Below are positions 1-64,000 of a DNA stretch of 64,000 nt, in pieces. The notes under the pieces are model-generated. The model was not told the origin of the DNA. It was given only the letters and a program-made list of their open reading frames with translations, and made no database searches. The translations under genes and the position numbers were made by a program. Position 1 is the stretch's first letter. Every line of letters begins with the position of its first letter. The DNA comes from the human T2T-CHM13v2.0 reference genome, Homo sapiens: NCBI RefSeq assembly GCF_009914755.1, contig NC_060944.1; one strand, 5' to 3'.

Positions 1-3000
1 GTTTTTATGTGAAGATATTTCCTTTTCATGCACAGGCCACAAAGCTCTCCAAATATCCAATTGCAGATTCTATAAAAAGAGAGTTTCAAAACTGCTCATT
101 CAAAAGATAGGTTCAACACTCTGAGTTCAATGCTCACATCACAAACAAGTTTATCAGAGTGCTTCTGTGTAGTTTTAATGTGAAGAGATTTCCTTTTCCA
201 CCATAGGCCTCAAAGCACTCCAAATATCCACTTGCAGATTCTACAAAAACAGTGTTTACAAACTACTCAGTCAAAAGAAAGTTTCAACACTGTGAGATGA
301 ATGCACACATCACAAAGAAGTTTCTCAGAATGCTTCTATGTAGTTTTTATATGACGGTATTTCCTTTTCCACAATAGGCCTGAAAGTAATCCAAATATCC
401 AATTCCAGATTCTACAAAAAGAGTTTTTCTGCTCAGTCAAAAGAAAGGCTCAACTGTGAGAGATGAATGCACACATCAAAAAGAAGTTTTTCAGAATGCT
501 TCTGCGTAATTTTTATGTGAAGATAATTCCTTTTCCACCATAGGCCTCAAAGGGCTCCCAATTTCCACCTGCAGATTCTACAAAAAGAGAGATTCAAAAC
601 TGCTGAATCAACAGATATGTTCAACTCTGTGAGTTGAATGCAGACATGACAAAGAAGTTTTTCCGAATGCTTCTTTGTAGTTTTTATGTGAAGATATTTC
701 CTTTTCCGCTATAGTCCTCAAAGTGCTCCAAATATCCAATTGCAGATTCTAAAAAAAGGGTGTTTCAGAACTGTTCAATGAAATCAAATGTTCAACACTG
801 TGAGATGAATGTGCACATCACAAAGAAGTTTCTCAGAATGCTTCTGTCTAGTTTTTATGTGAAGATATTTCCTTTTACACCATAGGCCTCAAAGCCCTCC
901 CAATATCCACTTGCCGATTCTACAAAAAGAGTGTTTCGAAACTGCTGAATCAATAGAAAGTTTCAACTCTGTGAGATGAATGCACACATCGCAAGGAAGT
1001 TTCTCAGAATGCCTCTGTATAGTTTTTATGTGAAGATATTTCCTTTTCCACAATAGGCCTCAAAGAGCTTCAAATATCCACTTGCAGATTCTATAAAAAG
1101 AGTGTTTCAAAACTGCTCAATCAAAAGAAAGGTTCACCTCCATGAGATGATTGCACACATCACAAAGAAGCTTCTCAGAATGCTTCTGTGTAGTTTTTAT
1201 GTGAAGATATTTCCTTTTGCAAAACAGGCTGCAAAGAGCTCCTAATATCCACTTGCAGATTCTACAAAAAGGGAGATTCAAAACGGCTCAATCAAAAGAT
1301 AGGTTCAACTCTGTGAGTTGAATGCATGCATCACAAAGAAGTTTCTCAGAATGCTTCTGTGTAGTTTTATGTGAACATATTTCCCTTTCCACAGTAGGCC
1401 TCACAGGGCTTCAAATATCCACTTCCAAATTCTGCCAAAAGAGTGTTTAATAACTGCTCAATCAAAAGAAAGTTTCAACTATGTGAGATGAATTCACACA
1501 TCAGAAAGTAGTTTCTTAGAATGCTTCTGTGTTTTGATGTGAAGATATTTCCTTTTCAAAAATAGGTTGCAAAGGGCTCCAAATATCCACTTGCAGATAC
1601 TACAAACAGAGAGTTTCAAAACCGCTGTATCAAAAGAAAGGTTCAACTCTGTGAGTTGAATGCACACATCACAAAGAAGTTTCTCAGAATGCTTCTTTGT
1701 AGTTTTTATATGAAGATATTTCCTTTTCCACCGTAGGCCTCAAAGCGCTTCAAATATCCACTTGCAGATCCTACAAAAAGAATGTTTCAAAATTGCTCAA
1801 TCAAAAGAAAGTTTCAACTCGGTGAGATGAGTGCACGCATCACAAAGATGTCTCTCAGAATGCTTCTGTGTAGTTTTTATGTGAAGATATTACCATTTCC
1901 ACAATAGGCCTCAAAGCTCTCTAAATATCCAAATGCAGATTCTACAAAAAGAGAGATTAAAAACTGCTCAATCAAAATGAAGGTTCAACTATCTGAGTTG
2001 AATGCCCACATCCCAAAGAAGTTTCTCAGAATGCTTCTGTGTACTTTTTATGTGAAGATATTTCCTTTTCCACAATAGGCCTCAAAGCGCTTCAAATATC
2101 TACTTGCAGATCCTTCCAAAAGAGTATTTCCAAACTGCTCAATCAAAGGAAAGGTTCAATTCTATGAGATGAATGCACATATCACAAAGAAGTTTCTCAG
2201 AATGCTTCTATATACTTTTTATTCGAAGATATTTCCTATTCCACAGTAGTCCTGTAAGCTCTCCAAATATCCACTTGCAGATTGCACAAAAAGAGTGTTT
2301 CAAGACTGCTCAATCAAAAGAGAGGTTCAACTCTTTCAAGTGAATGCACACAACACAAAGAAGTTTCTGAGAATCCTTCTGTGGACTTTTTATTTGAAGA
2401 TATATCCTTTTCCACCACACGCCACAAAGGGCTGAAAATATGCACTTGCAGATTCTACAAAAAGAGAGTTTCAAAACTGGTCTATCAAAAGATAGGTTCA
2501 GGTGTGTGGGTGGAATGGACACATCCAAAGAACTTTCTCAGAATGCTTCTGTGTAGTTTTTTTGTGAAGATATTTCCTTTTCAACAATAGGCCTCAAAGC
2601 GCCCCAAGTATCCAGTTGCAGATTCTACAAAAAGATAGATTAAGAAGTACTCAATCCAAACATAGGTTCAATTCTGTAAGATGAATGCACACATCGCAAA
2701 GAAGTTTCTCAGAATGCTTCTGTATATTGTTTATGTGAAGATATTTCCTTTTCCACAGTAGGCCTCAAAGTGCTCCAAATATCCACTTGCAGATGCTACA
2801 AAAAGAGTGTTTCAAAACTGCTCAATCGAAACGAAGGTTCAACAGTGTGAGATGAATGCACATCAAAAAGAAGTTTCTCAGAATGCTTCTGTGTAGTTTT
2901 ATGTGAATATATTTCCCTTTCCACAATAAGCCTCACAGGGCTTCAAATATCCACTTCCAGATTCGATAAAAAGAGTGGTTCACAACTGCTCAATCAAAAG

Positions 3001-6000
3001 AAAGTTTCAATTCTGTGAGATGAATTCACACATCAGAAAGTAGTTTCTCAAAATGCTTCTGTGTAATTTTTATGTGAAGATATTTCCTTTTCCACCATAG
3101 GCTGCAAAGGGCTCCAAATATCCACTTGCCTATACTATAAAAAGAGAGTTTCAAAAATTCTCTATCAAAAGAAAGGTTCAACACAGTGAGTTGAATGCAC
3201 ACATCACAAAGTAGTTTCTCAGAATTCTTCTTTGTAGTTTTTATGTGAAGATATTTCCTTTTCCACCATTGGCTTCAAAGTGCTCCAAATATCCACTTGC
3301 AGATGCTACAAAAAGAGTGTTTGAAAATAGATCAATTGAAAGAAAAGTTCAACTCTGTGAGATGAATGCACACATCAAAAAGAAGTTTCTCAGAATGCTT
3401 CTGTGTAGTTTTTATGTGAAGATATTTCCTTTTCCACAATAGGCCTCAAAGCACTTCAAATACCTACTAGCAGATTCTTCAAAAAGAGTCTTTCTAAACT
3501 GCTGCATCAAAAGAAAGTTTCAGATTTTTGAGATGAATGCACACATCACACAGAAGTTTCTCAGAATGCTTTCGTGTAGTTTTTATTTGAAGATATTTCC
3601 TTTTCAAAAATAGGCAGCAAAGGGATCAAAATATCCACTTGCAGATTCTACAAAAAGAGAAATTCAAAACCGTGCCATCAAAGGATAGGTTCAACTCTGT
3701 GAGTCAAATTGACACATCACAAAGTAGTGTCTCAGAATACTTCTGTTTAGTTTTTATGTGAAGATATTCCCTTTTCCAACATAGACCTCAAAGTGCTCTA
3801 AATATCCAATTACAGATTCTACAAAAAGAGTGTTTCCAAACTGCTCAATGAAAAGAAAGTTTCAACTCTGTGAGATGAATGCACATATCACAAAGAAGTT
3901 TTTCAGAATGCTTCTATATACTTTTTATTCAAAGATATTTCTTATTCCACAGTTGTCCTCTAAGCTCTCCAAATATCCACTTGCAGACTCTACAAAAAGA
4001 GTGTTTCAAGACTGCTCAATCAAAAGAAAGGTTCAACTCTATTAGGTGAATGCACACAACACAAAGATGTTTCTGAGAATCCTTCTGTGGACTTTGTATG
4101 TGAAGATATTTCCTTTTCCACCATATGCCGCAAAGGGATGAAAATATGCACTTGCAGATTCTACAAAAAGAGAGTTTCAAAACTGGTCTATCAAAAGATA
4201 GGTTCAGGTGTGTGGGTGGAATGGACACATCACAAAGAACTTTCTCAGAATGCTTCTGTGTAGTTTTTTTCTGAAGATATTTCCTTTTCAACAATAGGCC
4301 TCAAAGCGCCCTGAGTATCCACTTGCAGATTCTACAAAAAGATAGATTAAAAAGGGCTCAATCAAAAGATAGATTCAATTCTGTAAGATGAATGCACACA
4401 TCACAAAGAAGTTTCTCAGAATGCTTCTGTATGTTGTTTATGTGAAGGTATTTCCTGTTCTGCAGTAGGCCTCAAAGTGCTCCAAATATCCACTTGCAGA
4501 TTCTACAAAAAGAGTGTTTCAAAACTGCTCAGTCAAAAGAAAAATTCAATTCTGTGAGATGAATGCACACGTCACAAAGAAGTTTCTCAGAATGCTTCTG
4601 TGTAGTTTTTATGTGAAGATATTCCGTTTTCCACCATAGGCCACAAAGGGCTCCAAATATACACTTGCAGATTCTACACAGTTTCAAAACTGCTCTATAG
4701 AAAGATAGGTTCAGTTCTGTGAGTTCAATGTACATATAACAAAGAAGTTTCTGAGAGTGCTTCTGTGTAGTTTTTATGTGAAGATATTTCTTTTTCTGCT
4801 ATAGGGCTCAAAGCACTCCAAATATCCACTTGCAGATTCTACAGAAAGAGTGTTTCCAAACTGCTCAATAAAAAGAAATGTTCAAATATGTGAGATGAAT
4901 GCACACATCACAAAGAAGTTTCTCAGAATGCTTCTGTGTGGTTTTTATCTGAAGATATTTCCTTTTCCACAAATGGCCTTAAAGCGTTCCAAATATCCCC
5001 TTGCAGATTCTACAAAAAGAGTGTTTCCAAACTGCTCAATAAAATGAGAGGCTTAACTCTGTGAGATGAATCTACACATCACAAAGCTGTTTCTCAGAAT
5101 GCTTCTTAGTAGTTTTTATTTGAAGATATTTCCTTTTCCATCCTAGTCCACAAAGGGCTCCAAGTATCCACTTGAAGATGCTACAAAAAGAGAGTTTTGA
5201 AACTGCTCAATCAAAAGATAGGTTGAAATCTGTGAGTTGAATGCAGACATCACAAAGAAGTTTCTCGGTATTCTTCTGTGTAGTTTTTATGCGAAGATAT
5301 TTCTTTTTCCACGATAGTCATCAAATTGCTTCGAATATCCACTTGCTGATTCCAGAAAAAGAGTGTTTCAAAAGTGCATAATCAAAAGAGAGTTTGAACT
5401 CTGTGAGATGAATGCACAGATCACAAACAAGTTTCTCAGAATGCTTCTGTGTACTTTTTATGTGAAGATATTACCTTCTCCACCATAGGCCTCAAAGTGC
5501 TCCAAATATCTACTTGCAGATTCTTCAAAAAGAGTGTTTCCAAACTGATGAATGAAAAGAAAGGTTCAACTCTGTGAGATGAATGCACACATAACAAAGA
5601 AGATTCTCAGAATGCTTCTGTGTAGTTTTTATGTGAAGTTATTTCCTTTTCCAGCATAGGCCTCAAAACACTCCAAATATCCACTTGCAGATTCTACAAA
5701 AAGAGTGTTTCCAAACTGCTCAATCAAAATGAAGGTTCTACTCTGTGAGAGGAACGCACCCATTGCAAAGAAGTTTCTCAGAATGCTTCTGTGTAGTTTT
5801 TATGTGAAGATATTTCCTTTTCCATCATAGGCCAAAAAGGGCTCCATGTATCCACTTGAAGGTGCTATAAAAAGATAGTTTCGAAACTGCTCCATCAAAA
5901 GATATGTTCAAATTTCTGTGTTGAATGCACACATCACAAAGAAGTATCTTGGAATTCTTCTGTGTAGGTTTTATGTGAAGATATTTCCTTTCCCACCATT

Positions 6001-9000
6001 GGCGTCAAAATGCTCCGAATATCCACTTGCAGATTCCACAAAAAGAGGGTTTCAAAAGTGCACAATCGAAAGAGAGGTTCAACTCTGTGAGATGAATGCA
6101 CACATCACAAACAAGTTTCTCAGAATGCTTCTGTGTACTTTTTATGTGAAGATATTTCCTTTTCCAAAATAGGCCTCAAAGCGCTCCAAATATCCATCTG
6201 CAGGTTCTACAAAAAGTCTGTTTCAAAACTGCTCAATCAAAAGACAGTTTCAACTCTCTGAGGTGAATGCACACATCACAAAGAAGATTCTCAGAATGCT
6301 TCTGTGTAGTTTTTATGTGAAAATTTTTCCTTTTCCATCATAGGCCACAAAGCGCTCCAAATATCCACTTGCAGATTCTACAAAAAGAGTGTTTCAAAAC
6401 TGCTCAATCAAAGGAGAGGTTGAACTCTGTGAGATGAATGCACACATCACAAAGAAGTTTCTCAGAATGCTTCTGTGTAGTTTTTCTATGAAGATATTCC
6501 TTTTTCCACCATAGGCTTCAAAGGGCTCCAAATATCCACTTGAAGATTTTACAAAAAGAGAGTTTCAAAACTGCTCTATCAAAAGGTAGGTTCAACTCTG
6601 TGAATTGAATGCATACATCACAAAGTAGTTCCTCAGAATGCTTCTGGGTAGTTTCTATGTGAAGATATTTCCTTTTCCACCATAGGCCTCAAAGAGCTCC
6701 ATATATCCACTTGCAGATTCTACAAAAAGAGTGTTTCCAGACTGCTCAATAAAATGAAAGGCTCAACTCTGTGAGATGAATTCACACATCACAAAGAAAT
6801 TTGTCAGAATGTTTCTGTGTCGTTTTTATGTGAAGATATTTCCTTTTTCATCGTAGGCCACAAATGGCTCCATGTGTCCATTTGAAGATGCTACAAAAAG
6901 AGAGTTTTGAAACTGCTGGATCAAAAGATAAGTTCAAATTTGTGAGTTGGATGCACACATCACAATGAAGTATCTCGGAATTCTTCTGTGCAGGTTTTTT
7001 GTGACGCTATATCCTTTTCCACCATAGGCGTCAAATTGCTCCGAATATCCACTTGCAGATTCCACAAAAAGAGGGTTTCAAAAGTGCACAATCAAAACAG
7101 AGGTTCAACTCTGTGAGATGAATGCACACATCACAAACAAGTTTCTCAGAATACTTCTGTGTACTTTTTATGTGAAGATATTTCCTTTTCCAAAACAGGA
7201 CTCAAAGTGCTCCAAATATCCACCTGCAGGTTCTACAAAAAGTCTGTTTCAAACCTGCTCAACCAAAGGCGGTTCAACTCTCTGAGATGAATGCACACAT
7301 CACAAAGAAGTTTCTCAGAATGCTTCTGTGTAGTTTTTGTGTGAAGATATTTCCTTTTCCACTCTGGGCATCAAAGGGCTTCAAATATCCACTTGCAGAT
7401 CCTATCAAAAGAGTGTTTCAAAACTGCTCAATCAAAAGAAAGTTTAAACTCTGTGAGATGAATGCACACATCACAAAGGAGTTTCTCAGAGTGCTTCTGT
7501 TTATTTTTTATGTGAAGATATTTCCTTTTCCACAATAGACCTTGATGCGATCTGAATATCCACTTTCAAATTCTACAAGAAGGGTGTTTCAAAACTGCTC
7601 AATCAAATAAAAGTTTCAGCTCTATGAGATGAATGCACACATCACAAGGAAGTTCCTCAGAATGCTTCTGTGTAGTTTTTTTGTGAAGATATTTCCTTTT
7701 CAAAAATAGACCACAAAGGGCTCAAAATATCCGGTTCTATATTCTGCAGAAACAGAAATTCAAAACTGTTCAATCAAACGACAGGTTCAACTCTGTGAGT
7801 TGAGTGCACACATCACACAGAAGTTTCTCAGAGTGCTTCTGTGTAGTTTTCATGTGAAGATATTTCCTCTTCCACCATAGGCTTCAAAGTGCTCCAAATA
7901 TACACTTGCAGATTCTACAAAAAGAGTGTTTCCAAACTGCTCAATCAAGAGAAAGGTTCAACTCTGTGAGATGAGTGCACACATCACAAAGAAGTTGTCA
8001 GAATGCTTCTGTGTAGTTTTTATGTGAAGATATTTCCTTTTCCACAATAGGCCCCAAAGTGCTGTAAATATCCCCTTGCAGATTCTACAAAAAGAGTGTT
8101 ACAAAACTGCTCAATAAAATGAAAGACTCAACTCTGTGAGATGAATTCACACATCACAAAGAAGTTTCTCAGAATGCTTCTGTGTAGTTTTTATGTGAAG
8201 ATATTTCCTTTTCCATCATAGGCCACAAAGGGCTCCATGTATCCACTTGAAGATGCTACAAAAATAGAGTTTTGAAACTGCTTGATCAAAAGATAGGTTC
8301 AAATTTGCGAGTTGAATGCACACATCACAATGAAGTATCTCGGAATTCTTCTGTGTAGTTTTTTTGTGAAGATATTTCCTTTTCCATCATAGGCTTCGAA
8401 GCGCTCCAAATATCCACTTGCAGATTCCACAAAAAGAGGGTTTCAAAAGTGCACAATCAAAAGAGAGGTTCAATTCCGTGAGATGAATGCACACATCACA
8501 AACAAGTTTCTTAGAATGTTTCTGCATACTTTTTATGTGAAGATATTTCCTTCTCCACCATAGGCCTCAAAGGGCTCCAATTATCCACTTGCAGATTCTT
8601 CAAAAACTGTGATGTGAATGCACACATCACAAAGAAGATTCTGAGAAAGTTTCTGTGTAGTTTTTATGTGAAGATATTTCCTTTTCCACCATAGGCTTCA
8701 AAGCACTCCAAATATCCACTTGCAGATTCTACAAAAAGAGAGTTTCAAAACTTCTCTATCAAAGTAGAGACTCAACGCAGTGAGTTGAATGCACACATTA
8801 CACAGAAGTTTCTCAGAATGCTTCTGTGCAGTTTTTATGTGAATATATTTCCTTTTCCACCAGAGGCCTGAAAGTGCTTCAAATATCTAATTTGCAGTTT
8901 CTACAAAAAGAGTTTTTCAAAACTGCTCAATCAAAAGAAAGTTTCAACTCTTTCAGATGAATGCACAGATCACAAAGAAGTTTCTCAGAATGCTTCTGTG

Positions 9001-9430
9001 TAGTTTTTATGTGAAGATATTTCCTTTTCCACCATAGGCCTCAAAGCGCTCCAAATATCTATTTGCAGATTCTACAAAAAGAGTGTTTCCAAACTGCTCA
9101 ATCCAAAGAAAACTCCAACTCTCTGAGATGAATGCACACATCACAAAGAAGTTTCTGAGAACACTTCTGCGTAATTTTAATGTGAAGATATTCCCTTTCC
9201 ACAATAGGCCTCAAAGTGCTTCAAATATCCACTTGCAGATTTTATAAAGTGTGTTTCAAAACTGCTCAAGCAAAAGAAGGGTTCAACACTATGAGATGAA
9301 TGCACACATCACAAAGAAGTTTCTGAGAAAGCTGCTGTATAGTTTTTTTGTGAAGATATTTCCTTTTCCAAAATAGGCCACAAGTGGCTCCAAATGTCCA
9401 CTTGCAGATTCTACCAAAAGAGAGATGCAA
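1..9430 (-). repeat. Alpha satellite, divergent monomeric layer of A-type (pJalpha box) monomers only; SF4-or-older-like
   Basis: Continuous ~171-bp tandem repeat with TTCCTTTTCCACCATAG-type pJalpha box. Layer-typical variants are GAGATGAATG, TCTCAGAATGCTTCTGTGTAG and CTGCTCAATC. No CENP-B box seen. Exact suprachromosomal family is not assignable without HMM typing; the boundary is approximate. Confidence 0.93.
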
Positions 9431-12400
9431 AACTGTTCTATCAAAAGGACAGTTCAACTCTCCGAGTTGAGTGCACACATCACAAAGTAGTTTCTGGGAA
9501 TGCTTCTATCTCGTTTTATATGAAGATATTCCCGTTTCCACTGTAGGCCACATAGTGCTCAAAATATCCACTTGCAGATTCTATAAAAAGAGTGTTTCAA
9601 AACTGCACTATCAAAAGGAGCGTTCAACTCTGTGAGTTGAATGCAAACATCACAAAGAAGTTTCTGAGAATACTTCTTTCTAGTTTCTTTGTGAAAATAT
9701 TTGTGTTCCCACTGATGCCTTCCTTGCGATCAAATATCCACCTGCAGATATTACAAAATGAGTGTTTCAAAACTGCTCTATCAAAAGGATGGTTCAACTC
9801 TCTGAGTTGAATGCACACATCACAAAGAAGTTTCTGAGAATGCTTCTGTCTAGTTTTTATGTGAAGATATTCCCGTTTCCACCGTAGGCCTCAAAGAGCT
9901 TAAATTATCCACTTGTAGATTGTACAAAAAGAGTGTTTCAAAACTGCTCTATCAAAAGAAAGTTCAACACTGTGAGTTGAATGAACACATCCCAAAGAAG
10001 TTTCTGAGAATGCCTCTGTCTAATTTTTATGTGAAGATATTCTCGTTTCCACCGAAGGCCTCAAAGCGGTCCAAATATCCACTTGCAGATTCTACAAAAA
10101 GAGTGTTTCAAAACTGCTCAATCAAAAGGATTGTTCAACTCTGTGAGTTAAACCCAAACATCACAACATAGTTTCTGAGAATGCTTCTGTGTAGTTTTTA
10201 TATGAATATATTTCCTTTTGTACCATAGGCCTCAAAGCACTCCAAATATCCAGTTGCAGATTCTACAAAAAGTGTGTTTCAAAACTGCTCTAAAAAAATG
10301 GAGGTTAAACTCTCTGAATTGAATGCACACATCACAAAGAAGTTTCTGATAATGCTTCTGTCTAGTTTTTATGTGAAGATATACCGGTTTCCACTGTAGG
10401 CCTAAAAGCACTCCAAATATCCACTTGCAGATTCTACAAAAAGAGGCATTCAAAACTGATCTATCAAAAGGAAGGTTCAACTCTCTGAGTTGAAAGCACA
10501 CATCACAAGAAGTTACTGAGAATGCTTCTATCTAGTTTCTATGGGACGATATTTCCTTTTCCAGCACACGCCACAAAGCGCTCCAAATGTCCACTTGCAT
10601 ATTCTACAAAAAGAGTGTTTCAAGACTGCTCTATCAAAAGGAAGGTTCAACTCCATGAGTTGAATTCACACGTCACAAAGAAGTTTCAGAGAATGCTTCT
10701 GTCTAGTTTTTATGTGAAGATATTCCCATTTCCACCATAGGCCTCAAAGCGCTCCAAATATCCACTTGAACCTTCTACAAAAAGAGTGTTTCAAAACTGC
10801 TCTATCAAAAGCAATGCTCAAGTCTGTGAGTTGAATGCACACATCACAAAGAAGTTTCTGAGAATGCTTCTGTCTAGTTTTTATGTGAAGATATTTCCCT
10901 TTCCACCACAGGCCTCAAAGCGCTGCAAACGTCCACTTGCAGATTCTACAAAAAGAGTGTTTCAAAACTGCTCTATCAAAAGAAAGGTTCTACTCTTTGA
11001 GTTGAATGCACACGTCACAATGAAGTTTCTGAGAATGCTTCTGTCTAATTTTTAGGTGAGGATTTTCCCATTTCCAACAAAGGCCTCAAAGCGCTCCAAA
11101 TGTCCACTTGCAGATTCTATAAAAAGAGTGTTTCAAAAGTGCTTTATGAAAAGGAATATTCAACTCTGTGAGTTGAATGCCCACATCAAAATGAAGTTTC
11201 TGAGAATGCTTCTGTCTAGTTTTTAAGTGGAGATATTCGTCTTTCCACCGAAGGCCTAAAAGCGCTCCGTATATCCATCTACAGATTCTACAAAGAGAGT
11301 GTTTCAAAACTGCTCTATCAAAAGAAAGGTTCAACTCTGGGATTTGAATGCACACATCACAAAGTAGTTTCTGAGAATGCTTCTGTGTAGTTTTTATATA
11401 AAGGTATTTCCTTTTCTACCATAGGCATCAAAGCACTCCATATATCCACTTGCAGATTCTACAACAAGATTTTTCAAAGCTGCTCTGCCAAAAGGAAGGT
11501 TTAACTCCCTGAGTTGAATGCAAGCATCACAAATTACTTTCTGAAAATGCTTCTGTCTAGTTTTTCTGTGAAGATATTCCCGTTTCCACGTAGGCCTCAA
11601 AATCTCCAAATATATACTTGCAGATTCTACAAAAAGCCTCTGTCAAAACTGCTGTATCAAAAGGAAGGTTCAACTCTCCCAGGTGAATGGACAAATCACA
11701 AATAAGTTTCTGAGAATGCTTCTGTCTAGTTTTCTTGTGAAGATATTACTGTTTCCACCGTAGGCCTCAAATCGCTCCAAATATCAAACTGCAGATTCCA
11801 CAAAACGAGTGTCTCAAAACTGCACTATGAAAACGAAGGTTCAAATCTGTGAGTTGAATGCACACATCCGAAAGAAGTTTCTGAGAATGCTTCCTTCTAG
11901 TTTTTATGTGAAGATATTCCCGATTACCCCTAAGGCCTAAAAGCGGTCCAAATATCCTCTTGCAGATTCTACAAAAAGAGTGTTTCAAAACTGCTCTATG
12001 AAAACGAATGTTCAGCTCTGTGAGTTCAATGCAAACATCACAAAGAAGTTTCTGAGAATGTTTCTGTCTAGTTTTTGTTTGCAGACATTTCCTTTTCCAC
12101 CATAGACCTCAAACTGCTCCAAATATTCACTTGCAGATTCTAAAATAGAGTGTTTCAAAACTGCTCTAAGAAAAGGAAATTTCAACTCTGTGAGTTGAAT
12201 GCACACATCACAAAGAAGATACTGAGATTGCCTCTGTCCAGTTTACATGTGAAGATATACCCCTTTCCACCAAAGGCCTAAAAGCACTCCAAATATCCAC
12301 TTGCAGATTCTACAAAAAGAGTGTTTCAAAACTGATCTATCAAAAGGAAGTGTTATCTTCATGAGGTCAATGCACATCACAATATAGTTTCTGATAATGC

Positions 12401-13790
12401 TTCTGTATAATTTTTATATGAAGATATGTCCTTTTCCAACATAGGCCTCAAAGGGCTCAAAATATCCACTTGCAGATTCTATGAAAAGAGTGATTCAAAA
12501 CTGCTCTATGAAAAGGAAGGTTGAACTCCGTGAGTTGAATGCACCCATCACAAAGAAGGTTCTCAGAATGAAGATATTACGTGAAGATATTCTTGTTTCC
12601 ACCGAAGGCCTCAAAGTGCTCCAAATATCCACTTGCCGATCCTACAAAAAGAGTGTTTCAAAACTGCTCTATCAAAAGAAAAGTTCAACTCTTTTAGTTG
12701 AATGCACACTTCACAAAGAAGTTTCTGAGAATGCTTCTGTCTACTCTTTAGGTGAAGAAACTTCCTTTTCCATCATAGACCTTAAAGCGCTCAAATATCC
12801 ACTTGCAGATTCTTCAAAAAGAGTGTTTCAAAACTGCTGTATGAAAAGGGAGGTCCAATTCTGTGAGTTGAATGCACACATCACAAAGAAGTTTCTAGGA
12901 TACTTCTGTCAAGATTTTATGTGAAGATATTCCCGTTTCCAACATAGGCCTCAAAGAGCTCCAAATATCCACTTGCAGATTCTACAAAAATAGTGTTTCA
13001 AAACTGCTCTATCAAAAGAAAGGTTCACCTCTGTTTGTTGAACGAACACATAACAAAGAAATTTCTGAGAATCCATCTGTCTACTTTTTATGTGAAGACA
13101 CTTCCTTTTCCACCATAGACCTCAAAGCGCTCCAAATATCCAATTCCAGATTCTACAAAAAGAGTGTTTCAAAACTACTCTATCAAAACGAAGGTTAAAC
13201 TCTGTGAGTTGAATGCACACATCACAAAGAAGTTTCTGAGAATGCTTCGGTCTGATTTTTATGTGAAGTTATTTCCCTTTTCACCACAGGCATCAAAGTG
13301 CTCAAAATGTCCAATTGCAGATTCTACAAAAAGAGTTTTTCAAAACTTGTCTATGAAAAGAAAGGTTCAACTCTGTAGGTTGGATGCACACATCACAAAG
13401 TAGTTTCTGAGAATGCTTCTGTCTAGTTTTTAATATGAAGACATTTCCTTTTCTACCTTAGGCCTCAAAGCGCTCCAAATATCCACTTGCAGATTCCACA
13501 AAAAGAGTGTTTCAAAACTGATCTATGAAAAGGAAGTTTCTACTCTGTGAATTGAATGCGCACAACACAAAGAAGTTTCCGAGACTGTTTCTGTCTAGTT
13601 TTTATATGAAGATATTCCAGTTTCCAGAGAAGGCCTCAAAGAGTTCCATATATCCACTTGCAGATTCTACAAAAAGAGTGTTTCAAAACTGCTCTGTGAA
13701 AAGGAATGTTCAGCACTGTGAGTGGAATGGAAACATCACAAAGAAGTTTCTGAGAATGCTGCTGTCTAGTTTTTATGTGAAAATATTCCC
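9431..13790 (-). repeat. Alpha satellite, transitional layer with A-type and hybrid A/B-box monomers
   Basis: Switch to GAGTTGAATG, CTGAGAATGCTTCTGTCTAG and CTGCTCTATC. The box region is often TCCCGTTTCCACCGTAGG (9871) or TCTCGTTTCCACCGAAGG (10041). No core-complete CENP-B box seen. Confidence 0.8.
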
Positions 13791-14280
13791 GTTTCCACCA
13801 AAGGCCTCAAAGCGGTCCAAATATCCACTTACAGATTCTACGAAGAGTGTTTCAAAACTGCTCTATGAAAAGGTATGTTCAACTCTGTGAGTAGAATGCA
13901 AACATCACAAAGAGATTTCTGAGAATGCTTCTGTCTGGTTTTTATGTGAAGATATTCCCGTTTCCAGTGAAGGCCTCAAAGCCGTCCAAATATCCACCTG
14001 CAGATACTATGAAAAGAGTGTTTCAAAACTGCTCTATGAAAAGGTATGTTCAACTCTGTGAGTAGGATGCAAACATCACAAAGAGATTTCTGAGAATGCT
14101 TCTGTCTAGTTTTTATGTGAAGATATTCCCGTTTCCAATGAAGGCCTCAAAGCCATCCAAATATCCACCTGCAGATACTATGAAAAGAGTGTTTCAAAAC
14201 TGCTCTATGAAAAGGTATGTTCAACTCTGTGAGTTGAATGCAAACATCACAGAGAAGTTTCTGAGAATGCTTCTGTCTAG
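13791..14280 (-). repeat. Alpha satellite, B-type monomers including a single-monomer tandem duplication
   Basis: Consecutive monomers share GAGTAG, AAGAGATTTC and CCACCTGCAGATACTATG at 171-bp spacing; boxes are CpG-decayed (CCCGTTTCCAATGAAG). Confidence 0.88.
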
Positions 14281-14297
14281 TTTTTTTTTTTTTTTTT

Positions 14298-14382
14298 GGA
14301 ATGATAAACATTTTAATTTGAAAAGCAGGCATCTCTGCTGTTAAGCTTTCTTTTGATGGGTGGGGAGTGGGGGGCGTTGGAG
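14298..14382 (-). other. 3' transduced non-L1, non-satellite segment (~85 bp) of L1-A
   Basis: Lies between the L1 A-rich tail and a 17-nt poly(A), inside the TSDs. ATTAAA on the minus strand at 14312-14317, 14 nt before the poly(A). Confidence 0.85.
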
Positions 14383-14606
14383 TTTATTTATTTTTGTTAT
14401 TATTATACTTCAAGTTTTAGTGTACATGTTCACAATGTGCAGGTTAGTTACGTATGTATACATGTGCCATGCTGGTGTGCTGCACCCACTAACTCGTCCT
14501 CTAGCATTAGGTATATCTCCCAATGCCATCCTTCTCCCCTCCCCCCACCCCACAACAGTCCCCAGAGTGTGATGTTCCACTTCCTGTGTCCATGTGATCT
14601 CATTGT

Positions 14607-18423
<3,817 letters not shown>

Positions 18424-18486
18424 TATGATGTTAGCTAGTTATCTTGCTCGTTAATTGATGCAGTTTCTTCCTAGTCTCAATGGTCT

Positions 18487-19498
18487 TTACATTTTGGCAT
18501 GATTTTGCAGTGGCTGGTACTGGTTGTTCCTTTCCATGTTTAGTGCTTCCTTCAGGAGCTTTTTTAGGGCAGGCCTGGTGGTGACAAAATCTCTCAGCAT
18601 TTGCTTTTCTGTGAAGTATTTTATTTATCCTTCACTTAGGAAGCTTAGTTTGGCTGGATATGAAATTCTGGGTTGAAAATTCTTTTCTTTAAGGATGTTG
18701 AATATTGGCCCCCACTCTCTTCTGGCTTGTGGGGTTTCTGCCAAGAGATCCACTGTTAGTCTGATGGGCCTCCCTTTGAGGGTAACCCAACCTTTCTCTC
18801 TGGCTGCCCTTAACATTTTTTCCTTCATTTCAACTTTGCGGAATCTGACAATTATGTGTCTTGGAGTTGCTCTTCTCGAGTATCTTTGTGGTGTTCTCTG
18901 TATTTCCTGAATCTGAATGTTGGCCTGCCTTGTTAGATTGGGGAAGTTCTCCTGGATAATATCCTGCAGAGTGTTCCAACTTGGTTCCATTCTCCCCATC
19001 ATTTTCAGATACACCAAACAGATGTAGATTTGGTCTTTTCACATAGTCCCGTATTTCCTGGAGGATTTGCTCATTTCTTTTTATTCTTTTTTCTCTAAAC
19101 TTCCCTTCTCACTTCATTTCATTCATTTCATCTTCCATCGCTGATACCCTTTCTTCCAGTTGATTCCATTGTCTCCTGAGGCTTCTGCATTCTTCACGTA
19201 GTTCTCGGGCCTTGGTAATCAGCTCCATGAGCTCCCTTAAGCACTTCTCTGTATTGGTTATTCTAGTTATACATTCTTCTAAATTTTTTTCAAAGTTTTC
19301 AACTTCTTTGCCTTTGGTTTGAATGTCCTCCCATAGCTTGGAGTAATTTGATCGTCTGAAGGCTTCTTCTCTCAGCTTGTGAAAGTCATTCTCCATCCAG
19401 CTTTGTTCCATTGCTGGTGAGGAACTGCATTCCTTTGGAGGAGGAGAGGTGCTCTGCTTTTTAGAGTTTCCAGTTTTTCTGCTCTTTTTTTCCCCCAT
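18487..19498 (-). pseudogene. L1 ORF1 (p40 RNA-binding protein), disrupted
   Basis: MGEKKSRKTGNSK... N-terminus with a premature stop at 19109-19111; later fragments include PRHIIVRF, ARREWG and YPAKLS. Confidence 0.96.
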
Positions 19499-20405
19499 CT
19501 TTGTGGTTTTATCTACTTTTGATCATTGAGGATGGTGAAGTACAGATGGGTTTTTGGTGTGGATGTCCTTTCTGTTTGTTAGTTTTCCTTCTAACAGACA
19601 GGGCCCTCAGCTGCAGGTCTGTTGGCGTACCTGGTCGTGTGAGGTGTCAGTCTGCCCCTGCTGGGGGTTGCCACCCAGTTAGGAGGCTCGTGTGTCAGGG
19701 GTCAGGGACCCACTTGAGGAGGCAGTCTGCCCGTTCTCAGATTTCCAGCTGCGTGCTGGGAGAACCACTGCTCTCTTCAAAGCTGTCAGACAGAGACATT
19801 TAAGTCTGCAGAGGTTACTGCTGTCTTTTTGTTTGTCTGTGCCCTGTCCCCAGAGGTGGAGCCTACAGAGGCAGGCAGGCCTCCTTGAGCTGCGGTGGGC
19901 TCCACCCTCTTCGAGCTTCCCAGCTGCTTTGTTTACCTAAGCAAGCCTGGGCAATGGGGGGCGCCCTTCCCCCAGCCTCGCTGCCGCCTTGCAGTTTGAT
20001 CTCAGACTACTGTGCTAGCAATCAGTGAGATCCGTGGGGGTAGGACCCTCCGAGCCAGGTGCGGGATACAATCTCCTGGTGCATGGTTTTTTAAGCCCGT
20101 CAGAAAAGCGCAGTATTAGGGTGGGAGTGACCCGATTTTCCAAGTGCCGTCTGTCACACATTTCTTTGACTAGGAAAGGTAACTCCCTGACCCCTTGTAC
20201 TTCCCGAATGAGGCAATGCCTCGCCCTGATTCGGCTCACACAGGGTGCATGCACCCACTGACCTGCGCCCACTGTCTGGCACTCCCTAGTGAGATGAACA
20301 CAGTACCTCAGATGAAAATGCACAAATAACCTGACTTCTGCATCATTCATGCTGGGAGCAGTACACTGGAGCTATTCCTATTTGGCAAACTTGGCTCCTC
20401 CCCCC
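19499..20405 (-). promoter_or_regulatory. L1-A 5'UTR (internal sense promoter; antisense promoter would fire rightwards)
   Basis: ~907-bp GC-rich L1 5'UTR. The YY1 motif CAAGATGGCCG is mutated to CAAGTTTGCCA. Promoter activity is inferred from family knowledge only. Confidence 0.8.
19954..20028 (+). pseudogene. L1 ORF0 remnant (antisense ORF), truncated at codon 25
   Basis: ATG at 19954 gives MGGALPPASLPPCSLISDYCASNQ*. The downstream SVGVGPSEPG... part appears in a shifted frame (ORF track 20025..20261). Confidence 0.75.
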
Positions 20406-23400
20406 AGGTGCTTCTGACAAGTATTTATGGGAAGATATTCCCATTTCCAACGAAGGCCTCAAAGCAGTCCAAATGTCAACTTGCAGATTCTACCAAAAAT
20501 GTGTTTCAATACTGGGCTATAAAAAGATAAGTTCAACTTCATGAGTTCAATGAAAACATCACAAAGAAGTTTCTGAGAATGCTTTTGTCTAGTTTTTAAG
20601 TGAAGATATATCATTTCCACCATAGCTCTCCAAATGTCCAGTTGCAGATTCCACAAAAAGAGTGTTTCAAAACGGCTCTATCAAAAGAAAGGTTCAGCTC
20701 TGTGAGTTGAATGCACACATCACAAAGACGTTTCTGAGAATGCTTCTATCTAGTTTTTATGTGAAGATATTCCCGTTTCCAATGAAGGCCTCAAAGCAGT
20801 AAAAATATCCATATGGAGATACTACGAAAAGAGTGTTTCAAAACTGCTCTATGAAAAGGTATGTTGAACTCTGTGAGTTGAATGCAAACATAACAAAGAA
20901 GTTTCTGAGAATGCTTCTGTCTGGTTTTTATGTGAAGATATTTCCTTTTCCACCATAGGCCTCAAAGGTCTCCAAATGTCGACTTGCAGATTCTACAAAG
21001 AGAGTGTTTCAAACTGCTCTATCAAAAGAAATGTTCAACTCAATGAGTTGAATGGACACATCACAAAGAAGTTTCTGAGAATGCTTCTGTCTACTTTTTA
21101 TGTGAAGATATTCCAATTTCCAAGGAAGGCCTAAAAGCAGTCCAAATATCGAATTGCAGAGTCTATGAAAAAAGTGTTTCAAAACTGCTCCATTAAAATA
21201 TGTTCAACTGTGTGAGTTGAATGCAAATATCAGAAAGCAGTTTCTGAGAATGCTTCTGTCTGGTTTTTATGTGAAGATATTCCTTGTCCACGATAGGCCT
21301 CAAAACTTTCCAAATGTCCACATGCAGATTCTACAAAAAGAGTGTTTCTAAACTGCTCTATGAAGAGAAAGGTTCAACTCTGTGAGTTGAATGCACACAT
21401 CAAAAAGAAGTTTCTGAGAATGCTTCTGTCTAGTTTTTATGTGAAGATATTCCCGTTTCCAACGAAGGCCTCAAAGCAGTCAAAATAGCCACTGGCAGAT
21501 TTTACGAAAAGAGTGTTTCAAAACTGCTCTATAAAAAGGTATGTTCAACTCTGTGAGTTGAATGCAAACATCCCAAAGAAGTTTCTGAGAATGCTTCGGT
21601 CCGGTTTTTATGTGAAGATATTTCCTTTTCCACCATAGGCCTGAAAGCTTTCCAAATGTTCACTTGCAGATTCTACAAAAAGAGTGTTTCAAAACGGCTG
21701 TATCAAAATAAAGGTTCCACCCTGTGAGTTGAATGCACACATCACAAATAAGTTTCTGAGAATGCTTCTGTCTAGTTTTTATGTGAAGATATTCCCGTTT
21801 CCAAAGAAGGCTTCAAAGCAGTCGAAATATCTACTTGCATATTCTACGAAAAGAGGGTTTCAAAACTGCTCTAAGAAAAGGTATGTTCAACTCTCTGAGT
21901 TGAATGCAAACACCACAAATAAGTTTCTGGGAATGCTTCTGTCTACTTTTTATGTGAAGATACTTCCTTTTCCTCCATAGGGCTCAAAGCTCTCCAAATA
22001 TCCACTTGCAGATTCTACAAAATGACTGTTTCAAAACTGCTCTATCAGAAGAAAGGTTCAACACTGCGAGTTGAATGCACACATCAAAAAGAAGTTTCTG
22101 AGGATGATTCTGTCTAGTTTTTATGTGAAGATATTCCTGATTCCAAGGAAGGCCTCAAATCAGTACAAATATCCACTTGCAGATTCTACGAAAAGTGTTT
22201 CAAAACTGCTCCATGAAAAGGTGTGTTCAACTCTGTGAGTTGAATGCAAACATCAGAAAGAAGTTTCTGAGAATGCCTCTGTCTGGTTTTCATGTGAAGA
22301 TATTCCTTTTCCACCATAGGCCTCTAAGCTCTCCCAATGTTCACTTGCAAATTTTATGAAAAGTGTGTTTCAAAACTGATCTAAGAAAAGATATGTTCAA
22401 CTTTGTGTGTTGAATGCAAGCATCACAAAGAAGTTTCAGAGAATGCTTCTGTCTATTTTTTATGTGAAGATATTTCCTTTTCCACCATAGGCCTCAAAGA
22501 TCTGAAATGTCCACTTGAACATTCTTCAAAAAGAGTGTTTCCAAACTGCTCTATCAAAAGAAAGGTTCAACTGAGTCAGGTGAATGCCCGCATCATGAAG
22601 GAGTTTCTGAGAATTCTTCTGTCTGATTTTTATGTGAAGATATTCCCATTTCCAATGAAGGCCTTCAAAGTAGTCCAAATATCCACTTGCAGATTCTACG
22701 AAAAGAGTGTTTCGAAACTGCTCTATAAACAGGTATGTTCAACTCTGTGAGTTGGATGCAAGCATCACAAAAAACTTTCTGAGAATGCTTCTGTCTAGTT
22801 TTTATGTGAAGATATTTCCTTTTCCACCATAGGCCTCAAAGCTCTCCAACTGTCCACTTGCAGATTCTACCAAAGAGTGTATCAAAACAGGCTCTATCAA
22901 AACAAAGGTTGAACTCTGATAGTTGAATGCACACATCAGAAAGAAGTTTATGAGAATGCTTCTATCTTCTTTTTATGTGAAGATATTCTTGTTTCCAACG
23001 AAGGCCTCAAACAGTCCAAATATCCACTTGCAGATTCTACGAAAAGAGTGTTTCAAAACTGCTCTATAAAAAAGCTATGTTCAACTCTGTGAGTTGCTTG
23101 CAAACATCACAAAGAAGTTTCTGAGAATGCTTCTCTCCAGTGTTTATGTGAAGATAATTCCTTTTCCAACATGGGCCTCAAAGTTCTCAAAATGTCCACT
23201 TGCAGATTCTAAAAAGAGAGTGTTTCAAAACTGCTCTATCAAAGAAAGGTTCAACTCTGTGAGTTGAATGTACACATCACAAAGAATTTTCTGAGAATGC
23301 TTCTGTCTACTTTCTATATGAAAATATTCCCTTTTCCAATGAAGGCCTCAAAGCAGTCCTAATTTCCTCTTGCAGATTCTACGAAAAGAGTGTTTCAAAA

Positions 23401-24149
23401 CCGCTCTAAGAAAAGGTATGTTCAAAACTGTGAGTTGAATGCAAACATCATAAAGAAGTTTCTGAGAATACTTCTGTCTAAATTTTATGTGAAGGTATTT
23501 CCTTTTCCACCATGGGCCTCAACGCTCTCCGAATGTCGGCTTGCAGATTCTACAAAAAGTGTTTCAAAACTGCTCTATCAAAATAAAGATTCAACTCTGT
23601 GAGTTGAATGCACACATCAAAAAGAGGTTTCTGAGAATACTTCTGTTTAGTTTTTATGTGAAGATATTCATGTTTCCAAAGTAGGCCTCAAAGCGCTCCA
23701 AATATCCACTTGTAGATTCTATGAAAAGAATGTTTCAAGAGTTCTCTATGAAAAAGGCTTGTTCAACTCTGTGAGTTGAATGTAAACATCACAAATAAGT
23801 TTCTGAGAATGCTTCTGTCCAGTTTTTATGTGAAGATATTTCTTTTTACACCATAGCCCTCAAAGCTCTCCAAATGTCGACTTGCAGATTCTACAAAAAT
23901 AGTGTTTCAAACTGCTCTATCAAAAGAAAAGTTCAACTCTGTCAGTTGAATGGAAACATCAAAAATAAGTTTCTGAGAATGCTTCTGTCTAGCTTTTATG
24001 TGAAGATATGCCCGTTTCCAAGGAAGGGTTCAAATCAGTACAAATATCCTCTTGCAGATTCTACGAACAGAGTGTTTCAAAACTGCTCCATGAAAAGGTA
24101 TGTTCAACACGGTGAGTTGAATGCAAACATCACAAAGATGTTTCTGAGA
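20406..24149 (-). repeat. Alpha satellite, alternating A (pJalpha) and B (CENP-B box) monomers, SF5 R1/R2-like
   Basis: Alternation of TTTCCTTTTCCACCATAGG and TTCCCGTTTCCAACGAAGG box types with irregular AA runs; same orientation as the left flank. Confidence 0.92.
21451..21467 (-). promoter_or_regulatory. CENP-B box (first perfect copy in the window)
   Basis: TCCCGTTTCCAACGAAG is the reverse complement of CTTCGTTGGAAACGGGA. Further perfect copies start at e.g. 26042, 27576, 28601, 41196, 45456, 47333, 48056, 49244, 50953, 53002, 53855, 55050, 55563, 55904, 57100, 58973, 60674 and 61015. Confidence 0.95.
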
Positions 24150-24152
24150 GGG

Positions 24153-24461
<309 letters not shown>

Positions 24462-27400
24462 GATGTTTCTGAGAATGCTTCTGTCTGGTTTTTATGTGAA
24501 GATATTCCTTTTCCACCATAGGCCTCAAAGCTCTCTAAATGTTCATTTGCAGTTCCTACAAAAAGAGTGTTTCAAAACTACTCTATGAACAGGTATATTC
24601 AACTCTTTGACTTGAATGCAGACATCACAAAGACGTTTGTGAGAATGCTTCTGTCTAGTTTTTATGTGAAGATATTTCCTTTTGCAACATTGGACTCAAA
24701 GCTCTCCCAATGTCCACTTGCAGATTTTGCGAAAAGTGTGTTTTAAAACTGCTCTAAGAAAAGGTGTGTTCACCTCTGTGAGTTGAATGCAAACATCACA
24801 AAGAAGTTTCTGAGAATTCTTCGGTCTAGTATTTTTGTGAAGATATTCCCGTTTGCAACGAAGGCATCAAAGAAGTACAAATATCCACCTGTAGATTCTA
24901 CGAAAAGAGTGTTTCAAAACTGCTCTATCAAGAGGTATGTTCAACTCTTTGAGTTGAATGCAAACATCACAAAGAAGTTTCTGAGAATGCTTCTGTTGAG
25001 GTTTTATGTGAAGATATCTCCCTTTCATCCATAGGCCTCAAATCTCTCCAAATGTCCACTTGCAAATTCTACAAAAAAAGTGTTTCAAAACTGCTCTATC
25101 AAAAGAAGGGTTCAACTCTGTGAGTTGAATGCACACATCACAAAGAAGTTTCTGAGAATGCTTCTGTCTAGCTTTTATGTGAAAATATTCCCATTTCCAA
25201 TGAAGGCCTCATAGCAGTCAAAATATCCACTTGCAGATTCTACGAAAAGAGTGTTTCAAAACTGCTCTATGAAAAGGTATGCTCAACTCTGTGAGTTGAA
25301 TACAAACATTACAAAGAAGTTTATGAGAATGCCTCTGTCTAGTTTTTATGTGAAGATATTTCCTTTTCAACCATAGGACACAAAGAACCCAAATGTCCAC
25401 TTGCAGATACTACAAATAAAGTGTTTCAAAACTGCTCTATCAAAACAAAGGTTCAACTCTGTGAGTTGAATGCACACATCACGAAGTAGTTTCTGAGAAT
25501 GTTTCTGTCTAATTTTTATGTTAAAATATTTCCTTTTCTACCATAGGCCTAAAAGCGCACCAAATATCCACTTGCAGATTCTACAAAAACAGTGTTTCAA
25601 AACTGATCTATGAACAGTTATGTTCAAATCTGTGAGTTGAATCCTAACATCACAAAGAAGTTTCTGAGAATTCTTTTGTCTACTTTTTAGGTGAAGATAT
25701 TTCTTTTTCCACCGTAGGCCTCAAAGCTCTCCAAATGTCCAATTGCAGATTCTACGAAAAGAGAGTTTCAAAACTGCTCCATGAAAAGCTATGTTTAATT
25801 CTGTGAGTTGAATGCAAACATCACAAAGAAGTTTCTGAGAATGCTTCTGTCTGGTTTTTATGTGAAGATAATTTCTTTTCCACCAGAGGCCTCAAAGCTC
25901 TCCAAATGTCCACTTGCAGATTCTACAAAGGAGTGATTCAAAACTGCTCTATGAATAGAAAGGTGTACGTCTGTGAGTTGAATGCACACACCACTTAGAA
26001 GTTTCTGAGAATACTTCTGTCTAGTTTTATTGTGACCATATTCCCGTTTCCAACGAAGGCCTCAAAGCAGTCCAAATATCCACTTGCAGATTCTACGAAA
26101 GAGTTTTTCAAAACTGCTCTATAAACAGGTATGTTCAACTCTGTGAGTTGAATACAAACATGGCAAAGACGTTTCTGAGAATGCTTCTGACTAGTTTTTT
26201 TTGTGAAGATATTTCTTTTCCACCGTAGGCCTCAAAGGTCTCAAAATGTCCACTTGCAGATTCTTCAAAAAGAGTGTCTCAAAACTGCTCTATCAAAAGA
26301 AAGCTTAAAGACTGTGAGTTGAATGCACACATTACAAGATGTTTCTGAGAATGCTTCTGTCTAGTTTTTATGGGAAGATATTCCCATTTCCAATGAGTGC
26401 CTTAAAGCAGTCAAAATATCCACTTGCAGATTCTACGAAAAGAGTGTTTCAAAACTGCTCTATGAAAAGGTATGTTCAACTCTGTGAGTTGCATGCAAAC
26501 ATCACAAAGAAGTTTCTGAGAACGCTTCCGTCTGGTTTTTATGTGAAATAATTCCTTTACCACCATAGACCTCAAAGCTCTCCAAATGTCAACTTGCAGA
26601 TTCTACAAAAAGAGTGTTTCAAAACAGCTCTATCAAAAGTAAGGTGTAAGTCTGTGAGTTGAATGTACACACCACAAAAATGTTTCTGAGAATGCTTCTG
26701 TCTATTTTTTATGTGAAGATATTCCCGTTTCCAATGAAGACCTCAAAGCAGTCCAAATATTCACTTGCAGATTCTACGAAGGAGTGTTTCAAAACAGCTC
26801 TATGAAAAGCTATGTTCAACTCTGTGAGTTGAATGCAAACATCACAAAGAAGTTTCTGAGAATGCTTTGGACGAGTTTTCTTGTGAAGATATTTCCTTTT
26901 CCACCGTAGGCCTAAAAGCACTCCAAATCTCCACTTGCAGATTCTTCGAAAAGAGTGTTTAAAAACTGCTCTATGAAGAGCTATGTTCAACACTGTGACT
27001 TGAATGCAAACATCACAAAGAAGTTTCGGAGAATCCGTCTGTCTAGTTTTTATGTGAATATATATCCTTTTGTACCATAGGCCTCAAAGCTCTCCAAATG
27101 TCCACTTGCAGATTCGACAAAAAGAGTGTTTCAAAACTGCTCTATCAAAAGAAAGTTTCAAGTGTGTGAGTTGAATGCACACATCCCAAGGAAGTTTCTG
27201 AGAATGCTTCTGTCTAGCTTTTATGGGAAGATATTCCCATTTCCAACGAAGGCCTCAAAGGAGGCCACATATCCACTTGCAGATTCTATGAAAACAGAGT
27301 TTCATATCTGATATATGAAAAGGTATGCTCAACTCTGTGAGTTCAATGCAAACATCACAAGAAGTTTCTGAGAATGTTTATGTCTGTTTTTTATGTGAAG

Positions 27401-29377
27401 ATATTTCCTTTTCCAACATAGGCCTAAAAGCTTTCCAAATGTCCACTTGCAGATTTTACAAAGAGAGTGTTTCAAAACTGCTCCAGGAAAAGAAAGGTTT
27501 CACTCTGTGAGTTAAATGTACACATCACAAAGAAGTTTCTGAGAACGATTCTGTCTAGTTTTTATGTGAAGATATTCCCGTTTCCAACGAAGGCCTCAAA
27601 GCAGTCCAAATATCCATTTGCAGATTCTACCAAAAAAGAGCATATCAAAACTGTTCTATGAAAAGGTATTTTCAACTCCGTGCATTGAATGCAAACATCA
27701 CAAAGAAGTTTTTGGGAATTCTTCTGTCTGGACTTTATGTGAAGGTATTTCCTTTTCCACCATAGCAATCAAACTTTCCAAATGTCTACTTGCAGATTCT
27801 TCGATAAGAGGGTCTCAAAACTGCTCTCTGAAAAGGTATGTTGAACTCTATGTGTTGAATGCAAACATCACAGAGAAGTTTCTGAGAATGCTTCTCTGTA
27901 GTTTTTATGTGAAGATATTTCGTTTTCCACCATAGGCCTCAAAGCTCCCCAAATGTCCACTTGCAGATTCTTCAAAAAGTGTGTTTCAAAACTGCTCTAT
28001 CAAAAGAAAGGTTCAACTCTGTGAGTTGCATGCACACATCACGATGAAGTTTCTGAAAATGTTTCTCTCTAGTATTTATGTGAAGAAATTTCCTTTTCCA
28101 CCATAGGCCTCAAATCTCTCCGAATGTCCACTTGCAGATTCGACAAAAGAGAGTTTCAAAGCTACTCTATCGAAAGAAAGGTTCAGGTCTGTGAGTTGAA
28201 TGCACACATCACAATGAAGTTTCTGGTAATGCTTCTGTCTAGTTTTAATGGGAAGATATTCCCATTTCCAACGAAGGCCTCAAAGCATTCCAAATATCTA
28301 CTTGCAGATTCTACGAAAAGAGTGTTTCAAAACTGATCTATTCAAAGGTATGTTCAACTCTGTGAGTTGAATGCAAACATCACAAAGAAGATTCTGAAAA
28401 TGCTTCTGTCTGCTTTTTATGTAAAGATATTTCCTTTCCCACCATAAGCCTAATAGCTTTCCAAATGTCCACTTGCAGATTTTACAAAAGAGTGTTTCAA
28501 AACTGCACTATGAAAAGAAAGGTTCAATTCTGTGAGTTGAAAGCACACATCACAGAGAAGTTTCTGGGAAAGATTCTGTCTAATTTTTATGTGAAGATAT
28601 TCCCGTTTCCAACGAAGGCCTCAAAGCAGTCCAAATGTCCACTGGCAGATTGTATGAAAAAAGTGTTTCAAAACTGCTTTTAGAAAAGGTATGTTCAACT
28701 CCTTGAGTTGAATGCAAACATCACAAAGTAGATTCTGAGAATGCTTCTGTCTGGTTTTTATGTTAAGATATTTCCTTTTCCACCATAGGCCTCAAAGCTC
28801 TCCAAATGTTCACTTGCAGATTCTTCAGAAAGAGTGTTTCAAAACTGCTCTATCAAAAGAAAGGTTCAAGTCTGTGAGTTCAATGCACACATCACGAAGT
28901 AGTTTCTGAGAATGCTTCTGTCTAGTTTTTATGTGAGGATATTCCCATTTCCAATGACGGCCTCAAAGCAGTCCAAATATCTACTTGCATATTTTAGGAA
29001 AAGATTGTTTCAGAACTCCTCTATGCACAGGTATGTTCAACCCTGTGAGTTGAATGCAAACATCACTAAGTAGTTTCTGAGAATGCTTCTGACTGGTTTT
29101 TATGTGAAGATATTTTCTTTTCCACCATTGGCCTTAAAGCTCTCCTAATGTCCACTTCCAGATTCTACAAAAATCGTGTTTCAAAACTGTCGTATCAAAA
29201 GAAAGGTTCAGCTCTGTGAGTTGAATGCACACATCAAATAGAAGTTTCTGAGAACGCTTTTGTCTAATTTTTATGTGAAGATATTCCCGTTTCCATCGAA
29301 GGCCTCAAAGCAGTCCAAATATCCTCTTGCAGATTCTACGAAAAGAGTGCTTCAAAGCTGCTCTAAGAAACGTTATG
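24462..29377 (-). repeat. Alpha satellite, alternating A/B monomers, SF5-like
   Basis: Continuation of the A/B array; core-intact CENP-B boxes at 24847, 26042, 27576, 28601 and 29285. Confidence 0.92.
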
Positions 29378-30283
29378 GGGAGGAGGAGCCAAGATGGCCG
29401 AATAGGAACAGCTCCGTTCTACAGCTCCCAGCGTGAGCGACGCAGAAGATGGTTGATTTCTGAATTTCCCTCCGAGGTACGTGTTCATCGCACTAGGAAG
29501 TGCCAGTCAGTGCACGCAGGTCTGTGGGTGCACGCACCGTGCGTGAACCGATGCAAGGCGAGGCATTGCCTCACTCGGGAAGTGTAAGGTGTCAGGGAGT
29601 TCCCTTTCCTAGTCAAAGAAAGAGATGACAGACAGCACCTGGAAAATCGGGTCACTCCCACCATAATACTGCACTTTTCTGACGGGCTTAAAAAACCATG
29701 CACCAGGAGATTGTATCCCGCACCTGGCTCGGAGGGTCCCACCCCCACGGATCTCACTGATTGCTAGCACAGTAGTCTGAGATCAAACTGCAAGGTGGCA
29801 GCGAGGCTGGGGGAAGGGCACCCCCCATTGCCCAGGCTTGCTTAGGTAAACAAAGCAGCCGGGAAGCTCGAAGAGGGTGGAGCCCACCGCAGCTCAAGGA
29901 GGCCTGCCTGCCTCTGTAGGCTCCACCTCTGGGGGCAGGGAACAGACAAACAAAAAGACAGCAGTAACCTCTGCAGACTTAAATGTCCCTGTCTGACAGC
30001 TTTGAAGAGAGCAGTGGTTCTCCCAGCTTGCAGCTGGAAATCTGAGAACGGGCAGACTGCCTCCTCAAGTGGGTCCCTGACCCCTGACACACGAGCCTCC
30101 TAACTGGGTGGCACCCCCCAGCAGGGGCAGACTGACACCTCACACGACCAGGTACGCCAACAGACCTGCAGCTGAGGGCCCTGTCTGTTAGAAGGAAAAC
30201 TAACAAACAGAAAGGACATCCACACCAAAAACCCATCTGTACTTCACCATCCTCAATGATCAAAAGTAGATAAAACCACAAAG
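29378..30283 (+). promoter_or_regulatory. L1-B 5'UTR (YY1 motif intact; antisense promoter would fire leftwards)
   Basis: CAAGATGGCCG at 29390-29400; CpG-containing ~906-bp UTR upstream of the ORF1 ATG at 30284. Confidence 0.8.
29754..29828 (-). pseudogene. L1 ORF0 remnant, truncated by the same stop as in L1-A
   Basis: CAT at 29826-29828 and the same ...AAT CAG TGA premature stop; SVGVGPSEPG remnant in ORF track 29485..29757. Confidence 0.75.
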
Positions 30284-31295
30284 ATGGGGGAAAAAAAGAG
30301 CAGAAAAACTGGAAACTCTAAAAAGCAGAGCACCTCTCCTCCTCCAAAGGAATGCAGTTCCTCACCAGCAATGGAACAAAGCTGGATGGAGAATGACTTT
30401 CACAAGCTGAGAGAAGAAGCCTTCAGACGATCAAATTACTCCAAGCTATGGGAGGACATTCAAACCAAAGGCAAAGAAGTTGAAAACTTTGGAAAAATTT
30501 AGAAGAATGTATAACTAGAATAACCAATACAGAGAAGTGCTTTAAGGAGCTGATGGAGATGAAAACCAAAGCTCGAGAACTACGTGAAGAATGCAGAGGC
30601 CTCAGGAGCCCAAGCGATCAACTGGAAGAAGGGGTATCAGCAATGGAAGATGAAATGAATGAAATGTAGGGAGAAGGGAAGTTTAGAGAAAAAAGAATAA
30701 AAAGAAACGAGCAAAGCCTCCAAGAAATATGAGACTATGTGAAGAGACCAAATCTACGTCTGATTGGTGTATCTGAAAGTGACGGGGAGAATGGAACCAA
30801 GTTGGAAAACACTCTGCAGGATATTATCCAGAAGAACTTCCCCAATCTAACAAGGCAGCCAACATTCAGATTCAGGAAATACAGAGAACACCGAAAAGAT
30901 ACTCGGGAAGAGCAATTCCAAGACACATTATTGTCAGGTTCACCAAAGGTGAAATGGAAGAAAAAATGTTAAGGGCAGCCAGAGAGAAAGGTTGGGTTAC
31001 CCTCAAAGGGAGGCCCATCAGACTAACAGTGGATCTCTTGGCAGAAACCCCACAAGCCAGAAGAGAGTGGGGGCCAATATTCAACATTCTTAAAGAAAAG
31101 AATTTTCAACCCAGAATTTCATATCCAGCCAAACTAAGCTTCATAAGTGAAGGAGAAATAAAATAGTTTATAGACAAGCTAATGCTGAGAGATTTTGTCA
31201 CCACCAGGCCTGTCCTAAAACAGCTCCAGAAGGAAGCACTAAACATGGAAAGGAACAACCGGTACCAGCCACTGCAAAATCATGCCAAAATGTAA
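30284..31295 (+). pseudogene. L1 ORF1, disrupted
   Basis: MGEKKSRKTG... frameshifted at ~30495; later fragments KRPNLRLIGV, ARREWGPIF and YPAKLSFISEGEIK*. Confidence 0.96.
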
Positions 31296-31358
31296 AGACC
31301 ATTGACACTAGGAAGAAACTGCATCAACTAACGAGCAAAATAACCAGCTAACATCATC

Positions 31359-35173
<3,815 letters not shown>

Positions 35174-35409
35174 ACAATGAAAACACATAGACACAGGAAG
35201 GAGAACATCACACTCTGGGGACTGTTTTGGGGGGGGAGGGGGGAGGGATGGCATCGGGAGATATACCTAATGCTAGATGAAGAGATAGTGGGTGCAGTGC
35301 ACAAGCAAGGCACATGTATACATTTGTAATTAACTGGCAAATTGTTCACATGTATCCTAAAAATTAAGAATAATAATTAAAAAAACAAAAACTAGAAAAA
35401 AAAAGAAAA

Positions 35410-35610
35410 TAATATAGACGAAGACAGAACAAAGACATAAAGGGAAATGGAGTCTTGACAAGATTTGAATCCATGTCTGAATTCAACATTACTGCGAAAA
35501 CTTTGCTGCTACTTTACAATCAATTCTTTTCTGATGTAAATGAGTTCAAGTTGGATTTTTTGTCTCTTTCAACAAATAGGCCTAATATATAAATAAAGAA
35601 CATTTTAATT
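35410..35610 (+). other. 3' transduced unique-looking segment (~200 bp) of L1-B
   Basis: Non-L1, non-alphoid sequence between the L1 tail and a second A-tract (35611-35621); AATAAA at 35592-35597; inside the TSDs. Confidence 0.87.
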
Positions 35611-35621
35611 AAAAAAAAGAA

Positions 35622-37667
<2,046 letters not shown>

Positions 37668-40600
37668 AAAAAAAGTGTTTAAAAACTGCTCCATCAAAAG
37701 AAAGGTTCAAACCTGTGAGTTCAATGCACACATCACAAAGAAGTTTCTGAGAATGTTTCTGTCTAGTTTTTATGTGAAGATATTCCCATTTCCAACGAAG
37801 GCCTCAGGGCAGTCTAAATATCCACTTGCAGATTCTAAGAAAAGAGTGTTTCAGAACTGCTCTATGAACAGGTCTGTTCAAACCTGTGAGTTGAATGCAA
37901 ACATCGCAAACAAGTTTCTGAAAATGTTTCTGCCTAATTTTTTTGTGAAGATATTTCCTTTTCCACCATAGGCCTCAAAGCACTACAAAAGTTCACTTGC
38001 AGATTCTACAAAAAGAGTGTTTCAAAACTGCTCTTTCAAAAGAAAGGTACAACTCTGTGAGTTTAATGCACACGTCACAAAGAAGTTTCTGAGAATGCTC
38101 TGTCTTGTTTTTATGTGAAGATATTCCCGTTACCAACGAAGGCCTCAAAGCAGTCCAAATATCCACTTGCAGATTCTATGATAAGAGTGTTTCCAAAATG
38201 CTCTATGAACAGGTATGTTCAACTCTGTGAGCTGAATGCGAACATCACAAAGAAGTTTCTGAGAATGCTTCTGTCTAGTTTTTACGTGAAGATATTTCCT
38301 TTTCCACCATAGACCTCAAAGTTCTCCAAATGTCCATTTGTAGATTTTACAAAAAGAGTGTTTCAAAACTGTTGTATCAAAAGAAAGTTTCAAACCTGTT
38401 AGTTGAATGCTCATATCACAAAGAAGTTTCTGAGAATGCTCCTGTCTAGTTTTTATGTGAAGATATTCCCGTTTCCAATGAAGGCCTCATGGCAGTCCAA
38501 TTATCCACTTGCAGATTCTACGAAAAGAGTGTTTCAAAACTATTCTATAAATGGTATGTTCATCTCTCTTTGTTGAATGCAAACATCAGAAAGAATTTTC
38601 TTAGAATGATTATGTCTGGTTTTTATGTGGAGATATTTCCTTTTCCACCATAGGTCTCAAAGCTTTCAAATGTCCACTTGCAGATGGTACAAAAAGACTG
38701 TTTCAAAACTGCTCTATCAAAAGAAAGGTTCCACTCTGTGAGTTGAATACACATATCACAAAGAAGTTCCTGAGAATGCTTCTGTCAAGTTTTTATGTGA
38801 AGATATTCCCGTTACCAACGAGGACCTCAAAGCAGTCCAAATATCCACTTGCAGATTCTATGAAAAGAGTGTTTTAAAACTGCTCTATGAAAAGTATGTT
38901 CAACTCTGTGAGTTGAAAGGAAACATCACAAAGAAGTTTCTGAGAATGCTTCTGTCTGGTTTCTATGTGAGGATATTTCCTTTTGCACCATAGGACTCAA
39001 AGCTTTCCAAATGTCCACTTGCAGATTTTACGAAAAGAGTGTTTCAAAACTGCTGTATCAAAAGAAAAGTTCAACTCTGTGAATTGAATGCACACATCAC
39101 AAAGAAGTTTCTCAGAATGTCTCTGTCTAGATTTTATGTGAAGATATTCCCGCTTCCAACGAAGGACTTAAAGCTCTCCAAATATAAACTTGCAGATTCT
39201 ACAAGAAGCGTGTTTCAAAACTGCTCCATCAAAAGAAAGGTTCAACTCTGTCAGTTGAATGCACACATCATAAAGAAGTTTCTGAGAATGTTTCTGTCTA
39301 TTTTTTATGTGAAGATATTTCCTTTTCCACCATAGGCCACAAAGCTCTCCAAATGCGCACTTGCAGATACTTCAAAAAGAGTGTTTCAAAACTGCCCTAT
39401 GAAAAGAAAGGTTCAACTCTGTGAGTTGAATGCACACATCACAAAGAAGTTTGAGAATGCTTCTGTCTAATTTTTAGGTGAAGATATTTCTTTTTACACC
39501 ATAGGCCTCAAAGCTCTCCAAATGTCCACTTGCAGATTTTACAAAAAGTGTGTTTCAAAACTGCTCTATTAAAAGGAAGATTCAACTCTGTGAGTTGAAT
39601 GCACACATCAGAAAGACGTTTCTGAGAATGCTTCTGTCTAGTTTTTATGTGAATATATACCCATTTCCAACGAAGACCTCAAACCAGTCCAAATATCCAC
39701 TTTCAGATTCAACAAAAAGAGTGTTTCAAAATTGCTGTATGAAAAGGTATGTTCAACTCTGTGAGTTGAATGCAAGCATTACAAAAAAGTTTCTGAGAAA
39801 GCTTCTGTCTGGTTTTTATGTGAAGATATTTCTTTTTCCACCATAGGCCTAAAAGATTTCCAAATTTTCACTTGCAGATTCTACAAAGACAGTGTTTCAA
39901 AACTGCTCTATCAAAAGAAAGATTCAACTCTGTGAGTTGAATGCACACACCAGAAAACCCTTTCTAAGAATGATTCTTTCTAGTTTTTATGTGAAGATAT
40001 TCCCGTTTACAACGAAGAATTCAAAGTATTGCAAATACCCAATTGCAGATTCTCCGAAAAGAGTGTTTCAAAACTGATCTATTAAAAGGTATGTGCAACT
40101 CTGTGAGTTGAATACAAACATCACAAAGAAGTTTGTGAGAATGCTTCTGTCTGGTTTTTATGTGAAGATATTTCCTTTTCCACCATAGGCCTCAAAGCAC
40201 TACAAATGTTCACTTGCAGATTCTACAAAAAGACTGTTTCAAAACTGCTCTATCAAAAGAAAGCTTCAACTCTGTGAGTTGAATGCAAACACCACAAAGT
40301 AGTTTCTGAGAATGCTTCTGTCTAGTTTTTAAGTGAAGACATTTCCTTTTACACCATAGGTCTCAAAGGTCTCCAAATGTCCACTTGCAAATTCTACAAA
40401 AAGATTGTTTCTAAACTGCTCTATCAAAAGAAAGGTGCAACCCTTTAGGTGAATGCACAAATCAAAAAGCAGTTTCTGAGAATTCTTCTGTCTAGTTTTT
40501 ATGTGAAGATATCCCCATTACCAAAGAAGGCCTCAAAGCCGTCCAAATATCCAGTTGCAGATTCTAAGAAAAGAGTGTTTCAAAACAGCCCTATGAACAG

Positions 40601-43600
40601 GTATGTCCAACTCTGTGAGTTGAATGCAAACATCACAAAGGAGTTTTTGAGAATACTTCTGACTAGTTTTTTCGAGAAGATATTTCCTTTTCCACCGTAG
40701 GCCTAAAAGCACTCCAAATGTCCACTTGCAGATTCTACAAAAAGAGTTTTTCAAAACTGCTCTATCTAAAGAAAAGTTCAAGTATCTGAGTTGGATGCAC
40801 ACATCACAAAGAAGTTTCTGAGAATGCTTCTGTCTAGTTTTTATGGAAATATATTCCCATTTCCAACGAAGGCCTCAAGGCAGTCAAAATATCCACTTGC
40901 AGATTCTACGAAAAGAGTGTTTCAAAACTGGGCTATTAAAGGGTATGTTCAGCTCCGTGAGTTGAATGAAAACATCACAAAGAAGTTTCTGAGAATGCTT
41001 CTGTCTAGTTTTTATGTGAAGATATTTCCTTTTCCGTCATAGGCCTCAAAGCTCTCCAAATGTCCCCTTGCAGATTCTACAAAAAAAGTGTTTCATAACT
41101 GCTCTATCAGAAGAAAGGTTCAACTCTGTGAGTTGAATGCACACATCACAAAGAAGTTTCTGAGAATTTTCTGTCTAGTTTTTATGTGAAGATATTCCCG
41201 TTTCCAACGAAGGCCTCAAAACAGTCCAAATATCCACTTGCAGATTCTACGAAAATAGTGTTTAAAAACTGCTCTATGAACAGGTATGTTCAACTCTGTG
41301 AGTTGAATGGAAACATCCCAAAGACGTTTCTGAGAATGCTTCTGCCTAGTTTTTATGTGAAGATATTTCCTTTTCCACCGGAGGCCTGAAAGCTCTCCAA
41401 ATGTCCACTTTCAGATTCTTCAAAAAGAGGTTTTCAAAACTGTTCAATCAAAAGAAAAGTTCAAGTCTGTGAGTTGAAGGCACACATCACAGTGAAGTTT
41501 CTGAGAATGCTTCTCTCTTTTTTATGGGAAGACATTCCCATTTCCAACAAAGGCCTCAAAGCAGTCCAAATATACACTTGTAGATTCTACGAAAAGAGTG
41601 TTTCAAAACTGATCTATGAAAAGCTATGTTCAACTCTGTGAGTTGAATACAGACATCACAAAGAAGATTATGAGAATTCTTCTGTCTGTTTTTATGTGAA
41701 GACATTTCCTTTTCCACCATAGTCCTCAAAGCTCTCCAAATGTATACTTGCATTTACTTGATAAAGAGTGTTTCAAAACTGCTCTATCAAAGGAAAGGTT
41801 CAAGTCTGCGTGTTGAATGCACACACAACAAAGAAGTTTCTCAGAATGCTTCTGTCTATTTTTCATGTGAATAAATTCCCGTTTCCAAAGAAGTTCTCAT
41901 AGCAGTGCAAATATCTAATTGCAGATATACGAAAAGAGTATTTCAAAAGTTCTCTATTGAAAGGCATGTTCAACTCTATGAGATGAATGCAAACATCAGA
42001 AAGAAGTTTCTGAGACTGCTTCTGACTAGTTTTTTTGTGAACATATTTCCTTTTCCACCGTAGGCCTCAAAGTTCTCAAAATGTTCACTTGCATATTCTA
42101 CAAAAAGAGTGTTTCAAAACTGCTCTATCAAAGGAAATCTTCAACCTTGTGTGTTGAATGCACACATCACAAAATATTTCTGAGAATGCTTCTATTTTTT
42201 ATGTGAAGATATTCCCATTTCCAACGAATACCTTTAAGGAGTCCAAATATCCAACTGCAGGTTCTACGAAAAGAGTGTTTCAAAGCTGCTCTATGAAAAG
42301 ATATGTTCAACTCTGTTAGTTGAATGCAAACATCACAAAGAAGTTTCTGAGACTCCTTCTGACTAGTTTTTTTGTGAACATATTTCCTTTTCCAACGTAG
42401 TCCTCAAAGATCTCAAAATGTTCACGTGCAGATTATAAAAAGGAATATTTCAAAACTGCTCTATCAAAAGAAAGTTTCAACTCTGTGAGTTGAATGCACA
42501 CATCACAAAGAAGTTTCTGAGAATGCTTCTGTCTAGATTTTATGGGAAGATATTCCCGTTTGCAACGAAGAACTCAAAGCAGTCCAAATATCCACTTGGA
42601 GATTCTACGAAAAGAGTGTTTCAAGACTGCTCTATGAAAAGTATGTTCAACTCTGTGAGTGGAATGCAAACATCACAAAGAATTTTCTGAGAATGCTTCT
42701 TTCTAGTTTTTATGTGAAGTTATTTCCTTTTCCACCACAGGACCCACAGCGCTCCAAATGTCCACTTGCAGATTCTACAAAAAGAGCGTTTCAAAACTGC
42801 TCTATCAAAGGAAAGGTGTAAGTCTGTGCGTTGAATGCACACACCAGAAAGAAGTTTCTGAGAATGCTTCTGTCTAGTTTTTATGTGAAGATACTCCCGT
42901 TTCCAATGAGGGCGTCAAAGCAGTCCAAATATCCACTTACAGATTCTACGAAAAGAGTGTTTCTAAACTGCTCTATGAAAAGGTATGTTCAACTCTGTGA
43001 GATGAAAGAAAACATCACAAAGAATTTTCTGACTGCTTCTGACTGGTTTTTTTGTGAACATATTTCCTTTTCCACCGTAGGCCTCAAAATTCTGAAAATG
43101 TCCACTGGCAGATTCTACAAAAAGTGTTTCAACACTGCTCTATCAAAAGAAAGCTTCAAGTCTGTGAGTTGAACGCAAACATCAGAAAGGAGTTTCTGAG
43201 AATGCTTCTGTCTAGTTTTTATGGGAATATATTCCCATTCCCAATGAATGCCTTAAAGGAGTCAAAATATCCACTTGCAGATTCTACGAAAACAGTGTTT
43301 CAAAACTGCTGTTAGAAAAGGTATGTTCAACTCTGTGAATTGAATGCAAACATCACAAACAAGTTTCTGAGAATACTTCTGTCTAGTTTTTATGTGAAGA
43401 TACTTCCTTTTGCACTGTAGGCCTCAAAGCTCTCCTAATGTCCAACTGCAGATCCTACAAAAAGAGTGTTTCAAAACTGCTCTATCAAAACAAAGGTTCA
43501 AATCTGTGAGTTCAATGCACACATCAACAGGAAGTTTCTGAGAATGCTTCTGTCTAGTTTTTATGTGAAGTTATCCCCGTTTCCAACGAAGGCCTCAAAG

Positions 43601-46600
43601 CAGTCCAAATATCCACTTGCAGATTCTAAGAAAAGGGTGTTTCAAAACTGCCCTATGAACGGGTATGTTCAACAACGTGAGTTGAACCCAAACATCACAA
43701 AGAAGTTTCTGAGAATGCTTCTGTCTAGTTTTTTTGTAAAGATATTTCCTTTTCTACCGTAGGCCTAAAAGCACTCCAAGTGTCCACTTGCACATTCTAC
43801 GAAAAGAGTTTTTCAAAACTGCTCTATCAAAACAAAAGTTCAAGTCTGTGAGTTGGATGCACATATCACAAAGAAGTTTCTGAGAATGCTTCTGTCTAGT
43901 TTTTTTTGTTAATAGATACCCATTTCCAGCGAAGGCCTCAAAGCAGCTTAAATATCCACTTGCAAATCCCACGGAAAGAGTTTTTCAAAACTGGGCTGTG
44001 AAAAGGTATGTTCAACTCCGTAAGTTGAATGAAAATATAACAAAGAAGTTTCTGAGAATGCTTCTGTCTAGTTTTTATGTGAATATATTCCCATTTCCGA
44101 CGAAGGCCTCAAACCTGTCCAAATATCCAATTTCTGATTCTACGAAAAGAGTGTTTCAAAACTGATATATGAAATGGTATGTTCAGCTCTGTAAGTTGAA
44201 TGCAAGCGTCACAAAGTAGTTTCTGAGAATGCTTCTGTCTGGTTTTTATGTGAAGATATTCCCTCTTCCAACACAGGCCTCAAAGCTCTACAAATGTCCA
44301 CTTGCAGATTATACAAAAAGATTGTTTCAAAATTGCTCCATCAAAAGAAAGGTTCAACTCTGTGAGTTGAATGCACACATCACAAAGATGTTTCTAAGAA
44401 TGCTTCTGTCTAGTTTTTATGTGAAGATATTTCCTTTTCCACCGTACGTCTCAAAGCTCTCCAAATATCAACTTTCAAATTTACCAAAAGAGTGTTTCAA
44501 AACTGTTCTATCAAAAGAAAGTTTCAACTCTGTGAGTTGAATGCACAGATCACAAAGAAGTTTCTGAGAATGCTTCTGTCTAGGTTTTATGTGAAGATAT
44601 TCGCATTTCCAAAGCAGGCCTCAAAGCAGTCCAAATATCCACTTGCAGATTCTACGAAAAGAGAGTTTCAAAACTGCTGTATGAAAAGGTATGTTCAACT
44701 CTGTGAGTTGAATGCTAACATCACAAACAAGTTTCTGAGAATGCTTCTGTCTGGTTTTTATGTGAAGATATTCCTGTTTCCAATGAAGGCCTCCAAGGAG
44801 TCCAAATATCCACTTGCAGATTCTATGAAAAGAGTGTTTCAGAAAACCTCTATAAACAGGTATGTTGAACTCTGCGAGTTGAATGCAAACATCACTAAGT
44901 AGTTTCTGAGAGTGCTTCAGTCTGGTTTTTATGTAAAGATATTTCCTTTTCCACCATAGGTCTCAAAGTTCTCCCAGTGTCCACTTCCAGATTCTACAAT
45001 AAGAGTGTTTCAAAACTGCTCTATCAAAAGAATGGTTCCACTCTGTGGGTTGAATGCACACATCACAAAGAAGTTTCTGATAATATTTCTGTCTAGCTTG
45101 TATGTGAAGATATTCCCTTTTCCAACGAAGACCTCAATGCCTTCCAAACATCCACCTGCAGATTCTACGAAAAGAGTGTTTCAAAACTGCTCTAAGAAAA
45201 GGTATGTTCAACTCAGTGAGTTGAATGCAAGCATCATGAAGAAGTTTCTGAGAATGCTTCTGTCTAGTTTTTATGTGAAGATACTTCCTTTTCCACCACA
45301 GGCCTCAAAGCTCTCCAAATATCCACTTGCAGATTCTACAAAAAGAGTGTTTCAAAACTGCTCTATCAAAGGAAAGGTTCAACACTGTGAGTGAAATGCA
45401 CACATCACCTAGAAGTTTCTAAGAATTCTTCTGTCTAGCTTATATGTGAAGATATTCCCGTTTCCAACGAAGGCCTCAAAGCAGTCCAAATATCCACTTG
45501 CAGATTCTACGAAAAGAGTGTTTCAGAACTGCTCTATGAACAGGTAGTTCAACACTATGAGTTGAAAGCAAACATCACAAACAAGTTTCTGAGAATGCTT
45601 CTGTCTGGTTTTTATGTGAAGATATTTCCTTTTCCACCATAGGCCTCAAAGCACTACAAATGTTCACTTGCAGATTCTACAAAAAGATTGTTACAAAACT
45701 GCTCCATGAAAAGACAGGTTCAACTCTGTGAGTTGAATGCACACATTACAAAGAAGTTTCTGAGAATGCTTCTGTCTAGTTTTTATGTGAAGATATTTCC
45801 GTTTCCAACGAAGGCCTCAAAGCAGTCCTAATATCCACTTGCAGATTCTACGAAAAGAGTGATTCAAAATTCCTCTATGAAAAGTTATGTTCTACTCTGT
45901 GAGTGGAAAGCAAACATCAAAAATTTTCTGAGAATGCTTCTGTCTAGCTTATATGTGAAGATATTTCCTTTTCCAACATAAGCCTCAAAGCTTTCCTAAT
46001 GTTCACTTGCAGATTCTACAAAGGAGTGTTTAAAAACTGCACTATCCAAAGAAAGATTCAACTGCGTGGTTTGAATGCAAATATCACAAAGAATTTTCTG
46101 AGCATGCTTCTGTCTATATTTTATGTGAAGATATTCCCGTTTCCAAAGAATGCCTCAAACTAGTCCCAATATCCAATTGCAGATTCTACGAAAAGAGTGT
46201 TTCAAAACGGCTGTATGAAAAGCTACGTTCAACTCTGTGATTTGAATGCAAACATCACAAAGATGTTTCTGAGAATGCTTCTGTAGGGTTTTTATGTGAA
46301 GATATATCCTTTGCCACCATAAGCCTGAAAGCTCCCCAAATGTCCACTTCCAGATTCTAGAAAAAGAGTGTTTCAAAACTGCTCTATCAAAAGAAAAGTT
46401 CAACTCTGTGAGTTGAATGCACACATCAAAAATAAGTTTCTGAGAATGCTTCTGTATAGATTTTATGTGAAGGTATTCCCATTTCCAACGAAGGCCTCAA
46501 AGCAGTCCAAATATCCACTTGCAGATTCTACAAAAAGAGTGTTTCAAAACTGCTGTATGAAAAGTTATGTTCAACTCTGTTAGTTGAATGCAAACATCAC

Positions 46601-49600
46601 AAAGAAGTTTCTGAGAATGCTTCTGTCTGGTTTTTACGTGAAGATATTCCCTTTCACACCACAGGCCTCAAAGCTTTCCAATTGTCCACTTGCAGATTCT
46701 ACAAAAAGAGTGTTACAAAGCTCCTCAACAAAAAGAAAGGTTCAACTCTGTGAGTTGAATGCACATATCAGAAAGGTGTTTCTGAGAATGCTTCTGTCTA
46801 GTTTTTATGTGAAGATATTCCGGTTTCCAACGAAGGCCACAAGAGCTGTCCAAATATCCACTTCCATATTCTACAAAAAGAGTGTTTCAAAAATGCTCTA
46901 TCAAAGGAAAGGTTCAGCTCTGTGAGTTGAATGCAAACATCTCATAGGAGTTTCTGAGAATGCTTCTGTCTAGCTTATATGTGATGATATTCTCATTTCC
47001 AATGAAGGCCCCCAAGCAGTCCGAATATCCACTTCCAGATTCTAAAAAAAGATTTTTTCAGAACTCCTCTATGAACAAGTTTGTTCAACTCTGCGAGTTG
47101 AATGCAAACATCACTAAGTATTTTCTGAGAATGCTTCTCTCTGCTTTTTATGTGAAGATATTTTCTTTTCCACCATAGGCCTCAAAGCTCACCTAATGTC
47201 CACTTCCAGATACTACAAAAAGAGTGTTTCAAATCTGCTGTATCAAAAGAAGGGTTCAACTCTGTGGATTGAATGCACACATCACAATGAAGTTTCGGAG
47301 AACGCTTCTCTCTAGTTTTTATGTGAAGATATTCCCGTTTCCAACGAAGGACTCAAAGCAGTCCAAACCTCCACTTACAGATACTACGAAAAGTGTGTTT
47401 CAAAACTGCTCTAAGAAAACGTGTGTTCAACTCTGTGAGTTGAATGCAAACATCACGAAGACATTTCAGAGAATGATTCTGTCTTGTTTTTATGTGAAGA
47501 TATTTTCTTTTCCACCACAGGCCTCAAAGCTCTCCAAATGTCCAATAGCTGGTTGTAGAAAAAGAGTGTGTCAAAACTCCTCTCTCAAAAGAAAGGTTCA
47601 AATATGTGAGTTGAATGTACACATCACAAAAAAGTTTCTGAGAATGCTTCTGTCTAGCTTATATGTGAAGATACACCCGTTTCCAACGAATGCCTCAAAG
47701 CAGTCCAAATATCCTCTTGCACATTCTTTGAAAAGAGTGTTTCAGAACTGCTCTATGAACAGGTATGTTCAACTCTGTGAGTTGAATGCAAACTATGAAC
47801 AGGTATGTTCAACTCTGTGAGTTGAATGAAAACATCACAAAGAAGTTTCTGAGAAAGCTTCTGTGTGATTTTTATGTGAAGATATTTCCTTTTCAACCCT
47901 AGGCCTCAAAGTATTAAAATGTTCACCTGCAGATTCTACAAAATGAGTGTTTCTAAACTGCTCTAACAAAAGAAAAGTTCAACTCTGTGAGTTCAATGCA
48001 CAGATCACAAAGAAGTTTCTGAGAATGCTTCTATCTAGTTTCTATGTGAAGATATTCCCGTTTCCAACGAAGGCCTCAAAGCAGTTCAAATATCCACTTG
48101 CAGATTCTACGAAAAAAGTGTTTCAAAACTGCTTTAGAAAAGGTATGTTCAGCTCTGTGTGTTGAATGCGAACATCAAAAATAAGTTTCTGAGAATGCTT
48201 CTGTCTAGTTTTTATGTGAAGAGATTTCTCTTTCCACCACAGGCCTCGAAGCTATCCAAATGTCCACTTGCAGATTCTACAAAAAGAGTGTTCCAAAACT
48301 GCTCTATCAAAAGTAAGTTTCAACTCTGTGAGTTGAATGTACACATCAGAAAGAAGTTTCTGAGAATTCTTCTGTCTAGCTTCTATGTGAAGATATTCCC
48401 GTTTCCAATGAAGGCCTCAAAGCAGTCCAAATATCCACTTGCAGATTCTACGAAAAGAGTGTTTCAAAACTGCTCTGAGAAAATGAATGTTCGACTCTGC
48501 GATTTGAAAACAAACTTCAAAAAGAGGTTTCTGAGAATGCTTATGTCTAGTTTTTCTGTGAAGATATTTCCTTTTCCATCGTAGGCTTCAAAGCTCTCCA
48601 AATGTCCACTTACAGATTCTACAAAAAGTTTCAAAACTGCTCTATGAAAAGAAAGGTTCAACTCTGTGGGTTGTATGCACACATAACAAAGCAGTTTCTG
48701 AGAATACTACTGTCTAGGTTTATGTAAAGATATTCCCTTTTCCAATGAAGTCCTCAAAGCAGTCTAAATATCCACTTGTAGATTCTATGAAAAGAGTGTT
48801 TCAAAACTGCTCTATGAAAAGTTACGTTCAACTCTGTGAGTTGAATGCAAACATCACAAAGAAGTTTCTGAAAATGCTTCTGTCTGGTTTTTATGTGAAG
48901 ATGTTTCCTTTAACACCATAGGCCTCAAAGCTTTCCTAATGTCCACTTGCAGATTCTACAAAGAGTGTTTCAAAACTGCTCTAATAGAAGAAAAATTCAA
49001 CTCTGTGAGTAAAACGCACACATCACAAAGAAATTTCTGAGAATGCATCTGTCTAGTTTTTATGTGAAAGTATCTCCTTTTCCACCGTAGGCTTCAAAGA
49101 TCTCCAAATGTCCACTCGCAGATATTACCAAAAGAGTGTTTCAAAACTGCTCTATCAAAGAAAGGTTCAACTCTGTGAGTTGAAAGCACACATCACAAAA
49201 GAGTTTCTGAGAATGCTTCTGTCTAGATTTTATGTGACGATATTCCCGTTTCCAACGAAGGCGTCAAAGCAGTCCAAATATCCACATCCAGATTCTACGA
49301 AAAGAGTCTTTCAGAACTCCTCTATGAACAGGTATGTTCAACTCAGTGAGGTGAATGCAAACATCACAAAGAAGTTCTGAGAATGCTTCTGTCTGGTTTT
49401 TATGTGAAGATATTACCTTTTCTACCATATTCCTCAAAGCTTTCCATATGTCCACATGCAGATTATACAAAAGGAGTGTTTCAAAACTGCTCTATCAAAA
49501 GAAAGTTTCAACTCTGTGAGTTGAATGCACATATCACAAAGAAGTTTCTGAGAATGCTTCTGTCTAGTTTTTATATGAAGATATTCCCATTTCCAGTGAA

Positions 49601-52600
49601 GGCGTCAAATCAGTCCCAATATCCACTTGCAGATTCTACGAATAAAGTGTTTCAAAACTGCTCTTAGAAAAGGTTTATTCAACTCTGTGTGCTGAATGCG
49701 GACATCACAAAGAAGTTTCTGAGAATGCTTTTGTCTAGTTTTTATGTGAAGACATTTCCTTTTCCACCACAGGCCACGAAGCTCTCCAAATGTCCACTTG
49801 TAGATTCTACAAAAAGAGTGTTTCAAAACTTCTCTATCAAAAGAAAGGTGCAACTTTGTGAGTTGAATGCACACATATCATAGAAGTTTCTGAGAATGCT
49901 TCTGTCTAGCTTATATGTGAAGACATTCCCTTTTCCAATGAAGGCCTCCAAGCAGTCCGAATATCCACTTGCAGATTCTACGAAAAGAGTGTTTCAGTAC
50001 TCCTCTATGAACAGGTATGTTCAACCCTGTGAGGTGAATGCAAACATCACAGAAAAGTTTCTGAGAATGATTCTGTCTGGTTTTTATGTGAAGATATTAC
50101 CTTTTCCCCCGTATTCCTCAAAGCTTTCCATATGTCCACATGCAGATTATACAAAAGGAGTGTTTCAAAACTGCTCTATTAAAAGAGAGTTTGAACTCTG
50201 TGAGTTGAATGCACATATCAGAAAGAAGCTTCTGAGAATGCTTCTGTCTAGTTTTTATGTGCAGATATTCCCGTTTCCAATGAAGGCCTCAAATCAGTCC
50301 AAATATCCACTTGCAGATTCTACGAAAAAAGTGTTTCAAAACTGCTCTTAGAAAAGCTATGTTCAACTCTGTGTGTTGAATGTGAACATCACAAAGAAGT
50401 TTTTGAGAATGCTTCTGTCTAGTTTTTATGTGAAGACATTTCCTTTTCCACCACAGGCCTCGAAGCTCTCCAAATGTCCACTTGTAGATACTACAAAAAG
50501 AGTGTTTCAAAACTGCTCTATCAAAAGAAAGGTACAACTCTGTGAGTTGAAAGCAGACATCTCATAGAAGTTTCTGAGAATGAATCTGTCTAGCTTATAT
50601 GTGAAGACATTCCCATTTCCAATGAAGGCCTCCAAGCAGTCCGAATATCCACTTGCAGATTCTACAAAAAGATTGTTTCAGAACTCCTCTGTGAACAGGT
50701 ATGTTCAACTCTGCGAGTTGAAAGCAAACATCACTAAGTAGTTTCTGAGAATGTTTCTGTCTGGTTTTTATGTGAAGATATTTTCTTTTCCACCATAGGC
50801 CTCAAAGATCTCCTAATGTCCACTTCCAGATTCTACAAAAAAAGTGTTTCAAAAGTCCTCTATCAAAAGAAATGTTCAACTCCTTGAATTGAATGCACAC
50901 ATCACAAAGAAGTTTCTGAGAATGCTTCTGTCTAGTTTTTATGTGAAGATATTCCCGTTTCCAACGAAGGCCTCAAAGCAGTCCAAACACCCACTTGCAG
51001 ATTCTACGAAAAGTATGTTTCAAAGCTGTTCTAAGAAAAAGTATGTTCAACTCCGTGAGTTGAATGCAAACATCATGAAGCAGTTTCTGAGAATGCTTCT
51101 GTCTTGTTTTTATGTGAATTTATTTTCTTTTCCACCACAGGCCTCAAAGCTCTCCAAATGTCCACTTGCAGATTCTACAAAAAGAGTGTTTCAAAACTCC
51201 TCTATCAAAAGAAAGGTTCAAATCTGTGAGTTGAATGTACATACAACAAAGAAGTTTGTGAGAATGTTTCTGTCTAGCTTATATGTGAAGATATACCCGT
51301 TTCCAACGAATGCCTCAAAACAGTCCAAATATCCACTTGCAGATTCTACGAAAAGAGTGTTTCAAAACTGCTCTAAGAAAATGAATGTTCAACTCTTTGA
51401 GTTGAAACCAAACATCAAAAATAAGTTTCTGAGAATGCTTCTGTCTAGTTTTTATGTGAACATATTTCCTTTCCCACTGTAGGCTTCAGAGCTCTCCAAA
51501 TGCCCATTTCCAGATTCCACAAAAAGTGTTTTTCAAAACTGCTCTATGAAAAGAAAGGTTCAACTCTGTGAGTTGAGTGCACACATCACAAAGAGGTTTC
51601 GGAGAATACTTCTGTCTAAGTTTATGTGAAGATATTCCCTTTTCCAACGAAGGCCTAGAGGCAGTCTAAATATCCACTTGCAGATTATGCGAAAAGGCTG
51701 TTACAAAACTGCTCCATGAAGTGTTACGTTCAACTCTGTGAGTTGAATGCAAACATCACAAAGAAGTTTCTGAGAATGCTTCTGTCTGGTTTTTAAGTGA
51801 AGATATTTCCTTTTCCACCATAGGCCTCAAAGCTTTCCAAATGTCCACTTGCAGATTCTACAAAAAGAGTGTTTCAAAACTGCTCTAACAGAAGAAAGGT
51901 TCAACTCTGTGAGTGAAATGCACACATCAAAAAGAAGTTTCTGAGAATGCTTCTGTCTAGTTTTTATGTGAATGTATTTCCTTTTCCACTGTAGGCTTCA
52001 AAGATCTCCAAATGTCCACTCGCAGATTTTACCAAAAGAGTGTTTCAAAACTGCTCTATCAAAAGAAAGTTTCAACTCGGTGAGTTGAAAGCACACATCA
52101 CAAAGAAGTTTCTGAAAATGCTCCTGTCTAGATTTTCTGTGATGATATTCCCATTTCCAACGAAGGCCTCAAAGCAGTGCAAATATCCACTTGCAGATTA
52201 TATGAAAAGAGTGTTTCAAAACTGTTCTATAGACAGATATGTTCAACTCTGTAAGTTGAATGCGAACAACACAAAGAAATTTCAGAGAATGCTTCTGTCT
52301 AGTTTTTATGTGAAGATATTTCCTTTTCCACCATAGGACTCAAAGCTTTCCAAATGTCCACTTGCAGATTCTACAAAAAGAGTGTTTCAAAACTGTTCTA
52401 TCAAAAGAAATGTTTAACTCTGTGAGTCGAATGCACACATCACAAAGAAGTTTCTGAGAATGCTTCTGTCTAGTTTTATGTGAAGATATTTGCTTTTCCA
52501 CCTTAAGCTTCAAAGCTCTCTAAATGTCCACTTGCAGATTTTACCAAAAGAGTGTTTCAAAACTGCTCTATCAAAAGAAAGCTTCAACCCTTTGAGTTGA

Positions 52601-55600
52601 ATTTACTCATCAGAAAGAGGTTTCTGAGAATGCTTCTGTCTAGCGTATATGTGAAGATATTACCGTTTCCAACGAAGGCCTCAAAGCAGTCCAAATATCC
52701 TCCTGCAGAATCTGCAAAAAGAGTGTTTCAAAACTGCTCTAACAAAAGAAAGATTCAATTCTGTGATTTGAATGCACACATCACAAAGAAGTTTCTGGTA
52801 ATGCTTCTTTCTGGCTTTTATGTGAAGATATTTCCTTTTCCACCACAGGCTTCAAAGATTTCCATTGTCCACTTGCAGATTCTACAAAAAGAGTGTTTCA
52901 AAACTGCTCTATCAAAAGAAAGGTTCAATTCTGTGAGGTGAAGGCACACATCACAAAGTTGTTTCTGAGAATCCTTCTCTCTAGTTTTTATGTAAAGATA
53001 TTCCCGTTTCCAACGAAGGCCTCAAAGCCGTCCAAATATCCACTTGCAGATTCTACGAAAAGAGTGTTTCAAAACTGTTCTATGAACAGATATGTTCAAC
53101 TCTGTGAGTTGAATGCAAACATCACAACGAAGTTTCTGAGATACATTTGTCTGATTTTTATGTGAAGATATTTCCGTTTCCACAATAGTCTTCAAAGCTT
53201 TCCAAATGTCCACTTGCAGATTCTACAGAAAGAGTGTTTCAAAACGGCTCTATCAAAGGAAGGTTCAACTCTGTGAATTGAATGCACACATCACAAAGAA
53301 GTTTCTGAGAATGCTTCTGTCCAGTTTTTATGTGAAGATATTCCCCTTTCCAACGAAGGACTCAAAGCAGTTCAAATATCCACTTGCAGATTCCATGAAA
53401 AGAGTGTTTCGAAACTGCTCTATGAAAACCTACGTTCAACTCCCTAAGTTGAATGTAAACATCAAAAGGACGTTTCTGAGAATGCTTCTCTCTGGTTTTT
53501 ATGTGAAGATATTTCCTTTCCCACCATAGGCCTCAAAACTTTCCAAATGTCCACTTGCAGATTCTACAAATAGTGTATTTCAAAACAGCTCTATCAAAAG
53601 AAAGGTTCAACTCTGTGAACTGAATGCAAATATCAGAAAGATGTTTCTCAGAATGCCTCTGTCTAGTTTTTATTTGAAGATATTTCCTTTTCCACCGTAG
53701 GCCTCAAAGATTTCCAAATGTCCACTTGCAGATTCTACAAAAAGTATGTTTCAAAACTGCTCTATCAAAAGAAAGGTTCAACTCTGTGAGATGAATGCAA
53801 ACATCACAAAGAAGTTTCTGAGAATGGCTCTGTCTCAATTTTATGTGAAGGTATTCCCGTTTCCAACGAAGGCCTCAAAGTAGTCCAATATCCAATTGCA
53901 GATTCTACGAAAAGAGTGTGTCAAAACTGCGTATGAAAAGGTAGGTTCAACTCTTTGAGTTGAATGCAAACATCAGAAAGAAGTTTCTGAGAATGCTTCT
54001 CTCTGGTTTTTATGTGAAGATATTTCCTTTTCCGCCGTAGGCCTCAAAGCTTTCCATAAGTCCACTTGCAGATTCTACAAAAAAGTGTTTCAAAACTGCT
54101 TTCTGAAAAGAAAGGTTCCACTCTGTGGGTTGAATGCAAACATCATAAAGAAGTTTGTGAGAATGCTTCTGTCTCTTTTTTTATGTGAAGATATTTCCTT
54201 TTCCAGCACAGGCCTCAAAACTCTCCAAATGTCTTCTTGCAGATTCTACAAAAAGTGTGTTTCAAAACTGCTCTATCAAAAGAAAGATTGAACTCCGTGC
54301 GTTGAATGTGAACATCACAAAGTAGTTTCTGAGAATGCTTCTGTCTAGTTTTTATGTGAACATATTCCCGTTTCCAATGAAAGCCTCAAAGCAGTCCAAA
54401 TATCCACTTGCAGATTCTACGAAAAAAGTGTTTCAAAACTGCTCTTAGAAAAGGTTTATTCAACTCTGTGTGCTGAATGCGGACATCACAAAGAAGTTTC
54501 TGAGAATGCTTTTGTCTAGTTTTTATGTGAAGACATTTCCTTTTCCACCACAGGCCTCGAAGCTCTCCAAATGTCCACTTGTAGATTCTACAAAAAGAGT
54601 GTTTCAAAACTTCTCTATCAAAAGAAAGGTGCAACTTTGTGAGTTGAATGCACACATATCATAGAAGTTTCTGAGAATGCTTCTGTCTAGCTTATATGTG
54701 AAGACATTCCCTTTTCCAATGAAGGCCTCCAAGCAGTCCGAATATCCACTTGCAGATTCTACGAAAAGAGTGTTTCAGTACTCCTCTATGAACAGGCATG
54801 TTCAACTCTGTGAGGTGAATGCAAACATCACAGAAAAGTTTCTGAGAATGATTCTGTCTGGTTTTTATGTGAAGATATTACCTTTTCCACCGTATTCCTC
54901 AAAGCTTTTCATATGTCCACATGCAGATTATACAAAAGGAGTGTTTCAAAACTGCTCTATTAAAAGAGAGTTTGAACTCTGTGAGTTGAATGCACACATC
55001 ACAAAGAAGTTTCTGGGAATGCTTCTGTCTAGATTTTATGTGAAGATACTCCCGTTTCCAACGAAGGCCTCAAAATAGTCCAAATATCCACTTGCATGTT
55101 CTACGAAAAGAGTGTTTCAAAACTGCTCTATGAAAAGGTAGGTTCAACTCTGTGAGTTGAATGGAAGCATCACAAAGAAGTTTCTGGGAATGCTTCTGTC
55201 CGGTTTTTATGTGAAGATATTTCCTTTTCCTCCATAGGCCTCAAAGCTTTCCATATGTCCTCTTCCACATTCTACAAAAAGTGTGTTTCAAAACCGCTCT
55301 ATAAGAAGAAAGGTTTAACTCTGCGAGTTGAATGCACACATAACAAAGAAGTTTCTGAGAATGCTTCTGTCTGGTTTTTATGTGAAGATATTTCCTTTTC
55401 CGCCATAGGCTTCGAAGCTTTCAATATCTCCCCGGGCATATTCTGCAAAAAGAGTCTTTCAAAACTGCTCTATAAAAAGAAAGGTTCAATTCTGTGAGTT
55501 GAATGCGCACATCACAAAGAAGTTTCTGAGAATGCTTCTGTCTAGATTTTATGTGAAGGTATTCCCGTTTCCAACGAAGGCCTCAAAGTAGCCCAAATAT

Positions 55601-58600
55601 CCAATTGTAGATTCTACGAAAAGAGTGTTTCAAAACTTCTGTATGAAAAGGCAAGTTCAACTCTATGAGTTGAATGCAAACATCACAAAGAAGTTTCTGA
55701 GATGCTTCTGTCCGGTTTTTATGTGAAGATATTTCCTTTTCCTCCATAGGCCTCAAAGCTTTCCATATGTCCACTTGCAGATTCTACAAAAAGAGTGTTT
55801 CAAAACTGCTCTATCAAAAGAAAGATTTCACTCTGCGAGTTGAAAGCAAACATCACAAAGAAGTTTCAAAGAATGATTCTATCTGGTTTTTATGTGAAGA
55901 TATTCCCGTTTCCAACGAAGACCTCAAAGCAGTCTAAATATCCACTTGGAGATTCTACGAAAAGAGTGTTTCAAAGCTGCTCTATGAAAAGTTACGTGCA
56001 CCTCTGTGAGTTGATTGCAAACATCACAAAGTAGTCTCTGAGAATGCTTCTCTCTGGTTTTAATGTGAAGATATTTCCTTTTCCACCATAGGCTTCAAAA
56101 CTTTCCAAATATCTACTTGCTGATTCTACAAAAAGGTTGTTTTAAAACTGCTCTATCAGAAGAAAGGTTCAACTCTGTGAGCTGAATGCACACATCACAA
56201 AGAAGTTTCTGAGAATGCTTCTGCCTAGTTTATTTTTGAATATATTACGTTTTTTAACGTAGGCCACAAAGACATGCAAATGTCCACCTGCAGATTTTAC
56301 CAAAAGAGTGTTTCAAAGCTGCTCTATCAAAAGAAAGGTTCAACTCTGTGAGTTGAATGCACAGTTAACAAAGATGTTTCTGTGAATGCTTCTGCCTAGT
56401 TTTAATATGAAGATATTCTCGTTTCCAACGAAGGCCTCAAAGCAGTCCAAATATCCATTGCAGATTCTACGAAAAAAGTGTTTCAAAACTTCTCTTAGTA
56501 AAGGTATATTCAACTCTGTGAGTTTAATGCAAACATCACAAGGAAATTTGTGAGAATGCTTCCGACTGGTTTTTATTTGAAGATATTTCCTTTTCGATCA
56601 TATGCCTCAAAGCTCACCAATTGTACACTTGCAGAATCTACAAAAGGAGTGTTTCAAAACTGCTTTATCAAAAGAAAGGTTCAACTCCGTCAGTTGAATG
56701 CACCCATCACATAGAAGTTTCTGAAAATGTTTCTGTCTAGCTTATATGTGAAGATATCTCCAACTCCAACGAAGGCCTCAAAGCCGTCCAAATATCCCCT
56801 TGCAGATTCAACGAAAAGAGTGTTTCAGAACCCCTCTATGAATAGGTATGTGCCACTCTGTGAGTTGAATGAAAACGTCATAAAGTAATTTCTGAGAATG
56901 CTTCTGTCTAGTTTTTATGTGACGATATATCCTTTTCCACCATAGGCCTCAAATCTTTCAAAATGTCCACTAGCAGATTCTACAAAAAGAGTGTTTCAAA
57001 ACTCCTCTATCAAAAGAAAGGTTCAACTCTGTGAGTTGAATGCACACATCACAAAGGAGTTTCTGACAATGCTTCTGTCTAAATTTTACGTGAAGATATT
57101 CCCGTTTCCAACGAAGGCCTCAAAGACGTCCAAATATCCACTTGCAGATTCTACGAAAAAGAGTGTTTCAAAACAGCTGTCTGAAAAGGTATGTTCAACT
57201 CTGAGTTGAATGCAAACATCGTGAAGAAGTTTGTGAGAATGCTTCTGTCTGGTTTTTATGTGAAGATACTTCCTTTTCCACCATAGGCCTCAAAGCTTTC
57301 CAAATGTCCACTTGCAGACTTTACAAAAAGAGTGTTTCAAAACTGCTCTATCGAAAGAAACATTCAAATCTGTCAGATGAATGTACTCATCACAAAGAAG
57401 TTTCTGAGAATGCTTCTGTCTAGCTTATATGTGAAGATATTCCTGTTTGCAACGAAGGCCTCAAAGCCGTCCAAATGTCCACTTGCAGATACTACGAAAA
57501 GAGTGTTTCGGAACTGCTCTGTGAATAGGTATGTTTAACACTGTGAGTTGAATGCAAACATGACAAAGAAGTTACTGAGAATGTTTCCTTCTGGTTTTTA
57601 TGTGAAGATATTTCGTTTTCCACCATAGGCCTCAAAAATTTCCAAATGTTCACTTGCAGAATCTACAAAAAGAGAGTTTGAAAACTGTTCTCTCAAAAGA
57701 AAGATTCAACTCTGTGAGTTGAATGCACACATCAAAAAGAAGTTTCTGAGAATGCTTCTGTCTAGTTTATATTTGAATATATTACCTTTTCCAATGTAGG
57801 CCACAAAGATATCCAAATTTCCACTTGCAGACTTTACCAAAAGAGTGTTTCAAAACTGCTCTATCAAAAGAATGGTACAACTCTGTGAGTTGAATGCACA
57901 CATCACAAAGAAATTTCTGAGAATGCTTCTGTCTAGTTTTAATATAAAGATAATCTCGTTTCCAAGGAAGACCTCAAAGCTGTACAAATATCCACTGCAG
58001 ATTCTACAAAAAAAGTGTTTCAAAACTGCTCTTAGAAAAGGTATGTTCAACTCTGAGTTGAATGCAAACATAACAAAGAAATTGTGAGAATGCTTCTGTC
58101 TGCTTTTTATTTGAAGATATTTCCTTTTCGACCATATGCCTCAAATCTCACCAATTGTACATTTGCAGATACTACAAATGGAGTGTTTCAAAACTGCTCT
58201 ATCAAAAGAAAGGTTCAACTCTGTGAGTTGAATGCACACATCACAAAGAAGTTTCTCAGAATGCTTCTGTTTAGTTTTTATGTGAAGATATTCCCGTTTC
58301 CAATGATGACCTCAAAGCACTCTAAATATCCACTTGCAGATTCTACGAAAAGAGTGTTTCAAAACTGCTCTATGAAAACTTACGTTCAAATCTGTGAGTT
58401 TAATACAAACATCAGAAAGAAGTTTATGAGAACTCTTCTGTCTGGTTTTTATGTGAAGATATTTCTTTTACCACCACAGGCCTCAAAGTTTCCAAATGTC
58501 CACCTGCAGATTCCACAAAACAGTGTTTCTAAACTGCTCTATCAGAAGAAAGGTTCAAGTGTGTGTGTTGAATGCACTCATCACAAAGAGGTTTCTGAGA

Positions 58601-61600
58601 ATGCTTTTGTCTAGATTTTATGTGAATATATTCCCGTTTCCCAGAAGGCCTCAAAGTAGTCCAAATATCCAATTGCAGATTCTACAAATAGAGTGTTTCC
58701 AAACTGCTGTATGAAAATGTAGGTTCAACTCTGTGAGTTGAATGCAAACATCACAATGTAGTTTCTGAGGATGATTCCGCATGGTTTTTACGTGAAGAAA
58801 TTTCCTTTTCCACCATAGGCCTCAAAGATTTCCAAATGTCCACTTCCAGATTCTACAAAAGGCGTTTTTCAAAACTGCTCTATAAAAAGAAAAGTTCAAC
58901 TCTGTGAGTTGAATGCACACATCACAAAGAAGTTTCTGGGAATGCTTCTGTCTAGATTTTATGTGAAGATATTCCCGTTTCCAACGAAGGCCTCAAAGCA
59001 GTCCAAATATCCACTTGCAGATTCTACGAAAAGAGTGTTTCAAAACTGCTGTATGAAAAGGTTTGTTCGACTCTGAGTTGTATGCAAATATCACAAAGAA
59101 GTTTGTGAGAGTGCTTCTGTATGGTTTTTATGTGAAGATATTTCCTTTTACACGAGAGGTCTCAAATCATCAAAATGTCCACTAGCAGATTCTACAAAAA
59201 GAGTGTTTCAAAACTGCTCTATCAAAAGAAAGGTTCAACTCTGTGAGTTGAATGCTCACTTCACAAAGAAGTTTCTGAGAATGCTTCTTTCTAGATTTTA
59301 TGTGAAGATATTCCCATTTCCAACAAAGGCCTCAAAGCAGTCCAAGTATACATTCGCAGATTCTATGAAAAACTGTTTCAAAACTGTTCTTAGAAAAGGT
59401 TTGTTCAACTCTGTGAGTTGAATGCGAACATCACAAAGAAGTTTCTGAGAATGCTTCTGTCTAATTTTTATATGAATGAATTTCCTTTTCTACCACAGGC
59501 CTCGAAGCTCTCCAAATGTCCACTTGCAGATTCTACAAAATGAATGTTTCAGAACTGCTCTATCAAAAGAAATGTTCAACTGTGATTTGAATGTACACAT
59601 CACAAAGAAGTTTCTGAGAATTCTTCTGTCTAGATTTTTTGTGAAGATATTCCCATTTCCAACGAAGGCCTCAAAGCAGTCCAAATATCCACTTGCAGAT
59701 TCTACGAAAAGAGTGTTTCAAAACTGCTGTATGAAAATGGATGTTGAACTATGTGAGTTGAATGCAAGCATCACAAATAAGTGTGTGAAAATGCTTCTGT
59801 CTTGTTTTTAAGTGAAGATACTTCCTTTTCCACCACAGGCCTCAAAGCTCTCCAAATATCCACTTGCAGATTCTACAAAAAGAGTGTTTCAAAACTGCTC
59901 TATCAAAGGAAAGGTTCAACTCTGTGAGTGAAATGCACACATCACCTAGAAGTTTCTAAGAATTCTTCTGTCTAGCTTATATGTGAAGATATTCCCGTTT
60001 CTAACGAAGGCCTCAAAGCAGTCCAAATATCCACTTGCAGATTCTACGAAAAGAGTGTTTCAGGACTGCTCTATGAACAGGTAGTTCAACACTATGAGTT
60101 GAAAGCAAACATCACAAACAAGTTTCTGAGAATGCTTCTGTCTGGTTTTTATGTGAAGATATTTCCTTTTCCACGATAGGCCTCAAAGCACTACAAATGT
60201 TCACTTGCAGATTCTACAAAAAGAGCGTTTCAAAACTGCTCTATGAAAAGTTACGTTCAACTCTGTGACTCGAATGCAAACCTAACAAAGTTGTTTCTGA
60301 GAATGTTTCTGTCTGGTTTTTATGTGAAGATATTTCCTTTTCAACAATAGGCCTCAAAGTTTTCCAAATATCCACTTGCAGATTCTACAAAAATAGTGTT
60401 TCAAAACTGCTCCATCAATAGAAAGGTTCAACTCTGTGAGTTGAATGCTCACATCACAAAGTAGTTTCTGAGAATGCTTCTGTCTAGTTTATATGTGAAG
60501 ATATTTCCTTTACCAAAGTAGGCCACAAAGATCTCCAAATGTTCAATTGCAGATTTTACCAAGAGTGTTTGAAAACTGCTCTATCAAAAGAAAGGTTCAA
60601 ATCCGTGAGTTCAATGCACACATCTCAAAGAAGTTTCTGAGAATGCTTCTGTCTAGATTTTATGCGAAGATATTCCCGTTTCCAACGAAGTCCTCATAGT
60701 AGTCCAAATATCCAATTGCAGATTCTCCGAAAAGAGGATTTTGAAACTGCTGTATGAAAAGGTAGGTTGAACTCTGTGAGTTGCATGCAAACGTCACAAA
60801 GAAGTTTCTGAGAATGCTTCTGTCGGGTTTTTATGTGAAAATATTTCCATTTCCAACATAGGTCTCAAAGCTTTCCATATATCCAATTGCAGATTCTACA
60901 AAAAGAATGTTTCAAACTACACTGTCAAAAGAAAGGTTCAACTCTGTGAGTTGAATGCACACATCATAAAGAAGTTTCAGAGAATGCTTCAGTCTAGTTT
61001 TTAAGTGAAGATATTCCCGTTTCCAACGAAGGCCTCAAAGCAGTCCAAATACCCACTGGCAGATTCTACCAAAAAAGTATTTCCAAACTGCTCTTAGAAA
61101 AGGTATATTCAACTCTGTGATTTGAATGCAAACATCACAAAGAGATTTGTGAGAATGTTTCTGTCGGTTTTTATGTGAAGATATTTCCTTTTCCACCATA
61201 GGCCTCAAAGCTCACCAATTGTACATTTTCAGATTGTACAAAAGGGTGTTTCAATACTGCTCTATGAAAAGAAAGGTTCAACTCTGTCATTTGAATATTC
61301 TCATCACAAAGAAGTTTATGAGAATGCTTCTGCCTAGATTTTGTGCGAAGATATTCCCGTTTCCAACCAAGGCCTCAAAGTGTTCCAAATATCCACTTGC
61401 GGATTCTACGAAAACAGTGTTTCAAAACTGCTGTATGAAAAGTTATGTTTAACTATGTGAGTTGAATGCAAACATCACAAAGAAGTTTGTGAGAATGCTT
61501 CTGTCTGGTTTTTATGTGAAGATATTTCCTTTTCCACCATAGGCCTCAAAGCTCACCAATTGTACACTTGCAGATTCTACAAAAGGGGTGTTTCAAAAAT

Positions 61601-62146
61601 GCTCTATCAAAAGAAAGGTTCAACTCCGTGAGTTGAATGCACACATCACAAAGAAGTTTCTGAGAATACTTCTGCCTAGATTTTATGTGAAGATATTCCC
61701 ATTTCCAACGAAGACCCCAAAGCAGTCCAAATATCCACTTGCAGATTCTACGAAAAGAGTGATTCAAAACTGCTCTATGAAAATTTGTTTTCAACACTGT
61801 GAGTTGAATGCAAACATCACAAAGAAGTTTCTGAGAATGCTTCTGTCTGGTTTTGATGTGAAAATATTTCTTTTTCCACCAAAAACCTCAAAGCTTTCCA
61901 AATGTCCACTTGCAGCTTCTACAAAAAGAGTGTTTCAAAACTGCTCTAACAGAAGAAAGGTTTAACTCTGTGAGTGAAATGCACACATCGCAAAGAAGTT
62001 TCGGGAAATGCTTCTGTCCAGTTTTTACGTGAAGATATTTCCTTATCCACTGTAGGCCACAAAGATCTCCAAATGTGCAGTTGCAGATTTTACCAAAAGA
62101 GTTTTTGAAAACTGCTCTATCAAAAGAAAGTTTCAACTCCGTGAAT
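37668..62146 (-). repeat. Alpha satellite, alternating A/B monomers, SF5-like, with internal block duplications
   Basis: ~24.5 kb uninterrupted array; about 22 core-intact CENP-B boxes counted by eye, others decayed at CpG (CCCAT…, …CAATGAA). Confidence 0.93.
47753..47832. repeat. 40-bp out-of-register tandem duplication within a monomer
   Basis: CTATGAACAGGTATGTTCAACTCTGTGAGTTGAATG(C/A)AAA at 47753-47792 and 47793-47832. Confidence 0.93.
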
Positions 62147-64000
62147 TTAACATATCTATTCTTAGAGCAGTTTTGAAACAACCTTTTCGTAGAATCTGCA
62201 ATTGGATATTTGGACTACTTTGAGGGCTTCGTTGGAAACGGGAATATCTGACCATAAAATCTAGACAGAAGCATTCTCAGAAACTTCTCTGTGATGTGTG
62301 CATTCAACTCACAGAGTTGAACCTTTCTTTTGATAGAGCAGTTTTGAACCACTCTTTTTGTAGAATCTGCAAGTGTACATTTGGAGAGCTTTGAGGCCTA
62401 TGGAGGAAAAGGAAATATATTCACATAAAAACCAGACAGAAGCATTCTCAGAAACTTCTTTGTTATGTTTGCATTCAACTCACAGAGTTGAACATACCTT
62501 TTCATACAACAGTTTTGGAACACTGTTTTCGTAGTATCTGCAAGTGAATATTTGGACTGCTTTGAGGCCTTCGTTGGAAACGGGAATATCTGCACATAAA
62601 ATCTAGACAGAAGCATTCTCAGAAACTTCTTTGTGATGTGTGCACTCAACTCACAGAGTTGAACACTACTTTTGATAAAGCAGTTTTGAAAAGCACTTTT
62701 TGTAGTATCTGTATGTGGACAATTGGAGAGCTTTGAAGCCTATGGTGCAAAAAGAAATATATTCACATAAAAACTAGACAGAAGCATTCTCAGAAACTTC
62801 TTTGTGATGTTTGCTTTCAACTCACAGAGTTGAACATTCTTTTTCTTAGAGCAGTTTTGTATCACTCTTTTCGTAGAATCTGCAAGTGGATATCTGGACT
62901 GCTTTGAGGTCTTCTTTTGAAACGGGAATATCTTCACAAATAAGCTAGACAGAAGCCTTCTCAGAAACGTCTTTGTGATGTGTACATTCAACTCACACAG
63001 TTGAAGCTTTCCTTTGCTAGAGTAGTTTTCAAACCCTCTTTTTTTAGAATCTGCAAGTGGATATTTGGAGAGCTTTGAGTCCTGCAGTGGAAAAGTGAAT
63101 ATCTTCACATAAAAACTAGACAGAAGCATTCTCAGAAACTTATTTTTGTTGTTTGCATTCAGCTGGCAGAATTGAACATACCTGTTCATAGTACAGTACT
63201 GAAACACTCTTTTCATTGAATCTGCAAGTGGATATTTGGATTGCTTTGAAGCATGCTTTGGAAACGGGAATATCTTCACATAGAAACTAGACAGAGGCAT
63301 TCTCATAAACTTATTTGGGATGAGTGCATTCAACTCACAGAGTGGAACCTTTCTTTTGATAGTGCAGTCACTGTTTTTGTAGAATCTGTAATTGGACATA
63401 TGGAAAGCTCTGTGGCCTATGGTGGAAAAGGAAATATCTTCACATAAAAACCAGACAGAAGCATTCTCACAAACTTCTTTGTGATGTTTGCATTCAAATC
63501 ACGGGGTTGAACCTAACTTTTTATACAGCTGTTTTGAAACACTCTTTTCGTAGAATCTGCAATTGTTTATTTGGACTACTTTGAGGCCATCGTTGGAAAC
63601 GGGAATATCTGACCATAAAATCTAGACAGAAGCATTCTCAGGAAATTCCTTGTGATGTGTGCATTCCACTCACAGAGTTAAACATTTCTTTTGATTGAGC
63701 ACTTTTGAAACAGTCTTTTTGTAGAATCTGCAATTGAACATTTGTAGTGTTTTGAGGCCTATGGTCGAAAACGAAATATCTTCACATAAAAACCAGACAG
63801 AAGGATTCTCACAAACATTTTGTGATGTTTGCATTCAACTAACAGAGTTGAACGTACCTGCTCATAGAGCAGTTCTGAAACCTTGTTTTCGTAGAATCTG
63901 CAACTGGATACTTGGACTGCTTTGAGGCCTTCATTGGAAATGGGAATATCTTCACATAAAATGTAGGCAGAAGCATTCTCTGAAACTTCTTTGTGTTTTT
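62147..64000 (+). repeat. Alpha satellite, A/B monomers in inverted orientation
   Basis: Reverse-complement motifs (GAAGCATTCTCAGAAACTT); CENP-B boxes now on the plus strand, CTTCGTTGGAAACGGGA at 62227-62243 and 62569-62585. Confidence 0.96.

What the first reader, a model, noticed from the sequence alone, without database searches (positions are those of the whole stretch)
19241..20106. ~860-bp recent conversion tract covering the antisense promoter, ORF0 and ORF1 start
19241-20106 and 29676-30540 differ at only about a dozen positions by eye and share many private variants (AAAAAACCATGCACCAGG, CTCGAAGAGGGTGG, GACACACGAGCCTCC, TACTTCACCATCCTCAATGATC, the ORF0 stop, and MGEKKS…FHKLREEAF…SKLWED). 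The first ~300 bp of the two elements are far more divergent from each other. The boundary is sharp.
Basis: partly seen in the sequence, partly recalled or inferred. Interest (0 to 1): 0.7.

Follow-up and report, generated by a model that had tools for sequence, protein, structure and literature searches.

The report
Gene conversion between two neighbouring L1s
Two dead jumping-gene copies that landed separately, 9 kb apart and facing away from each other near the centromere of human chromosome 20, share an almost identical 900-base stretch, likely because DNA repair copied it from one into the other; this is a clear but ordinary case of a known process, with no sign of a function.

Summary
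Two full-length L1s (A 14387-20405, minus; B 29378-35389, plus; L1PA3-like, inferred) lie head-to-head in monomeric alpha satellite. They differ at 11 of 828 sites in the tract and 322 of 4826 downstream (p 4e-12). In the tract they share 42 derived bases, 23 absent from all 19 outgroup L1s. They are separate insertions: each keeps its own target-site duplication and carries a 3' transduction from a different chromosome (chr4, chr13). The spacer is not inverted. Best reading: non-crossover ectopic gene conversion, 0.72-0.90 kb. It may be two nested events: all 11 differences fall in the 5' half and a 377-bp core has none (p 0.014-0.04). The tract is about 13% (5-28%) of the insertions' age, roughly 1-1.6 My on a recalled L1PA3 age. 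B is the likelier donor, on thin evidence. The functional framing is not supported: ORF0 and ORF1 are broken in both copies, and what was copied is decayed sequence. Conversion between L1PA3 copies is already in print. I found no report of this locus (10 searches, one inversion table).

The parts
14387..20405 (-). L1 copy A, full length, 6019 bp, L1PA3-like (inferred); ORF0, ORF1 and ORF2 broken; YY1 site at +13-21 mutated
29378..35389 (+). L1 copy B, full length, 6012 bp, L1PA3-like (inferred); ORF0, ORF1 and ORF2 broken; YY1 site at +13-21 intact
19239..20142 (-). Homogenised tract in A (maximum-likelihood edges; minimum 19362-20085)
29640..30542 (+). Homogenised tract in B (maximum-likelihood edges; minimum 29697-30420)
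19291..19667 (-). Core with no A-B difference (377 aligned bases, 21 shared derived bases); possible younger nested event
30115..30491 (+). Same core in B
18695..18822 (-). Candidate second short tract in ORF1 (128 bp identical, 5 shared derived bases, 2 absent from all outgroups)
30960..31087 (+). Partner of the candidate second tract in B
20143..20405 (-). Unconverted, mutation-rich 5' head of A
29378..29639 (+). Unconverted, mutation-rich 5' head of B
14268..14285 (+). Target-site duplication of A, left copy (15 of 18 bases match 20409-20426)
20409..20426 (+). Target-site duplication of A, right copy
29365..29377 (+). Target-site duplication of B, left copy (12 of 13 bases match 35622-35634)
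35622..35634 (+). Target-site duplication of B, right copy
14297..14388 (-). 3' transduction of A; only other match G000:C4:171905239-171905330 (92%); no L1 at that site
35405..35611 (+). 3' transduction of B; only other match G000:C13:80800534-80800740 (94%); no L1 at that site
20409..29377 (+). 9-kb alpha-satellite spacer in the same orientation as both flanks, with an Alu at 24150-24458
19954..20028 (+). ORF0 remnant of A (24 codons, then stop); identical remnant in B at 29754-29828 on minus

Best explanation
Two separately inserted, inverted L1 copies 9 kb apart share a 0.7-0.9 kb near-identical stretch, likely because a break in one copy was repaired using the other as template (ectopic gene conversion without net crossover), possibly twice and likely within the last few million years. 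Shown: independent insertion (own target-site duplications, different transduction sources), no net inversion of the spacer, homogenised tract with many shared rare bases, dead reading frames. Inferred: homologous repair on the same or sister chromatid as the mechanism; an older event of 0.8-0.9 kb followed by a younger one of at least 377 bp inside it, the first giving the perfect homology that favours the second; B as donor (about 2:1); older short conversions elsewhere along the arms; selective neutrality.
For: 11/828 against 322/4826 differences. 42 shared derived bases, 23 absent from 19 outgroups, plus a shared 1-bp deletion absent from all 19. On the tract tree A and B form a pair with 100% support, terminal branches about 0.004 and stem 0.033; outside the tract their terminal branches are 0.033 and 0.038. 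Best other match 94%. Target-site duplications pair within each element and the alpha satellite keeps one orientation. Transductions from chr4 and chr13. Residual differences are CpG-enriched (5 of 11; CpG columns are 61 of 828; p 7e-4), as expected for decay after conversion. Tract length lies within quoted human ranges (passages of PMC3961182; bioRxiv 10.1101/135152). Donor hint: at A19482/B30300 the tract carries G, found in 6 of 7 outgroups that share B's base at B32899 and in 0 of 16 that share A's base there.
Against: Only one haplotype of one species was seen; no ape orthologue or second human assembly could be checked. Nesting is only moderately supported (scan-corrected p 0.014, or 0.024-0.040 with CpG weighting). 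The donor call rests on one or two markers; A has the older base at 8 of the 13 diagnostic sites outside the tract that I inspected, and the mutation-spectrum test was uninformative (log likelihood ratio 0.46). An even number of inversions would leave the same junctions. The 19 outgroups were picked as best matches to the tract, so they are not a random sample.
Confidence: 0.82

Rival explanations
1. Inversion and re-inversion: crossovers between the inverted L1s flipped the 10-kb middle and flipped it back, each leaving a conversion patch, which would give the older and the younger layer.
For: The geometry is that of L1-mediated inversions: an L1PA3 pair flanks the 20.8-kb inversion HsInv0341, and an inversion with conversion between inverted L1PA7s is described. 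Two apparent layers.
Against: Needs two crossovers. The present orientation is ancestral. None of the 9 chr20 rows of Table S1 of PMC10150506 lies at 29.77-29.80 Mb, though power in pericentromeric satellite is probably low.
Confidence: 0.1
2. Assembly or polishing artefact: reads from one copy overwrote the other.
For: A 377-bp perfect core in a repetitive region; no reads or second assembly could be examined.
Against: The tract holds 11 differences with a CpG-decay signature. The arms are 93% identical and flanked by distinct sequence, so long reads should place uniquely (inference).
Confidence: 0.04
3. Shared descent or a third donor: both copies got this stretch from one chimeric source lineage, or from a third L1 or L1 cDNA.
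For: A and B also share 12 rare non-CpG bases outside the tract, against about 2.2 expected from parallel mutation, and they group at 93% outside the tract.
Against: Different transduction sources. No third copy above 94% among 40 scored. Two such outside variants occur at 42 and 30 genomic places with no third element common to both lists. Of 19 alignable carriers of one variant, none has the linked base at B34640 and 2 have the one at B34424. The 3.4% shared non-CpG change in the tract equals a full post-insertion load at this locus.
Confidence: 0.02
4. Selection keeps the antisense promoters, ORF0 or the ORF1 start alike in both copies.
For: The tract overlaps these features; both antisense promoters would point into the spacer (antisense start near position 400).
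Against: Similarity comes from shared derived changes, not conservation: the tract is 6.3-6.7% from outgroups, against 3.4% among them. ORF0 stops after 24 codons and ORF1 after 129 (A) and 72 (B) codons. CpG counts (16 and 13) are below all 19 outgroups (18-27). No gene is annotated in the window.
Confidence: 0.02

Closest known systems
Gene conversion between L1PA3 LINEs (Frith and Khan 2018, PMC5829575, Fig. 4S; passages seen)
   Same: Replacement of a tract of one L1PA3 by a copy of a nearby one
   Different: Their case was seen in reads of one cell line against the reference; this one is inferred from one assembly, between inverted full-length copies in alpha satellite, and appears layered
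Inversions mediated by inverted L1 pairs, such as HsInv0341 (Aguado et al. 2014, PMC3961182; passages seen)
   Same: Inverted L1PA3 pair about 20 kb in span, a substrate for homologous exchange
   Different: No net inversion here and none catalogued at this place
Non-allelic gene conversion among transposon copies (Fawcett and Innan 2019, PMC6598467; passages seen) and duplicates (Harpak et al., bioRxiv 10.1101/135152; abstract and passages)
   Same: Rate reported higher for Alu copies under 10 kb apart; mean tract 250 bp (interval 63-1000)
   Different: This tract is at the long end, and the template had likely already diverged by about 5-6%
Arm-to-arm conversion in Y and X palindromes (recalled, not retrieved)
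   Same: Inverted arms with a spacer exchanging sequence
   Different: The arms here are two independent insertions, 93% identical, with only local homogenisation

Membership tests
Non-allelic gene conversion | Local tract far more alike than the rest of the two paralogues | tested here: met
Non-allelic gene conversion | Derived bases shared by the pair and absent from outgroups, concentrated in the tract | tested here: met
   23 in 833 columns against 14 in 5190; trees
Non-allelic gene conversion | Flanks not exchanged (no net crossover) | tested here: met
   an even number of inversions is not excluded
Non-allelic gene conversion | One-way transfer with an identified donor | tested here: inconclusive
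   one lineage marker favours B; spectrum test neutral
Non-allelic gene conversion | Unconverted ancestral state seen in another haplotype or species | not testable with these tools
   no ape or second human assembly; both source L1s are absent from their loci
L1PA3 (short 5' UTR form) or early L1PA2 | Full length near 6.02 kb, lacking the 129-bp ZNF93 segment | tested here: met
   5' UTR of B is 906 bases and both align without a long gap to 19 copies of 6.03 kb; the deletion is described
L1PA3 (short 5' UTR form) or early L1PA2 | Subfamily call against Dfam or RepBase models | not testable with these tools
   no repeat library held; both group with the longer-branched outgroup set; which set is older is inferred
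L1-mediated polymorphic inversion | Spacer inverted in some haplotypes | tested here: inconclusive
   not inverted in this assembly; not in Table S1 of PMC10150506
Palindromic segmental duplication | Arms arise by duplication and share flanks | tested here: not met
   homology ends at the L1 ends; different transductions and target sites
Functional ORF0 or ORF1 locus | Intact reading frames | tested here: not met

The most novel reading that the evidence does not exclude
The pair is a self-reinforcing recombination hotspot inside pericentromeric alpha satellite: each conversion restores perfect homology that seeds the next, and the two layers are the scars of a flip and a flip-back of the 10-kb spacer, which would still toggle in people today.
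Probability: 0.1. Interest if true: 0.5.

Novelty: new member of a known kind. Interest (0 to 1): 0.25.

Why it matters
It is a well-controlled example that homologous repair acts between L1 copies about 6% diverged inside pericentromeric satellite, where meiotic crossing-over is thought rare (recalled). It warns that dating satellite layers or L1s from a 5' UTR can mislead. It also marks a 377-bp perfect inverted homology as a candidate breakpoint for a 10-kb inversion. No gene or working element is affected.

Tried and rejected
Source elements as ancestral proxies: both transduction source loci lack an L1. A segmental-duplication paralogue as outgroup: none among 40 scored hits, and each transduction has only one other match. 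Donor by mutation spectrum: uninformative. Donor by CpG retention: the tract lies between A's head (6) and B's head (16), so no call. A recalled PRDM9 13-mer pattern: no match in either tract. Net inversion: rejected. A shared sub-lineage behind the shared bases outside the tract: no third linked carrier. The third L1 in the window as a control for local parallel mutation shares 0 rare bases with A and 1 with B over 1626 columns, where A and B share 5. A chr6 inverted L1 pair that shares one rare doublet is 93.9% identical with no clear tract. Searches were translated in the wrong frame and replaced by 37 and 38. One search, a bacterial promoter scan, is irrelevant. A source for the L1PA3 age was not found. 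One of 20 full-length outgroups (L046) was dropped because its alignment was split.

Full report
Setting. The window is monomeric alpha satellite interrupted by three L1s and an Alu. Self-comparison shows one long inverted match, 14387-20405 against 35389-29378, 92.9% over 6034 columns. These are two full-length L1s, A on minus and B on plus, with 5' ends facing a 9-kb spacer. Both lack the 129-bp segment whose loss arose in L1PA3 in the great-ape ancestor (passages of PMC7110667 and PMC5860796). They group with the longer-branched set of outgroups. I call them L1PA3-like; no repeat library was available to confirm this.

The observation. Global alignment shows a block with 0-3 differences per 100 columns between neighbours with 15-20 on the left and 15, 8 and 5 on the right. 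I aligned A and B with 19 of 20 full-length L1s fetched from the best genomic matches to the tract (one dropped for a split alignment). The tract has 11 differences in 828 sites, the downstream part 322 in 4826, the head 48 in 286. The contrast survives removal of CpG sites (6/767 against 288/4727) and a permutation scan (0 of 5000). The region is not slow in general: in 209 unrelated pairs it is on average slightly more diverged than the rest (median ratio 1.15, minimum 0.61; A-B 0.20). Two null measures are less clear-cut: the best-window ratio is 0.207 against a null minimum of 0.225, and the longest identical run is 377 against a null maximum of 401 in a pair half as diverged. The decisive signal is sharing of derived bases: 42 in the tract, 23 of them in no outgroup, plus a shared 1-bp deletion. 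Edges are A 20142-19239 / B 29640-30542 by maximum likelihood and at least A 20085-19362 / B 29697-30420.

Independent origin, no inversion. Each element has its own target-site duplication (15/18 and 12/13 matches). The satellite runs the same way in both flanks and the spacer. A carries about 90 bp from chr4 and B about 210 bp from chr13 behind their 3' ends, each with a single other match; neither source site now holds an L1. The copies therefore did not arise from one another, and a single crossover in the tract, which would have swapped the spacer-side junctions, did not occur. No scored copy elsewhere exceeds 94% to the tract (40 scored of 5212 candidates).

Layers and age. All 11 differences lie in the 5' 451 sites; the next 377 have none. 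Corrected for scanning this has p 0.014, or 0.024-0.040 with CpG weighting: suggestive of a second, younger event, not proof. With the elements' own non-CpG divergence as clock, the whole tract is 0.13 (0.05-0.28) of the insertion age, the 5' half 0.24 (0.09-0.52) and the core under 0.14. On a recalled age of 8-13 My (no source retrieved) this is about 1-1.6 My overall, so probably after the human-chimpanzee split, assuming a constant local rate. A and B carry about 2.8-3.1% private non-CpG change against 0.6-1.6% in outgroups, in line with the 1.1- to 4.1-fold higher pericentromeric rates reported in PMC11062924 (passages).

Donor. At A19482/B30300 both copies have G. Among outgroups with B's base at B32899, 6 of 7 have G; among those with A's base, 0 of 16 do (5 of the 10 extra copies fetched lacked a usable 5' part). 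That points to B as donor, provided A's base is inherited and not a private change. A has the older base at most other diagnostic sites, and the spectrum test was neutral. I put B at about 2:1.

Other exchange. Outside the tract A and B share 12 rare non-CpG bases against about 2.2 expected; the maximum among 171 outgroup pairs is 3. The clearest cluster is a 128-bp identical run in ORF1, whose best other matches are 98%. Tests for a common sub-lineage found no third linked carrier. Older short conversions are the likely cause; this is inferred.

Function. ORF0 starts at element position 452 and stops after 24 codons in both copies; 6 of 19 outgroups have the same stop. ORF1 stops after 129 codons in A and 72 in B. 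The longest stop-free stretch in either element is 239 codons. The tract has fewer CpGs than any outgroup and a shared change at about position 449, at the edge of the putative YY1 site next to the antisense start described in PMC4908685 (passages). What was copied is decayed sequence, so the overlap with promoter features is most likely incidental.

Comparison with what is known. Conversion between L1PA3 copies, and inversion with conversion between inverted L1PA7s, are shown in PMC5829575 (passages). An inverted L1PA3 pair mediates HsInv0341 (PMC3961182, passages). Conversion is reported to be more frequent between Alu copies under 10 kb apart (PMC6598467, passages), with a mean human tract of 250 bp (bioRxiv 10.1101/135152, abstract and passages). 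Ten full-text searches gave no listing that describes this locus, judged from titles and abstract starts. Table S1 of PMC10150506 lists no inversion here among 9 chr20 rows. PMC12350158 (passages) added nothing specific. Verdict: real, well supported, a new instance of a known process, probably neutral. Interest 0.25.

Noticed in passing
window 20119-20405 and 29378-29663: Both 5' heads carry about 2.3 times the private non-CpG change of their own bodies (34 against 15 expected, p 2e-5; outgroup ratio mean 1.09, range 0.23-2.76). Target-site duplications and transductions are also heavily mutated. A higher rate next to satellite junctions is possible; unexplained.
   Followed up: partly
window 62131-62151: Alpha satellite switches strand here: an inversion junction within the array, with no L1 at the break.
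   Followed up: no
window 24150-24458: Young Alu with a 16-bp target-site duplication in the spacer; its 7-bp internal duplication suggests AluYb8 (label recalled), so it may be human-specific or polymorphic.
   Followed up: no
window 35952-37667: Third L1, 5'-truncated with an internal inversion (twin-priming form), less mutated (1.5% private) than A and B.
   Followed up: partly
L032 (G000:C13:80.80 Mb) and L034 (G000:C4:171.91 Mb): Source loci of the two transductions; both lack an L1 in this assembly, so the source elements were probably never fixed.
   Followed up: partly
L075 and L076 (G000:C6:63.461-63.478 Mb): Another inverted L1 pair 14.5 kb apart sharing one rare two-base variant; 93.9% identical over 1.2 kb, no clear tract.
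   Followed up: partly
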